Shown one piece after another: positions 1-54,632 of a stretch of 54,632 nt of DNA. The first letter of the stretch is position 1; each line of letters opens with the position of its first letter. Source of the stretch: an uncultured virus (IMG/VR IMGVR_UViG_3300042691_044383). Taxonomy: Duplodnaviria > Heunggongvirae > Uroviricota > Caudoviricetes. The notes beneath the pieces are model-generated. The model was not told the DNA's origin and did not search any database. It was given only the letters and a program-made list of their open reading frames with translations. A program made the translations under genes and the position numbers. The DNA lies in IMG/VR virus record IMGVR_UViG_3300042691_044383, positions 62,001 through 116,632 of that record; one strand, given 5' to 3'.

Positions 1-254
1 TCGTGCTTTTCCAGTTGTTTTTTCCACAGGTCAAGCCGATATTCGTCGATAAACGCAATATCCGAATCAACAGGGGCCTGCCACTTGAACCAAAGGAACC
101 TGCGGGTAACGGTCGCTGGGGTTACCGCAGGCTGCTCCCCGGGATGTTTGAACTCCGCAGCAAACACGCAGCTTTCGCACGATGGATGCTGCGGCTTACA
201 GCTCTCTATCTTTTCGTCTTCCACTTTTTCAGCTTCCACTTTGTCGTCTTCCAT
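1..254 (-). CDS. Hypothetical protein, 3'-truncated at the window edge
   Basis: Not in the ORF track. ATG at 254 opens MEDDKVEAEKVEDEKIESCKPQHPSCESCVF... with no stop before position 1. It overlaps the end of the upstream gene on the same strand. Confidence 0.6.
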   Translation of the reverse strand, partial: MEDDKVEAEKVEDEKIESCKPQHPSCESCVFAAEFKHPGEQPAVTPATVTRRFLWFKWQAPVDSDIAFIDEYRLDLWKKQLEKH

Positions 255-651
255 TTAATTCGTAGTAAACAGAGGTCGCAGTATCTCCGGCTATTGCGTA
301 GATTTCGCGGTGATCAGGCGTTCTGGATGAGGTTACCTCGCTGTCCGAAAAACCTGAGTGCCACCAATCCTTGTCTTTTTCTGAAGACGATCCGCATAAG
401 TCGTCGCATATCAGCGACATTAAATCGTCGATTAACCTGGCGCGAGCGACTAGCACGAAGTTGTCTACGTGATTGACCTCGGCCACCAACCGAAATCGTT
501 TGTCCTCCATAAGCCTTTTTCGTATTGCGGGCAATCCGATGAGCATTTTTTGACGAATGGGGCAGTCGACAAACTGTTGTTTATCGACTGCCCCATCTTT
601 GTTATCTTTTTTCATGCTTTCTTGCAGCTTTTTAAACCAGTCCGACATCAC
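229..651 (-). CDS. Hypothetical protein
   Basis: 140-aa ORF whose start overlaps the stop of the DUF2997-like gene, suggesting translational coupling. Confidence 0.7.
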   Translation of the reverse strand: MMSDWFKKLQESMKKDNKDGAVDKQQFVDCPIRQKMLIGLPAIRKRLMEDKRFRLVAEVNHVDNFVLVARARLIDDLMSLICDDLCGSSSEKDKDWWHSGFSDSEVTSSRTPDHREIYAIAGDTATSVYYELNGRRQSGS

Positions 652-845
652 TGCCTCATCCTTTCGGCGATAGGCGGTTGAGGTATGTGGTACTCCGGTT
701 TCAAAACTTGAGCCGCCGGAGCTTCTCCGATGAGCGTTTCCTTAAGCGGCTGCGTGGCCTTCACGCAACTTCCGCCGGTAAACCCGCTCGCCTCGATGCT
801 TGTTTGACCGTCCGGTTGAATGGTGACTGTGATTGTTTTTTCCAC
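648..845 (-). CDS. DUF2997-family protein
   Basis: KTITVTIQPDGQTSIEASGFTGGSCVKATQPL...KPEY matches the family pattern as I recall it. It sits next to a DUF1257-like gene, its usual partner. Confidence 0.8.
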   Translation of the reverse strand: MEKTITVTIQPDGQTSIEASGFTGGSCVKATQPLKETLIGEAPAAQVLKPEYHIPQPPIAERMRQ

Positions 846-847
846 GC

Positions 848-1546
848 TTAGCGACCTTTCACTTGATAAACTAATCTGCCGTCAGGCATTGCGACACGTG
901 TGACTTGACCGTAGGCAGGGTTGCCCATAGCCATTTGTTGTTGAATGACTCGCTCAGTGGCCCTCGCGGCGTAACCTTGCTTGAGCTGGTTAGCCCAATT
1001 GTCTACGCCTGCCTTCGACTCGTGCTTGCCGAGACCTTTGGCGTTCAGCAACCCGTTACCCTGGCTGAAAAAGTCCATCATCAGCACGAATTCGCCGTTG
1101 CGGAACGGGTGCGGAATAACACCAATCTCGTAGGCCCCCTTGTTGCCTTCGCCCGCCTTGTAACGAATGACGTACTGACAATCTTTGCTCATGCGTTCCT
1201 TGACAATTCTCGTGTACGCAGCGTGCACTTTCTCGTTCTGCAAAAGTCTTTTCTGCGTAGCCAGATTCCAAGGTTGGCTTTCCAGGTCGGAAAGCTTAGC
1301 TGGAAGCGTTACGCCCATCTCTTTTGCAATAACGGCAAGGTCGAACCCTTCCAGGCTAAGTTCGTTTGCCAAGATGGCCTGGTAAAACCCAGGAATAGGA
1401 TAATCTCCGGCCAGCCTGCCGTGGTCGGTTATCCACGTGCGGTACTGCGTACCTTCGACCAACTCAAGCTGCGGACACTGCTCTTTTACCACCTGCGAGA
1501 GAGCAGTGATGTCCTTAACACAAAAACCGTTCACTAAATGGCTCAT
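848..1546 (-). CDS. DUF1257-like protein with an internal insertion
   Basis: N-terminal MSH...KDITAL, central YEIGV...DFF, C-terminal LKQGYA...PDGRLVYQV. Longer than typical members. Confidence 0.7.
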   Translation of the reverse strand: MSHLVNGFCVKDITALSQVVKEQCPQLELVEGTQYRTWITDHGRLAGDYPIPGFYQAILANELSLEGFDLAVIAKEMGVTLPAKLSDLESQPWNLATQKRLLQNEKVHAAYTRIVKERMSKDCQYVIRYKAGEGNKGAYEIGVIPHPFRNGEFVLMMDFFSQGNGLLNAKGLGKHESKAGVDNWANQLKQGYAARATERVIQQQMAMGNPAYGQVTRVAMPDGRLVYQVKGR

Positions 1547-1557
1547 GTTGACTCCAT

Positions 1558-1593
1558 AAAAAAACCACCCGGCCAGAAACCTAGCCGGGTGGT
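1558..1593 (-). terminator. Rho-independent terminator
   Basis: Minus strand ACCACCCGGCTAG-GTTT-CTGGCCGGGTGGT followed by a T run, just after the 1615-1899 gene. Confidence 0.8.
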
Positions 1594-1614
1594 CACGCGT
1601 TGAAGGGTGCTAGA

Positions 1615-1899
1615 CTAACGGCAGCAACGAGCTCGCCGTGTCGTAAATACTCGTTTCACGGGACGAGTTGCAACTGCAACCGCCTTTTGCGTGGCGCAGG
1701 TTGCGGACTGCACCGTGGACTGTACAACGTGCTCGACAGCGTGTACAGCGGTCTCGGTTGCCTCGAATACCGGCGTTGCTACTGCGGTAACCGTGTTTCG
1801 TACAGGCTTACGGCAGGTACCGCTGCCGCAGTCTTGCGCCGACGCAAAACTGGAACTGGCAACAACTAAAAGCAAGTACTTCCAGGGGGTAATCTTCAT
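1615..1899 (-). CDS. Small secreted Cys/Arg-rich protein (planctomycete-like style)
   Basis: Signal peptide ending SFASA, then QDCGSGTCRKPVRN...RPVKRVFTTRRARCCR. Confidence 0.7.
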   Translation of the reverse strand: MKITPWKYLLLVVASSSFASAQDCGSGTCRKPVRNTVTAVATPVFEATETAVHAVEHVVQSTVQSATCATQKAVAVATRPVKRVFTTRRARCCR

Positions 1900-2666
1900 T
1901 CTTCTTCTGCTCCCGATAAGGATACTATTTGTTGCAGCTGACGTACTACAACTTCTGTCGAACCGTTGCTCAATGGTAACATACGCAGTTGATCCATCAA
2001 GCCCTGCATATTTTCCAGGTAAATCGTACGCAGATCTCCTGTCTTGCTTTGTTGCATTTTGTAGATAGCCGAGTACATCTCCGGGTCGTCGGCGTAATCC
2101 GCATCTACTTTGCTTGCACTGTCGTCACTCATTGCAAATTTCAGGACGTCAAAGGGTTTTAAAATACCCTCTTCACGGAGTACCTGTTTGATGTACTCCT
2201 GAATTTCAGCCGAAAACTCGGTGTCTTCGGGATCGTCGTTGGGGGGATACAGCAGCAGAGCTTCCGTAATTCCGACCAACATCTCACCGGCGTCCGCCGG
2301 TTCAAACTCGTTCGGTTGAAAATCGTCACCGGACAATATATTGCAGATTTCGACAAATCGCGTTACGTCTTTGTAGAAGTAATTCGTAGTCAAAATTGTC
2401 ACCGCCGCCATGATTTTATCTAGCGTGATCTTCGGCAACTTCAGCTGAAAGTCCTGCTCTAACTCCATTCTTATGGTCGCAGGGGACCAGGAAAGGGCGT
2501 CCGTGCCGTACTTGTCTAGTACAAGCAGGATCAAAGGCGTAGCGTAAGCTTCCTCCGCGGCAAGCAAAGTTCGCTGGGCCAGCTTGGCGACTTGCGGCTG
2601 GCTTGTCGAACTATTGGCTTGCTTGATTAGTGTCTGAAGTAGCATCGACGTTGCTTTTTGATCCAT
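1896..2666 (-). CDS. Hypothetical phage protein
   Basis: Acidic helical ORF. Start moved to ATG 2666 (MDQKAT) because the longer call lies inside the upstream gene. Confidence 0.75.
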   Translation of the reverse strand: MDQKATSMLLQTLIKQANSSTSQPQVAKLAQRTLLAAEEAYATPLILLVLDKYGTDALSWSPATIRMELEQDFQLKLPKITLDKIMAAVTILTTNYFYKDVTRFVEICNILSGDDFQPNEFEPADAGEMLVGITEALLLYPPNDDPEDTEFSAEIQEYIKQVLREEGILKPFDVLKFAMSDDSASKVDADYADDPEMYSAIYKMQQSKTGDLRTIYLENMQGLMDQLRMLPLSNGSTEVVVRQLQQIVSLSGAEEE

Positions 2667-3015
2667 TTTTTCTTCGCTGCAGTAAGGCCGTGAAGTCACA
2701 AGTAACATGCGTGATTGCAGGCTGAGGCAGTGTTTTAATTTCTTCGGCGGTCGCCGTGTCCCAGAAGGAAACGCCGCCGGAGAAAGTGACCCAGCGACTA
2801 TCGCAAACGACAACGTTGAAAACGCAAACTGCATGCGACGGAAGCTGGGGTGCTTCGCGTGCGACCAAGGCTTCCGTACCTACGAATTTGATTATATCGT
2901 AAACTTGTGCCTCAGAGAACATATTCAAGTGTTCAAGCCACAGCATGAACCAAACCACGTGGTCGTGGCACGAGCCCGTTGCCCGGTCTAAACGTCTGAT
3001 TTTGTTCGGGTCCAT
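2611..3015 (-). CDS. Hypothetical protein
   Basis: 134-aa ORF from ATG 3015 that fits the minus-strand gene tiling. Confidence 0.65.
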   Translation of the reverse strand: MDPNKIRRLDRATGSCHDHVVWFMLWLEHLNMFSEAQVYDIIKFVGTEALVAREAPQLPSHAVCVFNVVVCDSRWVTFSGGVSFWDTATAEEIKTLPQPAITHVTCDFTALLQRRKNGSKSNVDATSDTNQASQ

Positions 3016-3026
3016 GGTCAATAGCT

Positions 3027-3051
3027 AAAAAAAAGTCGCGTGAACCGCGAC
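3027..3051 (-). terminator. Possible rho-independent terminator
   Basis: Minus strand GTCGCG-GTTCA-CGCGAC followed by T8. Confidence 0.55.
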
Positions 3052-3141
3052 GTGGGAAAGAGAAAGAAGCCGCAGGAGAAACTTGTTTATGTTTTAGATA
3101 AACAAGTCGCTCCTGCGACAATTATTACCTGCGATCCGCAA

Positions 3142-3807
3142 CTAGCGAACGCTTCCTGTAACCTTAGCAACAAACTTGTTGATCCTTAGCGGATTGTCGC
3201 AATTAACTGTGGTTATGTTCCACAGGTCAACCGCTGCACCGCTTCCGTTCACAACGATCCCGTTCGTCGTCACTCCGGTCGCCTTAACGCATTCCAATAA
3301 GCAATCGTTGACGCTCCCGGCGGAGTCGTTTGTTGCTTGGACGCAAACCCTGTTGGTGCTGCTAGCACCATTGCTCAAAAATACGCTATTGGCGACAGCG
3401 AAGTCGCACCTTGAGAAAAACAGGCAGTTTGAGTTTTGGGTAGTGGCCCATTCGAGGTAATCAATTGTTACTTGCGGCCTAGTGCCGTCAGCAGATGGGT
3501 ACGCTGCCAGTGTGCCACAAACACCGGCGGCATCGGGGCCGACCACCACAGGTTCAGCCTCGGTACCGTTAACTGAAAGCGAACCATAGACCTGCATGGG
3601 CAATCCAAGGCCTTTCACCTGGATAGTTACACCGGCCTCAAGAATGAGAGCACCTCCCTTGCGGACGATGACTTCTTGCGTCTGCAGGTAATTGCCCTTG
3701 GGAACCGTCACAGTTTGACCGGCCTCAACAAATCGAACCGGTAGCGGTGTCTGCGCCGAGACCAGCGAACTCGCCAATGCTAAAACCAAAAAACAAACAA
3801 AACGCAT
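3142..3807 (-). CDS. Secreted beta-helix (pectin-lyase-like fold) protein
   Basis: Signal peptide MRFVCFLVLALASSLVSA, then VRKGGALILEAGVTI...VYGSLSVNGTEAEPVV, typical of right-handed beta-helix surface proteins. Confidence 0.6.
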   Translation of the reverse strand: MRFVCFLVLALASSLVSAQTPLPVRFVEAGQTVTVPKGNYLQTQEVIVRKGGALILEAGVTIQVKGLGLPMQVYGSLSVNGTEAEPVVVGPDAAGVCGTLAAYPSADGTRPQVTIDYLEWATTQNSNCLFFSRCDFAVANSVFLSNGASSTNRVCVQATNDSAGSVNDCLLECVKATGVTTNGIVVNGSGAAVDLWNITTVNCDNPLRINKFVAKVTGSVR

Positions 3808-3871
3808 AACCAAACCCTTTCAAAACAAACCAACAAACATCCAGTTATTAAGAACGCCTTAATAACTCAGC

Positions 3872-3954
3872 GGACCGGCCATGATTCGAACATGTTAGAC
3901 CGCTCTTTGAGCACCATCGCGGATTACTTTTCAGTGGTCCCGCGCCGCCGATCC
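3872..3954 (-). ncRNA. tRNA-like element C (atypical cloverleaf)
   Basis: Acceptor stem GGATCGG/CCGGTCC and T arm CATG-TTCGAAT-CATG. The D region is extended and carries a GAAA hairpin. No canonical 7-nt anticodon loop and no CCA. Confidence 0.55.
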
Positions 3955-4035
3955 AATTTACCAGCCTCACAAGCGGTTGCTTATCTGGTGTCATTTCGCA
4001 CCTTTTACTATCTTTCTTTCGTACCGCTCCGAAAA

Positions 4036-4129
4036 GGATCGGGCAGGAATTAGCACCTGCTGTCGCCTGCACTCAATTGGATACTTGCAGGAGTGTTGGT
4101 GAGCGTGTCACTGTCCACGCCGCCGATCC
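4036..4129 (-). ncRNA. tRNA-like element B
   Basis: GGATCGG/CCGATCC acceptor, D arm GCGT-GGACAGTGAC-ACGC, T arm GCAGG-TGCTAATT-CCTGC. A 42-nt insert replaces the anticodon and variable arms. Confidence 0.6.
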
Positions 4130-4291
4130 TCGCCGTCTCTCCGGCTGTGTCTTTGCTCGGCACGACCCGATTACCCGCTCCCTGCTCCTTTCGAATTATC
4201 TCCGGAAGCAGATCCTTGCGGCACAAAATTAACCATTTCACTGGACTCTGCATGCCCGTAGGCTACCAGTAGCAGGTTTCGCATATGCAAA

Positions 4292-4415
4292 GGATCGGGC
4301 AGGAATTACACCTGCTTTTCATACTTGGCGGTATTCGATCTGTTCCGAATCCGTTGCGTCTATGCGTTTAGGCGTTGCACAGCTTTCCGCGTGTCGTTGT
4401 CCACGCCGCCGATCC
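4292..4415 (-). ncRNA. tRNA-like element A
   Basis: GGATCGG/CCGATCC acceptor, D arm GCGT-GGACAACGAC-ACGC, T arm GCAGG-TGTAATT-CCTGC. The ~73-nt insert is unrelated to that of element B. Confidence 0.6.
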
Positions 4416-4417
4416 TC

Positions 4418-4648
4418 GCAACTCAGGCTGTTGCCGCCTTATCGGTTTTGCCTCCGAGTTCGGCTCGTCTTGTAATCATCATCGCTTCATGACTGTTCTC
4501 CTCATGTTTTGCTATCCGAATCGCTTGCCTGTGGTGGCCTAACGGGCGTCAGGGCTATTCTTTGAGACCTAGACCTGACCGTCTGTCGGAACTTGTTCGC
4601 GTACCCGGTCGGCTTATTTGTTAGTGCAACTTAGGCTGTTGCCGCCTT
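4418..4648. repeat. 23-nt direct repeat (4418-4440 and 4626-4648)
   Basis: gcaact(c/t)aggctgttgccgcctt, 22/23 identical. The core recurs at 9889-9901. Confidence 0.85.
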
Positions 4649-4707
4649 GCGTTAGCTAGCCACCGAAATGGCTAGCTGATTGCTGTCGAAATTGGCATTA
4701 CCTGCGA

Positions 4708-5034
4708 TTACACCTTGGCGGTGATCTCAAAGGCAGCCTGGTAATAGGCTGGTTGCATTTCCGGGCTCGAAAAGTCAAGCGGTTTCCCTTCGCTATCGCG
4801 AAGGTCGTCTAACGACTTGCCTTCTTTGTTTCGCGGGTGAATCGCCTGGGCGGCTCCCGAAATGCCGGGAGACCCCTTAATGCCAGCGGAACTCGCGGCT
4901 CTTAGGGCCTCGTTACGGGCCGCAGCCGATCCAAGCTCTTCGATCTGCTCGGTAAACGACTTTTTGTCGGACCGCACCGAAACGATGGCCCGCGTGCCGT
5001 CACTAGCTAGTTGGCACTGCACTACTTCAATCAT
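4708..5034 (-). CDS. Hypothetical protein
   Basis: 108-aa ORF with GAGG upstream of the ATG. Confidence 0.75.
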   Translation of the reverse strand: MIEVVQCQLASDGTRAIVSVRSDKKSFTEQIEELGSAAARNEALRAASSAGIKGSPGISGAAQAIHPRNKEGKSLDDLRDSEGKPLDFSSPEMQPAYYQAAFEITAKV

Positions 5035-5076
5035 CTGTGTATACCTCTCGAGTAAAGGGTTGAACTTTCGGGGATT

Positions 5077-5454
5077 TTACTTGCTTGCGACAACCGTGTC
5101 TACGGTTTTCGCGGTAGCCCGTTGACGGTTAGCTGACGCCAACTTTGCTCGCCGAACTTCCTTGCGGTCGATCGCCACCGACTGAGTCGCGGTGAACCGG
5201 AGCCTGATATTCGATCCTCCTTCGACAAGTTCGATCAAGCACTGCCCGTGCTTCAACGGCTTGTCTTTAGCGAGAAACCGCAGGTAACTCGGCTTACCGC
5301 CCGGAGGTACGACACAAATTTGCGCGGTATTTTGCGACGAAGCTCGCACCTGAAACTCCGTCTCACCCAACAAAAAGCAGCTTTCATCTGGGGGTTTCGA
5401 CCCCATGCAAACGCGACGGGTAATCGATAACTTCGATAGCTTTGTATCTGACAT
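5077..5454 (-). CDS. CsrA-like (carbon storage regulator fold) protein, extended
   Basis: N-terminal LSITRR resembles CsrA LILTRR. C-terminal IRLRFTATQSVAIDRKEV resembles VRIGIxAPxxVxVxRxEI. About twice the length of CsrA. Confidence 0.55.
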   Translation of the reverse strand: MSDTKLSKLSITRRVCMGSKPPDESCFLLGETEFQVRASSQNTAQICVVPPGGKPSYLRFLAKDKPLKHGQCLIELVEGGSNIRLRFTATQSVAIDRKEVRRAKLASANRQRATAKTVDTVVASK

Positions 5455-5488
5455 AGGCAAAATCAAAATCCTTTCTCAGGTTCTTTTG

Positions 5489-5722
5489 TTACTCGAAGGT
5501 AAGACGTGAAGGTTTCGTCTTGTTGATATCAGCGGGCGAGTAACCCTGGCGAAACCAGGAAACCAGCTCTTCTGGCGACAGTTGGTCTGTCGTACTTTCT
5601 AAACCGACCTTCCACGGATCTTGCGGTTCGGCCTGGAACGCCTTCAAGGTTTTTCGTCGCACGACGATTACGCTTCTCGCCGCCACGAAGGTGTCACGGG
5701 ACTTTTCAACTGTGGAGATCAT
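5489..5722 (-). CDS. Hypothetical protein
   Basis: Short ORF in the minus-strand tiling. Start uncertain (5722, 5767 or 5800). Confidence 0.5.
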   Translation of the reverse strand: MISTVEKSRDTFVAARSVIVVRRKTLKAFQAEPQDPWKVGLESTTDQLSPEELVSWFRQGYSPADINKTKPSRLTFE

Positions 5723-5919
5723 GATTCTGTCTTTCTTACCAAACGGATGAATAGGAAACCGCAACATCGCCGTTCCCTGAAAACTTATCAGCAAGGACAT
5801 CTACATTACGTGCGTAGACGTCCACCCTTAATGTTTGTTGTCTGGGGGCGGCGCAACCGCCCGCCAGAAACGTAAAAATCAAAATCAATCGGAGCATACT
5901 TCCTCCCTGAAGTCTTGCG

Positions 5920-6171
5920 TTAGGAACACGCTTCCGTCAGCGGTTGCTCGTTTTCCGCGGGTTTAAACGGGGTAAACACGTCGAAAAAGGCGGAGTAAAA
6001 CTGCACTGACTGCACTCCTCGTTTCTTCAACTCCCAAACGATTTCCTCTTCCGAGGCTCCGTTTTTTTTCTGCGGATTGTAGCTCACCATGTAGCTTCCG
6101 AGACGTCGCGACTCTCTCGCAATTTTATCGAACCACTCCTTGCGGTTCTTCTTCTTCATTAAACCTATCAT
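5920..6171 (-). CDS. Hypothetical protein
   Basis: ATG 6171 preceded by AGGAG. Confidence 0.65.
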   Translation of the reverse strand: MIGLMKKKNRKEWFDKIARESRRLGSYMVSYNPQKKNGASEEEIVWELKKRGVQSVQFYSAFFDVFTPFKPAENEQPLTEACS

Positions 6172-6234
6172 ATCAACTCCTGTGAAAGGGTCTAACAAAC
6201 AAGGTAACAGCTGCTACGTAGCAGTTGTCAGCAG

Positions 6235-6308
6235 TGTGACCGCCCGGACTTGAACCGGGAACCGAGAGATTATGAGTCTCCTGCTCTAACCTATTGAGCT
6301 ACGGTCAC
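6235..6308 (-). tRNA. tRNA with CAT anticodon, most likely tRNA-Ile2 (lysidine type)
   Basis: Canonical cloverleaf: GTGACCG/CGGTCAC, GCTC/GAGC, GGAGA-CTCATAA-TCTCT, CCCGG-TTCAAGT-CCGGG, discriminator A, CCA not encoded. The anticodon arm resembles bacterial Ile2 and lacks the initiator GGG/CCC stem. Confidence 0.92.
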
Positions 6309-6317
6309 CACACTAAA

Positions 6318-6563
6318 TCAAAAGGCTCGCTTTCGATTCTTATCTTTTTTCCAAGCAACCTGGAGGCTGTCAACAGCACGTTGTGCCGCTGCGCATTGCT
6401 TGTCGATTTTTTCCAGCTCGGCAATGAGCCGAGTTGAAATATCCCCGAAGTAAATTCGGATCAAACCTTTAAGCATTTCTCGGTCGCCGTGCGGCCAGGA
6501 AAGACCTGCGCGTTTTAAACTGTTCATTACTGCGTCGAGTGCGATCGCGTCAATTTCTGCCAT
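6318..6563 (-). CDS. Hypothetical protein
   Basis: 81-aa helical ORF tightly following the upstream gene. Confidence 0.65.
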   Translation of the reverse strand: MAEIDAIALDAVMNSLKRAGLSWPHGDREMLKGLIRIYFGDISTRLIAELEKIDKQCAAAQRAVDSLQVAWKKDKNRKRAF

Positions 6564-6566
6564 TTC

Positions 6567-7079
6567 TTACCTTTCGACATATTGAAAAGTCGGGACTAAA
6601 TCCGATTCATCGAAGTGATGAACGACAACCATGCGGTGCTGTTCCTTCGGAAGTGAAACCTTCAGCGAAAGACCGGCTTGAATTTTCCTTTTTGGCGTTT
6701 CATTCACGATTTCTTGTTTCAACTTGAAGGACTGCTGGCAGAATACTAAGTACTCTTCCAAACTTGGTAGCAATCCTCCGTACTTTGCTGTGAGCGATTT
6801 TCGATTACCGGCGACCCTTTGCACCGTTAGGTGCGTCCAGTCGTCGGGTGGAAGCTCGTCCACAAAGATCACAAACCCGTGCGGTTTAGCCGCCCGGTTC
6901 CACACCGTAGGCTCGAAAAGCCAGGATCCGTAGAACAGCAAACGGGCGGTAAAATTACCTTTGTCGGTTTGCGTGAACGGGACGTTAGCCAATTTAACTT
7001 CGTGGTTCTTGTTGACGGAAAAATCCCGCCAAAGGCACGTGCCAGGCTTCAACCCGGCCATCAAATCTTCCGTTCTCAC
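6567..7079 (-). CDS. Hypothetical protein
   Basis: 170-aa ORF with a GTGA start/stop overlap with the pentapeptide gene. Confidence 0.7.
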   Translation of the reverse strand: MRTEDLMAGLKPGTCLWRDFSVNKNHEVKLANVPFTQTDKGNFTARLLFYGSWLFEPTVWNRAAKPHGFVIFVDELPPDDWTHLTVQRVAGNRKSLTAKYGGLLPSLEEYLVFCQQSFKLKQEIVNETPKRKIQAGLSLKVSLPKEQHRMVVVHHFDESDLVPTFQYVER

Positions 7080-7735
7080 GTGTCACCGCCTTTCGCTTTT
7101 GCCATCACACCCCGTATCACGCCTTTAATCATTTCGCCGTGCGACTTCCACCAAGCAGACGCATCTTCGTGCATCTGCTTGATCTCTTCGCTTTCAGGCG
7201 TCCACGCTAACCAGTCCTCGTTAATGCGCTGCTGGCAGCCGATAGCTGTTCGGTCCGCGTAAACGCAGACCGACCAACCTCCAAAATCCATCCTACAAAT
7301 TGCGGCGTTGATGCAAGCGCCGATCACGACGGTGCGGCTCAGGTTTGCACCTTTCAGGTTTGCACGGTACAGATTGGCGCCTTCCAGGTTTGCACGGTAC
7401 AGATTGGCGCCTTCCAGGTTGGCATGCCGCAGGTCGGCACCTCGAAGGTTGGCCTCGCTTAGGTTGGCATGCCGCAAGTCGGCACCTTCCAGGTTAGCCT
7501 CGAACAGTTTAGCGTCTAACAGGTTGGCACCTCGCAGGTTGGCCTCGCCAAGGTTGGCATAGACCAGGTTGGCCCGTACAAGCTCAGCCAGGCGAAAGTC
7601 GCAATGTCGCATATAAACACCGCAAAGGTTGGCACTAACCAGGTTGGCACTGTAAAAGTTGGCTTTCTTTCCGCCCTCGCCACGCAACCACTTCGCGTGC
7701 TCAGTTAAAATCGTTGCTAGTTCTTCAGGTTTCAT
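7076..7735 (-). CDS. Pentapeptide repeat protein
   Basis: A(N/D)LxG repeats (ANLEG, ADLRH, ANLYR), N-cap ILTEHAKWL, C-terminal IGCQ...W domain. Confidence 0.95.
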   Translation of the reverse strand: MKPEELATILTEHAKWLRGEGGKKANFYSANLVSANLCGVYMRHCDFRLAELVRANLVYANLGEANLRGANLLDAKLFEANLEGADLRHANLSEANLRGADLRHANLEGANLYRANLEGANLYRANLKGANLSRTVVIGACINAAICRMDFGGWSVCVYADRTAIGCQQRINEDWLAWTPESEEIKQMHEDASAWWKSHGEMIKGVIRGVMAKAKGGDT

Positions 7736-8526
7736 GTGTTATTGCCTTTCGAATTTTTTATCACGTGGCGGATTGCTGCTTTGATAAACTCGCCGTGCGT
7801 TGCCCACCAAGAAGCCGCATCGGAGTGCATCTTCTTGATCTCTTCGCTTTCCGATGTCCAAGCCAACCAGTTTTCATTAGGTTGTGTTTTGCAACCGATG
7901 GATGTTCGGTCCGCGTAAACGCAGATCGACCAACGATCGATATCCATGCGACAAACCAGGGTGTCGATTCTTGCCCCAGTAAGATTAGCATCGTCAAGGT
8001 CAGCGCCGTTAAGGTTGGCCCCGCGAAGGTCGGCCCCTTCAAGATTGGCCCGGCGAAGGTTGGCCCCGCGAAGGTTGACCCCGCGAAGGTCGGCCCCGTC
8101 AAGGTTGGCTCCGATAAGGTTGGCCTTGTAAAGGTTGGCCCCGCGAAGGTTGGCCCCGGCAAGGTTGGCTCCGATAAGGTTGGCCTTGTAAAGGTTGGCC
8201 CCTTCCAGGTCGGCCCCGATAAGGCTGGCTCCTAAAAGGAAGGCCCTGCGAAGGTTGGCCCCGCGAAGGTTGGCCCCGGCAAGGTTGGCATCGCGAAGGT
8301 CGGCCCCGGCAAGTTTGACCATGGCAAGTTCGGCCCCACCAAGGTTGGCCCCGCGAAGGTTGGCATCGCGAAGGTCGGCCCCGGCAAGTTTGACCATGGC
8401 AAGTTCGGCCCCACCAAGGTTGGCCCCGCGAAGTTCGGCCCTGTGCAGGTTGGCCCTTTTGCCACCTTCATCCTTTAACCACTTCGCGTGCTCAGTTAAA
8501 ATCGTTGCTAGTTCTTCAGGTTTCAT
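7732..8526 (-). CDS. Pentapeptide repeat protein (paralogue)
   Basis: Same N- and C-terminal domains as the neighbouring gene, with more ANLRG/ADLRG repeats. Confidence 0.95.
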   Translation of the reverse strand: MKPEELATILTEHAKWLKDEGGKRANLHRAELRGANLGGAELAMVKLAGADLRDANLRGANLGGAELAMVKLAGADLRDANLAGANLRGANLRRAFLLGASLIGADLEGANLYKANLIGANLAGANLRGANLYKANLIGANLDGADLRGVNLRGANLRRANLEGADLRGANLNGADLDDANLTGARIDTLVCRMDIDRWSICVYADRTSIGCKTQPNENWLAWTSESEEIKKMHSDAASWWATHGEFIKAAIRHVIKNSKGNNT

Positions 8527-8538
8527 GTGTCCCCAGCC

Positions 8539-8919
8539 TTATTTATTTGCGTCCATGAAGACAATGGTAAACAGCACATTCCACGTTGTTCGAGCTGTAA
8601 AAGCTCGAACAACCTCCGTCTCTTCTTCGGTCAGATCCGCCATCCTCTTGTTAAGGATGACAAGCTCGTCGTCCGTCAACTCGCGAATTTTTTTCGCGAG
8701 AACCTTGTCCATTGAACGTCTGAAAACCGGGCCCGGTTCTCCGCGTTGGATGACGAACGCCATCCAAAAGGAATTCTGAAACTCCCGTGTAACTTGTGCT
8801 TCCACCTTCTCCCGATTTTTGGCGGGAAGCTTGCCTTCCTCCCCTTGCATGACCGAAAGGGAAAACAACATCGAAAAAGTGAAAACGATCAAAGCAATTG
8901 TGCGCATTTTTAAATCCAA
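8539..8919 (-). CDS. Hypothetical exported/membrane protein
   Basis: Hydrophobic N-terminus MRTIALIVFTFSMLFSLSV. The start may be ATG 8907. Confidence 0.6.
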   Translation of the reverse strand: MDLKMRTIALIVFTFSMLFSLSVMQGEEGKLPAKNREKVEAQVTREFQNSFWMAFVIQRGEPGPVFRRSMDKVLAKKIRELTDDELVILNKRMADLTEEETEVVRAFTARTTWNVLFTIVFMDANK

Positions 8920-8937
8920 TTTTGGTTGTCAACAGTT

Positions 8938-9091
8938 AAAAAAAAAGCGTAAGCGATCTTGTTAGATCGTTTACGCAAAAGGAGGAGTACCATCAAAGTT
9001 TATTGCTTTGACGGTACTCCTCCTGGAGTTGCAAATAAAAATCAAATCAGAAGGTGTTCGCGTAAGCAACTCGCGAATTTTGATTTGATTT
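8938..9091 (-). terminator. Three consecutive long hairpins, the last followed by T9
   Basis: Stems 9039-9052/9078-9091, 8980-8998/9006-9024 and 8947-8958/8965-8976. The a-run at 8938-8946 gives the U-tail on the minus strand. Confidence 0.7.
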
Positions 9092-9128
9092 CTTTTGAGC
9101 CTTTTAACGTCCTGCCCAGGACTCGAGC

Positions 9129-9605
9129 CTAGTCGCGTACGGTGTAGTTGTAATGAATTTTCCCGTCATCGTTGAGACGGACAATTCGCATCGCCCCGTA
9201 CCATTTGCGAGCCAGGACATCCCGGACACAAGCCGCCATCGGCGCCCAGTAGCCGTGATCGCCCATTTTTGAAAGCAACTTGGAAAGGCTTTCTTCCGTC
9301 TGCCTCGAGAACACATGCAGTACCGCTTGGCGGTACTCTTCCGAAGCGAGCAGCTCGTCACGCAGCTCCTTTGGCACGCTAGCGTGCCATGCCTCCATTA
9401 CACGATGTAACGGAGATTGCGAGTCCCTTGGCTCATCCAAACCGCGCATTACTAGCACGTCGAAATGGTTATGAGCAAACCAATCGGAGTAGTCGGACGG
9501 CAACGGCCATGCGGATCTTGCAAACGCCACAGCTTGCTCAAACTTGGTTTTCCGCTTGACGGGAGTCGCTGCCGGGGTTTGCTTTTTGAACAAAAAAGAA
9601 AACAT
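9129..9605 (-). CDS. Hypothetical protein
   Basis: Start moved to ATG 9605 (MFSFLFKK), preceded by AAGGA. The longer call runs into a terminator. Confidence 0.7.
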   Translation of the reverse strand: MFSFLFKKQTPAATPVKRKTKFEQAVAFARSAWPLPSDYSDWFAHNHFDVLVMRGLDEPRDSQSPLHRVMEAWHASVPKELRDELLASEEYRQAVLHVFSRQTEESLSKLLSKMGDHGYWAPMAACVRDVLARKWYGAMRIVRLNDDGKIHYNYTVRD

Positions 9606-9631
9606 AATTTTATCCTTGTGAATGCAAAAGT

Positions 9632-9671
9632 AAAAAGCCCCACCGCCGCATCCACTGAATGCGGTAGAGCT
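9632..9671 (-). terminator. Rho-independent terminator closing the candidate large ncRNA
   Basis: AGCTCTACCGC...GCGGTGGGGCT followed by TTTTACTTTT. The G-U pairs form only on the minus strand. Confidence 0.75.
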
Positions 9672-10485
9672 TGCGTGGTAAAACACGCGGAATGAATCAT
9701 CGGTTGGTTATCTAGCACCGCCACGTAGAGGCTGATTCATGGTGCCGTATACCGCTTACTCAGTAAAGACTCTCACCAGTCTTTATGCTTGCGGTAATCG
9801 AATCCTGTAACTAGGACCCCTAAAAGAGTGAGCTCTGCATTTTTACCTGTATGCCCAGGCTAGCTTAGGTTGTTAGCCTAAGGGTACGAGCTGTTGCCGC
9901 TTGCTAAGCGATCCAGAACTTCCCCGGATTATTAATGGCTCCTTCGCGGTAGCTTTGCGTATCGTTTTACGTTGGACAAAACGCCAGACTCGCACTGGGT
10001 GCTTTAATCGTTTTTGATCAAAACATCTGCTAGCCTTTTTTTAGTGGAGCTAGTAACCACGTTACCTATGTTTTAACGAGAAGGTATGTTCTCGGAACGT
10101 TCACTGCTTTTTGGCTTCGCCTTGCGTAAAAAGATACAACAAGACGCCAACGAAGAAGCCCACAGAAATTTAGGACTTTTCATCAGAACAGTTTTTCACT
10201 AACTGGGGGATGTCTTTTCAGACTTTTAGTTCAACCCCGAAACCGTGCCACGTGTACTTTTACACGCCACACAGTAATGCTTCACAAGACCCATATAGAG
10301 AAGATCTCGGTGAGGACGACACAAGTGCTAGCCGCCCGCAAATATCGCAAAGACAAAAGACGCTGTTACCCTCGGCTTGATTTTTACATCAAGTGAGTGC
10401 GGTCTTTGCGATACTCGACTTCAGCCAGTGAAAGTACGTTTGCCTTTGTACTTCGACCGACCTGCAAACGATAAGTCGTCTGCAT
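9632..10485 (-). ncRNA. Candidate large structured non-coding RNA (~850 nt)
   Basis: No ORF of 60 aa or more between 9725 and 10519 in an otherwise dense genome. More than ten helices, two H-type pseudoknots, minus-strand G-U pairs and a 3' terminator. Confidence 0.65.
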
Positions 10486-10519
10486 ATTATTCTGACACGT
10501 TTTTACCCTAAATTAAGGT

Positions 10520-10816
10520 CTAAAAAGTGTACTCTACGACCTTACCGTTTTGAGCAACACGAAGGCGAAGCTTCTCCGCGCTAAGCATCTCTTTCAGCCG
10601 TTTCTTCTTCTCAACACCCATGTTGACAATAGACTGCTTTATGGTTTGCATCGCCTGCACGCGTTTGGACGCCGCCCGATTGCAGGGCTTGCAGCTTTTC
10701 TTTGCTGTGGGCACGGCACCGCTCGCAAGGAACGGAAATTCCCGTACAAAATTCGGGTTTGTCGCAAGTGTAAGGAGAACTGTGTCCTCGAGTACCAGCA
10801 GTTTGTGTGTTGCCAT
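10520..10816 (-). CDS. Small basic protein with a CxxC motif
   Basis: ATG 10816 lies right after the upstream stop. Contains KSCKPCNR. Confidence 0.7.
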   Translation of the reverse strand: MATHKLLVLEDTVLLTLATNPNFVREFPFLASGAVPTAKKSCKPCNRAASKRVQAMQTIKQSIVNMGVEKKKRLKEMLSAEKLRLRVAQNGKVVEYTF

Positions 10817-10817
10817 G

Positions 10818-11255
10818 TTAGATAGAACTTGATGTGGAGGTTTCAGGTGCATCGGGTATCCAGACGACTTGCGTTGGCTGCAGTGTGTCCAATCGGTTCA
10901 TCGCCGCGACCAACACCCCGACTTCGTGCTGTATCTCATCCCAAATGGCCGTCGCTTGAGCCGTCGAGGCGACGTCGAGCTCCACGTAGCTCAAGCGATA
11001 GTAGGGCCAGCTTTGATCCGGATCCGGTGCACCTGCAGGTATGTCTGCAAGTTGCGGTGGTCCTGCAACCGCTTCAAATATATCCGTGCTAAGATCCGTG
11101 TGCGGGCTAGGCGGGTTTCGACGATAAATGAACACGTTACCGTCTATGTCGTTTCCCTCGAAGTCCGTCACGTCGACACGCAAGCGGTAAGCACCGTAGT
11201 TAGGGAATACGACAGTTCCGGTTTCTGACTTTGTAAGCTGGATCCGTCTAGCCAT
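10818..11255 (-). CDS. Hypothetical (possibly virion) protein
   Basis: 145-aa ORF in the operon, with a Ser-rich C-terminus. Confidence 0.75.
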   Translation of the reverse strand: MARRIQLTKSETGTVVFPNYGAYRLRVDVTDFEGNDIDGNVFIYRRNPPSPHTDLSTDIFEAVAGPPQLADIPAGAPDPDQSWPYYRLSYVELDVASTAQATAIWDEIQHEVGVLVAAMNRLDTLQPTQVVWIPDAPETSTSSSI

Positions 11256-11270
11256 CAATTTCGCCTCAAA

Positions 11271-11885
11271 TTATGTGCCAAGCAACGATTTCATTATCTC
11301 TAATTTTGGTTTTTTTGCAAGATTGCAGGCGTCCGTCTTGCAGTGTATAAGTTGCCCCGGCACCGGGTATTCCGTTACGGTGTATTTTTCGTCGAACTGG
11401 ATAAGCCCGGTGGCCAGCATAACCATGTCAGAAGTGTGGGGTTTGCCGAAAATTTCAATAAAATGCCAAGGTCGTTTCGCCAGGTCGCAAAATTCCCGAC
11501 AAACCCGCAGATAATTTTCGGCAGAGCCGGACACAGTACAAGGTACGTGGCCGCAGTGAACCGCGATCGCTGAAGGTTCGAAGACATCTGGCTGCATCAA
11601 AGAGATATTCACGACGTCGTAATCTATCATGATGCCGCCGCCGATCTCGGCCATGGCCAACCAACGCATGTAACAGTGATAGTTGTATTTGCCGGGATTT
11701 ACGGTCGGAAGCTTGGTTATGGCTTCAACGTATTGGGCGTAAAAAGCGGATCTGCTTGCAACAGATTCTCCGATCACTTCCAACTTCCAACCGTTTCTTT
11801 CCCAGGATTGGCGGCAGACATCAATCTGTTCAAGTTGACGTTCAAGCTGACTAACGGGTTCATAATACGTAAAAACTTTTTTCAT
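11271..11885 (-). CDS. GT-A fold glycosyltransferase-like protein
   Basis: SWERNGW, then CYMRWLAMAEIGGGIMIDYDV. The RxxxL...GG...DxD pattern is typical of GT32/GT44-like DxD sugar-binding enzymes. Confidence 0.7.
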   Translation of the reverse strand: MKKVFTYYEPVSQLERQLEQIDVCRQSWERNGWKLEVIGESVASRSAFYAQYVEAITKLPTVNPGKYNYHCYMRWLAMAEIGGGIMIDYDVVNISLMQPDVFEPSAIAVHCGHVPCTVSGSAENYLRVCREFCDLAKRPWHFIEIFGKPHTSDMVMLATGLIQFDEKYTVTEYPVPGQLIHCKTDACNLAKKPKLEIMKSLLGT

Positions 11886-11887
11886 GT

Positions 11888-13870
11888 TTATCGCCTAATT
11901 TGTGACATCTCGAATTTAGGGTCCCACGGAAAACGCTGACTTGCCCCTCGTCTTCCGCCTTGCTCGCGAGACGGACAGGCAACAAGACTTTTGTTTTTGT
12001 TCCATTGCTTTATACCGTAGCCGGTCTGGTGCAACTGCTCGCCGATTGTAATGTCGCCGCCGTTGTGAAGCAGCCGGCAGTCGGGAATGTCCGCCTGTCG
12101 CATCGTCTGCGTGTGCAGCGCCCAACACCATCCGACCGCGAAATCAATTACGGATCCGTTCGAAACATCCTCGCCGCCAGTTTTCGATCTAAGTGGTTTG
12201 CCTTTATGCCAGGTCGCTCCTTTGAACCAGCTGTCTGGACGGTAGCCGGCGTTCGCGTAAATGCCGAGATCGTGGAACATCATGTTGCCGTAAAGTCTAA
12301 AGCCGTTTTTATGATTTGCAGCAATGGTCGTGCACAGGTCGCTGAGCCAAGCAGGGTTAGAAATCCACGTGTCGTCATCGAACCAGACCATGTACTCGGT
12401 CTTAATCGGGTGCTCTTCGTCGTAAAACATTTGCCGCATTACCGGGTACTTGAAGTCGTTAGCACTGTGCTCGTAGATTTTCGTAGCAGGTGTTGTTTTC
12501 AAGTAATTCAAGGTGGACTTGGGCACTTGATTAGTCGCAACGCGAAGGTCCAGCTTGTCGGCAGGCACCGTTCGAAGTATGCCGTCGATGCAACGCGTCG
12601 CAAGAGACGTGTACGGACCGTAGCACAGAACGAAGATCGTGACCTTTCCGCCAATTGCCGGATCATCTATGCCTTGAATTGTCTTTGCGATTCGTCCCGT
12701 ATGATTCGCCTTGAGCTCCAAGGGGTGCGACATCTGGTGCTGCTTCTGCGGTACCTCGGGCCGTGACGGTTCACGTATAAGCTGCACAGGGGATTCCTTG
12801 TACTCCACCAGCTCAACAACCGGTACTTGAAGACTCTGGCTTACAACGGAAGACTTATCGACCGCCGGAATCGTGCCATCGGAATAGTAAGACATCACAG
12901 CCGAAACCACGTCAGCGGGTAGTATCAAGTCCTGGCAGCCGGCCACGGGATGGGTTTCAACCGGTTTCACGGGATTTTGACAAAGCAAATGTACCTTCCG
13001 GTTCCTGTCGGAAGGATCCAGTGGAACTACCCTGTTTCTCCAGCACCCGTACGTTTCGCAGCACGGTAGCTTGCCCACGGTGTGCAGGTAACGATGCGGC
13101 ACATTGACTGCCGAAGCTTCCGGCCCGAAGGCTTTGTACTCATTCGTGTAGGCTTCGAACCAAGGGTCCTCCCTCCCTCCCGCGTACACCACGCAAGGCT
13201 TGTCGAACGCGGCGGCTATGTGCATTGCACCCGTGATGCCGCATATCACGCCGTCCGCATGCAATATGATGTTCCACAAGTCCCGGACATTATCCGTCTG
13301 CCCGATGAGGTTGAGCGTTCGCTCCAGTGGCGGGTGAACGTGATTGGTTTGTGTTGCACCCACTTGCACACAGCTTATTCCTTCAGCTTTAAGTTTGTCG
13401 ATGACTTCTTGCATGCGGTGAGCGTGCCAGTGTTTTACTGTGGCGTCGAGTTTACCGCCCGATACGACCACCCAGTACCTTCCGGCCAAACGACGTGTCT
13501 TTTCGTCGTCCGACAGATACAAGTCTGCTTTAGGCTTCGTGACGGGAACCCTTATTCCGGTCTTCTCTTCGAAGTTATGGTGGTACCAGGAGAGTATGTG
13601 CCGCTTGTTTCCCTTTTCGTCGATCGCGTGCTGCTTGATTGCTTTTCCCCAGTCCATCGTGACAATTCGTGCTAAGGATCGTTGCGAGGCGGAAAGCTTC
13701 ACAACGTGCGGATTGTTCCACCACACGTTCGTAAAATTTGTAACAACCTCGGTCTCGTATTTTCCAGGGTAGGCCGCGTGCAGATCCCGCACAATGGAAG
13801 TAAAAAGAATCGTATCACCCATGGCGTGCGGGTGACCGTGTTTAAGCACCAACGGTATTTTTTCTGGCAT
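11888..13870 (-). CDS. Two-domain glycosyltransferase (GT9 heptosyltransferase-like plus GT2-like)
   Basis: N-terminal half: MGDTILFTSIVRDLHAAYPG, KHW, NLIGQT, ITGAMHIAAAFDKPCVV (GT9). C-terminal half: VTIFVLCYG...YMVWFDDDT (GT-A). Confidence 0.85.
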   Translation of the reverse strand: MPEKIPLVLKHGHPHAMGDTILFTSIVRDLHAAYPGKYETEVVTNFTNVWWNNPHVVKLSASQRSLARIVTMDWGKAIKQHAIDEKGNKRHILSWYHHNFEEKTGIRVPVTKPKADLYLSDDEKTRRLAGRYWVVVSGGKLDATVKHWHAHRMQEVIDKLKAEGISCVQVGATQTNHVHPPLERTLNLIGQTDNVRDLWNIILHADGVICGITGAMHIAAAFDKPCVVYAGGREDPWFEAYTNEYKAFGPEASAVNVPHRYLHTVGKLPCCETYGCWRNRVVPLDPSDRNRKVHLLCQNPVKPVETHPVAGCQDLILPADVVSAVMSYYSDGTIPAVDKSSVVSQSLQVPVVELVEYKESPVQLIREPSRPEVPQKQHQMSHPLELKANHTGRIAKTIQGIDDPAIGGKVTIFVLCYGPYTSLATRCIDGILRTVPADKLDLRVATNQVPKSTLNYLKTTPATKIYEHSANDFKYPVMRQMFYDEEHPIKTEYMVWFDDDTWISNPAWLSDLCTTIAANHKNGFRLYGNMMFHDLGIYANAGYRPDSWFKGATWHKGKPLRSKTGGEDVSNGSVIDFAVGWCWALHTQTMRQADIPDCRLLHNGGDITIGEQLHQTGYGIKQWNKNKSLVACPSREQGGRRGASQRFPWDPKFEMSQIRR

Positions 13871-14180
13871 TCTGTTCTATCCTTGCTTTCTTTTCCGGTT
13901 GTCTTAAGGACTGCACCAGTTCATCGCACATCGCGGTTAGGCCTTCAAAGTGGCGGTCGAATACTGCGCGGAGAACCGCATCTTGCTCGACTACAACAGG
14001 TAAAACCGCAAAAGGTTTACAGCCGTGCGTTCTCGCTTCCAGGCTTTTCCAGCAGGTGAAGACGCAACAAACGTCTTTCGTATCCAGTTTAAGGCTGATT
14101 TCCGTAAGCACGCAATACGCTTTAACGGTATCAACTTCTGTTGGATCGCGAAGATCCACTTCTAACACTAGATCTAGCAT
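13842..14180 (-). CDS. Hypothetical protein
   Basis: 112-aa ORF with GGGAG upstream. Confidence 0.6.
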   Translation of the reverse strand: MLDLVLEVDLRDPTEVDTVKAYCVLTEISLKLDTKDVCCVFTCWKSLEARTHGCKPFAVLPVVVEQDAVLRAVFDRHFEGLTAMCDELVQSLRQPEKKARIEQNARKNTVGA

Positions 14181-14203
14181 GTAGAACTCCCGTGAAAAGA
14201 TTC

Positions 14204-14231
14204 ACTTTAGCAGACGCAGTCGCCGTTGCAA
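14204..14231 (-). promoter_or_regulatory. Possible sigma70-type promoter
   Basis: TTGCAA-N16-TAAAGT with a TG extension, in the gap before the glycosyltransferase genes. Confidence 0.3.
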
Positions 14232-14241
14232 GTGACTGGTT

Positions 14242-14661
14242 TTAAGCTGTCACTTGGATAGTGAAAGTGTCGATAAGCGTGTTGTCTGCATTGTTTCGGA
14301 CTTCGATGGTTTGCGGTGCCACTGTTGCGAGAGAATCGCTGTAACAAGTGAAGCTGACCCACTGCCCTGCCGAAACGGAGAAAGTGCTTCCGGGGCTGGC
14401 CGCAACTGGATCCCACGGGGGAGAGAACGGTAAACCGAACTGACTGCCGGTGACTTCGGTCGCGGAGATGCTGTAGAAAAGTTGGATGGCCGACGGGTTC
14501 GTCAGATTGACAACCTTAAGCGTGATCGCCGAAGCCAGCTGCCGACTGGTTATGTTGCTGCTAGCTGTTCCGTAGCTGTAGGTCAAATTGGCCCAGTCCG
14601 TGCCCGTAGGCCCCGTAGTCGCCGGTGGATGCGAGTTAAAGAAACCAGAAAAGGGAATCAT
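14242..14661 (-). CDS. Hypothetical beta-rich virion/fibre-associated protein
   Basis: TAATG overlap with the fibre gene; rich in Thr and Ser. Confidence 0.7.
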   Translation of the reverse strand: MIPFSGFFNSHPPATTGPTGTDWANLTYSYGTASSNITSRQLASAITLKVVNLTNPSAIQLFYSISATEVTGSQFGLPFSPPWDPVAASPGSTFSVSAGQWVSFTCYSDSLATVAPQTIEVRNNADNTLIDTFTIQVTA

Positions 14662-17438
14662 TATGCGGCAGTGTCCCCAGCCAAAATGAAGTTGTTAGTA
14701 CTACGTTGAATCAGCGATACCACGGCCCATCGCCCGGCGGTCTTGGTGTGGCTTTGACGGTTGTTTATCGTGGTCCCAGACGCGCTAAACGATATTTGAC
14801 CTGTTCCAGTTTGAATTATTGTAAGTGTGAAACCCACTGGAAGCCCGGTGGGAACCGTGACTGTCACTGCCGAACTGCTGCTGCACTCTAAGACAATACC
14901 GTTGTCCGCACTGCTCAGCGATCGAGTTGTACCCGTTACCACCGAAACTATGCCGGTACCTGTTGCGTACTTGTTCGCGGTCAAACCGCCAACGTTGAGC
15001 AAATCGGTGCTCGGGTTGTAGCTCAGCGACGGTGCCGTTGTGTCGACACTCGGTGTCTGGTTACTCCCAGCGGCTGCGACGAACACGGGATAGAACGTGG
15101 CGTCGGTGTTTGTCGCAGTCGCATTTACTGTTGTGCCTGGGCCCGTGGCCCCTGTAGCGCCCTGTGTTCCGGTTGCCCCCGTGGGACTGGTTGCATCGTT
15201 CTTCCAAGCCGAAAGCGTGCTATCGTAGCGAAGGTAATTACCGTTTTGCAGGCTGCTGAACTTAACGTCAAAAAGCTCATGCAAAGCCGTCTGCTGCAAA
15301 TACATGCGGACATAAATTCGACCACTCTCGACATGCTGCCGCGTAACGATGGCCACCGGCATGCGTATAGTGCTCGCCGCCGGTTCTGTCGCCGTTAACC
15401 CGCCAGGCGTGCTCGGATTCAACCACAGCACCGTACCCACAGTGTAGCTGAGGGTATTCAGGTGTTGCATGTCGCCAATCAGGGTAACGTAACCCGAGGC
15501 TTCACTGGCTATGTTTTCAGATGCTATGCCGAGCATGTAACGTGGAAGAACAGTACCGTCCGCGTTTGCCAGAGTAACTTCGATCGTATCCCCTGTCGCC
15601 CCGGTGGCCATAACGGCTTGGCCTTTGTTGATGACACCGCCGGACATGTTCTTGACGGTGACGCGTAGTTCCTTGGCGTAGTTGTCTATCCAAACCGTGT
15701 CGTAATTTGTGTCAGTGTTTTTCGCCAGCACCTGCCCGGTCAATCCGCCCGCCGGCACACCGCTACCCGTTGGGCCGGTCGCACCCGTTGCACCCTGGGC
15801 ACCTGTGGGTTGAATTTCGAGAACGACCTGATCCAGCAACGTGTAAGCGCCGTTAGTTGTTATCGCTTCAACTGTGTAGTCGAAAAGCGTTGTTTCTTCC
15901 GTGACGGCCAAGACTCGATAAATGCCGAACTTGTTGACGTCGGACATCACGCGAGTTTTTAACGTGTCGGTGGGTTTAGCTGTGGCGAGCAACGCGGATA
16001 TGTCTACGCTGTTGTAGTTTGATTTCTCGACATAGATGTGCGTGACCGCAGCCAGCGAAGCGTTGTTGAAGTAAATCTGACCGTGCAACGAGAAAGCTTG
16101 TTGCCTTGCCGATTCCGCGTCGGGGTCCGCGTAGAAAAGTTCGCTGTCTCCGGCGTACTTTAACGGGGCTGGCGGGTCAACCTCGGGCGTCAGTTGATCG
16201 TTGAATTCCCAACTGATGAGTAACTCGTAAGTAGGCGTGGTCGGCCCGGTTGGACCCGTAGGCCCGGTTGGACCTGTAGGACCGGTTGGACCAGTTGGCC
16301 CAGTGGTACCTGTCGATCCCTCGCAACAAGGGCCTTGCGGGCCTTCCGCACCACGGTAACCCTGTGGCCCACGGTGGCCCTGTGGTCCGCGATAGCCTTG
16401 TGGGCCGCGTTTTCCTTGGGGACCCTGTGGCCCTTGCGGACCCTCGTAACCTTGCGGACCTCTGTAGCCTTGCGGACCTCTGTAGCCTTGCGCTCCGCGA
16501 TATCCTTGAGGGCCGCGATAACCTTGCGGACCTCGATACCCTTGTGGTCCACGATAGCCGGTGGCCCCCGTGTAGCCAGGGTAACCTTGCGGGCCACGGT
16601 GACCTTGGGGTCCGCGGTCGCCTTGGGGTCCTTGGTCTCCGGGATTGCCGTCAGGACCGGGGTTGCCGTCCGGTCCAGGGTTACCGTCAGGCCCAGGATT
16701 GCCGTCGGGCCCGGGATTACCGTCAGGGCCTATTGGGCCTTGAGGGCCGGGTGTACCTTGCGGGCCTGCCGTACCTTGAGGTCCCTCCGCTCCTTGCGGT
16801 CCGATTAAACCTTGTGGTCCGATTAAACCTTGTGGTCCGATTAAACCTTGCGGGCCTTGTGGGCCCTGTGGGCCAGCCGGCCCCTGCGGTCCTTGTGGGC
16901 CTTCTGCACCCTGCGGCCCTTCTGCACCTTGTGGGCCTTCTGCACCCTGTGGGCCTTGCGGTCCTTGCGGTCCTTGCGGTCCAAGCTGCGGGCTGGGCAA
17001 GCCGATGTTCAGCTGAATGTCAAAGGAGCAATCGCCAGACTTGTTGACGTTTAAATTGGCAAAGGGTGCTCCGCCAGGTCCTACGGTAGTGACGTTCGCC
17101 TCTCCCGTTATTTCCGGACAGGGAAAGTCTACCTGCAAGTTCAACACGTAATCGCAGCATTGACCCTTTGTCACTGTAAAAATAACTCTTTCGCTTCCGA
17201 TCGGTACCACGTTGGTGGTGATGTCGTCTTGGGCGGAAAGAATTGGGCAAATTGGATCCGGGTCGAGCAACGGAACAGGCAGCGACGGACAATCAAAGAT
17301 ATCCGCTGGGGCTTGCGGAACCTGTGGGTTTATCAGCCAGTTTCCACCTGGAATAGGGAAAATGCAAGGCACGTCGCATTTGACGATGTCAAACACGGGT
17401 GACTGCGGTCCCTGTGGGCACTGCGTCGTAGGCGCCAT
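14661..17438 (-). CDS. Collagen-like tail fibre / appendage protein
   Basis: Cys-rich N-terminus, a long Gly-X-Y tract ([15 protein letters not shown]), phage fibre motifs ([20 protein letters not shown]) and a C-terminal beta domain ending LAGDTA. Confidence 0.88.
16240..16982 (-). repeat. Gly-X-Y collagen coding repeats (9/18-nt period)
   Basis: Blocks of [27 protein letters not shown] and GPT. Confidence 0.95.
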
Positions 17439-17448
17439 GTCCTATGCC

Positions 17449-18483
17449 TTATAGTGATACGGAGTTGAATGAAAAATCGCAGACAGCCAAATCCGCTAAG
17501 TTGATGTCTATGACTAATTTTTTGTTTACAACGTCCGTTATTATAGAAACACCCGACTCCCCGAAGAACGTCAAAGTCGGTCCCTGCAAACCGTTAATCG
17601 AACGCAAGGCTTCATTGCAATAAAAGTCACCTGCAAGCAAGCCGTTATCGGACCCAACGGGTGGAGTTTCTCCAGGGAAGATTGCGATCTCCTCGCAAGG
17701 CTGACCGTCTCCCGCACCGAGCGTAGGCGCAAAAACCAGTGTAGAGCTGGCAACGTCTTGGCTTATAGACATGTTGAAACCGGCTTTAAACTTGATATTG
17801 CCGGTCAAGCACGTTTCGTACACGTAAGTCTGACCGACGTCAAAGTCCCACTGGTTCTGCGGGCAAGTCTCCGGGCGAAGAGCTCGCGTCCTGTCTGAAT
17901 TCGCGATGTTAACGGACACGACTTGGTTTAGGTACAAGTTCTGTATCAGGCACGGTTCAATGATTGCCGAGTAGACGTCTTCGCGGGTAAGGCTTGTGCC
18001 TGCTGGTATTCGGGCAGCTAGGCTTTGCATGTCGCCCGAGACCATGAATCCGGACCAAAGGGGCTCTCCGCATTCTTCCGCGACACCGGAGTCGGAAGTC
18101 GACACAGGTAATTGGCCGGACATTGAAAGGCTTATTGCCGCCTCGTCAAGCGTGAAGCTTTCGACAAACTCCGTCTCGAATAGTTCCGCGGTGGTCGAAC
18201 GGGTAAAGATAAGTGGTGCATGCATCAAATTGCTAGCAGTGCAGCGGAATTCAAACTCGAATACCGATGCGTTTACTCGCGTGATGCGATACAAGAAGAC
18301 TTCGTCGATCTCGGCGTCAAAGCCGGACTCGGGGCCCATGATAACGCCAAAATCAACTATCACGTTGTCCGGCAAAGCGTAAAAATCGAAAAGCCCGGAG
18401 TCAGGCGTATTAACGCCCGAGCTTCCTTCTTTGAAAGGATAGACGCGGTTCAGGTTGTCGTTGAAAAAGTTAGGACGTGGCAT
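17449..18483 (-). CDS. Cys-rich structural protein, paralogue 5
   Basis: N-terminal FFNDNLNRVYPF and C-terminal LRSINGL. Confidence 0.75.
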   Translation of the reverse strand: MPRPNFFNDNLNRVYPFKEGSSGVNTPDSGLFDFYALPDNVIVDFGVIMGPESGFDAEIDEVFLYRITRVNASVFEFEFRCTASNLMHAPLIFTRSTTAELFETEFVESFTLDEAAISLSMSGQLPVSTSDSGVAEECGEPLWSGFMVSGDMQSLAARIPAGTSLTREDVYSAIIEPCLIQNLYLNQVVSVNIANSDRTRALRPETCPQNQWDFDVGQTYVYETCLTGNIKFKAGFNMSISQDVASSTLVFAPTLGAGDGQPCEEIAIFPGETPPVGSDNGLLAGDFYCNEALRSINGLQGPTLTFFGESGVSIITDVVNKKLVIDINLADLAVCDFSFNSVSL

Positions 18484-18484
18484 T

Positions 18485-19288
18485 TTATTTGTTGATCACC
18501 GAGCCTTCTACGGAAAAGACTATGCCTGCGGCAGTAGTGCGGATTCTTAACGCAGGATCCGGGGCCAAATCATCGTTCATCTGAATGTTGAAGTTGCCTT
18601 GTTCGTCCGGGTAGCAATCGTAGGTGTAATCGCCGTTAACGACACGTATGACACGTATCGGGTTAACTGGAACGAACAAGTCTGCCGGGTTGCACAACCT
18701 CTGCAAGTTCAAAGGATCACCTACGACGTCGACGCGAACCACCGGAACGTCTTCACCTTGTTTGTTGATGTAGCTATCCGTGCGGAGAACCACACCGTCT
18801 TCACCCACAAGCCAAACTTTGCCCGTTGAAAGCTGCCCGTCAGGCGTTTGCATGCCCGTGACGCCCGGGTAAGCCGCTGGAACCTGACACGTAACACAAA
18901 ACTCCGTTTGACCCTGCTCAAAGACGTGCGTTCGAATCCCCCAGGCGGAGATCAAAGCCAGTCTGTCGGGAGTTGAGACTAGCAAACCCGCCGGTCTCCC
19001 GTGCTCGTCCGTGAGGCGGATAGAACCCGTTGAAATGGGGAGATTAACCTCACCCTTCAAACGCAACGGAAAAGCTGTGTCGCCAACGTACAGCACGAAC
19101 TTATCCGACTGCACGATAACTTGCGAAACGTAATAACGCCCCGACCCCTCGACGGCGTAAATGTGGGCGTCCAAGAAGGTATCTTCGACGAAAAACACAC
19201 TCCCGTTGCTCAAACTCGCGGTCGGTACAAACGGGTACTTGGTTTCTCTCAGCGAACGAATTAGTTCTGCGTGCCGAATGTCTGTCAC
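18485..19288 (-). CDS. Structural protein, paralogue 4
   Basis: N-terminal LRETKYPF and C-terminal VVNG...PDEQGNFNI. Confidence 0.75.
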   Translation of the reverse strand: MTDIRHAELIRSLRETKYPFVPTASLSNGSVFFVEDTFLDAHIYAVEGSGRYYVSQVIVQSDKFVLYVGDTAFPLRLKGEVNLPISTGSIRLTDEHGRPAGLLVSTPDRLALISAWGIRTHVFEQGQTEFCVTCQVPAAYPGVTGMQTPDGQLSTGKVWLVGEDGVVLRTDSYINKQGEDVPVVRVDVVGDPLNLQRLCNPADLFVPVNPIRVIRVVNGDYTYDCYPDEQGNFNIQMNDDLAPDPALRIRTTAAGIVFSVEGSVINK

Positions 19289-20973
19289 GGAATAGCCTCG
19301 TCAACTCGCCAGTAGGAGAAATAGCTTGCGGAACGTCGCGTGTAAAACCCTGCATTTCCGGCGTCTTGTTCCCAGAGCGTACCGGACAAACTGGTAGCAA
19401 TAGCAACGTCAATTGCCGGGTTTACAACCCCTTTGAGTACGGCTTGCAGGTTGACGCTCGTACGCGTTAATTCATTCGGGACGACTGTAAATTCCAAGCG
19501 GTACCATTCGTCGACGGAAGCCAAAGGAACGGCAACGGTCGACAGCGGAACGGCGTTGATTCCGTTGAAGAAGTACACTCCGAACGTTTTGTTAGTCACG
19601 TCCAAGGCTGCGAAGACGTATGTGTGCAAGTCCGCGCTGTTTATCCTGTAATTGACGACAATACCTGCATTGAGCTGACCTGTCGGGTTCAAAGCAATCA
19701 CTTTGAAGTCCGTCGTGTAACGCCGATACAGCGACTGCACGTCTAACGTGAAAAGCGACAGATTCGTTTTCGACAGGCTTGGAAGATTGGCTGTGCCGTA
19801 GCTGTAAGACGAAAGGCCGACCGAGAAAGACTGACTCGCGCTTAACGACGAGTCGCAGCCGTAAGCGGTGAAGTTGGGCGGCGGTCCAACGCAGCAGTAG
19901 GCCTCGCCCGGGCTGTCATCGTTGCTCATGCCCCAAGTGGACGAATCCATAGGCGAGAAGCTGTAAGCGAAACCGTCATCAAACGTATCGCAGTAAGGCA
20001 GCGACAGCAAGGTGCTCATGGAGTCGCTAATGCTAGTATCCGGAGGTACCGGCGGCTCGGGAGGCTGCGGTGGAGGAATAATAACCGGTGGCACTTCAGA
20101 CGGCAGCTTACCTGTTGCCAGGTCAGGCAAAAATGGAGGCGCACACGTATCGGACAAACCGCGTTGACAATCTACGACTACGCCGCAGTCCGCAGTGTTC
20201 TTACCCACGACGGCACATCCTTGGAAATCCAAGGTGAAAATTCCATCGCAATCCGGAGCAAGCCCATTTATCGTTTCGATAGGTTGCGGGTCGACGCAAG
20301 ACCTTGAGCCGACACGGCGTCCACAAGGTCCGGCGAACTGCGAAAAAACAGACTGTACGTTTTGGACGGTTGTGTCGGACGGAGGTTCTCGCAGCCGAAA
20401 AACAATAACGTTATCGTATGCAACGCCGTTGATTATTCGAGGTTCGCGTACGATTTCCAGCGGCTGCTCGGTGGCCAGACGGACAACACCGGCCAAAACG
20501 CTTTCAACGTTTGCTATTCCAAGCGTTTCGACAGGTGGCTTGCGGATCGGACGAGCGGCTCTTGCGGTCAGCAGGGACTGCAACGGAGAGCTGAAGACGC
20601 CACGGAAAAGCTCCGAAGTGCCAGCACCGAAAGCAATAAAACCTGCAACACCTTTCTCGAATGCATCCAGTTTGTAGGTGCGGTAAGCCGTGAGCTCGGA
20701 TCGTCCAAGCGATATCCCGGCAATTAACCTGCTTTGCCCGCCGGAGTTGTCAAGCTGCTCCGCGGTTTCAATCAGCAGCGTGACTATCTCTTCGCCGCAC
20801 GTGACAGCACTTATAAAAGCGTATTTACCGAGCTCACGTGGCCAACGTAGCTGCAAGTCTGCAACGATAGCCGAGGGCAGTCTTAAACCGGCGTTCGACA
20901 GGCACGAAGCCGTGTCGTCGACAGGGTAGGCGTTTTGCTCGTTGAGGTTGTACCAATGGTTGTTTCGTATCAC
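19285..20973 (-). CDS. Cys-rich structural protein, paralogue 3, with a C-terminal beta-sandwich
   Basis: WYNLNEQNAYPV, IETINGLAPDCDGIF, a Pro linker, then a lectin/jelly-roll-like domain (EWYRLEFTV). Confidence 0.75.
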   Translation of the reverse strand: MIRNNHWYNLNEQNAYPVDDTASCLSNAGLRLPSAIVADLQLRWPRELGKYAFISAVTCGEEIVTLLIETAEQLDNSGGQSRLIAGISLGRSELTAYRTYKLDAFEKGVAGFIAFGAGTSELFRGVFSSPLQSLLTARAARPIRKPPVETLGIANVESVLAGVVRLATEQPLEIVREPRIINGVAYDNVIVFRLREPPSDTTVQNVQSVFSQFAGPCGRRVGSRSCVDPQPIETINGLAPDCDGIFTLDFQGCAVVGKNTADCGVVVDCQRGLSDTCAPPFLPDLATGKLPSEVPPVIIPPPQPPEPPVPPDTSISDSMSTLLSLPYCDTFDDGFAYSFSPMDSSTWGMSNDDSPGEAYCCVGPPPNFTAYGCDSSLSASQSFSVGLSSYSYGTANLPSLSKTNLSLFTLDVQSLYRRYTTDFKVIALNPTGQLNAGIVVNYRINSADLHTYVFAALDVTNKTFGVYFFNGINAVPLSTVAVPLASVDEWYRLEFTVVPNELTRTSVNLQAVLKGVVNPAIDVAIATSLSGTLWEQDAGNAGFYTRRSASYFSYWRVDEAIP

Positions 20974-20975
20974 GC

Positions 20976-22622
20976 CTATATCTCTGGCTGACAGTTACAG
21001 GACAAGCAGCTACTGGTGCTTCCGAGCATTTCTCGCTTCTGCGACAAAGCCTGCCCGTAAACTTCCGTGGGAACCGGAATTGAAGCAAGACCGCAGAATG
21101 AAACTATATCACCCACGAGGTCCGTTGCAATATTAGTCACCGGTTTGCATTGGCTGCCGACCGGCGCTTGGTTTTCCCAGTAAGCTACCACGGCTATTGC
21201 CACACTGGTGTTTCCCGGTTCGTCGTAACAGCTCGGTAAGCATTGTTTTCCATAGAGAAGCGTCATGGACTGAGGGTCGGCGTAATCTACAGTGTACAAG
21301 TGCACGTGATTCTCGGAGTCCAATATCTCTGGCGACACTGCCACAGGCACTTGGCACGTCGAAGAGCCTTCCAGGTAGGTGTCAGGGCAGTGAAAAGCGT
21401 TGACGCCATAAGACAAGCCGCCAAAGACGTAAGGCAGAAAAAATACTTGTATTTTCAAATTGATCAGACAGCAGTTTGTCGGATTACATACCGCCACGCC
21501 CCACCGCACCTTGCAATCCGCATCGGTTGCCACGCTGACGCGAATGAAGTCCTTTTCCCGCATAGCTTTTTCGACAAGCCACCGGTCTTTGTTGTCGCGG
21601 TAAAAATCTCTTGCCTCTTCGGCGGTGTGCGCTATGTCTTTGTACAGCGACCATTGCCGCTTCAAACCTTGGTAGGTTCTTGCGTAGTACTCGCAGTCGC
21701 AGCAGTTGCGACAGTCGTTGCTGAGCTTTATAGTGGCCGCAGCCTGCGAGGTCGACATCGCACTTGCCGAGTAGCTGAAAACCCTAGGGGTTGTAGACGA
21801 TAGGGACAATGGTCGATGCTGCCGAATGCAACCTTCGCTGTCCAACGTAAAGTTGTTGTGGCTGTCCGACCTTACTTTGTTCAAGGTACGCAGGACAGTC
21901 GCAGTGTCCACGCAGCCAGGGAAAACTCCAAGCCCCGATCCCGGCTCCGCGCTGAGCTGGATCTTTGTAGCCCTGCGACTCCCTTCAATAAGTCCGACCT
22001 CTCCGAAAAGATCGATAGCCGGTGACTCGACTTCAATCGGCAAGACGGTTTCCATGGCGAAGTTGTAGCCGCTTTGCAGGGTCAAGGCTTTTGCTGTGAC
22101 TATCTCGTTTCCGATTTGGATGGATTTCACGCGACGCGGCAATTCATAGCCACACTCGGCGTAAAGCTCCCCGTTTTCCGGTTCTATGTTGTCGTCGTAC
22201 GTGATTGCTAAGCCGTCTGTGACATCTTCCTGCGTCCACTGCGTGTGAATCACGCAACGACAAACAGCCATGTTGCTTTCCCACTCGATGACCCGCAGAC
22301 GAGAATCCCAGTCGACTACTTTGTAAACGGAAGCCTCGGTCGAGTCAAAGACAATCTCCCCGTTCGCATCTTCCACGATCAGGTCGTAAGCGTGCGACGG
22401 CGTAGGTCTTCCAGGGAAAGGCGAAACACTGTTGGAACCGAAGCCGTAAAGCCAGGCTACCTTGAGCGGGTACTTGACAGATCCCGAGCTGTTTTCGAAA
22501 GACACAAAGAAGTCGGAAAAAAGCTGCTGTATGTCCGACGAAGGATTAACGAAAGGATATAGGTTACCGCTGTTTGGCGGCTGATTTAAGCCTATGGCCT
22601 GCCTGCCGCGTGGGTGAGTCAT
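20976..22622 (-). CDS. Cys-rich structural protein, paralogue 2
   Basis: NLYPF, LRTLNKV...NNFTL, NDCRNCCDC. Start moved to ATG 22622. Confidence 0.75.
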   Translation of the reverse strand: MTHPRGRQAIGLNQPPNSGNLYPFVNPSSDIQQLFSDFFVSFENSSGSVKYPLKVAWLYGFGSNSVSPFPGRPTPSHAYDLIVEDANGEIVFDSTEASVYKVVDWDSRLRVIEWESNMAVCRCVIHTQWTQEDVTDGLAITYDDNIEPENGELYAECGYELPRRVKSIQIGNEIVTAKALTLQSGYNFAMETVLPIEVESPAIDLFGEVGLIEGSRRATKIQLSAEPGSGLGVFPGCVDTATVLRTLNKVRSDSHNNFTLDSEGCIRQHRPLSLSSTTPRVFSYSASAMSTSQAAATIKLSNDCRNCCDCEYYARTYQGLKRQWSLYKDIAHTAEEARDFYRDNKDRWLVEKAMREKDFIRVSVATDADCKVRWGVAVCNPTNCCLINLKIQVFFLPYVFGGLSYGVNAFHCPDTYLEGSSTCQVPVAVSPEILDSENHVHLYTVDYADPQSMTLLYGKQCLPSCYDEPGNTSVAIAVVAYWENQAPVGSQCKPVTNIATDLVGDIVSFCGLASIPVPTEVYGQALSQKREMLGSTSSCLSCNCQPEI

Positions 22623-22623
22623 G

Positions 22624-23580
22624 CTATTCCTCGCAATTGATGCAACGTTTGTCGCCCAGCCGGGCACCCAACACGGTAGCCGAGAAGGCCGCGTTTTCTG
22701 CAGCGAGCCTGTTTACGAATTGATCCAATGCGGCGCGTTGTGCGTTGAACAACTCCAAGTTCTGTGTTATCGACTCAAGCTCCGCGCATCCGCAGCACGG
22801 TGCACAGCAGGAGTCCGTAAGTTTTAATCCGCTGGCGATTTCTTCAAAAGTCAGACAGTCGTCACCGATCAGGTTGAAATTGCCATCGGGCGTAGGAGCT
22901 ATTCCGTTGATTGTCTTGATACAAGGGGCACTGGACGCTTCTCCCGTGCACGTACAATCCGAGATGGTTCCTTCACCGCTAATTGCACTGATAACGACTT
23001 TGGTGTCAGTGAGCGTGTTGACAGTTGTCAACTGTATGTTTCGACCTGCGACAAGCTCGATATCCCCGTACAACCGATCGCCTAGTACACCGTTGGAGCT
23101 GGCGACGCGGATCGCCGATATGCCTCGTATCATGGGCCGGATTGCTTGTGGCTCTATCCTTGTGGCTGCCAGCTCGAAATTGAAAAGACCTGTGGGTTGT
23201 AGTTGAATGGATTCCAGCTTTCCGATCACGACCTTGCCCGTCACGTCGTCGAACGGATCAATTCCACCGAGCGTGAAAACCTTGTTCCGAGTGAACTGAT
23301 AAGCCGGGATCAGCGTCGAAGCCACGTCGACTATGCCGACGCCAGAATCGTACGCAAGAATGAGTTGAACTCCGGATGCAAACAAACCTACCTGCCGGAT
23401 AAAGAAAGTCCCGGTGGACATGTCCATTGCAGGCGAGACCGGTAGATCAAGCCCTACCAAGAAATCGTCGGGTAGAATAAACGCACCGCTAGTATCCGTC
23501 TTAGTCGCCTCGGCGACTAACGGATAGCTTCTTTGCGAATTGTGATTCAGGAACTCCAAGTTCCAATTGGCTATAGGCAT
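22624..23580 (-). CDS. Cys-rich structural protein, paralogue 1
   Basis: FLNHNSQRSYPL, IKTINGIAPTPDGNF, SCCAPCCGC followed by a coiled coil. Confidence 0.75.
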   Translation of the reverse strand: MPIANWNLEFLNHNSQRSYPLVAEATKTDTSGAFILPDDFLVGLDLPVSPAMDMSTGTFFIRQVGLFASGVQLILAYDSGVGIVDVASTLIPAYQFTRNKVFTLGGIDPFDDVTGKVVIGKLESIQLQPTGLFNFELAATRIEPQAIRPMIRGISAIRVASSNGVLGDRLYGDIELVAGRNIQLTTVNTLTDTKVVISAISGEGTISDCTCTGEASSAPCIKTINGIAPTPDGNFNLIGDDCLTFEEIASGLKLTDSCCAPCCGCAELESITQNLELFNAQRAALDQFVNRLAAENAAFSATVLGARLGDKRCINCEE

Positions 23581-23592
23581 CCTGTAAACCTC

Positions 23593-25410
23593 TTAGGAAG
23601 ACGTTAAGACTCCGATCTGCTGCATGATGCCGACTTCGCCAGTGTAGTTGTCGCTCGGGTCGCCCGGGTTGCGTGTCACGCGAAGGTACACGATGTCTCC
23701 CGGATCCACCTCGACGGCGCTGCTTAGTGCTTCAACGGCTTGGTTTGCCGTTACCGTGGCCACGGTAACAATGGTTAGCGCGACATAAGATTGGCTCACC
23801 GTGATCGGTATGTTTAAGCCGTCCACGGGTCTGCCTGTCTTAAAGTAGCTGACCGCAAGCTGCGGCAGTGTGCCCGCTGCCTTGCCCAGTATCCGAGGCC
23901 GAAAACGGAACTGAGAGTTAGCCGGTGCGTCTCCGGGTACCTCGAACTTGACGACGTAGCTTGTCGCCGTATCGTTCGGCATCCCGAGATACAAAACCGG
24001 ATAACTTTCTTCCGTAACGCCCTCCAACCGAACCAGCTGACTCGACAACTCGCGAGAAGGCTGGCTGAGCACCCCAACCCCAATCTTCCCCTGGTAATAC
24101 GTGTTGCCGCCAGCGATAAAGCTAGTGTCGCCACTGAGCAAGACGTTCGCAGACGTGGCATACACGCCTTCAACAACTTTTCCGCTGCTGAACTCGTTGG
24201 TGACAGGGTCAAACGTTTTCAATACCGAGTAACCGGCCACGTTCGCAGGGCCGTTCATCAGCGACAAGTCCAAGTCGATGTCGAGATCGCCGGAGAAAGC
24301 AACGTCTGTTTTGCCTGCGCAAAGAACTTTCAGCCTAGGATCCAGCGATCGCAGACTTGTTACCGAGCTGTTGTCAGTGGCAAAGCCTACTCGAGTAAAA
24401 TAAAGTTTGATGCTTATAGGCTTGGAGGCAGGGTCGCACTCGGTGTAAACACTGCTCATCGAGACAGTAGTGTCGAGATCCGTTGCCCATGGAACTTCGT
24501 CATAACAATCGCTCATCCACCAGATACCGTCGCGGTTAACGACAACAAGATCTGAGAGCAGCTGCTGCCCGTACCACTTACGCTCCGCAAGCGTGTCGTA
24601 GATGCTGGGTCGCTGCATGATTACCGAAGCAGACTGCAGGGGAACAGGCGGGAACACGCTCTGCAGCGACGCATCGGCGGCCAAGTTATAGCCGAACTTG
24701 GCTCCGGTCGGTGCTTTCCCTTCAAACACGACATCGTCAGCCGGTAACCACCCGGGCAAGTCCGCGTCTGCAGAAGTGATCACGTGCGGATCGCCAGCGT
24801 CGGGAGGCGTAACCTGCCCGGCAGGCATCGCGGTCAAGTCGAAGACGTAATGCCTGTGGTTTTCCAGAAAATCGACGAAAGAAGGATTAACGTACACGTT
24901 ACCGGCGTTATCTGTCTTGCAGACCGGTATCGACAAAGGCGGCGACTGCCGGGTTAGCTTCCCGGCGCTAACGCCAGAAAGATACCATAATCCAGGCGGG
25001 ACATTCCCGTCGTTGTCCAAGTCAGTTCCGACCGCAGCCGTTATGTCGATTTTCGCGTAGCCGAAAAGCAAGATGTCGGCCAGCGTCGAGTTAAGCTTCT
25101 CTGCGACCACGCCCCACACTTGGGATTGGTTCGGTACGACAAGGTACCCTGTGGCGGAATCGGACTCGCTTGTAGCGAAAGCGGGCTCGAACCTTGACGT
25201 TGCAGGGTTAAAGAACACAGGCTGTCCGACTTGGATCGTGGAAACAACGGTTTGCGATCTAGCGTAAACGGTTGATCCGATGTTGGCGGCCTCGAGCAGG
25301 CCTATCATGTACTTGAGATTTTGGTCCAGCTGGCTCATGGGCCGGTTGGCAGTTCCCGGTGCGACGGGCTCGTTCTCTTTTATGTACTGAATGAAACGAT
25401 TTAATCCCAT
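23593..25410 (-). CDS. Baseplate/fibre-attachment structural protein
   Basis: N-terminal ENEPVAPGTANRPMSQLDQNLKY resembles the N-termini of myovirus fibres. Located after the wedge genes. Confidence 0.6.
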   Translation of the reverse strand: MGLNRFIQYIKENEPVAPGTANRPMSQLDQNLKYMIGLLEAANIGSTVYARSQTVVSTIQVGQPVFFNPATSRFEPAFATSESDSATGYLVVPNQSQVWGVVAEKLNSTLADILLFGYAKIDITAAVGTDLDNDGNVPPGLWYLSGVSAGKLTRQSPPLSIPVCKTDNAGNVYVNPSFVDFLENHRHYVFDLTAMPAGQVTPPDAGDPHVITSADADLPGWLPADDVVFEGKAPTGAKFGYNLAADASLQSVFPPVPLQSASVIMQRPSIYDTLAERKWYGQQLLSDLVVVNRDGIWWMSDCYDEVPWATDLDTTVSMSSVYTECDPASKPISIKLYFTRVGFATDNSSVTSLRSLDPRLKVLCAGKTDVAFSGDLDIDLDLSLMNGPANVAGYSVLKTFDPVTNEFSSGKVVEGVYATSANVLLSGDTSFIAGGNTYYQGKIGVGVLSQPSRELSSQLVRLEGVTEESYPVLYLGMPNDTATSYVVKFEVPGDAPANSQFRFRPRILGKAAGTLPQLAVSYFKTGRPVDGLNIPITVSQSYVALTIVTVATVTANQAVEALSSAVEVDPGDIVYLRVTRNPGDPSDNYTGEVGIMQQIGVLTSS

Positions 25411-25420
25411 TTGCTGCTCC

Positions 25421-26014
25421 CTAGCTCAAAGTGGTTTGCCATTCAATTCCGATCTGGCTGGAAGGCAATTTTTGTTGCTGATCCGCCGTGGTGTAATACC
25501 AGCTGCTATAAAGCAAGTCTTGCGTAAAATCCGTGGCGTCAACAAGTGCCACAAGGCTACCACCGAACACGACCGAGTTCGCTGCGGCAGAAAAAGGTTT
25601 CCCGTGCACGCCGACCGAGCCGCTGCTTCTTGCGAAATAGGACATCCGGTTATCCGTAAGACCTTCGCCGTCCGAGCTGAGCTCCGCCGAGATGACCGGA
25701 ATACGCAGATAGTCGCGGTTCGAGCTAAGCGAGAGACCGTTGTAGTAGCTGACATCTCGCGTGCGATCGAAGGTAGGCGGACTTACCGGGTCGCCAGGAT
25801 TGTCCGTGTTTTCAAACTCCAAGTACATGCCGCTAATCCGGTACCGGCTATCTCCGCTCGTCAACAGCTTTGCTGCGATAGTTGCCCACTGGTAAAGAAT
25901 CAAGTTAGGCTTAAAGTCCGTTGTCGGAGCCCACTTAAACGGAGGCAGCGTTAAATCTTCAACCTTGTAAGCTCGAACTCGTCCAGCCACGCCCGTACAA
26001 AACTTGGCAGTCAT
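25421..26014 (-). CDS. Baseplate peripheral protein
   Basis: TAATG overlap with the upstream gene, PNLIL N-terminal motif and a C-terminal IGIEW strand. Assignment relies on gene position. Confidence 0.55.
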   Translation of the reverse strand: MTAKFCTGVAGRVRAYKVEDLTLPPFKWAPTTDFKPNLILYQWATIAAKLLTSGDSRYRISGMYLEFENTDNPGDPVSPPTFDRTRDVSYYNGLSLSSNRDYLRIPVISAELSSDGEGLTDNRMSYFARSSGSVGVHGKPFSAAANSVVFGGSLVALVDATDFTQDLLYSSWYYTTADQQQKLPSSQIGIEWQTTLS

Positions 26015-27573
26015 TAAACGCACCTTCCACTGATTGATTTTATTTTTGACTCTTCAGTTACGTATGCTTCGTATCCAAGCGACTCGGAAACGGTTAAACA
26101 CTGGAAGTTTTCAAAGCTTTCAGTGTACCCTGGCGACTCCGGCGTACCGTAACCTTCCATGATGATAGGGTTGTCGGCATACGCTAAGTCCACCAGCAAG
26201 ATCATCAACGTGTGCGGTGGCATCACCTTTCGAAGCTGCGACACAGGCACAAATTCTAGCCTATTCTGCAGTTTGCTTCCAGGTTTAACTTTCACGATGA
26301 AAACGTTGAACCGGAGCAGGTTGTCTACCAGAAACTTCAACGGGTTGATCTCCGCAGGCAAAGAGTCAGCCGTCGGCTGGCCGACAGGGTTCTCCCGCAC
26401 GTCTAGCAGCATCGCTAATGTTTCGTTCTTAGCTATGCCGTTTGCGTGGACATCCTCCCAAAACTTCGAAACGTCTCGCGGAAAGCCGCCCAAATCCCAG
26501 GTGACCTTGGTATAGCCGTCGACATCAAGTTCTGTTTGTACCGGGACGTTTGCGTTCGAAAAAACGAGGCCGTCGTGATACCCCTTCGTCAGCATACCGG
26601 TGTCCATCGTTAAACTGTCGACGCCGCAATTAACGTCGAATCCCCGGTTAAGCTCAATGATTTCGAACGTGTCAGTGAGCGACTGGCCTGCGTAAACCGT
26701 CTGCCCGACGGAAACGACAGGCGTTGCCGTGGAAGGATATGCATACACGTTTGAGTTCGTTATCACTTTCAAACCTGTTGCGTCGGTGGCAATGGCTTCG
26801 ACAACTTCCGTTGCATCGATCACTAGAGGTATGCCAAAGACAGCGGCCAAAGCTTGTTGCTGCGAACGAGCGCTGGTCCCCTCGTTAAAGCTTTCGAGTA
26901 CAGCGTTCACCAGCGTCTTGTAGCCTGCGCTGGATCGCATAGGCAAATTCAGAGCGTAACCGAACTGGTCGTAAATGTAATTCCAGTCCCACTTAGATCG
27001 ATAAAACCACAAGGTAATTTCAGTGTCAACGATCTCCCCAACCGCGTTCAATATTTCCTTCTTCGGAATGTCCGGGTTGTCGAACGGGTTAGCGACAAAA
27101 ACAACTGTGTTTTCTTCCAGCCAGAAGTCGATGCCGTTAAGCATCTGCACCGTAGGCTGCGTGACCTGTTCAAATACGACGGAGCACTCTACAAGCTCGC
27201 GAGGCTTACTGATCGCGTAATAACGAGAAGTCGGTATTTGTCCGTAGAAAAGTTCAGCTTGGCTTTTGTACTTGTAGGCTGTTCCCGTGAGATAACGCGC
27301 AAGCAAACTTATGTCGGTGTTAAGAGCTGAACGTCTTACCTGCACTGCGTACCAGTCGTCTTGATGATAGACAGGCACGTTTTTTCGTGAAACGCTGTTT
27401 ACTAGCTCAAGGAACTGCGTGTTGACTTGCTGGTATAGCTGCCCGACAACGTTACTGATATCCGAAACCAGGCCGTTACCCTGGTAAAGCGAAGCCCAAA
27501 AGCTACCCAGTACGCTCAGCAGCGAGTCAGGTCTATCGAAGTCATTCTGAGGATACTTGTAAAGTTGCGGCAT
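26014..27573 (-). CDS. Baseplate wedge subunit (putative)
   Basis: LLSVLGSFW N-terminus and LRKVMPPHT C-terminal motif, like P2 gpI/T4 gp7-type wedge proteins. Confidence 0.55.
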   Translation of the reverse strand: MPQLYKYPQNDFDRPDSLLSVLGSFWASLYQGNGLVSDISNVVGQLYQQVNTQFLELVNSVSRKNVPVYHQDDWYAVQVRRSALNTDISLLARYLTGTAYKYKSQAELFYGQIPTSRYYAISKPRELVECSVVFEQVTQPTVQMLNGIDFWLEENTVVFVANPFDNPDIPKKEILNAVGEIVDTEITLWFYRSKWDWNYIYDQFGYALNLPMRSSAGYKTLVNAVLESFNEGTSARSQQQALAAVFGIPLVIDATEVVEAIATDATGLKVITNSNVYAYPSTATPVVSVGQTVYAGQSLTDTFEIIELNRGFDVNCGVDSLTMDTGMLTKGYHDGLVFSNANVPVQTELDVDGYTKVTWDLGGFPRDVSKFWEDVHANGIAKNETLAMLLDVRENPVGQPTADSLPAEINPLKFLVDNLLRFNVFIVKVKPGSKLQNRLEFVPVSQLRKVMPPHTLMILLVDLAYADNPIIMEGYGTPESPGYTESFENFQCLTVSESLGYEAYVTEESKIKSISGRCV

Positions 27574-27895
27574 CGGCTTTTTCTTGGAATAGCTTGTCTA
27601 GAAAGTAATCGATAGCAAGCTTCATTGTAGCCGACAGCAGAACTTGCAGTAATAGCGTTAGAATGACGCCGCCCGTGATGAACTTGTAGGCCTTCTTTTC
27701 AAGTTGAGCGCGATTAGCGTTTGGGTTTTCCTCCCAAGCTTGTTTGACCGCGTCCATTGCCCTGCGAACGTCTGCCCGCTCCTTTTCAATGCGAAATATT
27801 TCCCGGCTACGATTTTTGCCTACGGCTTGCATGTAGGTTAAATCGTCCAGGTTGCGCGAAGCGCAGAATGCCGTCGCCGTCTTTTCCCAATCCAT
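27542..27895 (-). CDS. Small membrane protein
   Basis: C-terminal hydrophobic helix FITGGVILTLLLQVLLSATMKLAI. Confidence 0.65.
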   Translation of the reverse strand: MDWEKTATAFCASRNLDDLTYMQAVGKNRSREIFRIEKERADVRRAMDAVKQAWEENPNANRAQLEKKAYKFITGGVILTLLLQVLLSATMKLAIDYFLDKLFQEKADAATLQVSSE

Positions 27896-27896
27896 A

Positions 27897-28214
27897 CTAA
27901 TCCTCTGCTTTCAAAAGCACGTCGATGGGCGAGTTATCGATTTCGACCTTAAGGCCGCCGCCGACGTTTTTTACACCAGATATCGTCGTCTTTACCATTA
28001 TCGGGCCGACTTTCACTCGCACCTTCACGGGAGGATTGAAGCGAAGGACACCTGCCTGCAAAGTTACTTCCTGCAAGTTGGAAAAGTCCGCCGTACCGCC
28101 GTTGAAATCTACGCACCCTGTTTGCAACAATTGCGACAGGGTGGAATGCAACTTCTCGGGTATGCCGACCGGGTAGTTTAACATTATTGGGGACACGGTT
28201 GCCCTTGCGGGCAT
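27897..28214 (-). CDS. Hypothetical beta-rich protein
   Basis: 105-aa ORF tiling between its neighbours. Confidence 0.65.
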   Translation of the reverse strand: MPARATVSPIMLNYPVGIPEKLHSTLSQLLQTGCVDFNGGTADFSNLQEVTLQAGVLRFNPPVKVRVKVGPIMVKTTISGVKNVGGGLKVEIDNSPIDVLLKAED

Positions 28215-28789
28215 GTGCTGTAGGTACGATTTCTGCGAAAAACTGTCGGGGCTCGGTTTGTTGCGTAGTATTGAGTCACAGGGGCAGCGTTCACGGATCG
28301 AATCTGCGAGCCATAAGCCGAGTAGCCGTTATGCAAATTATCGTGCATGGCTTGCAGTTCGGTCATGGTTTTTCCGTCTACGTTCAAACCGTGAACTTGC
28401 CGAAGGTGATCCGCAAGCTCAACGAGTGTGTAGTTCCAGTCACCTTCTACGTTCCAGTTTGAGCCCGGCATGCGTGTTACGCTCCCGTTTGAAAATGTCG
28501 GAGCGTCAACGCGTACGTTAGCCGCTTGCACAGGCTTTGCAAGCACTGTATTCGCTTGCGGCTCTTTCGCCTTCGCTTGAAGATCGTTGACGGCTTGTTC
28601 GATACGTTCCAGTGTCGAACGGTAACTTTGCAACTCCGACATTGTCTCGCTGTGGGACTGTTGGATGGATTCCGTGACCGCAGCGTTGAAGCGTTCAACG
28701 AGATCGTCTTTCAACGGTTGCGGTGAAGGTGAGCACCCTAGCAAGAACAGTAAAGCGGCGGTAAAAAAACTAGCTACCAATTTCTTCAT
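28184..28789 (-). CDS. Lipoprotein with a coiled coil and His-rich domain
   Basis: GAGGAG before ATG 28789, lipobox MKKLVASFFTAALLFLLG|C, HLRQVHG...MHDNLHN, C-terminal CPQGQPCPQ. Confidence 0.8.
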   Translation of the reverse strand: MKKLVASFFTAALLFLLGCSPSPQPLKDDLVERFNAAVTESIQQSHSETMSELQSYRSTLERIEQAVNDLQAKAKEPQANTVLAKPVQAANVRVDAPTFSNGSVTRMPGSNWNVEGDWNYTLVELADHLRQVHGLNVDGKTMTELQAMHDNLHNGYSAYGSQIRSVNAAPVTQYYATNRAPTVFRRNRTYSTCPQGQPCPQ

Positions 28790-29726
28790 CGTCAAACTCC
28801 TCGTAGTCATCTGCCTCATTCGTCGGTTCTTCGTGACTGTCCGCCTCATGCATGTGGAGTAACTCGAGCAGATGCTCTCGCTCTTCTTCCGCCAGATGCT
28901 CTCGCTCTTCTTCCGCTTCGACTTCGGCGGACTTTTCCGTTATCTTGAAGTATGGCGAATTACTGTACCAATCTACAGGCACAGGCTCTTTGGATCCCAT
29001 AAGGCCGATCGCAGTAGTCCAACTGTCAGCAAGCATGGCCTTCCAAGCGCTCGGCGTGATCAAGTACTGCCCATCCCCGTGCGAATTCATTGCACGAAGG
29101 TCGCCGTCACGGGTGTAGCCTAGGATGCACATGGCGTGACCGCCGCGACCTGGAACGAAACGACGGATCACTCGGTCGGAGGGTATTGTCGAACCCCCGT
29201 AACGAATACCGAAGTTGATGGCACCCCCGCCACCAATGAAGTCAAGTAATTCGTCGTGATCGGGAGAAACCTGCCACGCAGATTTTGCCTTGTACTCAGC
29301 ACCCGCCTTGTAATTAGCTTCACTCAAAATCTCGTTGCGTTCGGCTCGGCCAGGGTATGCCCGAGGGTACCCTGTCAACTTCTCCAGCGGACACCCGGTC
29401 TCTATCGCCAGCTTCGCGCCGCCGGAAACCGTTGACCCGTTGTCAGACCCGAGAAGCCCGTCGATCTTCTGTGTTGCCAGGTACGCAAAGATTCTGGAGA
29501 GCTGCACCTTCTTGCCGGCCACGAAAGCGCAGCGTTCTAGTACCGAGGAAAGCGAGTTGCCTTGGCAACTTCCGATCTGAAACTGATTTTCCTCGCGGTG
29601 CCAGTCGATAGCCACTTCGGAGGGCCGCCGGAAAGACCGCCACACACTACTTTGCATCGGTAAAACAGGCAGCGACTTCAAGTACTTGCGATCTTCTCGC
29701 TCGAAATTGTAACTCGTAAAAATCAT
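28770..29726 (-). CDS. Papain-like (C1) cysteine peptidase
   Basis: VAIDW...NQFQIGSC (oxyanion Gln and catalytic Cys), LSRIFAY, GGHAMCILGY (His), MNSHG (Asn), acidic tail. Confidence 0.85.
   Translation of the reverse strand: MIFTSYNFEREDRKYLKSLPVLPMQSSVWRSFRRPSEVAIDWHREENQFQIGSCQGNSLSSVLERCAFVAGKKVQLSRIFAYLATQKIDGLLGSDNGSTVSGGAKLAIETGCPLEKLTGYPRAYPGRAERNEILSEANYKAGAEYKAKSAWQVSPDHDELLDFIGGGGAINFGIRYGGSTIPSDRVIRRFVPGRGGHAMCILGYTRDGDLRAMNSHGDGQYLITPSAWKAMLADSWTTAIGLMGSKEPVPVDWYSNSPYFKITEKSAEVEAEEEREHLAEEEREHLLELLHMHEADSHEEPTNEADDYEEFDDEEIGS
28869..28916. repeat. Perfect 24-nt tandem duplication
   Basis: cagatgctctcgctcttcttccgc occurs twice, encoding AEEEREHL twice. Confidence 0.9.
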
Positions 29727-30112
29727 TATTTTGCATAGCTCCGTAACAGGGACTCGTGCGACTCTTTGGACCAGCCGCCTTTGTTTTTGAAGTAGTCGGC
29801 CTCGGCTCGGGCCAGTTTTTCGAAAGCAAGCTTGCGAGCAGGTTCTTGCCCGGCGGCTTGAAACTCCCAGACTTCTTGTTCAGTTTGCAGTTCGCCTGTG
29901 CTTAACCTGTCGGCAGCTTTTCCTTGGTGGATTCGCCAAAGACTTTCGTAGGTTTCAAAAGCTTCATTCGCTAAATCCGCATTTAGCGTTTTTCGGTTTG
30001 GCGAAAACCAGCTGGTCGGAACCAATAACAAAACACCCAGCAAACCGCAAACCAAAATGGCCCACGGGAAGCTGGGTGTATTTTCTTCGCCTGCGATCCG
30101 TGCAGTATTCAT
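29726..30112 (-). CDS. Single-pass membrane protein
   Basis: FPWAILVCGLLGVLLLVP, then a helical domain. Start moved to ATG 30112. Confidence 0.7.
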   Translation of the reverse strand: MNTARIAGEENTPSFPWAILVCGLLGVLLLVPTSWFSPNRKTLNADLANEAFETYESLWRIHQGKAADRLSTGELQTEQEVWEFQAAGQEPARKLAFEKLARAEADYFKNKGGWSKESHESLLRSYAK

Positions 30113-30123
30113 CAAGATTGCCC

Positions 30124-30465
30124 TTATTGTTTGTTGTGCGTGGCCAGCTTGGCCTCGGCTATCGCGACTTCTGCCTCGGTGAGCTCGCCCTTTGCGTAGC
30201 TCCACCAAACTTCCGGTCCCGCGTTTGGAGCCGTGTTTTCTATGATCTGCAAGTGTTCCGCAAAACCTACCGGAGGCGGCGCATCGCTGCTGCGACCGGA
30301 GTCCTTTCGTTTGTATTCTTCACGGAACGCGTTCGCATTCACTTTGCGTCTCGGGGCGAAATGCCGGTAACTGAAAAAAGCTGCGGCACCCAAAAGACCG
30401 ACAGCTGCGGCAGCCTTTACAGCGTTGACCAGCGTCTCTAAATCCAGCGTAAGTTCAGCAAGCAT
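30124..30465 (-). CDS. Single-pass membrane protein
   Basis: AAAAVGLLGAAAFFSY followed by a basic patch; AAGGA upstream. Confidence 0.7.
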   Translation of the reverse strand: MLAELTLDLETLVNAVKAAAAVGLLGAAAFFSYRHFAPRRKVNANAFREEYKRKDSGRSSDAPPPVGFAEHLQIIENTAPNAGPEVWWSYAKGELTEAEVAIAEAKLATHNKQ

Positions 30466-30475
30466 AAACTTCCTT

Positions 30476-31411
30476 TCAATTGGTAACGATTAACTTCTGA
30501 CCCGGTTGTAACTTTACCTCGATGGTATTTTTGGTTTGAACAATGTTCGACTTGAGCTTCTCTGGGTTTTGGTTGGGCCCGTAAAGCTTCTGTATTCGAG
30601 AGATGTCATCGACCGATTGTGGTGTTCCGACGAACGGGTTGTAGTACGGTGCCATCAAGGCCTGGTTCCTATCCGAATGGAGTAGCCCAAGCAGATGGCC
30701 GAACTCGTGGCATGCAACGTTAGATAACAGTATACCCCGCTCGCCTTTGTTTGCCACCCAGGTTTCTTCCAAGTCGAAACGCATCAGTAGCTTTTCGTTG
30801 TCGCCTCTTGGCATGTAAGCCCAAGCGAGCGTCCCACCTTTTCCATCAAACTGATGTTGAAGGCCTTTCCCTGTGGTGATGACGATGTCCGTGGTTTCGA
30901 CGTCCTTACTTTCGGAAATGTCCAAACCGCACACGTCGTCCCAAGCCTTGAAGGCTTCCTGGAAAATGCGGCGTTGCTCGGATTTAGGTATTTTGCCTCC
31001 GACGTAGTCTGCAACAAAGTAAGTCAAACCTGTTTTGTTCCATCGATCACGTCTTTCAGCTGCAACTTCGGCAGCACGCAAGAATTCTACGTGCTTTCCG
31101 TTGGATTTGTCCAACTTGTCCGGGCAACCGCAGCGAGGAACCTGCATGGCGCGAAGTGTCTCCTCGGTGAGCATTCCGTCTGCTTTTATGCCAAAATATC
31201 GTTGAAAAACCTTAATTCCAGCGTGAATATCGTCCATACTCACGCTTTTCAGCAGTTCGACGGTCAAATAGCCGAAAAAAACCAAGTAATCGGTGGCAAA
31301 CGTGATAGCTTGCTTGTTTTGGCGCGTTTTTGACGTCGCCATGTCGGATTTCGTTAAAATTCTGACGACTTCCGACTTACCACTGACTTTCTTTGGCATT
31401 TTAGGTTGCAA
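30476..31411 (-). CDS. Matrixin (M10A) MMP-like zinc metallopeptidase with prodomain
   Basis: PG-binding-like helices (FQRYFGIKADG), cysteine switch PRCGCPD, FDGKGGTLAWAY, HEFGHLLGLLH, Met-turn ALMAPYY. Confidence 0.92.
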   Translation of the reverse strand: MQPKMPKKVSGKSEVVRILTKSDMATSKTRQNKQAITFATDYLVFFGYLTVELLKSVSMDDIHAGIKVFQRYFGIKADGMLTEETLRAMQVPRCGCPDKLDKSNGKHVEFLRAAEVAAERRDRWNKTGLTYFVADYVGGKIPKSEQRRIFQEAFKAWDDVCGLDISESKDVETTDIVITTGKGLQHQFDGKGGTLAWAYMPRGDNEKLLMRFDLEETWVANKGERGILLSNVACHEFGHLLGLLHSDRNQALMAPYYNPFVGTPQSVDDISRIQKLYGPNQNPEKLKSNIVQTKNTIEVKLQPGQKLIVTN

Positions 31412-33068
31412 CCGGTATTGAGGAGATTACGTTCAAGTTTACGTCTATCGCTTCGGCAAAAAACTGAACTGTCTTGGAGGTTACCATTTTTCCAGGAAGT
31501 TCTGGTATTATCAAGGCGTCATCGCTGCGTAAATACTTGATGGTGCCGTCCGGCATGCGAATCCGACCCAAAAGATCCAGTTCCGTGACGTTCAATCGAC
31601 CTTGCAGGTAGTTGTGCACGGTATCCACGATCAAAGAACCAGGTAACACGCCTTGGAAGTCGACGGAGTTAATCGCCGTCACAATGGCGGACCGAATAGG
31701 CTCTAGCGACGGAGAAACATCGTCAGCAGCCTTGTTTATCGTAAGAGTCACGCTGACAAAGCACGGGACAGGGGCTTTGATCAAGGCATCGGCGCCGTAG
31801 TGCCGGATATCTCGGCTGGAAACAAGATCCTGCAGTTCACGGACATGTGGCGTGCCCGTTATCTCGTAAACATACTCTGCGGTCTGACCGACGGCTAAAT
31901 CTGCAACCGATGTGACCGTATCTGTGAAAAGGATAATTGCGGACTGGAAAGCGGAATATGCGCTCTCCTCTGCTGTTGCAATGTCCGGGGAGAAACCGCT
32001 TGCAGGTAACGCGGTGTAACGCGTGTCCGATACGATACCGAAGCCTGACACGACAGCAGAGTCGGTTGCCTTGCGTATCTTGTCCACCTCGTAAAACCCG
32101 GGAAGAGTTGTCGCCGGAACAGCAAACTGCCACTCACTTGTTCCTGTAAGCGTTGATACCGACATGCAGGTGGCCACGACTGCAACCGTTTTTCGTTGCA
32201 ACGCAGATTGCCCGCGTATGTACCAGTCTACCCTACCGCCGGTAAGCGTCGGGAAGATGGTGTGTTTGTCCCGCAGCATTTCGGGATCGCCACAACCGAC
32301 GATGGATTGATTTGTGACCGACTCGAACTGCGGCAGACTTCGCAAGTAGGCGCGCATGTTCGTGCGGTTCGAGAGCGTTTTTGCCGCGACACCCAGCTGC
32401 AACTCGTTAATAAGCTCTTCGTTTGTCTCGGTGTTGGTTCCGTCCTCGAAAGAAGACGTGGCATAGCTTGTGACGTAGTTAACGACCGCGCGGTTGGGGA
32501 CTATTAGGTCGCCTGCATTCAGCTTCCTGTCGGCACCGATATCCACGGCTTCTACCTCGATCGTGAAAGCGTAGTTGCCGTTGCTAAGTGGAACCAGCAG
32601 CCGGTCGTTGCTCCCCAGTATTTGGGCAGCCGATATTCTTCCGATAAAAGTCGCCGTGGCCAAGTATTGGAAGCCGTTAGCTTCAAACACGCTGTTTTGC
32701 GGTATCGTTAACGGTCGAAGTGCTGAAAGTTCGATCGTGACCGGCCCGCTTGCCTTGGTGCCGGTCTTTCGCACAATACCCCAGTTGGAAAGCACTTCGC
32801 TGACCACAGTTTCGTCAGCGAGCGTCGGATCCTCTTGAATGCGTTGTAGACTTCTTGCAGACTGGTACCGCTCCAAGTTTACGCGAGCGGCAGTACCCAA
32901 AACTGACTGCAAGTAAGCAATGGTGTCGCGGAAAGCTCCTCGGCGTAAATCCAACGTCGGATTCAACGCTTGCAGCTGCGCAATAGTCCGCAGCAGCGTC
33001 TGTTGCACATCGGCTGCATCCAATTGCGAAAGATCGGAGATTTCAAAGTCGGAATAGGTTAGAGTCAT
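31401..33068 (-). CDS. Baseplate J-like wedge protein (T4 gp6-like)
   Basis: RKTGTKASGPVT, IEVEAVDIG, GTNTETNEEL and GRVDWYI motifs. Follows a gp25-like gene. Confidence 0.85.
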   Translation of the reverse strand: MTLTYSDFEISDLSQLDAADVQQTLLRTIAQLQALNPTLDLRRGAFRDTIAYLQSVLGTAARVNLERYQSARSLQRIQEDPTLADETVVSEVLSNWGIVRKTGTKASGPVTIELSALRPLTIPQNSVFEANGFQYLATATFIGRISAAQILGSNDRLLVPLSNGNYAFTIEVEAVDIGADRKLNAGDLIVPNRAVVNYVTSYATSSFEDGTNTETNEELINELQLGVAAKTLSNRTNMRAYLRSLPQFESVTNQSIVGCGDPEMLRDKHTIFPTLTGGRVDWYIRGQSALQRKTVAVVATCMSVSTLTGTSEWQFAVPATTLPGFYEVDKIRKATDSAVVSGFGIVSDTRYTALPASGFSPDIATAEESAYSAFQSAIILFTDTVTSVADLAVGQTAEYVYEITGTPHVRELQDLVSSRDIRHYGADALIKAPVPCFVSVTLTINKAADDVSPSLEPIRSAIVTAINSVDFQGVLPGSLIVDTVHNYLQGRLNVTELDLLGRIRMPDGTIKYLRSDDALIIPELPGKMVTSKTVQFFAEAIDVNLNVISSIPVAT

Positions 33069-33553
33069 AGCTGAACCGCCGGGATTCGTAGTGGAAACAG
33101 AACTTCTCGCGACTCACCAGCCACGCTGTTGAGCTGTATTCTAAGGTAAATCGCATCCCCTATGAAAGAGGCATCCAAAAGCTCCGAAGAAGCATACCGC
33201 TCGTCGTCTGGAAAAGAGGTGTCATCTTCTAAGCGTAAATTGTTTCGCAAGTCCAGTTCGCTAGCTGCGAAAATTTGAAACAGGTCGGCGGACGTCCGGG
33301 CTAACCCGCTCCGGATCTGCGTCATGAAAAAAGTGCCGCGATTAATGTCGTACTGCAGCGAACCCTTATCGGTAAGCAGCTCGAGCAAAAATCGTTGAGC
33401 CAGCTTAGCCGGGCCAGTTATCAACGCTCCGCTTTGACCTTCCTGTACGAGTGCAGGCAAGACTTGCGTGTCACCGGAGGGTTTCGCCCCATCGTACATG
33501 AGAAAATCGACTGTTTTCCCTTTGTATTGCTGAACACTTCCAGAAAAATACAT
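33065..33553 (-). CDS. Baseplate wedge gp25/gpW-like protein
   Basis: ITGPAKLAQRFLLELLTDKGS...RGT...PDDER, with matching size and position. Confidence 0.75.
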   Translation of the reverse strand: MYFSGSVQQYKGKTVDFLMYDGAKPSGDTQVLPALVQEGQSGALITGPAKLAQRFLLELLTDKGSLQYDINRGTFFMTQIRSGLARTSADLFQIFAASELDLRNNLRLEDDTSFPDDERYASSELLDASFIGDAIYLRIQLNSVAGESREVLFPLRIPAVQL

Positions 33554-34017
33554 TATACGGCACCTCCGTCGCCTGTCGCACCTTGGGAAATCAAATCAGT
33601 GAAGTAACGGATAGGTAAACCGGCGATGACCCCGTTGTCACTACCGTGACCGAGCTCTCTTCCCGCCAAGTGCGCAACCGCTCGAGGAAAGGTCTGATAC
33701 CGGGCCCGGTATGCTCGTTCCAACTGCTGCATGTAGTCTATTTGGGAAGGTAAAACGATCATGTCCGATGAATTTCCAATACTGCCGGGCGTAGCAGCCT
33801 TTATCAACGCTTCTTCCGCTTTGTCCGTGTTGAAGACGGCTCTAAGGCCTTTTAAGCCGTTCAGCGTAGTGATGTCAATGTTCGCTATGTCCACAGCAGG
33901 GCGTAACCAACCCACGGGCTTGTTTTGTCGCCGAGCTTGCGCGGCTTTCTTTTTAAGCTTCGCAAGCTGAACCAGGACTTTGCTCAAATTCGGGTCTATA
34001 AGACTTTGTTGTGCCAT
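33553..34017 (-). CDS. Hypothetical protein
   Basis: 154-aa ORF coupled by TAATG to the gp25-like gene. Confidence 0.7.
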   Translation of the reverse strand: MAQQSLIDPNLSKVLVQLAKLKKKAAQARRQNKPVGWLRPAVDIANIDITTLNGLKGLRAVFNTDKAEEALIKAATPGSIGNSSDMIVLPSQIDYMQQLERAYRARYQTFPRAVAHLAGRELGHGSDNGVIAGLPIRYFTDLISQGATGDGGAV

Positions 34018-34021
34018 GCTG

Positions 34022-34756
34022 TTACGAGATAAAAGGTGAAAGAGCTTGTTCTTGGTCTAAAAGACGTTGGATTTTTTCTTTCCGCTGCGTAATAGCCGCT
34101 GGCGTTCGGTTCAGCGCTTTTGCGATCTCTAGGTTGGAAAACTTACGCCTGTTATTCATACCGAGAGTCATTTCTAAAATTTGCTGGTCAATCGGATCTA
34201 AATCTTGATGCACCACCTGTAACCAGAGATCCGAGGCACCGGTGTCGCCAGGAAGCCTGCTGGCCATGCTTTCAAAATTTGATTCCGGACTTTCGGCTTG
34301 ACCCGTGCTGAATCCCGGCTGGTACTTCCTTATCTTGGCGATACGCGGAATCGAAACCCGCATGAAATCGGAAAGCTCTGCATCCGTTGGTTCTCGCCCC
34401 AGCTCATCGGCAAGCTCTTGCGTAGCCGACCGAAGCTTGTGGTTTTCAAGCACAATACGCTCGGGAGCGTTGACAATCTGGTTTTGTTGACGAGATATCC
34501 GCCTGAGTCCCTGCATATTTGTAACAATGTGCGACCGCAGCCTAGACCTTTTAGGATCGTACTTGTTCGCAGCGTCTAAGGCCAATAACCTTGCGCGGCT
34601 TCGCAGCAAAGGGCTGTCGTCACCGTAAGCTTGAAGGCCCTGGTTAATGACAGGGTCGATCGCTTTCAAAAAGGCGGCATTACCGGTTGGCGTCTTATCG
34701 GCCTGCCACGTCTGAAAGGCCGGGCGAAATTCGTCTTCTAAATAATCGTTCATCAT
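34022..34756 (-). CDS. Phage-encoded sigma-70 family factor (FliA/SigF-like)
   Basis: Region 2 ALDAANKYDPKR, region 3 LADELGREPTDAELS, region 4 HTH SNLEIAKALNRTPAAITQR. Confidence 0.88.
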   Translation of the reverse strand: MMNDYLEDEFRPAFQTWQADKTPTGNAAFLKAIDPVINQGLQAYGDDSPLLRSRARLLALDAANKYDPKRSRLRSHIVTNMQGLRRISRQQNQIVNAPERIVLENHKLRSATQELADELGREPTDAELSDFMRVSIPRIAKIRKYQPGFSTGQAESPESNFESMASRLPGDTGASDLWLQVVHQDLDPIDQQILEMTLGMNNRRKFSNLEIAKALNRTPAAITQRKEKIQRLLDQEQALSPFIS

Positions 34757-34772
34757 GCGAAAGGTCTCCGGT

Positions 34773-36482
34773 CTAAATTGCTTTGCGTTCGGCTTCCGTC
34801 AGCTTTTCGAAGCCCGGGATCAATGGCGCGTAGTTGAAATACTTTACCCCGTAAAACGGGTGCGAATCCATTGAGAACCGCGACAAGTCATTCTCCTCCG
34901 CCGTTCGCAAATTCGCTAGGTTGAAAGACGTTGTCGCACTGGCATCCTGGGCGTTGATAGTAACGGTAACACGGTTCACGAAACCGTAAATATCTGTCGC
35001 AAGGTCGTCAATACCTGCACTTTTGGTTGCGGCGTCCGCACGGATTACGACTGTGCTGCCGGGCGCTATGTCGAAACGCAACTTTCCCGTTAACGTTCCT
35101 TCGCGGCCTTGCAAAGCGTTCGCAGCGTAAATCATTTGAGCGTACTTGTTGGACACGTCATTCCAGTCGACAACCGTTGTCTCGGCTTGCTCTTGCACCG
35201 CTGAGTTGTCGCTTCCCACAGCAGTGTTCACAACTTGCGTCAACAAGTTGTTTACGCTTCCGTTGCCGTTGACCGCATTGTCGTCGAGGCTGTCCCAGGC
35301 CGAAAGCCAGTCCGGAGCGGGCACGAAAAGCCACATCCCGTCCACCACGCCGTCCAGGCTTGCGGTGTAGGACCCGCCAACGCACTGTTTAGATTGTGCA
35401 GGTAGGCTTCCCATGTGCTGCTCGTGCATCACGCCTACTCCGAAGAGCGGACGCTGCGATCGCACGGATAAGTGCATGTCGGCTACGTCGGACGTCCAGA
35501 TTACGGCGCCAGCTTCCCGAGCCATTTCGAAGGCGGGTGCAATGATGGCGGAGTCTGCGAGCGGCACGACCGAAAGCCCGATGTCTGGCAGCAGGGAGCC
35601 TATCAGCGTGTGCCACATGCTTGTCCCGGCAAATGAGGCGTTTAAGCGATTCCCAATACTCTTTGAAAGGGCTTGCTTAGCGTTCAAATCAACCTCGAAA
35701 GGGTAGTCCTTAACGTATGTCGGTTGATTGTTGTCGAGAAGATTAATGAACCCTTTCCACTCGAGAACGCCCGATATCGCCTGCAACGCACGCGTGTTTG
35801 ACAGCAAGTTATCCACTAACGCGGACGGTGGCGCACTGTTACACCAAGCAGAAGTCGCCTGTATCAGGTTGTCTTTAGCTATCTTGGTGAGCACCGTGAG
35901 CAACCCTTCCGCGATGTCAAGGTTCATCGCGATAGGTAGCTCACTGATAAAACGACTTGCAGCGTCCATGTAAGTCTTAGCACCGGAGTCTTGGTGAAGT
36001 ATTGGGAGCATAAGATCGTGCGGGGCACCTGGCACAGCGTCGCGGCTACCGCAGGAAGACAAAGCCAAATCAACGAGCGTGTTCACTAAACTAAGAACAA
36101 GCGCAATGCTTCCGTTACTTCGGCGGTAAGAAGTGCCGGCTATGTAGCCCGTGAACAGCACAAATTCACCTCGTGGAAACTGTTGCTTTGCCGCATTCAG
36201 ACCCGCGGGAGCCCAGTCGCCAAGGCTTCCGACAAGCGTCACAACCACCGGTGCCATCTGCTTCAGGTCTTTGGCGATCGAGTAGACGGCAGACGGCTTA
36301 CCTGTCCTTGCGTCGCGTCCAAGCGGTACCGCTGCGGTGGCCGTTGGGATAGAGTTAAGCGAATAGTTCATCGAGAACATAGACGCAGGTATCTCGGTGT
36401 CTGCAACCTTTATTACAATTTTCGCACCGCCTTGTTTGCCAGACAAGTCGACAGTTGCATACGTGTTAGATTTACCCACCAT
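34773..36482 (-). CDS. Baseplate hub-like protein (gp27/gpD-like)
   Basis: C-terminal GTLTGKLRFDIAPGSTVVI...YGFVNRVTVTI...TTSFNL. Start moved to ATG 36482. Confidence 0.6.
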   Translation of the reverse strand: MVGKSNTYATVDLSGKQGGAKIVIKVADTEIPASMFSMNYSLNSIPTATAAVPLGRDARTGKPSAVYSIAKDLKQMAPVVVTLVGSLGDWAPAGLNAAKQQFPRGEFVLFTGYIAGTSYRRSNGSIALVLSLVNTLVDLALSSCGSRDAVPGAPHDLMLPILHQDSGAKTYMDAASRFISELPIAMNLDIAEGLLTVLTKIAKDNLIQATSAWCNSAPPSALVDNLLSNTRALQAISGVLEWKGFINLLDNNQPTYVKDYPFEVDLNAKQALSKSIGNRLNASFAGTSMWHTLIGSLLPDIGLSVVPLADSAIIAPAFEMAREAGAVIWTSDVADMHLSVRSQRPLFGVGVMHEQHMGSLPAQSKQCVGGSYTASLDGVVDGMWLFVPAPDWLSAWDSLDDNAVNGNGSVNNLLTQVVNTAVGSDNSAVQEQAETTVVDWNDVSNKYAQMIYAANALQGREGTLTGKLRFDIAPGSTVVIRADAATKSAGIDDLATDIYGFVNRVTVTINAQDASATTSFNLANLRTAEENDLSRFSMDSHPFYGVKYFNYAPLIPGFEKLTEAERKAI

Positions 36483-37263
36483 TACGCGTTTCCTCTGTTC
36501 GGTAAATGTGCGCCAACAAAATACCGCCCAGCCGGTAGGCAAATTCAGGATGCTTCTGCCAGCAGTTGTAAAAGGTCATGTACGGCTCTGCCGGAGATTC
36601 TCCAAACAACTGTAAAACGTTTTCTTGGCCTATACTTCGCAGGCTTTCGTCGATTTCCGACAGAGATCGCGACGGACGGTAGTACCCTTGAACCCGCCAC
36701 GTGCAACCTTCAGAAAGTTCGTTTACGCGAACCCGATAAGCCGAGTACGGCAGCTCGACCTCCTGACTTAGACCGGCTGTAAATGTCAACGACGTAATAG
36801 TGTTCGCTTCCGGAGAAACTGTACGCTGTACAACGAGGTCGCCACTTAAGACCGAGACAAGATAAGAATACTCGCACCGACCTGAGGCGTCCGGAGACAG
36901 ATCGCTTCCGTTAATATAGATAGCAGCATCTTCGACAGGCTGGCTTGCAACCGCTGAGGGCTGGAACAGTTCCGTCGCCAACAGCCGCGAATCGAAAGGG
37001 CTGTACGTGATTCGTTTGTCTAATTCTGCGATGTGCGACTGCAGCTCCGTTGACTGGATCAATCGTAAAAATTGACAGCTTCGGTAGTTCAACATGACGC
37101 GGTCCGGGCTGATGCCAAACAATATAGACCGCACAACTTGCAGATAAGTCGGCAGCTTTACAGGTCTAAAATCCTCGGGAATAAGTTCATCGCCCGGATA
37201 AATGAGCTGTGAACCGCCTTCTCCGGATTGGTTCAACAGCAAAGTTCTTGCGTGGTTGTACAT
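36472..37263 (-). CDS. Hypothetical tail/baseplate protein
   Basis: 263-aa ORF coupled to its neighbours. Confidence 0.7.
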   Translation of the reverse strand: MYNHARTLLLNQSGEGGSQLIYPGDELIPEDFRPVKLPTYLQVVRSILFGISPDRVMLNYRSCQFLRLIQSTELQSHIAELDKRITYSPFDSRLLATELFQPSAVASQPVEDAAIYINGSDLSPDASGRCEYSYLVSVLSGDLVVQRTVSPEANTITSLTFTAGLSQEVELPYSAYRVRVNELSEGCTWRVQGYYRPSRSLSEIDESLRSIGQENVLQLFGESPAEPYMTFYNCWQKHPEFAYRLGGILLAHIYRTEETRNGG

Positions 37264-37778
37264 TAGAAAACCGAATCGGGTAAAAGGGATACAGTAAGTT
37301 GGAAATTAACTGTTCTGTGTACCGGGTCCTGCACGTTGCTCGATATGGCTGTGATAAACCCAGCGAAAGCCTTGCTTCTGCCAACCGTCACAAAAACCGG
37401 GTCTTTTCTAGCCGATAGTCTGTTTTTCTCGTACCAGTTCAGCATCTCCTCGATGCCGTGTTTGAAGCTTTGCTGCCCTGGATTAAACTGCGCAACAGTA
37501 CCACCGTTCACCTCGCATTTGTTTGCAAAGCTTATGCCATCCAGCACAACTTGCCCCATGCGATCGCCAAACACGTACATGAACACGTCGTTAGCGATCG
37601 AGTGCAAGAATTGAAAGTTACCGCCAGCAGAGACGCCTACTCTAGTGAAGATGCTGTTGTGTACCTGGTAGTTTACGCGAGTGTCTCCTACCAGCGAAAC
37701 AAGCGAAAGGGATCCCGCCGCCACTGCATCGTTGATAGCCGCGACTCGACCTGTGTTTTGTGCAAATATTAACGGCAT
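37263..37778 (-). CDS. Tube-initiator-like protein (putative)
   Basis: Directly after the tape measure. Beta-rich: YVFGDRMGQVVLDG...FAGFITAISSNV...VNFQLTV. Confidence 0.55.
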   Translation of the reverse strand: MPLIFAQNTGRVAAINDAVAAGSLSLVSLVGDTRVNYQVHNSIFTRVGVSAGGNFQFLHSIANDVFMYVFGDRMGQVVLDGISFANKCEVNGGTVAQFNPGQQSFKHGIEEMLNWYEKNRLSARKDPVFVTVGRSKAFAGFITAISSNVQDPVHRTVNFQLTVSLLPDSVF

Positions 37779-37782
37779 ACGG

Positions 37783-40700
37783 TTAGCTCCCCAGAGAGGT
37801 TGTAACACCTTGCAGCGTACCGGTACCGTTTACTACGTCACCCGTAACTCGAATTTCGCCGGAAATATGCTGAGTGGAAGCACTTTCACTCGCCGTCTCC
37901 GCTGCGATATCTCGTCCCGCAACCGCAGACATTTCCTTTGCAAGCTTTTCCTGTGTGTAAGTCCCGGTTTCCTCCCGCATACCCAAGAACTCCGTCTGCT
38001 GCATCATTTTGTTCAAATCTCCGACCGACATGTTGTAAGACTTAGCCAACTGCTTAAGTTTCTCGGGATCACCTTTCGCTTCCGCATACTTGTCCGTTAA
38101 AGAATCCAGCTTTTCAATTGCGTTAGCACCGTCTACGTTCTTGTTTTTGTCCAGCCTTTTAAGCACGGTCGCCAGCATTTTTTGATTTGCAGACGAGTCG
38201 CCTTCTTCCGTTTTCAGCTTTTCGGCAAAACCTTTGCGATCGTCCGCTGCCTCTAATCCGAAGGCGTCAGCCAGCGTGTTCAGCTCTTCGGTAGGCAAAA
38301 CCCTGGCTTGCGCTTCGGCTTCGTTGTCCCTTGCCGTCTGCTCCAGCTTCACGGACTCTTCTATCTTGTTGTCGATTTCTTTCTCGCTGAGGCCTTGAGA
38401 CCGCAACGCTTCTCGACCCGCCTCGTAGTCTTTAGCTCGCCTTTCGAGTAAGCCGATCGAGCCTTGATTAGCCAGCTGTTTCTTATACTCGGCCTCGTCT
38501 TTCGGATCGCCCGGAGTCAAACCCATGGCCAGCATACCGGCATTCCTGTCGCGTAAAGCAACTTCACGTTTAGCCCTGATAGCAGCAACCGAAGCTGACG
38601 CTCGCCGTCGGACTTCCGGGTCTTTCGATTGCAGGTCAGCATCGAAACGCGAGATATCGCGATCCGTTGAAGAAATAATCGATTCTGCGTTTTTGGCTTT
38701 GGCTAGAACTTCTTTGTCCGAGATCGCCAAAAGTGATGAAGGCATTTTCCCGGACTTGACGGCTTCCAGGTATTGCTCAGGCGTCATGCCAAGCTTCTTG
38801 GCGTCTTCGTCGTAATTCCCAAGTGTCAACTTGGCCAAGTTTTGTGCAGCACCCAGCCCGCTGACCTCGATAGCGCTTCCGGCTTCCTCGATCGCCGTAT
38901 CGAGTTCGGTCTTTATTTGTTTCGCTTCTTCTTGCAAACGTTGTCGCTCCTCGGGCGTTGAAGCCTCAGCGAATTGCGCCTCTAACGCTCGCGCCTTCTC
39001 GTACGCAGCTTGCACCCGCGCAAGCGGTCCGCTTATTTGCTGCTGCTCCGGCAAAAAGGCACCGCCGAATACATCCTGTAGCAACGTATCCATGTTAACG
39101 GGCTGACCGCCCGCTGCTCGATCGGCTTGACGCATGATGGCGGAGCCGATACGACCCTGCACACCGCCGACACCCTGCATCTTAGCCATGGATTCATTTA
39201 CCGAGCTTCGCACAGCCGCAGCTTGCTGCGCCGCATTGCGTGCCTGTGAAACCTGGCTTCCGTGAACTTGCGAGTAAGCCGTAAAAGACTCAAAGCCGTA
39301 GCCTTTTACCGTCTGTTCCGCTTGCCCAAATTGCCCCGCAGCAACGGCTCGAGCCTGCTCGTCCGACATCGTAACGTTGTAGGTTGCAGCTTCCGCGCGA
39401 ATAGCCTCTGCCATGGCACCTATTCGCAATTCCGGGTTCTGCATTTCAGCCGGAGAAAGCGTGTTTAACGCGTCAAGCCCGGCGGCACTTATTGCACGAG
39501 AAGCATCTGCCCTTTGTGCATTATCGGGAATGCCCGTCCTTAAAATCGTTTCGCCGCTGAGCCTGAAGCCCATGACTTGATTAAGTTTCTGGTTGATTTC
39601 ACGGCGTTGTTGCTGAAAAGCCACCTGTTGCATTTCCGGGTTTTCCGCCAGCGCTCGCATGTTCGCAGTGGTGTCGGTGAGCATCATGTTAAAGGTGTTT
39701 GCATCGCCTCCTGCCAGACCACCTGCGGCTGCCAAAGACCTAAACTCGGTAAGTTTAGTCGGCATGTTGTGAGTGGTTCCGTTGAAGGTGTACGTGTCCT
39801 CGCCAGCAGCCGCCGCGTTCATAATCGCCTGAAGCTGTTGCCCGGCGGCGTTGTTTGAAAAGCCACCAGCCTGCCGTACACGCAACAAGGCACCCATGGC
39901 TTGCGCCGTTTCAGAGCCTAGGCCGCGACTGAACAAACTCATCGTGGCCTGTTCTGCTTGTTGTCGATTAAGCGCACCGAATCCCGTAGCGCCTCCGGCC
40001 TGAGAGAAAGCCATACCGCCTGCCACGCCCGCGGCCATCGTTGCAGGATTGAAATTAGCTGCGTGCGATCCGAGCATCGTCGTGTTCATTGAGTTAGCGG
40101 TTTGGCTCATTGCCAAAAGCTGATCCACGCTCTTGCCCGACATTTGGCTCATGGCCTGCATGTCTCGAACCATATTCGCAAGCGACGCGGGGTCGAACTT
40201 CTGCATCTGGCCACCGGTCAACGCTTTCAATGCGCCTATAAGCTGTGGCACGGGTGCATTGGGGTTTCCGGCTTCACCAAACACTTCCCGCATAGCCGAG
40301 ATTGCACCCACGTATTCCTGAAGCTGACTGGAGATCTGCTGCGCGTCAGCCTTCGTGAGTTGCTCCTGCACGGAAGAGTTTTTACGCAACTGTCCAAGTT
40401 GTGCGTTGCTTAGCCCGTTCAAGTTACCGGAAAGGGCTTCCGCACTTATACCGGTACCGTTGGCCAGGTCCTCCGCGCTGACGCCCGTTTGCCTTGCAGC
40501 TTCGATAGCGTCAAGCGTGCGGTTTCGAAGACTTGTTGTCGGACCGGCCAATCCCTCTGCGGACAACGTGCGATAAATTTGCCCTACGTCGCCAGCCCGC
40601 AGACCTTGCATCCTAGGAATGTTGTCGGCGGCAAACATGTTGCTAAAAACGTTTTTAATGAGTCCGGTGTTAGCATCCGCACCTAAGCCGTACTTTCCCG

Positions 40701-41307
40701 TGACCGGGTCGATGCGGTACCTGTTGGCTTCCATCATCTGCGACGCCATAGCCTGCACGCTGCCGGACGGACCCGACATCATGTCCAGAAATTCGGATCC
40801 GCCGGGCACAAGCATCGAAATCATCGGGCTTTGCTGGGCAATGTTTCCCGCCATCTGCTGTGCCGCAAACCGCTGACTAGATGTCATCGGAACCCCGGCG
40901 ATTGCCGCGCTTCCCCGGAAAAACTGGTAGATGTTAGCCGCATCCTGGCTTGCGACCCCGTTCATTACCTGAAGCTGTGTGGCTTGCATCTGTCTTGCGT
41001 CGATTGCTTGCTGCATAGACGCCGCGTTTCCGGTCGAAATTAAACCGGCTTGTTGCAGGCGTTGAGACAGGTATATGTTGCCTGCGGCGCCTAATAACTG
41101 CCCCGGAAGACCGTAGTTGTGGAGACCGAAAGGCGCTAAAGGCGAGGTGTCTACACTACCGGCACCGAAAACTGCCGGACCGTGCATGTTTGCAGTAGCG
41201 GCTAAGTTGTTTCCACCGGGTCCGGGCATACCCAAACCCGGGAAACCGGAGTACCCGGTCTGCTGCATCAAATACAGCTGGATGTTCGGGTCGTTCATGT
41301 AGTTCAT
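37783..41307 (-). CDS. Tail tape measure protein
   Basis: 1174 aa, Ala/Gln/Gly/Met-rich and helical, immediately after the frameshift-linked chaperone pair. Confidence 0.8.
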   Translation of the reverse strand: MNYMNDPNIQLYLMQQTGYSGFPGLGMPGPGGNNLAATANMHGPAVFGAGSVDTSPLAPFGLHNYGLPGQLLGAAGNIYLSQRLQQAGLISTGNAASMQQAIDARQMQATQLQVMNGVASQDAANIYQFFRGSAAIAGVPMTSSQRFAAQQMAGNIAQQSPMISMLVPGGSEFLDMMSGPSGSVQAMASQMMEANRYRIDPVTGKYGLGADANTGLIKNVFSNMFAADNIPRMQGLRAGDVGQIYRTLSAEGLAGPTTSLRNRTLDAIEAARQTGVSAEDLANGTGISAEALSGNLNGLSNAQLGQLRKNSSVQEQLTKADAQQISSQLQEYVGAISAMREVFGEAGNPNAPVPQLIGALKALTGGQMQKFDPASLANMVRDMQAMSQMSGKSVDQLLAMSQTANSMNTTMLGSHAANFNPATMAAGVAGGMAFSQAGGATGFGALNRQQAEQATMSLFSRGLGSETAQAMGALLRVRQAGGFSNNAAGQQLQAIMNAAAAGEDTYTFNGTTHNMPTKLTEFRSLAAAGGLAGGDANTFNMMLTDTTANMRALAENPEMQQVAFQQQRREINQKLNQVMGFRLSGETILRTGIPDNAQRADASRAISAAGLDALNTLSPAEMQNPELRIGAMAEAIRAEAATYNVTMSDEQARAVAAGQFGQAEQTVKGYGFESFTAYSQVHGSQVSQARNAAQQAAAVRSSVNESMAKMQGVGGVQGRIGSAIMRQADRAAGGQPVNMDTLLQDVFGGAFLPEQQQISGPLARVQAAYEKARALEAQFAEASTPEERQRLQEEAKQIKTELDTAIEEAGSAIEVSGLGAAQNLAKLTLGNYDEDAKKLGMTPEQYLEAVKSGKMPSSLLAISDKEVLAKAKNAESIISSTDRDISRFDADLQSKDPEVRRRASASVAAIRAKREVALRDRNAGMLAMGLTPGDPKDEAEYKKQLANQGSIGLLERRAKDYEAGREALRSQGLSEKEIDNKIEESVKLEQTARDNEAEAQARVLPTEELNTLADAFGLEAADDRKGFAEKLKTEEGDSSANQKMLATVLKRLDKNKNVDGANAIEKLDSLTDKYAEAKGDPEKLKQLAKSYNMSVGDLNKMMQQTEFLGMREETGTYTQEKLAKEMSAVAGRDIAAETASESASTQHISGEIRVTGDVVNGTGTLQGVTTSLGS

Positions 41308-41837
41308 CGGCGGCGTCCTTGCTGCTTTAAGCGCTTTTTACGTATCTCTTCGACAGCTGCGTGGAAGGTGTCAAGCCGATTCTGCTCTTGTCTTGCCTGC
41401 CGCTCTCTTTCTTCGCGTTTGCCGCTCGTAGCGTTTCGAATTTCCTCTTCCCACTTTGCCAAGGCCTCCGCGTCGTTCGGTTTCCACCCGGTGAGTTTTT
41501 CCCATTGTACAGCATACTCGTCGGCTTCGCTGCGTAAATATTGCGACTCCAAAGCTGCCGCCCAAGGTTGCTTGCTTTCCCGCAACGTGCTGTACCGCTC
41601 AAGCGTACTCTTGTGCTGTGCCGCCGTGTCTATTCTCGAGTTGGACAACAGTGCCAGGCTTAGACTGTACAAGTTACCAACCAGCTCTGTGTGCTCTTCA
41701 GCTGCAAGAGACCGTGTGACGTAACGCCATTTAAGCCACCACCCGTGATCTTTTACGTTAGCCTGCGAAAAGTCCAACGCACCACGCATGGCAGCCTTTA
41801 GCGTTAGAGCGGCGTCGCGGTCTCTTTCCAAAAATTT
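41304..41837 (-). CDS. Tail assembly chaperone frameshift extension (lambda gpT-like)
   Basis: Lies in the -1 frame relative to the upstream gene and overlaps it at a slippery heptamer. Confidence 0.7.
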   Translation of the reverse strand, partial: KFLERDRDAALTLKAAMRGALDFSQANVKDHGWWLKWRYVTRSLAAEEHTELVGNLYSLSLALLSNSRIDTAAQHKSTLERYSTLRESKQPWAAALESQYLRSEADEYAVQWEKLTGWKPNDAEALAKWEEEIRNATSGKREERERQARQEQNRLDTFHAAVEEIRKKRLKQQGRRR

Positions 41838-42673
41838 TCGTCGTCTATGCAAACCTCCAACTTGGCCACCAGCTGATTGAACTTAGCGCAGTAGTGGGAA
41901 ACAATTCGTTGCAAATGCTCAGTGCACAAGACTTCCTTAAGCACGTATGCTTCAATCTGCGGAATCAGTTCATCCTCCGCGTCGTATTCCGCCTTGTCCT
42001 TCAAGAAATCTTCCCAATCTATTCCGCACAGCTTGTTTGTTTTTTTCGACAAGCCGTCTGGAAGCACAAAATGCATCGCGCTAGCCGAAGCATTTAAAGT
42101 TTGAAGCTGCAGGAAAAGACGCTGCCGATTCAGATAGTCGTAATACTCTTGTGTGGATTCAATGCGTCCCGCTCGCTGCTCCCGGTAGGCCGAAGTGTAC
42201 AGGGCGTCAAGCTCTTGCACTGTCAGACCGCGAAAAGACATTTTCAGTTTGCCGCCAAGCGTGCTGTAGTCCTTGGTGAAAACCTTTTGTCCGAGTACGG
42301 TTGCGAGGAAAACCAGTTTGTCCTGCTTGTCAGGCGGATCAAGCGGAGGGCGTCGCTGATCCCAGCCGCAATGCGTACAGATAGGTGCGACGGAGGCCGC
42401 CGAGGTTTCCGAAACGCTTTCTTCTACGGCAGCCGGCGGCGGCGGTGCCAAGTCCGGGAGATTTGGCACGAAAGTGACGGTGGGATCTGCCGGTGCCAAC
42501 GTGGCTGTCTCCGCGATCGGCGAGGGAACCTCGCTGAAAACAACCGTCGAATCTTCGCTTGTCGGCTTCGCAACGGTCTTACCTTGCTGCTCAAGCAGCT
42601 GTTCGACAGTAATTCCCTGCGACTTGGCTACCGCAGCCAGTAGTTCTTTTTCCGCCTCAAAACTATTACTCAT
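41804..42673 (-). CDS. Tail assembly chaperone (lambda gpG-like)
   Basis: Upstream of the tape measure, with LKMSFRGLTVQE and CTHCGW motifs. Ends DENFWKETATPL. Start moved to ATG 42673. Confidence 0.7.
   Translation of the reverse strand: MSNSFEAEKELLAAVAKSQGITVEQLLEQQGKTVAKPTSEDSTVVFSEVPSPIAETATLAPADPTVTFVPNLPDLAPPPPAAVEESVSETSAASVAPICTHCGWDQRRPPLDPPDKQDKLVFLATVLGQKVFTKDYSTLGGKLKMSFRGLTVQELDALYTSAYREQRAGRIESTQEYYDYLNRQRLFLQLQTLNASASAMHFVLPDGLSKKTNKLCGIDWEDFLKDKAEYDAEDELIPQIEAYVLKEVLCTEHLQRIVSHYCAKFNQLVAKLEVCIDDENFWKETATPL
41831..41837 (-). promoter_or_regulatory. -1 ribosomal frameshift slippery site A AAT TTT
   Basis: In-phase X XXY YYZ in GAA AAT TTT TGG. The -1 frame reads FLERDRDAA..., the downstream ORF. 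Confidence 0.75.
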
Positions 42674-42681
42674 GTTCGGTC

Positions 42682-45489
42682 CTATAGTTTGTAATTGCCA
42701 TCGCAGACACGTTGCTTCCAAGGTTTAAACACAGGCGACTCGTAATCCGTTTGACTCGCGTCACGGTCCTTAGCGGCTTTCGCACCCTTGTCAAAAACCA
42801 CAAAATCGTCGGTGTTACTGTAAGCTAAAAACGTCTCGTCACCAGCCCAGTTTTTCTTTCCGGGCCAAGGATACAGGCTATTTCCTTGGTAGAACACGGG
42901 GTTCTCTTGCCAAGTCGAAGACGAGACCTGCGTCAGCCCCATCCGATCAAGCTGCTGCCAACGCGTTTCCAGCAAGAAAAACTTGCCTTCTGCGTACCCG
43001 TAAGCGTTTCCGCTTTGACTGTTGTCACGGTACGAAAATCCGACCTCGTCCAACAGGAACGTGTTATTACCTACACGGTTCTCGGCCCACACTCTTTCTT
43101 GCAGATACTGTATTGCCGTCTGTCCGGCGGTATTGAATTTAGGAACTGCTTCTTCGTACGCGTCGATAAAGTCCCGAATTGCTGTCGGAGTCTCTCCCTG
43201 CGAGCTGTCGCCAACTCGCCCTTTGTAACAGGCCATGGCTCGCAGAGCGAAGATCTGGCCCTTCGAGTAAACGCTCCCCTCGACGCCAAGTGCGCCGTTC
43301 TCGGTGATGACAACGTTCTTAGTAAATACCGTTGGGCCGTTTATCTTTGAAAAAGACGGGCCGAAGAAGTGCGACTTGTTGATGGTCGCTTCGCCTTGGC
43401 CCGGTGCGCTATGGTAGATACCCAGTCCTATGCTGTTCACAAAAACGTGCTGTCTGGCGTAGTTGATACAATCGCCGCGACCACTGCCGCAGTCCACAAT
43501 AAACGTACCGTAGCCTTCGGCGACCTCTTTCGTGACACCGGTGCGGATGTAATTGTCTTGCGAAATAGCGTTAACCGCAGAGCCTTTGGCTAACAACGTG
43601 ATGCCTGCGGATTGCACCTCTTCGCCAATCTTTTGTTGGTAATTCTGAGACGTTCCCTGCCCCTTCGTTTCTAGCAAGATACCACCATAACCGCCATTCC
43701 CGGCCAGTACCTGTATGTTGTTTTCCGCCTTGATGCGGACGTCTTTGTCACTTGCGGACACGTCTACGTTAGATCGGGCACGCAAAATCACATCATCGGC
43801 CATGGTGATTGCACGGGACCCGGACAGTATCATTACGTCGCCACCTGCCTCCAGCCGGATCTGCCCGCCGGTCATGGTTAGCTGCGAACCAAAACCGTCT
43901 GCGATGATCACGCTTCCGTCTTCTTCGAGCCGGAAAAAAGACATGGTGTTGTAGTAGTTTGAGTCGCCGTATCGCTTGTCGATCTCCAGCTTTTTCGGTT
44001 CTACCTGCACGTACGCTTGAGACATGCTGCCGCGATAAAACTCGACACCCGCGGCCAGAACACTACCCCCGTTCTTTTCCTGCGGGTAATGGTAATCTTT
44101 CGCATGGTAAGCAAAGGCATGCGTACCTTTCCAGTTGAACTGGTGCGATAGCATGTCCATCACGCCCGCAGCCCTGAGAATTGACGGCACGTCGGTTACA
44201 GACGAATCGTCCCAGTCTCGAACCTTGTGCTCGTCGCCGCTACCGTATACTCCACTGAAACGGTAGTTGTTATTCTCGGCAAGGTCGTCGCCTTTCGCGT
44301 CCTCCGGCTTTCGAAGCTCCTGCGGGACAGGAATTGCAGGATACTTGACGATTGAGTAACTCTTAGCAGTGCGGACGCCGTAACTTCCGTCCAAGCTCAA
44401 CATCTCGTGGAAAAGACCCGTATCCACATTCGACGCTGCATCGGTCGCAACTCGAATGCCGCTGGTCTTTGACGGACGCATCAACATCCGCTGATAGCCT
44501 TGTCCCAGGTATCCGCCGTACTCGGTCAAACGATGAATCGGGGTTTGACCTGGATTGTTCACGTCTATCTCGGCGAGCGGAAAATCACGGTCGAGCTGAA
44601 CTTTAGCCGGGTCATTACTACTTGTGAAGTTGGCATCCGGCCCGTACATGCCGGTAGCTTCCCAAGGGTAGATGGCGTGCCCGATGCGAGAGTAAATTTC
44701 ACCCTCGTCTAGTCGCTGAGAAACGTGCGTTGCATAAGATTGAACATCGAGCGAAACGCCGGAAAGCTTGGCGTAGTCGTCGAAATAGTTGAGGAAAAGC
44801 CCGGTCGCTTCGTTCACTCGCAAGTAAGCCTGGAACGAGTCAATTAGCAAGCCAATACCTGTCTCCGACATTCGAACGTATTCGCCAACGGTTCCGTCTA
44901 GAGGCCTTCCGGCTGTGTGGGCCCTGACACCCAAACCGTCCGTCGACGAATTGATCAGATTAACGTAAGCCGGAATCTGCTTGATACCCGTGTTGCCGCC
45001 TTGCTGCAGGATCTCAGCCGGGCTGTAAAAGTCAGACCACAGCGGCGAGGGCACTGTACCCATAATATAAGCCAGGAATGAGCTCTTCGGTTTCCACAGA
45101 ATGACGTTTGAATTCGGCGGAATGACTTCTCCGCTTCGAACACCTAAGGGCGTCATGGCATTGTGCCCACTGGCTACGGCCATGCATTTGCCTTGCCTAC
45201 CCGCCAACTGCACAACATAACAATGCAAGTAAGGTATGGCGAAAAGAACTTTACCCATTCGAAGCGGAGTGTCTTGCTGGAACGTATGGTTCTGCACCAC
45301 CGCAAGCTTTTTTGGGTCTTCCGCTACCGTACCTGTGATCGACTGCTGTACGACAGAAGTAGCCTCTTGAACTCGAGAGAAGAGGCTGTAAAGAAAGGCG
45401 TAATCGCTGGGAGCCGCCCCTGTCTGCTTGGCATTCAATACGGCGGGTTGGCTGTTAACGTTCTGCGCGGAGTTCCAAGGTAGTGACAT
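42682..45489 (-). CDS. Baseplate spike / gp5-VgrG-like protein
   Basis: OB-fold-like N-terminus (IPPNSNVILW...YIMG) and beta-helix-like strands (DGSVIIADGFGSQLTMTGGQIRLEAGGDV). Confidence 0.6.
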   Translation of the reverse strand: MSLPWNSAQNVNSQPAVLNAKQTGAAPSDYAFLYSLFSRVQEATSVVQQSITGTVAEDPKKLAVVQNHTFQQDTPLRMGKVLFAIPYLHCYVVQLAGRQGKCMAVASGHNAMTPLGVRSGEVIPPNSNVILWKPKSSFLAYIMGTVPSPLWSDFYSPAEILQQGGNTGIKQIPAYVNLINSSTDGLGVRAHTAGRPLDGTVGEYVRMSETGIGLLIDSFQAYLRVNEATGLFLNYFDDYAKLSGVSLDVQSYATHVSQRLDEGEIYSRIGHAIYPWEATGMYGPDANFTSSNDPAKVQLDRDFPLAEIDVNNPGQTPIHRLTEYGGYLGQGYQRMLMRPSKTSGIRVATDAASNVDTGLFHEMLSLDGSYGVRTAKSYSIVKYPAIPVPQELRKPEDAKGDDLAENNNYRFSGVYGSGDEHKVRDWDDSSVTDVPSILRAAGVMDMLSHQFNWKGTHAFAYHAKDYHYPQEKNGGSVLAAGVEFYRGSMSQAYVQVEPKKLEIDKRYGDSNYYNTMSFFRLEEDGSVIIADGFGSQLTMTGGQIRLEAGGDVMILSGSRAITMADDVILRARSNVDVSASDKDVRIKAENNIQVLAGNGGYGGILLETKGQGTSQNYQQKIGEEVQSAGITLLAKGSAVNAISQDNYIRTGVTKEVAEGYGTFIVDCGSGRGDCINYARQHVFVNSIGLGIYHSAPGQGEATINKSHFFGPSFSKINGPTVFTKNVVITENGALGVEGSVYSKGQIFALRAMACYKGRVGDSSQGETPTAIRDFIDAYEEAVPKFNTAGQTAIQYLQERVWAENRVGNNTFLLDEVGFSYRDNSQSGNAYGYAEGKFFLLETRWQQLDRMGLTQVSSSTWQENPVFYQGNSLYPWPGKKNWAGDETFLAYSNTDDFVVFDKGAKAAKDRDASQTDYESPVFKPWKQRVCDGNYKL

Positions 45490-45578
45490 TTACGGTATCT
45501 CACCTTGCGGTGCGTTTGGGGCTGGCCGGACTTAAAACCGCATTTTAACGCAATTTGGCCGCCGCAGCGTCGCTCAAT

Positions 45579-45614
45579 AAAAAAGGCTAGCTCATTTTTA
45601 CCTGAGCTAGCCTT
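45579..45614 (-). terminator. Rho-independent terminator after the tail tube gene
   Basis: AAGGCTAGCTCA-GGTAAAAA-TGAGCTAGCCTT followed by TTTTATT. Confidence 0.85.
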
Positions 45615-45636
45615 AAATTGCCATCGTAGTTTCCGC

Positions 45637-46188
45637 TTACACGATTTCGTCGCAGCTCAAGTTGGCAAACATCAGCGCGATGTTTTCATTCACGATCATG
45701 TCTTGCGCCGCGACACCGACCGTTACGTTAACCATGGTCGCGGCCTGAATCGTGTACTTGACGGAATTCGCCTCCGCGTTACCGACTGCTGTGTTAAAAG
45801 CGATCGGCTGGGTAGGACTTGAACCCTGCCCGGAAGGACCGCAACCCCCGGCAAACGTGAACGTCAGATCCTGCGGCGAGCAGACGTTTCCGATCTCAGC
45901 ATAGAAAGCGCACAAAGCGCCGGACTGCGGGCCCAACACTCGAGCAATGCTGGCGTTGCCTTGCGTTCGGCCTCCAACGTAGAACACGGGCACAAAACCT
46001 CCCGTGCCTGCGTTGGCCGATCCGCCGTTGGAAACATCATAAATGCGTGCCACTTGCTGCGAAAAGTTAATCTGCACGTTCTGCACGATACCTAACGGAG
46101 TCGTGCTTCCTGCGATTGTCATCGCTGCCAAGTCGGAAGCAAAAGAGCCTCCGAACCCTGTTCTCTGCCTTGCGTATACGTCAGCCAT
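45637..46188 (-). CDS. Tail tube protein
   Basis: 183 aa directly after the sheath; GIVQNVQINFSQQVARIYDV...IVNENIALMF. Confidence 0.75.
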   Translation of the reverse strand: MADVYARQRTGFGGSFASDLAAMTIAGSTTPLGIVQNVQINFSQQVARIYDVSNGGSANAGTGGFVPVFYVGGRTQGNASIARVLGPQSGALCAFYAEIGNVCSPQDLTFTFAGGCGPSGQGSSPTQPIAFNTAVGNAEANSVKYTIQAATMVNVTVGVAAQDMIVNENIALMFANLSCDEIV

Positions 46189-46274
46189 TTTTACCTCTTA
46201 TGCCGCAGAGCTAGCTGCGGACGTTTGATCACTGAAGGGATGCAACAAACCTCTCGTCGGTTTTGCTGCGGCGT

Positions 46275-49103
46275 TTAAACAACCTGGTGCACTTCGATGT
46301 TGTTTGTCGCGTACGGTACTGTGTAAGTCGCATACAGGACATAACGATCTTTGAAGACCTCCGAAATGAAGAACCTGTCAATTGTTGCGTCTATCAGCTG
46401 CCCGCCGAGCTGCGGCGTGGATCGCTCGGTCTTCAACAGACGGAACAGTTTGTCGGCACCGCCCAGGATGATATCCCGCATGGAAGGTGTGACGTTAGTT
46501 ACACCGATCCAAGGCGCGAAGTAGTCCTTGACGCGATAACTGATACTGTCGACGTTGCGTGTGATCATCTCTTCGCGTTGATTGATGTCTTCGTAGTCGC
46601 CAGTTGTCACCGCGTGTCGCGTATAGATCTCTCCATCGCGACTTTGCGTGACAATCCATACTCCGGATTTTGCCATGTTGTCCAGTTGCAGTTTGTTAAA
46701 CCGCGTCGAACGGGGAACGGCAGAAAACCCTGTAATCTGTACGTTTGTCAGACCTTGCTGCGGCAACACTGCGGACGCCAACCCGGAAAGAGCACAGTTC
46801 AGGAAGTAGCCTTCCTGAATCAGACCCGCCCCCTCGACTTTGTCCGGCCAAACAGCTCGGATGCGTCGATCGTTGTAAGCACCCGCAACCTTTGCGATGG
46901 CTGTGGACTCTTCATCCAGCGACAAGTTTCGCCAAACTTCAATCTTGGCAGGTACAGTCTGCGGGGCTGCGGGACCGGCTGCTAACCGAAGCTGGTTTTC
47001 AGATTGCACTTCTTCGACGATGTACTCGCTGTAAGTGAAATTACCGAAACCGTCGCCGTTGTAGATGGCTCGCACGATATCGCCTGCCCGTACCCCGTTC
47101 TTAATGAAGTCGGAGTTGGCGGCAGGTACACGGCAAATCGTGTATTGCGTGCCGCCGGTAGACGGGTCATCTTCGAACACAGCTAAAGCGTTTTGACCGT
47201 CGTTTGTCGTGGCCGTCATGTAGCCGGTAATCGAGGATCCAGCGGAAACGATCGGAATCTCGGGAATTCCCGCAAGATTGAACCAACCCGTACGCCATTG
47301 TGCCTCGGTCGGCGACGAAGCCCCGTTCACGTGTGCCTGGAAAAGGCTCAAAACAGCCGCGTCCCGCGTGAGTGGAACGGGACCGTAGATGTCATCGCGA
47401 GTCAAAGCAACCTCGAGCACTTCCGCCCAAGCGTCAAGACTCGACGGGTCTGTCACAGCCGTGTAAAGGACTGGTGTCCCGTTGCTGTTAGACACACCTT
47501 GGAAAACACCCCACTTCAGAGGGTTGTCGGGAGTCAATGGTCCGCTGATCTGGTCGATATCGCCGACGTTCGAAAGGCCACCGATCTGGTTTGCCAGCGT
47601 AGGCAACCAAGCGCGATACTCGACGAAAAGGATTCCGTAGTCGAGTTCTGCCGCCGAGCGAACTTCCAAGGGCAGCGCAACGCCGCTGTCAGTCCAGCTC
47701 GCGTCATAGGCCACGATACCGGACTTAACGGTGAACTCAGTAGCCGACTGCTCCCAGTTGGTGAGCGGAGCCATGCCGGTCCGGTTGGCTTCGACTTCGA
47801 GCAAAGGCTTTCGGATGTACAGGTCGATGCCGACCTCGTCCCCGGAAGCAAAAGTCGAGTCGAGGTTGTGGCCCAGTACGATCGTGCGAACAGGTCCGTT
47901 GCTGATGCCTTGAACGGGCACGTAAAAGCGATCGCCCTTGTTCAACTTGGTGGAAGCGCCAAACGCGATCATAACCCCTCGCGTACCGATGTTGACATCT
48001 ACGCCAGTCGCAGTAACCACGTGCGGCCCGCTTTGATCGGTACCACCTACGGTCGTAACGGAGATCTCGGGCAAGGTATCGAAGCTTCCGCCTTTGGTCA
48101 CCGTGACGATGTAGGTCGTGTCTTCGCGACTGTTGTACGTTCCGTCGGAGAAAGCCGTGGTTGCCGTAAACGCTTGATTGACTACAACGGTGAACTCTTG
48201 GCCCGCGATCAGGTCATCCGAGCTGACACCGGAGTTGTCTGCCGAGAGTGAACAAGCGGCGGTATCCGCATCCGAGAAAGTCAAGGTAAGCCCGCGACTT
48301 CCAATTGCAGTAGGCGAACCGCTTGCCGAGGGGACAACGTCGACTTGATCGTCGGTACCGCTGGCAGAAAGCACAAGTAAACGAGCGGTGGTGTGATCGC
48401 CGTTAACCGAGCTGTCCAAGACTTTGACGGTGTAAGTTTCGCTGATCTTACCATCCGGTGTTCCGTCGTAAATGCAACCGTTGACGGTCGCCGAAACGCA
48501 GTTGACCGGACCTGCCGTCTGTGTGACAGAGTGTGTGCAGCTCTGGGTGTCAGCGTTAGAAGGCTCTATGGTCGCAGGAGCGATAGTCGCAGGCAAAGCA
48601 TCCGCCACCAACGCCTGAACGTAAGTCCACAAGTTGATCGGATCCCCGAGCGTTCCGCTGCCAGTCGGCACACCGCGAACTCGAATAACGTCGCCGACTT
48701 TCACATCACGATCGTACAGATCCGGATCTCGCGCATAAGCTCCGCTGGATGCGAAATTGATGGAGGCCGCTCGGATGCGGTTTTTGAAACCGCTCAAAAC
48801 TTCCACATCGCTACCCGCACTCAGCGCATCGCTGAAGTAAGCCAACAGCGCGTTTTCGATGTACAGCTTGGTGTAGCTTGAGTCGATCAGGCTTCCGGCG
48901 GGCTTGTTGGGCCAAGCGTAGTCGTTGTCAGAAACGTTGTCGTAAAGGCCTAACCGACCATCGTCACGTTCGTCGCTCTGCGACTGACGAACGAGATGTG
49001 CGTGCCCACCAGAGATGTGAGCGCACAAGGGATTAGCAGCAACCGCAGGTTGCGAAGTGAAGTCCTGGTAAACCAATACTTGCGGTAAAACGTAAGTTGC
49101 CAT
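46275..49103 (-). CDS. Contractile tail sheath protein
   Basis: N-terminal YVLPQVLVYQ; C-terminal QQGLTN, IYTRHAVTT, EEMITRNVD, VPYATNNIEV; GAGG RBS. Confidence 0.85.
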   Translation of the reverse strand: MATYVLPQVLVYQDFTSQPAVAANPLCAHISGGHAHLVRQSQSDERDDGRLGLYDNVSDNDYAWPNKPAGSLIDSSYTKLYIENALLAYFSDALSAGSDVEVLSGFKNRIRAASINFASSGAYARDPDLYDRDVKVGDVIRVRGVPTGSGTLGDPINLWTYVQALVADALPATIAPATIEPSNADTQSCTHSVTQTAGPVNCVSATVNGCIYDGTPDGKISETYTVKVLDSSVNGDHTTARLLVLSASGTDDQVDVVPSASGSPTAIGSRGLTLTFSDADTAACSLSADNSGVSSDDLIAGQEFTVVVNQAFTATTAFSDGTYNSREDTTYIVTVTKGGSFDTLPEISVTTVGGTDQSGPHVVTATGVDVNIGTRGVMIAFGASTKLNKGDRFYVPVQGISNGPVRTIVLGHNLDSTFASGDEVGIDLYIRKPLLEVEANRTGMAPLTNWEQSATEFTVKSGIVAYDASWTDSGVALPLEVRSAAELDYGILFVEYRAWLPTLANQIGGLSNVGDIDQISGPLTPDNPLKWGVFQGVSNSNGTPVLYTAVTDPSSLDAWAEVLEVALTRDDIYGPVPLTRDAAVLSLFQAHVNGASSPTEAQWRTGWFNLAGIPEIPIVSAGSSITGYMTATTNDGQNALAVFEDDPSTGGTQYTICRVPAANSDFIKNGVRAGDIVRAIYNGDGFGNFTYSEYIVEEVQSENQLRLAAGPAAPQTVPAKIEVWRNLSLDEESTAIAKVAGAYNDRRIRAVWPDKVEGAGLIQEGYFLNCALSGLASAVLPQQGLTNVQITGFSAVPRSTRFNKLQLDNMAKSGVWIVTQSRDGEIYTRHAVTTGDYEDINQREEMITRNVDSISYRVKDYFAPWIGVTNVTPSMRDIILGGADKLFRLLKTERSTPQLGGQLIDATIDRFFISEVFKDRYVLYATYTVPYATNNIEVHQVV

Positions 49104-49121
49104 CGTGTCCTCGTTTTTGAA

Positions 49122-49847
49122 TTACGGTCCTTGGTAACGGCTCCTCATCGAGATGTCGTTTTCGCCAAGGAAACTGGATAGTGAAACAGCCTGCAGTGGT
49201 AGCGATTTTTCGCGTAACTCCCAAGTGTGCTCGTAAGCCCAGCTGGCAGTAACGGGTACAACGTAATTTTCAGTAGACTCTTCTAGCTCTTGAATCGCTC
49301 CCACCTCGGCCACGCTAAATTGTCTCAGCTTCAAGTGTGATCGCACGATTGGCGAAAACTCCATCAGCTGATTTTGGACCTCAGTTGCAAGCATGTCCGC
49401 AGAAGCGCCTGTCTGATGTATGCAAAAAAGCGTGTGCGATCCAACGTAATGTGTGGCATAACGCTTGATAGCCCCCTTTTCGGTTTGATAAGCCGCCAAG
49501 CCTCCGCCTTGAATCTGGTGGGAAAAACCCATTGCCAAGTTTCGGTACGAATTGCGTTTTATCATGATCGCAGGGCGTTTTTCAACGATATCGCCCCGCC
49601 ATCGGTGAACGGTTTCGATCAATATACCGGAATCAGTTTGCTCTTTCCATAGATATTGGCGAAGCTCCGGTGTCAGTATGTTTTGCGCATCCGACCATTG
49701 CCGCGTAAGGAAGTCGCGGAAAAAGCCCGTTATGAGAATTGGTTGCCAACCGTTGTCGCACAAAAAAGGAATGTCGACGGTGCTTTGCGTTCCGTAGTTG
49801 TCTTTTGAAGGCTGCGGGTCAGGGGTGGGGCACCAGTTCGTTGTCAT
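49122..49847 (-). CDS. Tail completion / terminator protein (putative)
   Basis: Immediately upstream of the sheath, with an EKRPAIMIKR motif. Confidence 0.6.
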   Translation of the reverse strand: MTTNWCPTPDPQPSKDNYGTQSTVDIPFLCDNGWQPILITGFFRDFLTRQWSDAQNILTPELRQYLWKEQTDSGILIETVHRWRGDIVEKRPAIMIKRNSYRNLAMGFSHQIQGGGLAAYQTEKGAIKRYATHYVGSHTLFCIHQTGASADMLATEVQNQLMEFSPIVRSHLKLRQFSVAEVGAIQELEESTENYVVPVTASWAYEHTWELREKSLPLQAVSLSSFLGENDISMRSRYQGP

Positions 49848-50077
49848 TTGCGATTATCCATTTGTTGAATCACCTGCGAAGGATCGTAATCCCACTTTCG
49901 CATGCTCAGCCGGGTAGTAAAAGGATTTCTGCCTTTCGTATTATCCTTTTCCTTGGCTTTCTCTGCCACGTGCGATGTTTTCGCGTGTTCGTCATTCTGC
50001 GGCAAACCTAGAGGCGCACGCAACCCCATCGGTGAAAAGCGAGAGACCGGAATCATTAACATCGCTCCTGGAGCCAA
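49844..50077 (-). CDS. Hypothetical protein
   Basis: Fills the gap and has an ATGA overlap with the next gene. Start uncertain. Confidence 0.5.
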   Translation of the reverse strand: MAPGAMLMIPVSRFSPMGLRAPLGLPQNDEHAKTSHVAEKAKEKDNTKGRNPFTTRLSMRKWDYDPSQVIQQMDNRK

Positions 50078-50979
50078 GCATCCTGCTGTGGAATGGGTAT
50101 ACGATAGGCAACGTCCGTAGCCGGAGCCGGTCGAAGCACGACTTCTGCTACTATCGGAACCCCTCGCATTTCAAAAATGTTTTGTGTGGCCTCGATGTAA
50201 TATCGCGTGTCGGTTTTACGTGACACCCATACGTCTTGCTCGCCGATGATCGGAAGCATTAACATCCGGGCCTTAATTCGAACGTCTTGCACCGTACCAC
50301 GAACAGATTGATCGTCGATGTTAAGCTTGCTTGAGCTTGGTTGAAGGTCGGCCCAGACGCAGGCAAGCGGGTAGTAGTAACCGCACAGTTTGCCGGTTCC
50401 CCAGCACTGCGGGCAGTACGGATCGGTGATCTCCATTGTCTGCGGGTCCAGGCAACGAGGGCAGTTTTCACCTGTAAGCCTTCGTTTGAGAAGGTAACCG
50501 TCCTGTGCGGTGTACATGAACCGCAGCTTTTCTTTTCTCGCTATTTCACGTGCTATTCGCCAATCCCGCACGTTCAAAATCCCGGTCTGCGCGACCGGAC
50601 TAGAAAAGTACGTCTGGTTCGGTGTCGTAACCTTTACTCGATAGTAGGTGGCCAGAGACCGCGTGAAAGATCTTTGCTGCGGGTCTATCGCATAGCACGT
50701 GTTCTCAACGGCAAGACCGATGTCCGTCCAATCGTCGGCGTCCGGGTTACCCGTCTGACCGGCTTGCAGCTGAAAAACCCAAGGCTGCAAATCGTTGAAG
50801 CTGTCTAAGAGCTGCCACATTACACGCGTGCCACCACGTATCAAGTAAGAAACGTGCACCATGTCAAACACGCTTTCGCATGTTGACGGGCACGCTCGTG
50901 GTTCGCACGAAATGTAGCGGTTTTGCTTGACCTCGCTGGAATTGTCGACACCGGGAGATGTGCTGCCGTTTAACGTCAT
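50056..50979 (-). CDS. Neck/head-closure-like protein with a Zn-ribbon insertion
   Basis: CPRC...CPQCWGTG, then a beta-barrel-like C-terminus (RYYIEAT). Assignment relies partly on gene position. Confidence 0.55.
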   Translation of the reverse strand: MTLNGSTSPGVDNSSEVKQNRYISCEPRACPSTCESVFDMVHVSYLIRGGTRVMWQLLDSFNDLQPWVFQLQAGQTGNPDADDWTDIGLAVENTCYAIDPQQRSFTRSLATYYRVKVTTPNQTYFSSPVAQTGILNVRDWRIAREIARKEKLRFMYTAQDGYLLKRRLTGENCPRCLDPQTMEITDPYCPQCWGTGKLCGYYYPLACVWADLQPSSSKLNIDDQSVRGTVQDVRIKARMLMLPIIGEQDVWVSRKTDTRYYIEATQNIFEMRGVPIVAEVVLRPAPATDVAYRIPIPQQDAWLQERC

Positions 50980-50986
50980 TTTTCAC

Positions 50987-51973
50987 CTAGTAAAAAAGGC
51001 CGGAATATGGCGATCCGATAGCACCGCTGAAAGCTGCTATGTTTATCTCGATCTTCTTCGCCTTGACGTTGTCCTGGAACATTTGCAGCATGCGGTTGCT
51101 AGCTGCAACGTATTGCTGTTCCTTGTTCTTGTCGTCGATCGCCATGCCTCCCGCGCTGTAAGCCAGTTGATTTCTGCGGTAGTGGTTCGCAGCAATGTCG
51201 AAAAGATAAGCTTGAATGCCTTGCAACCAAAGTTCTCTGAACGGGAAATTCTTTGTCGTTAAAAGCGGATTTAGCGGAGGCGGGATCTCGTTCCAGTACT
51301 GCAGTGGTCGCATGACGGACTGGATGATTTCGGCGGAGTCAAATTCGACATCATCCAACAGTACGTTATCAGCGCCGCTATTGTCGCGGATCGACAAACG
51401 TATTTCTTCCAACGTGGGAGGCCCGACGTTACGCATGTTCAAATCGCTGCTAACGCCGAAAAGACCACGCCGAACGAAAGTGCAACACTGGTTGCTAAAA
51501 AGCATGCTGCCGTCAGGAGCGAAAAAGGACCACTCTTCCAAATATATTCCGGCAGCCCTTACGATTGAATCTGGCAAAACGTTCGCGCGAACAACACCCT
51601 CGGACATGTCCAAGATTTCCGCCTCGATCTGAACAATCGGGTCGTTCACCGGGTCGTAACCGGACAACTCTCGCATACGCAAGACCACGCCGCAACCAGG
51701 GTTTCCCACGGCATCGAAGTCTCCCGCAGTTTGGCTCGACATGCTTGCACAGTTGTTGACACAGTCTTGCAAGTTGATCGGTTGGCCTTCAGGATTTTTG
51801 AAAGTCCATATCAGCCTTGCGGCCTGACCCATCTGCACTTCGTGGCATTGCAACTTAGGCAAAACCGGACAGCCATCTACGACGGTCTGCTTAGGTTTTA
51901 TGACGTTCTGTTGCTCGCAGTCAGCTCCCGGTAAGGGCACAGGCAACTCTACAGGTGTTCCCTCAAGTGGCAT
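50987..51973 (-). CDS. Head-tail adaptor / neck protein (putative)
   Basis: Ig-like N-terminal half, then LEEIRLSIRD...WNEIPP...YSAGGMAIDD. Assignment relies partly on gene position. Confidence 0.55.
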   Translation of the reverse strand: MPLEGTPVELPVPLPGADCEQQNVIKPKQTVVDGCPVLPKLQCHEVQMGQAARLIWTFKNPEGQPINLQDCVNNCASMSSQTAGDFDAVGNPGCGVVLRMRELSGYDPVNDPIVQIEAEILDMSEGVVRANVLPDSIVRAAGIYLEEWSFFAPDGSMLFSNQCCTFVRRGLFGVSSDLNMRNVGPPTLEEIRLSIRDNSGADNVLLDDVEFDSAEIIQSVMRPLQYWNEIPPPLNPLLTTKNFPFRELWLQGIQAYLFDIAANHYRRNQLAYSAGGMAIDDKNKEQQYVAASNRMLQMFQDNVKAKKIEINIAAFSGAIGSPYSGLFY

Positions 51974-51981
51974 CGGTACTC

Positions 51982-52575
51982 CTACGCGCTAGGCAGTTTA
52001 GTGACAGAAATTTCGGACGGATCAAAGCTGACAACGACCCGGAACGCATCGGGCCCTGCAACGCCTGACCGGTAGTAACGGAAAACGTAGACGCCTGGAT
52101 CTAAGTAAAAGGGCAAAACCCAAGTACCGTTAGCACGCTGCCGGGTATCTCGAAGGCGATACGTTCCGTCTTTATTGCCTGCGATGTACATCGAGTAAAG
52201 GAAAACTTCAATGGTCGCGTCTTCGATCGGAACACCGTCCAAGTCGTACCGCAGGTTGTTTGTGCCGCCGTAATTGACATCGACAAGCACCTTGTGTGGA
52301 TCGCTGGCCGGATCAGTCAGGATGTCGATTTCCCACCACTCGTTTGCAATGAAGTAATCCGGGTCACTGAGACGTACCACGAAACGCCCGACAGGGTTCG
52401 CTACGTCCATTACGTAGTCGTCATCGTCTAAGGAACTTACGTCAAAACGATACAGCGTAGGCCTGCCGGCCACGGCTGCTCCCGTTATAGGCAAACCAAC
52501 AGCCGTAGCTGTATCTCGTGTATACGGCTGAAGCGTAGGTGTTTTGTTCGGCGGTAATGTTAGTTCGAGCAGCAT
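51982..52575 (-). CDS. Hypothetical beta-rich structural protein
   Basis: C-terminal carboxypeptidase-regulatory/Ig-like pattern (GVPIEDATIEV...LDPGVY). Start moved to ATG 52575. Confidence 0.65.
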   Translation of the reverse strand: MLLELTLPPNKTPTLQPYTRDTATAVGLPITGAAVAGRPTLYRFDVSSLDDDDYVMDVANPVGRFVVRLSDPDYFIANEWWEIDILTDPASDPHKVLVDVNYGGTNNLRYDLDGVPIEDATIEVFLYSMYIAGNKDGTYRLRDTRQRANGTWVLPFYLDPGVYVFRYYRSGVAGPDAFRVVVSFDPSEISVTKLPSA

Positions 52576-52644
52576 GCGTGACTCACCTGTAAAGTTAACT
52601 GACCACCAATTATAAACCAAACAACTGTTTGCAAGCGACAGGAA

Positions 52645-53733
52645 CTACGCGTCGTCGAGCTTGTACCAGCCTTCCTTGCCCGTGTAGACGTTCATCACGT
52701 CTTTAAAATACTTGTTGTACCTTGGCGCAATCTTTTCCAAAGAGAACTGTTCACCGAACTTCCTGCAATTTTCAGGTTTGATCCGATCGATGTTGCGAAC
52801 AGCGTCGACAAAGTCGGCAAAAGTTCTGCAGCGATAGCCCGTTACGCCGTGCAGATTGTTCTCCGTAAACGCACCCCAGTCCGTGGTAATCGTAGGAGTA
52901 CCGGATAGCAAATTTTCGATCTGAACCCCGCCAAAGGGCTCGATGTACTGACTTGCCACAAAGCTGGCTTTCGCGTCTCGCATTAGCTTTTTGCGGGTCT
53001 CGGAATCAGCGTATCCAACGTATTCGACCGAAGCTGGAAGCTCGAAAGACGGATCCTTTTGCCCTGCAATCACAAGTTTAATGCCGAGCTTCTGGGCAAC
53101 TTGAATTGCAATGTGTACGCCTTTGCCCTCGTAAACGCGACCGAGGTACAAAAAGTAATCCTGCTTTTTGTCGCTGTATTCGAAATCATTTAAGTCGAAA
53201 TAGTTCGGGATCACTACCTCGTACCAATCTTGCTTGCAATTGCGAACGCCCGCCATGCCGCAGTAAGCATGGTAAATGGCATAAGACTCGAAAATTTTCC
53301 AACGCGCCCAGTGTCCATCCGCGTAACCTATACCAGGTTCCACGCAGATAAGGTCGGAGTGTGCGTCGCAGACCGGGCGTACGCCAGCTCCCCAGAACGG
53401 CAGGATGAAGTCCAGCGGCTTTTTACGTTTAGCTATTTCTGTGATCGCGTTGCGATAGAACGTTTGGTAAGCGTGATCTTCCGTGTTGAACTTGAAAAAG
53501 TTTTTACGCCAATCGTAGCTTCCGTACGCAATTTCCAGGTCTTCGTTTGTCGTAACCGTTACATGCTCGTCGCACGCAAGATTAGAATCCGCGTGGCCGT
53601 AATGAATAATGTGGTGCCCGTGCGGTCGCATCATTTCAGCGAACTTTACAACTTTTTGCGTGTATGCGCAAGCAACGTAATCGCGGTTAGAAACGGTATG
53701 CGGCAATCCTAGAACGTGAAATCTGAACGGCAT
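52645..53733 (-). CDS. GT4 (GT-B) glycosyltransferase
   Basis: [12 protein letters not shown] and EPFGGVQIE (EX7E) [24 protein letters not shown]. Confidence 0.92.
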
Positions 53734-53867
53734 GTTTTTCCTTTACGTTAAAGCCGGAATCAAGTCGCAAAGCTTTTTTATCGCCGTGACAAGCACTTTA
53801 ACAGGTGTAACTGTGCGATTCTCGATTGAAAAGCTTCGAAATTTAACATTTGTCAAATCCGTGGCGT

Positions 53868-54632
53868 CTATCCCGGGTAGCAAACCAACCGAGATGTTCG
53901 TCGTCGGTTGTTTGTTGGTGGTGGCGTGCTTGGTAAATACCTGGATCGGCGGCGGGTCGGAGGCTGCAACGTTAACGCGCCACCCGGCCCCGCTTCGACG
54001 TACTGTGCAATTTGCTCGGGGGTCCAACGCTGTGCGTGTACGATTGCTTCGGCAATCCGTTGCGGGTAGTACAATTGAGTGAATCCGGAACCTAATCGGA
54101 CCGATGAAACGCTGGCCAACTGCGGAACGCTCGTTGTTGATACGGCTAACAACCGGCCATCGACCCACAATTCACGGCGTGTAGCGGATACGAACACGCC
54201 AACCAAAGATACCCAACCGGGGTTGAACGTCGTGGTGTAGTTGGCGTTATTGGTAAACGTGGTGTTCCGCGCGAAAATACCGGGTCGCGGCGTTGCCTGC
54301 CTGTAACCAATAGCAAAATACTGTGTTTGCCCAACACCCACCGATAACGTTAACGCGGCGGTAGTGTCGGGTATTGTACTCGGATGATAAACCCAGTTTG
54401 CTAGGGTGAACGGGTAGGTTGTGAGTGTTTCGGCGGTTGCAATTGTCACCGAATCATTAGCGCCATCAAACGCCAACACGTTGCCAATTGTCGATTGCTG
54501 CCATGCTTGGGCGGCGGTCATACCGGACAACGCGCCGTGGTTGTCTGTTGTCGGGTTAATATCGAGGACGGTGGCGCCGGTGTTTCCCGATACCACGGGT
54601 GACCAAATGCCCCGGCAACCGTCCAACAACCA
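53868..54632 (-). CDS. LamG/concanavalin-A-like domain protein, 5'-truncated
   Basis: LAFDGANDSV, FTLANWV, WVSLVGV, ELWVDG, IAEAIV...WTPEQI. Confidence 0.8.
   Translation of the reverse strand, partial: WLLDGCRGIWSPVVSGNTGATVLDINPTTDNHGALSGMTAAQAWQQSTIGNVLAFDGANDSVTIATAETLTTYPFTLANWVYHPSTIPDTTAALTLSVGVGQTQYFAIGYRQATPRPGIFARNTTFTNNANYTTTFNPGWVSLVGVFVSATRRELWVDGRLLAVSTTSVPQLASVSSVRLGSGFTQLYYPQRIAEAIVHAQRWTPEQIAQYVEAGPGGALTLQPPTRRRSRYLPSTPPPTNNRRRTSRLVCYPG

Follow-up and report, generated by a model that had tools for sequence, protein, structure and literature searches.

A probable gene for a large structured RNA of an uncatalogued family in a freshwater myophage

Background

A gap between two genes of an uncultured myophage probably encodes a large, structured non-coding RNA that belongs to no catalogued family. 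The RNA gene most likely runs on the minus strand from about position 10485 to about position 9632 of the window, by which we mean the whole 54,632-nt stretch of DNA that was analyzed (positions 62,001 to 116,632 of the IMG/VR record IMGVR_UViG_3300042691_044383). The record is 116 kb long, only ~52% complete, and is part of a roughly 200-kb freshwater myophage. That the minus strand encodes a large and structured non-coding RNA had been proposed earlier from the letters of the window alone (hereafter, the sequence-only reading). This proposal gains support from conservation above that of the neighboring genes, compensatory changes, strand asymmetry of folding, and a putative ribozyme embedded on the same strand in the RNA of the relative L005.

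Some large phage RNAs are known. According to a recent report (10.1101/2024.12.08.627333), GOLLD and ROOL build RNA-only cages larger than the ribosome, and their role is still mysterious. New large phage RNAs unrelated to these help to tell general features (great length, origin in phages, a rigid half alongside a plastic one) from incidental ones. The RNA described here has a very narrow spread: just three distinct sequences, all of them from freshwater phages without a culture, which restricts statistical tests as well as experiments.

Sequences and models

The comparison set consists of three distinct sequences, namely the window copy and the loci L004 and L005 of two relatives. L005 is the most diverged of them. 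Since there are only three sequences and two of them are ~95% alike, a proper covariation statistic (R-scape) is impossible. Two covariance models were used: R1, which covers the 5' 255 nt of the RNA, and R2, which covers its 3' domain. The models were run on 80 related phage records, reached via 79 of the 80 tail-sheath loci and L004; L016, whose contig is identical to the window, was omitted. Contigs from four sequencing runs were also placed on the stretch, and the parts that they leave uncovered are uninformative.

Coding capacity of the gap

The gap is bounded by the stop of an upstream 110-aa gene (10520) and the start of a downstream 160-aa gene (9611). The longest ORF within 9612-10519 on either strand has 56 aa, so the sequence-only reading was right to describe a long gap without a credible gene. 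Only two window stretches of at least 300 nt lack a minus-strand ORF of at least 75 aa, and the gap is one of them. Each of the nine small ORFs tested in the gap is disrupted in L004 or L005 by a stop or a frameshift, or has changes there that are mostly non-synonymous; a 33-aa ORF at the 5' end of the RNA is interrupted by a stop in L005. A coding reading of the gap was rejected on the 56-aa maximum and on small ORFs broken in at least one relative. A gene remnant was rejected as well, as tblastx gave no similarity to the genes at the same position in five relatives. The RNA is single-copy, with no second copy of the region in the 116-kb record, and no reverse transcriptase was found among the 76 proteins of this ~52% complete record that were scanned with Pfam. 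The template RNA of a diversity-generating retroelement was rejected on these two results.

Folding and strand

Folded as the minus strand, the window copy reaches a minimum free energy (MFE) of -299.9 kcal/mol (z -5.8); folded as the plus strand, it reaches -248.6 kcal/mol (z -3.35). The asymmetry is the same in L005, with -284 (z -8.1) on the minus strand against -255.6 (z -4.3) on the plus strand. The difference between the strands is thus 51 kcal/mol in the window and 28 in L005, which backs the minus-strand preference noted earlier from G-U pairs. Nine coding control windows of equal length were folded too. Eight of them have z from +0.6 to -2.3, and one (18000-18853) has z -6.1; therefore folding energy by itself is no proof of a structured RNA.

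All helices listed in the sequence-only reading are present both in the sequence and in the predicted minus-strand folds. They include a hairpin at 10463-10484 (9 bp, -11.3 kcal/mol, z -4.4), a perfect 12-bp stem 10343-10354/10402-10413 with nested stems inside, a hairpin at 10251-10266 with an outer extension, a G-U-rich stem at 10282-10313, further helices at 10077-10094, 9963-9983, 9864-9882 and 9764-9785, and an 8-bp helix 9692-9699/9733-9740. The long-range helices predicted by folding one sequence fail in L005, so that fold does not establish the overall architecture of the RNA. A search of the three sequences for pseudoknots and long-range helices gave many candidates, none above chance, and thus no supported pseudoknot. 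One 11-bp pairing (columns 58-68 with 722-732 of alignment A2) fits all three sequences but competes with two supported hairpins.

Conservation and compensatory changes

The first ~250 nt of the RNA are 93-97% identical among the sequences, against 69-76% for the flanking genes, and the mean column identity of the first 255 nt is 97%. Compared with L005, the window copy has an identity of 0.93-0.95 at 10275-10474 and of 0.885 across 10056-10485; the four upstream genes have 0.69-0.76. The 3' half, at 0.58, is less conserved than the genes. The high similarity of the 5' part could partly result from exchange between phages rather than from selection. Because the evolution of the 5' ~430 nt is so unlike that of the 3' ~420 nt, a single ~850-nt transcript is only a candidate product.

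In the RNAalifold model built from the three sequences, 96.2% of 711 cells pair. Both sides change in 25 of its 238 pairs, compared with 10.9 +/- 2.7 in shuffled alignments (0 of 500 reach 25) and 1-4 with slid partners, the count of 25 being derived from a structure fitted to the same three sequences. To avoid this bias, pairs were also taken from a fold predicted for the window copy only, with a maximum pair span of 120; of the 18 pairs that have changed on both sides in L005, 13 can still form. The corresponding counts are 27 of 76 for slid partners (p=0.007) and 32 of 85 for four coding windows (p=0.009). After a one-sided change the bases can still pair in 21 of 54 minus-strand cases, against 10 of 51 for the plus strand (p=0.035). 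Compared with coding DNA, one-sided changes break pairs in the RNA at a similar rate (19 kept/28 broken vs 125/289, p=0.18). Changes in L004 keep 12 pairs and break 13. Among the individual compensatory changes are a G-C to A-U replacement in the second hairpin, a pair of the stem 10282-10313 that runs C-G/U-G/U-A across the sequences, and a U-A to C-G replacement beneath a conserved GAAA loop. Changes of this kind preserve local helices along the full extent of the RNA.

Map of the RNA gene

An AT-rich TAATAT box, a possible -10 element, lies on the minus strand at 10486..10492; it adjoins the first hairpin and is kept in all three sequences. The sequence-only reading had placed TAATAT just upstream of that hairpin. 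The box is indeed there (10486-10491), but a simple promoter scan gave no call for it. No further copy of the TAATAATAT motif occurs in the window. A terminator-like site is located inside the upstream gene (10565-10579), and the scan that found it gave 2 sites in total vs 2.4 expected by chance. With no convincing terminator between the TAATAT box and the upstream gene, read-through from the upstream genes is an equally possible source of the transcript.

The conserved 5' half (10056..10485, minus strand, 88.5% identity to L005) is a series of about 15 consecutive helices. It contains a 60-nt block of stems and loops, 10314..10373 (columns 120-179 of A2), that is invariant in all three sequences and includes a 7-bp hairpin with a 10-nt loop, UAGCACUUGU. 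The following minus-strand segment, 9960..10055, consists of variable hairpin modules, three hairpins (helices 19-21) with compensatory changes in L005. Hairpin 9963-9983 is missing from L005 in alignment A2. A metagenome contig from run X13 joins 9960 to 10056, the intervening stretch being either deleted or replaced there.

The core of the 3' domain, on which model R2 is based, occupies 9753..9962 of the minus strand and has conserved junction islands between covarying hairpins, with compensatory pairs in helices 23, 24, 27 and 28. Its closing helix 9717-9732/9938-9953 is partly kept in L005, where 4 of the 14 pairs are broken. The variable last segment (9666..9750, minus strand) includes the 8-bp helix 9692-9699/9733-9740 and a hairpin at 9673-9688, and has merely loose residual similarity to the relatives in A2. 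The RNA closes at 9632..9679 with a terminator-like hairpin (12-bp stem at 9637-9679, minus strand, -19.7 kcal/mol, z -3.2) followed by UUUUU. The core of this stem is kept in all three sequences, and the U-runs of the relatives are weaker. An intrinsic terminator had been claimed here; the hairpin with its UUUUU is present, but a simple scan for terminators did not report it. Some 20 nt past the hairpin begins the ribosome-binding site of the gene that follows. In L004, 78 nt with the terminator-like hairpin are duplicated, one copy standing on each side of two inserted genes.

A putative twister ribozyme in the relative L005

In L005 the place of the variable last segment is taken by a putative twister. 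The last module of the L005 RNA is a full-length match (model positions 1-68) to the type-P1 twister, Rfam RF03160, on the same strand as the RNA (G002:C1:116757-116816(-), which is L005:5032-5091, minus strand; E 8.4e-11 and 3.3e-12). At 55.8 bits the match scores under the curated cut-off of 67.2, owing to one short hairpin. All core nucleotides are present, with the UAA cleavage-site context and the GGUUCCAAGCCCUGG / AAA / GAGG core. The twister is located between the 3' domain and the hairpin, and the order in L005 is RNA, twister, hairpin, ribosome-binding site and 126-aa gene, with 60 nt from the twister to the start codon. Likeness to the type-P1 twister is thus a property of the 3' end of the L005 RNA, at a score under the cut-off; the window copy differs in giving no match at E<=10 in 9600-9800 or 9400-10700. 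Among the related phage records the twister is found in 1 of 50. To our knowledge, a twister as the tail of a ~0.7-kb structured RNA has no earlier description. Twisters of bacteria often lie near phage genes, according to a review (PMC6765202).

Neighboring genes

The only gene seen to travel with the RNA encodes a 122-126-aa protein with hydrophobic ends (8539..8919, minus strand). It stands directly after the RNA in L005; the 160-aa gene is inserted between them in the window, and 107- and 114-aa genes in L004. The 126-aa gene was found in 2 of 50 related records, the very two that hold the RNA. Its product falls into just 8 protein clusters in a collection of 5.8 billion proteins and belongs to no Pfam or PHROG family; its look-alikes in the ESM Atlas are sub-threshold (0.76-0.80) and without family. 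The protein is 51-52% identical between relatives.

The upstream 110-aa gene (10520..10852, minus strand) is the edge of a conserved gene block and has homologues in all five distant relatives tested. The gap behind it in distant relatives is merely ~110-270 nt, which makes the RNA a lineage-specific insertion. The upstream genes also occur in relatives that have no RNA, and the gene downstream of the RNA differs by lineage, which favors the RNA as a separate unit. The RNA and the gene of the 126-aa membrane-type protein are an insertion confined to one narrow clade of ~200-kb freshwater myophages. ARAGORN found one tRNA-Met in the 116-kb record, 3.3 kb downstream of the RNA, so the proximity to tRNA genes suggested earlier comes down to a weak link with a single tRNA.

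Comparison with known RNA families

The sequence-only reading had offered a divergent GOLLD-like RNA or a new large RNA class, and had recognized no intron, RNase P or tmRNA cores. A search of the whole window against Rfam gave no match to GOLLD, ROOL, introns, RNase P or tmRNA at the gathering score. This is the covariance-model check that had been suggested earlier. At E<=10 with lax filters, the region 9400-10700 gave only a 13-bit chance match to sroH. The GOLLD and ROOL models had no match in the loci of the two relatives at E<=5. No tmRNA was called by ARAGORN, which together with Rfam agrees with the absence of recognizable intron, RNase P and tmRNA cores. The flanking ORFs are whole, and adjacent in relatives, so no exon is interrupted and the intron reading is disfavored.

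The RNA resembles GOLLD in being phage-encoded, in its length of ~800 nt, in its first discovery in lake metagenomes, and in the combination of one conserved and one variable half. The polarity is opposite: the 5' half is conserved here (0.885 vs 0.58 to L005), whereas the cryo-EM report (10.1101/2024.12.08.627333) describes a universally conserved 3' region in GOLLD. GOLLD is often found near tRNA genes, and the RNA studied here is likewise phage-encoded, with one tRNA-Met 3.3 kb away. ROOL, in turn, is an orphan RNA of large size from phages and prophages, which has no known protein partner and is proposed to work as an RNA-only assembly; this is a likeness. Its 5' and 3' parts are intertwined and co-evolve (10.1101/2024.12.08.627333), in contrast to the RNA studied here, which has no match to the ROOL model, no supported pseudoknot, and halves that evolve at very different rates. 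GOLLD and ROOL form homo-oligomeric RNA-only cages.

Possible function and alternative explanations

We incline to the following explanation, which we regard, as a whole, as somewhat favored: a minus-strand RNA gene of a new family, with a release and an action of the kind outlined here. Transcription would start at the TAATAT box of the RNA or run through from the genes upstream. A free and stable molecule would then be set loose, in the window through the terminator and in L005 through self-cleavage of the ribozyme just before the hairpin. The RNA might then act in trans, with the near-invariant 5' ~250-430 nt as the working part that touches a very conserved partner, and with the 3' half as an exchangeable scaffold. 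That partner may be a host machine, or further copies of the RNA if it self-assembles like GOLLD and ROOL. The mechanism of a trans-acting scaffold or binder, taken by itself, is a tentative suggestion.

A diverged member of a known family (GOLLD, ROOL, a group I or II intron, RNase P RNA, or tmRNA) is a most improbable identity for the gap. It would suit the ~0.8-kb size, the phage origin, the lake metagenomes and the tRNA-Met 3.3 kb away, and GOLLD env-38 is also located downstream of a Met-tRNA (10.1101/2024.12.08.627333). The Rfam and ARAGORN results, the uninterrupted flanking genes and the reversed polarity of conservation weigh against it, and the GOLLD-like option of the sequence-only reading is not supported. 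We also consider very unlikely a feature that works at the level of DNA (a site of replication or packaging, a hot spot of recombination) or a neutral spacer, either of which would owe its similarity between phages to recent exchange and have its hairpins by chance. No iterons or direct-repeat arrays were found; the strong strand asymmetry is not expected of DNA duplex elements; compensatory changes exceed those of the coding controls; identity declines gradually, by scattered changes, without a sharp block of identity; and a putative ribozyme is embedded in the L005 RNA on the same strand. Such a feature would nevertheless agree with the adjoining region of gene insertion and 78-nt duplication, with the one coding window that also folds far below its shuffles, and with the small number of sequences, just three.

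Two readings accept an RNA here and differ on what it is. A giant cis-acting leader, in which the RNA and its hairpin (with the twister in L005) control or process the downstream mRNA, originally that of the 126-aa gene, by attenuation or by cutting off the leader, is unlikely in our opinion. The hairpin stands ~20 nt before a ribosome-binding context, GCAUUCACAAGGA..AAAU.AUG, that is common to the 160-aa gene of the window and the 126-aa homologue of L005, and the twister is only 60 nt ahead of the latter's start codon. That the RNA and the 126-aa gene share the same 2 of 50 records also speaks for a leader. Bacterial self-cleaving ribozymes may process polycistronic transcripts, according to a review (PMC6765202). 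On the other hand, the gene behind the hairpin is different in all three lineages, the RNA 5' half is 93-97% identical at the nucleotide level vs 51-52% at the amino acid level for the 126-aa protein, and the co-occurrence of the RNA with this gene, being inside one narrow clade, is not independent evidence. We know of no precedent for an 800-nt leader with about 28 helices, which also counts against this reading. Two or more separate elements, that is, a conserved ~250-430-nt 5' RNA and an unrelated fast-evolving 3' hairpin array or second RNA, are likewise unlikely, even though conservation contrasts sharply between the halves (0.885 vs 0.58), which share no supported long-range helix, the 5' half is made of local hairpins in a row, and the metatranscriptome contig described below is restricted to the 5' part. 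There is no terminator-like site or U-run between the halves, both halves are found together in all three genomes and nowhere else among those searched, and GOLLD combines a comparable conserved and variable part within one RNA.

The preferred reading, a trans-acting RNA of a new family, has a bolder version that we consider rather improbable: the RNA would be the founding member of a new giant phage RNA class, its mature form would be made by RNA-level processing, the twister of one lineage would trim off the terminator, and the 5' domain would do its work without protein. Within this version, the 5' domain might for example self-assemble into a multimer, in the manner of GOLLD and ROOL, or clamp a host machine, be it the ribosome or RNA polymerase, late in the infection of a Planctomycetota-type host. 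The new large RNA class of the sequence-only reading stands insofar as no catalogued family matches, but its basis is three distinct sequences only.

The RNA offers several handles without parallel in the known classes. A recognizable self-cleaving ribozyme at the 3' end of the RNA in a relative predicts an exact processing site; the RNA was cleanly gained together with one small membrane-protein gene between genes that relatives keep adjacent; and its 250-nt core is nearly frozen in sequence.

Distribution and expression

Searches of IMG/VR, JGI and phage records revealed the element as three distinct sequences only. Exact stretches of 21-22 nt and 19 nt found the same three contigs in IMG/VR and nothing further; a 22-mer found one contig among the JGI metagenome contigs, identical to L005; no GenBank phage was matched by blastn. 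Searches of IMG/VR with the proteins encoded on either side led to no contigs beyond those known. A first set of 50 related phage records gave two matches to R1 and a second set of 30 gave none, and R2 matched 2 of 50; the matches of both models are the known relatives. R1 matched none of five metagenome-assembled genomes with a related sheath gene, and none of 151 genomes taken from the phylum to which one of the five belongs. R1 and R2 gave no match in the genomes of RaK2 and 121Q, which is a one-directional test.

The consulted parts of the literature on GOLLD and ROOL, large phage RNAs, non-coding RNAs of jumbo phages, and twisters contain no description of this RNA. A catalog of 8,495 candidate structured RNAs from IMG/VR 3.0 has motifs of 29-151 nt each (PMC10690425).

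Parts of the stretch are held by 20 of the 24 sequencing runs listed, from 17 studies, mostly freshwater or lake metagenomes; the sequence in run X17 is L004-like. In a metatranscriptome run the sole piece on a 1.9-kb stretch is a 212-nt contig at 10264-10475, with none on the flanks. This contig is a weak hint of expression, given its low depth and the DNA that an RNA library may contain. Relatives of the tail-sheath gene with 70-80% identity occur in other collections.

The gene-free gap and its folding

The longest ORF on either strand of the gap, which runs from the stop of a 110-aa gene (10520) to the start of a 160-aa gene (9611), is 56 aa long, in agreement with the sequence-only reading, which saw no credible gene there and proposed a large minus-strand RNA running from about 10485 to about 9632. 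A coding interpretation of the gap was rejected: all nine small ORFs that were followed are interrupted by a stop codon or frameshift, or differ mainly by non-synonymous substitutions, in L004 or L005 (loci of two relatives that carry a homologous element, L005 being the most diverged). A gene remnant was rejected as well, as translated similarity is absent to the genes at the same position in five more distant relatives.

Every helix named in the sequence-only reading was found both in the sequence and in the folds. The proposed TAATAT box is present at 10486-10491, but a simple scan called no promoter there. The proposed closing terminator corresponds to a 12-bp hairpin followed by UUUUU at 9637-9679 (-19.7 kcal/mol), which the simple scan did not call a terminator. 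The TAATAATAT motif does not recur within the window.

The minimum free energy of the minus strand is -299.9 kcal/mol (z -5.8, or -6.4 with separate shuffles of its own); the plus strand reaches -248.6 kcal/mol (z -3.35). Eight of nine coding controls of equal length gave z from +0.6 to -2.3, and one (18000-18853) gave -6.1. The predicted low folding energy of the gap is thus suggestive of RNA structure but not decisive.

Comparison with known RNA families

A search of the whole window against Rfam 15 at the gathering scores returned only a tRNA, and ARAGORN found a single tRNA-Met (6234-6308) and no tmRNA. The sole Rfam match to 9400-10700 at E<=10 was sroH, with 13 bits, obtained by chance. 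GOLLD gave no match to this region, so that a divergent GOLLD-like RNA, one of the two possibilities suggested earlier, was not borne out; introns, RNase P and tmRNA, whose cores had not been recognized by eye, were also absent at this threshold, as were ROOL and OLE. We found no description of this RNA in Rfam or in the literature searched. It would belong to the large orphan structured RNAs of phages, while being unrelated in sequence to the members: GOLLD and ROOL are likewise large phage RNAs, but without sequence kinship to this one. The case for it is built on three sequences only, and its ends and role are putative.

Homologues and sequence conservation

The three distinct sequences carrying the element are those of the window, to which a 205-kb IMG/VR contig is identical, of L004 (about 95% identity to the window) and of L005, which lies on a 175-kb contig; the JGI metagenome contig L012 is identical to the latter over the 3,022 nt fetched. 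Exact-word scans of IMG/VR and metagenome contigs and blastn against GenBank phages revealed no further homologues.

In the comparison with L005, identity is 69-76% for the four upstream genes and 88.5% for the first 430 nt of the RNA, with 93-95% at 10275-10474. The first 255 nt have a mean column identity of 97%, and a block of 60 nt (10314-10373) is invariant. The 3' half is 58% identical, and entire hairpins have been gained or lost there between conserved islands.

Compensatory changes

RNAalifold predicted about 240 pairs from the three sequences (238 in 31 helices once five end pairs were dropped), and 96.2% of 711 cells of the consensus structure pair. Both sides changed in 25 pairs, compared with 10.9 +/- 2.7 in column shuffles (none of 500 reached this value) and 1-4 with slid partners. 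Since this structure was fitted to the same three sequences on which it was scored, we repeated the test with a fold for which the window sequence was the only input (pairs spanning at most 120) and scored it in L005. Here 13 doubly changed pairs were kept and five broken; the 13/18 kept exceeds both 27/76 in slid controls (Fisher p=0.007) and 32/85 in four flanking coding windows treated in the same way (p=0.009).

Some results count against structure. One-sided changes broke predicted pairs at a rate similar to that in coding DNA (19 kept and 28 broken vs 125 and 289; p=0.18), L004 gave 12 kept and 13 broken, and the single-sequence fold loses its long-range helices in L005. Taken with the compensation, the failure of the long-range helices means that local helices along the whole length are supported, but no overall architecture.

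The minus-strand orientation, argued earlier from G-U pairs, is upheld by three observations: the minus strand is more stable in both genomes (the window and L005), one-sided changes still pair in 21/54 cases on this strand vs 10/51 on the plus strand (p=0.035), and one pair runs C-G, U-G, U-A across the sequences.

A predicted twister ribozyme in one lineage

A scan of the relatives' loci revealed a match to the type-P1 twister ribozyme (RF03160) in the L005 lineage, on the strand of the RNA (contig coordinates G002:C1:116757-116816, i.e., L005:5032-5091). The match covers the full model, including the UAA site and the core GGUUCCAAGCCCUGG, AAA and GAGG; E-values of 8.4e-11, 3.3e-12 and 5.3e-13 were obtained, varying with search size. 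Its score of 55.8 bits is below the curated cut-off of 67.2 as a result of a short hairpin and a mismatch in the outermost pair. The predicted ribozyme directly follows the 3' domain (match of the R2 model described below, 116818-117020), and the next gene starts 60 nt further on (116696).

No twister was found in the window at E<=10 or in L004 at E<=5; the window segment in this position (9666-9750) can be aligned only loosely, and among 50 related phage records the twister occurs only in that of the L005 lineage. A catalytic RNA module predicted in the same orientation would be independent evidence that, at least in that lineage, the locus works as RNA on this strand. To our knowledge, a twister-tailed form of such an RNA is unusual.

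Distribution and neighboring genes

We built covariance models of the first 255 nt (R1) and of 210 nt of the 3' domain (R2). R1 matched two of 50 and none of 30 related phage records, and no match was among the 25 with a completeness rating of 90% or more; R2 matched the same two of 50. R1 was absent from five sheath-bearing MAGs and from 151 genomes drawn from the phylum to which one of these MAGs belongs, and neither model matched the RaK2 and 121Q genomes. The upstream genes (146 and 110 aa) are conserved in five distant relatives, where they are followed by a gap of just about 110-270 nt; the RNA is thus a lineage-specific insertion.

The one gene seen to travel with the RNA encodes a 122-126-aa protein with hydrophobic ends (8539-8919 in the window). 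It directly follows the RNA in L005 and is separated from it by one inserted gene in the window and by two in L004. The two L004 genes (107 and 114 aa, L004:5155-5958) lie between two copies of a 78-nt piece holding the terminator hairpin; the window has another gene (160 aa, 9129-9611) in this slot, with the same ribosome-binding context. The terminator-hairpin region has the look of an insertion site for additional genes. The 126-aa protein has no known family, and only eight clusters in a collection of 5.8 billion proteins contain it, all 50-100% identical to the window protein. Its gene was found in the same two of 50 records as the RNA, but the carriers are all closely related to one another, so that their sharing of the two is no more than suggestive of a link.

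Mode of action and expression

The comparisons establish a conserved, non-coding minus-strand element with helices kept by compensation, closed by a hairpin and a U-run. It does not depend on which gene lies downstream, and in one lineage it is equipped with a predicted self-cleaving ribozyme at its 3' end. We propose that the RNA would be released as a free molecule, by termination in the window and by predicted ribozyme cleavage in the L005 relative, and would act in trans. Because the 5' core is near-frozen, loops included, it would make dense tertiary or intermolecular contacts, either with itself, as in the cages that GOLLD and ROOL RNAs are described as forming (10.1101/2024.12.08.627333), or with host machinery that is itself highly conserved; the modular 3' half would serve as a tolerant scaffold.

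The main alternative is a giant cis-acting leader, in which the hairpin just before the ribosome-binding site would be attenuator-like. We regard it as unlikely, as each of the three lineages has a different gene behind the RNA, and the 126-aa protein is much less conserved than the RNA. Slightly less probable still is that the 5' half (about 10056-10485) and the 3' half downstream of it are separate RNAs. One small metatranscriptome run offers a hint of expression: a single 212-nt contig at 10264-10475, in the conserved 5' domain, with none on the flanking genes, though its depth is low and the library may contain DNA.

The source phage and other features of the window

The window makes up the second half of a 116.6-kb virus record (completeness about 52%, CheckV), and nearly all of its long ORFs are on the minus strand. 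They encode a baseplate J-like protein, a collagen-repeat tail fibre, a tail sheath, a sigma-factor-like protein and several glycosyltransferases. In the other half are genes for a family A DNA polymerase, SbcCD-like proteins, a terminase and a dCTP deaminase. For the 942-aa tail sheath, 352 of the 8000 candidates scored are homologues at E<=1e-10, and many of these are on contigs of 170-236 kb. Given this gene content and these homologues, the source is an uncultured jumbo myophage clade. The phages in GenBank are all distant (sheath identity is at best 30%, over 45% of the query). Five related sheath genes (L098-L102) are on contigs that binning placed with Gemmataceae, Planctomycetota, Planctomycetaceae, Nannocystaceae and an unclassified bacterium, a weak hint at Planctomycetota as hosts. 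Part of the stretch is present in 20 of the 24 sequencing runs listed, from 17 studies, mostly of freshwater or lake metagenomes.

Tandem genes of pentapeptide-repeat proteins (219 and 264 aa, 7076-8526) lie between the RNA and the tRNA-Met, in a region that is repeat-rich at the DNA level between relatives; a third such gene (199 aa) is in the other half of the record (G000:C1:40369-40968). The folding energy of the coding stretch 18000-18853 (minus strand) is 6 sd below that of its dinucleotide shuffles, a strength equal to that of the RNA gap.

Only one other stretch of at least 300 nt, 3814-4707, has no minus-strand ORF of at least 75 aa; the tRNA-Met sits between it and the RNA gap. No Rfam family matches it, its minus-strand fold has an energy of -317 kcal/mol (z -4.25), and it is built of dispersed repeats (31, 23 and 20 nt, twice each, and 15 nt three times). 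Pieces of it are spread over about 2.1 kb in the contig of L004, and only two short motifs occur in that of L005. It shares an 11-mer with the RNA (weak, E 0.19) and may be a second structured-RNA or repeat-element locus.

Follow-up and report, generated by a model that had tools for sequence, protein, structure and literature searches.

The window analysed here, a 54,632-nt stretch of DNA to which all coordinates below refer, belongs to a large, uncultured phage that probably infects planctomycete bacteria and whose complete genome (G001) spans 205 kb. Seven minus-strand ORFs, the cassette genes G1–G7, occupy the interval between the baseplate J gene and the gene that follows it (labels of the form G0xx and L0xx denote genomes and loci):

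31401..33068, minus strand: baseplate J-like wedge protein, upstream flank (Pfam Baseplate_J, E = 1.8e-9; phrog_6 baseplate wedge, E = 3.1e-14)
30476..31399, minus strand: G1, predicted pro-MMP of the M10 matrixin type, 307 aa (Peptidase_M10, E = 1.3e-33)
30124..30465, minus strand: G2, single-TM protein, holin or holin-regulator candidate (alignment, charge count)
29726..30112, minus strand: G3, N-terminal anchor and three-helix domain (alignment, model pLDDT 83)
28770..29726, minus strand: G4, predicted xylellain-type papain (C1A) protease (profile, catalytic residues)
28184..28789, minus strand: G5, exported protein with lipobox (alignment of G5-slot proteins)
27897..28184, minus strand: G6, 95-aa helix and beta-sheet protein (alignment, model)
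27542..27895, minus strand: G7, helical protein with a hydrophobic or amphipathic C-terminal helix (alignment, hydropathy)
26014..27573, minus strand: downstream structural gene, probable second wedge protein (directly after J in empty-slot loci)

We confirmed G1–G7 as seven real genes. All are intact, the intergenic spacing across the block is −32 to +11 bp, and dN/dS against one close relative is 0.03–0.20 for each gene; alignment revised the likely starts of G1 (31399), G3 (30112), G5 (28789) and G6 (28184). ORFs, spacing and dN/dS uphold the seven tightly packed genes described in an earlier note on this DNA. The flanks it named are upheld in part: baseplate J is recognised by Pfam and PHROG, but the supposed next wedge gene has no family match in either and owes its label to position and synteny. 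GC content is flat over the block (0.49–0.54) and therefore gives no sign of recent transfer. Hydrophobic segments occur in four of the seven cassette ORFs, compared with 28 of the 258 genome ORFs of at least 60 aa on the same strand (P = 0.003, for a comparison chosen post hoc). A promoter and terminator scan was of no use, with 8 and 9 sites where shuffles had 4.5 and 8.0.

G1 matches two Pfam families above cut-off, Peptidase_M10 and PG_binding_1 (E = 1.3e-6), and aligns with human pro-MMPs over both prodomain and catalytic domain (best E = 6e-28), in agreement with the MMP-like protease of the earlier note. The prodomain has a PGBD-like fold and carries the cysteine switch PRCGCPD at residues 88–94; the zinc motif HEFGHLLGLLH lies at 231–241 and the Met-turn M249 in ALMAP. 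Among the matches listed, HExxHxxGxxH is kept in 120 of 120 G1 homologues, RCGC, with its second switch cysteine, in 110 and PRCGCPD in 99, while a hydrophobic N-terminus or signal is found in none of the 120, nor in G1 itself. By zinc motif, Met-turn and cysteine-switch prodomain, G1 is classified as an M10 matrix metalloproteinase zymogen, for which latency and zinc proteolysis are predicted. Its ‘peptidoglycan-binding’ match is, judged by alignment, the MMP prodomain; by coordinates, all 14 PG_binding_1 matches in 30 records lie within MMP genes.

G4 matches xylellain (PDB 3OIS) over positions 44–224 (E = 2.3e-7 as a single sequence, 1.2e-23 as a profile) and, as a profile, actinidin (E = 0.003), with its catalytic residues intact in papain order (Q48, C54, H197, N214). 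These residues and the profile similarity to solved structures assign G4 to papain family C1A, as the earlier description of a papain-like protease implied. Pfam Peptidase_C1 did not match G4, and PF00112 found nothing across five relatives, the profile being insensitive to the G4 clade. An N-terminal segment of ~45 aa may be a pro-region, and the acidic tail is strain-specific. Among the matches listed, none of 29 C1A loci has a hydrophobic stretch before the catalytic cysteine (highest mean hydropathy 1.83). Neither protease has a signal peptide, a trait shared with holin-dependent endolysins. Predicting G4 and the G3 domain as a complex (score 0.06, mark 0.32) gave no evidence either way.

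G2, G3 and G7 have one hydrophobic segment each, matching the two single-TM proteins and the C-terminal-TM protein previously assigned. G2 is acidic before its TM and basic after it, with a probable N-out/C-in topology and a conserved C-terminal domain of ~55 aa; it has no Pfam or PHROG match. G7 may be a holin or an outer-membrane disruptor; genes of similar appearance come after holin-like genes in small phages, but the G7 profile does not match them. No other gene accompanies the C1A gene as regularly as G3, present at 40 of the 47 metagenome loci in the G4 clade; in most homologues a Pro-rich linker comes before its three-helix domain. A fold search with G3 returned no significant PDB match, which is not proof of a new fold; the best, to generic helices, had 72 residues aligned at Z 7.2 and rmsd 2.8. 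An atlas search gave a single, uninformative match at 0.75.

G5 combines a lipobox (LLGC), a helical stretch, a His-motif domain and a C-terminal CPQGQPC. Described earlier as a coiled-coil lipoprotein, it retains the second half of that description; the coiled coil is modest, with 8 of 16 positions hydrophobic in the best heptad register. In relatives the same slot holds signal-anchored or thioredoxin-bearing proteins, so that the export signal is kept, the lipobox is not, and the cargo is thioredoxin or His-motif. A plausible lipobox occurs in 6 of 20 G5-slot proteins (two more regex matches, within or before a TM, were discounted) and in none of four close orthologues (L004, L005, L016, L048); CxxC occurs in 9 of the 20. 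The spanin reading fails because the lipobox is not conserved. G6, called a small beta protein, does contain a beta sheet, but also one helix (model pLDDT 91). It drew 58 library matches, some of them spurious long repeats, and an N-terminal TM anchor is present in many of its distant homologues; no fold search produced a significant match (Foldseek best E = 0.18; VIA best Z 4.0, rmsd 4.2, 68 aligned), again not proof of a new fold.

Comparison across phages shows that the block is conserved, and that it comprises two units: G1 alone, linked to J, and G2–G7, a mobile module around the C1A protease. Of 43 baseplate-J loci, 9 show synteny for all seven genes. G1 immediately follows J in 15 of the 43, and 9 of 11 metagenome loci carrying G1 have it next to J, the other two ending before J; this link is seen in one jumbo-phage clade. 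J and wedge genes are adjacent or nearly so, leaving the slot empty, in 18 of the 43 loci. The slot inside the baseplate operon is therefore an insertion site, which does not support the earlier reading of it. Empty-slot relatives (G002, G003, G030) have analogous protease-plus-membrane blocks at other sites, and the MMP of G003, G030 and the unrelated G033 lies away from baseplate genes, amid membrane genes. Nor do the two protease classes form the fixed pair that had been proposed: G007, G010, G002 and G025 have the C1A module without an MMP, and the complete G027 has an MMP and exported heme proteins, with no detectable C1A and no adjoining holin-like gene. Without G1, the G2–G7 module recurs in unrelated small phages after Pfam holin or holin-like genes; in some other contexts it follows RusA or HNH genes or precedes tail-fibre genes. 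Protein clusters number 353 for G4 and 344 for G1. Neither has a match among 50,697 GenBank phage records, and in genome collections the cassette appeared on one binned phage-like contig only, the remaining C1A matches being distant Chloroflexus/Bacteroides proteins.

The host is indicated only indirectly: one full cassette falls in a Gemmataceae bin, but related contigs were binned with Nanopelagicales, Acholeplasmataceae and Bacteroidales. The genome encodes RNA polymerase beta and beta-prime (RNA_pol_Rpb2_6, E = 7.6e-44; Rpb1_2, E = 4.4e-20; Rpb1_5, E = 4e-19), as do the ~200-kb tailed phages of the mReC RNA-polymerase-encoding Caudovirales (PMC7481178). Its terminase is PF05876, against PF03237 reported for mReC, and the consulted portions of that paper contain nothing on lysis, peptidases or planctomycetes.

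Searches of the complete genome and of relatives bearing the cassette detected no muramidase, amidase, SLT or M15 family. At Pfam sensitivity, wall hydrolases are absent from the window, as the earlier note observed, and from the complete genome with its ~267 distinct ORFs, which was searched for a canonical endolysin; nor did any turn up in a scan of 100 of 106 dereplicated cassette neighbours. Profile searches of relatives found Amidase_2 in 0 of 30 records and Amidase_3, SLT and M15_4 each in 0 of 29; Phage_lysozyme matched 1 of 30, the distant-C1A phage G034 added as a positive control. GH25 was absent from 5 records with controls working, and GH19 and GH108 from 5 each with controls silent; CHAP, NlpC/P60 and M23 were looked for by Pfam scans of G001 and G007 only. 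Lack of an endolysin is not specific to cassette phages, since neither cassette nor known endolysin was found in G004 (92% complete) and G005 (88%). Most ORFs of the complete genome have no family. Elsewhere that genome encodes another zinc peptidase (Peptidase_Mx, E = 1e-6), and an Erv1/Alr match in it (E = 5e-4, below cut-off) was dropped for want of a CxxC.

No family match identifies the holin expected of a lysis cassette in this phage, where G2 and G7 are the candidates: Pfam and PHROG recognise no holin family, PF23987 is absent from G001 and G021–G023, and the neighbour holins of other phages have no match in G001. The siphovirus G007 has G2–G7 in the same order, flanked by head-tail genes and with Phage_holin_10 (E = 1.3e-13) immediately before them, and no endolysin was found among the 86 ORFs scanned. 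Holin-like genes also adjoin C1A in other small phages (L092, phrog_9987 holin, E = 1.9e-4) and in G002 (phrog_20 holin, E = 0.0026), and holin-like profile matches occur in 6 of 47 metagenome loci, most of these loci being short. In other phages, though not here, the module is flanked by genes for TM-plus-coiled-coil proteins.

We consider it probable that G2–G7 are a late lysis module, mobile and working on the holin/endolysin principle, with the C1A protease as its lytic enzyme. The block is the best candidate for host lysis by this phage, its lytic activity being a candidate one and its substrate and host putative. The protease-based lysis proposed earlier keeps a conserved block, signal-less proteases, holin neighbours elsewhere and the lack of a canonical endolysin; it loses the fixed pair, the spanins, the site and a recognisable holin here. 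The block would be transcribed late with the tail genes; G4 would accumulate in the cytoplasm, possibly latent, and G3 and G5, along with G6 in numerous relatives, would be placed in or beyond the inner membrane. A holin function, supplied by the Pfam holin in G007 and here perhaps by G2 or G7, would release G4, which with its anchored partners would cut the load-bearing layer of the planctomycete envelope; G7 and G5 may help to breach the outer membrane. G1 would be a separate, J-linked zymogen, probably released like G4 as an accessory or alternative envelope protease, and its extra switch cysteine could, speculatively, tie activation to oxidation outside the cytoplasm.

The likelier substrate of G4 is wall proteins or protein–peptidoglycan tethers; the peptidoglycan stem peptide is somewhat less likely. 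Against lysis, C1A and M10 are protein-cutting families, and the papain-fold wall hydrolases named in the consulted passage of PMC10318531 are the NlpC/P60, CHAP and amidase families. Also against it, planctomycete sacculi are described as lysozyme-sensitive (PMC4432640, in part), so a muramidase could serve as lytic enzyme. In its favour, planctomycete walls are described as protein-rich, with most peptidoglycan genes non-essential in P. limnophila (PMC12673574, in part). Possible, though we hold it as doubtful, is a broader proposal: that planctomycete phages have swapped peptidoglycan hydrolases for interchangeable, holin-released C1A, pro-MMP or trypsin-like proteases that digest a load-bearing, cysteine-rich protein wall under redox gating. 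The gating is proposed because exported thioredoxins accompany C1A (the CxxC proteins of the G5 slot) and c-type cytochromes accompany the double-cysteine-switch MMP. Our literature search, which covered few subscription journals, found no description of protease-based lysis in planctomycete phages.

The block might instead be host-modifying cargo that remodels the envelope or surface (superinfection exclusion, receptor removal, biofilm-matrix release), the real lysis genes going unrecognised. Its slot does hold interchangeable exported proteins, including c-type cytochromes and thioredoxins, without known lysis role; G004 and G005 do without both cassette and endolysin; and in Listeria a phage-derived metzincin with a lipoprotein merely sensitises cells to lysins, according to the consulted part of PMC8235301. 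We nevertheless find this unlikely: holins adjoin the module in unrelated phages, it occupies a late-operon position in every context seen, and both proteases would need holin-like release to reach the envelope because they lack export signals.

That the proteases, and G1 in particular, serve in the virion, as entry enzymes bound to the baseplate or in maturing tail proteins, is improbable, although for G1 alone a virion role is worth entertaining tentatively. The adjacency of G1 to J fits such a role, and the genome encodes collagen-like tail fibres on which an MMP could act; against it stand the empty-slot loci, MMPs away from baseplate genes, G2–G7 in a siphovirus and the membrane or exported products of four of the seven genes. 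A canonical cassette in disguise, with G1 as a peptidoglycan-binding endolysin and G3 and G5 as spanins, would account for the PG_binding_1 match and for a TM gene and a lipoprotein within one block, but is very improbable: that match aligns with human pro-MMPs through the cysteine switch, the G5 orthologues have lost the lipobox, and G3 is modelled as a compact, short three-helix domain.

Should the protease-based lysis module be real, C1A and MMP-type proteases join the known lytic enzymes, and the endolysin-free look of abundant uncultured phages is explained. Which of the two, peptidoglycan or protein, carries the load in the planctomycete envelope is still an open question (PMC12673574, in part); because the lytic enzyme of a phage has to cut whichever layer does so, the substrate of G4 or G1 would directly reveal it. 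If redox-gated lysis of a protein wall is true, these enzymes reveal what holds the planctomycete cell together.

Several known systems resemble parts of the cassette. Listeria Mtz/Tim pairs a phage-derived metzincin with a lipoprotein and raises phage-mediated lysis, a likeness by description; Mtz is secreted, has a Gram-positive host and only sensitises (PMC8235301, in part). Papain-fold phage wall hydrolases (CHAP, NlpC/P60, Amidase_5 and archaeal PeiW/PeiP) open walls by Cys-His catalysis, according to the passage in PMC10318531; G4 lies outside the CHAP, NlpC/P60 and Amidase_5 families, with no Pfam match to any, and its PDB profile matches are C1 peptidases, besides chance matches to designed repeats and a reductase. 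G4 shares the catalytic Gln/Cys/His/Asn of xylellain-type short bacterial C1A peptidases, which Myoviridae and Siphoviridae have acquired according to a passage in PMC10380794 that gives no function or gene context, whereas G4 is fixed in a membrane-gene module; the NSW motif of that type is NSH in the G4 clade. With the animal minimal pro-MMPs (MMP-7, and the pro and catalytic parts of MMP-1, -3, -9 and -10) G1 has in common the prodomain, cysteine switch, HExxHxxGxxH and Met-turn, but it is phage-encoded, lacks a signal peptide and has a second cysteine in its switch, PRCGCPD. Holin-endolysin-spanin cassettes are exemplified by lambda S-R-Rz/Rz1, and in P2 the lysis genes lie among tail genes. 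The module here departs from them in its enzyme, a predicted C1A protease (plus an M10 zymogen) rather than a muramidase, amidase or M15 peptidase, in having no spanin pair and, in this phage, no recognisable holin, and in the extra anchored G3, G5 and G6. It resembles them in its small membrane genes set in a late operon around a signal-less hydrolase, and in the Pfam holin that heads the G007 module.

Seven close-packed genes on the minus strand (G1–G7, the block) fill the interval, or slot, from baseplate J to the next structural gene, which we presume to be a wedge gene from its position and synteny, not a family match (window coordinates):

26014–27573, minus strand: next structural gene, probable wedge
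27542–31399, minus strand: G1–G7, with G1 the matrix metalloproteinase (MMP) gene and G4 the C1A protease gene
31401–33068, minus strand: baseplate J

The seven tightly packed genes described in an earlier note are real, each being under purifying selection (dN/dS 0.03–0.20). G2–G7 with its C1A protease (the C1A module) is probably a protease-based lysis module, real and conserved. G1 is a complete pro-MMP, with prodomain, cysteine switch, zinc motif and Met-turn; among the 120 homologues listed of 344, the zinc motif is kept in all 120, a second switch cysteine (RCGC) in 110 and a hydrophobic N terminus in none. A PG_binding_1 match in G1 is the MMP prodomain and gives no evidence of peptidoglycan binding; by coordinates, 14/14 such matches across 30 records fall within MMP genes. 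G4, a C1A protease of the xylellain type, keeps all its catalytic residues, lacks a signal and may, by analogy with xylellain, have a pro-region. Its strain-specific acidic tail (window 28770–28931, with a duplicated 8-residue stretch) is absent from loci L004, L005, L015, L016 and L048, and its 3' end overlaps the G5 start by 20 bp. A single hydrophobic segment is present in each of G2, G3 and G7 and a lipobox in G5, and confident fold predictions were obtained for G3 and G6. Proteins in the G5 slot keep export, with a CxxC motif in 9/20, a His motif in 8/20 and a plausible lipobox in just 6/20, which speaks against the proposed membrane protein and lipoprotein spanins. Redox gating is our hypothesis, prompted by such partners together with the RCGC switch.

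Conservation of the cassette, a point raised earlier, is borne out: the full block occurs in 9/43 baseplate-J loci, our own record counted, one with distant analogues replacing G3–G5. The slot otherwise holds a different C1-like trio (3/43), MMP with exported heme proteins (5/43) or an MMP running to the contig end (1/43), or is empty or almost empty (18/43); the wedge gene was not seen in 7/43. Such variation marks the position as an insertion site, and the position is no proof of a virion role. That the block is host-modifying cargo seems unlikely to us, and that its proteases are virion enzymes quite improbable; a virion role for G1 alone is also unlikely, though less so. Beside the MMP, a second mobile module (L021:9655–12942, L022:9620–12668, L023, L047, L167:10723–12672) groups a 450–700-aa exported CxxCH protein (family unnamed) with a Planctomycete cytochrome C protein and an exported protein of low complexity; the 47-kb phage G033, which is unrelated, also carries this heme-protein module, with membrane genes on either side.

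G2–G7 occurs without G1, order kept, among head-tail genes of the 66-kb siphovirus G007, immediately preceded by a Phage_holin_10 gene (E 1.3e-13). Before the tail fibres of other small phages stand a two-TM gene (phrog_9987 holin, E 1.9e-4), an amphipathic gene, G3, C1A and a TM-plus-coiled-coil gene. Three empty-slot relatives carry analogous blocks elsewhere: after the capsid gene, an exported thioredoxin-like gene, distant C1A, amphipathic gene and two holin-like genes (G002); MMP, TM genes, C1A and exported trypsin (G030); and MMP, exported trypsin and a TM gene (G003). The complete genome G027 has MMP and heme proteins without detectable C1A. Each unit thus occurs without the other and the two are separable; both protease classes named earlier are present, as pro-MMP and C1A, and their fixed pairing does not hold. 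The pairing is the mark of one clade. Gene content was counted in the 47 best metagenome loci out of 80, leaving out the 33 that were most remote; many contigs are short. G3 was present in 40 of the 47, G2 in 19, G5 in 12, G6, G7 and G1 each in 11, and a holin-like profile in 6; J was also seen in 9/11 with G1. In G003 and G029, a cluster upstream of the RNA polymerase gene (L066:5854–9969, L165:5166–9042) brings together an exported trypsin-like protease, two or three short genes rich in Ala and Gln, and a gene whose His and Cys motifs suggest a permuted NlpC/P60-like enzyme, a label read from those motifs, not from a family match. The short genes are reminiscent of RebB R-body proteins; the one scanned had no Pfam match.

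Consistent with the earlier absence of muramidase and amidase, Pfam scans of G001, the complete version of this phage, turned up no family of wall hydrolases, holins or spanins; they covered 55, 105 and 110 ORFs, which make about 267 distinct ones among the 300 called, the short ORFs being omitted. None appeared in 86 ORFs of G007, besides its separately scanned holin, or in 100 scanned of 106 cassette neighbours. Six-frame searches, in which just 9 records are at least 90% complete, found Amidase_2 in 0/30 records, Amidase_3, SLT and M15_4 in 0/29, and Phage_lysozyme in 1/30, the control-like G034. In that phage (L102:5863–8532) a conventional lysozyme, whose neighbours are holin-like and spanin-like, has a distant C1A gene two genes upstream of it, which shows that a C1A gene can coexist with a canonical cassette; that the block is itself one in disguise is highly improbable. 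Two caveats apply to the missing endolysin: neither cassette nor endolysin was found in G004 and G005, and most ORFs were assigned no family. A separate zinc metallopeptidase of G001, Peptidase_Mx (E 1e-6; L059:3808–4518; TM segment not flagged), is an alternative hydrolase candidate. Near the terminase gene of G001, beyond the window, lie two small two-TM genes (L064:17319–17811), one weakly matching DUF1360 (E 0.003), with look-alikes in G002, G004 and G027; they may supply a holin in this group of phages.

The 116,632-bp record containing the window matches G001, 204,794 bp with terminal repeats, at 99.8–100% identity. This phage encodes tail sheath, baseplate and RNA polymerase beta and beta-prime (L060:1725–6164 and 7843–9807, the beta-prime start fused to beta), with an alpha-CTD gene at L065:10792–11139. 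A sigma-70-like gene (window 34022–34756) lies inside the baseplate operon, also in relatives. G001 appears similar to the mReC phages (PMC7481178), with a terminase of a different family. Numerous glycosyl-, sulfo- and methyltransferases (window 11888–13870, 52645–53733; G001 L056, L059, L061), together with two genes for collagen-like fibres, suggest that virion or surface structures are glycosylated. The host is likely, on indirect evidence, a member of the Planctomycetota: one Gemmataceae bin holds the full cassette, slot genes of relatives have Planctomycete cytochrome C domains (E 1.4e-6 and 9e-4), and the heme protein's Atlas neighbours include Myxococcota and Pseudomonadota besides viruses and Planctomycetota, which come first; further related contigs sit in bins of unrelated taxa. 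Planctomycete peptidoglycan is described as lysozyme-sensitive (PMC4432640), planctomycete walls as protein-rich and the majority of P. limnophila peptidoglycan genes as dispensable (PMC12673574).

For the C1A module as a lysis module, we favour, with moderate confidence, holin-triggered release of a protease that would cut the load-bearing layer of the envelope; hydrolases that lack a signal and lie next to holins and anchored partners fit this reading. Phage C1A genes are in print, with no function assigned in the passages of PMC10380794 that mention them, and in Listeria a metzincin of phage origin is reported to promote lysis (PMC8235301). Our literature searches found no description of a G1–G7-type module. 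Because the defining wall hydrolase was looked for and not found, we do not count the module among holin–endolysin cassettes, from which it differs in having no known wall hydrolase; in mode of working it would be like them, with the lambda and P2 lysis cassettes as the comparison.
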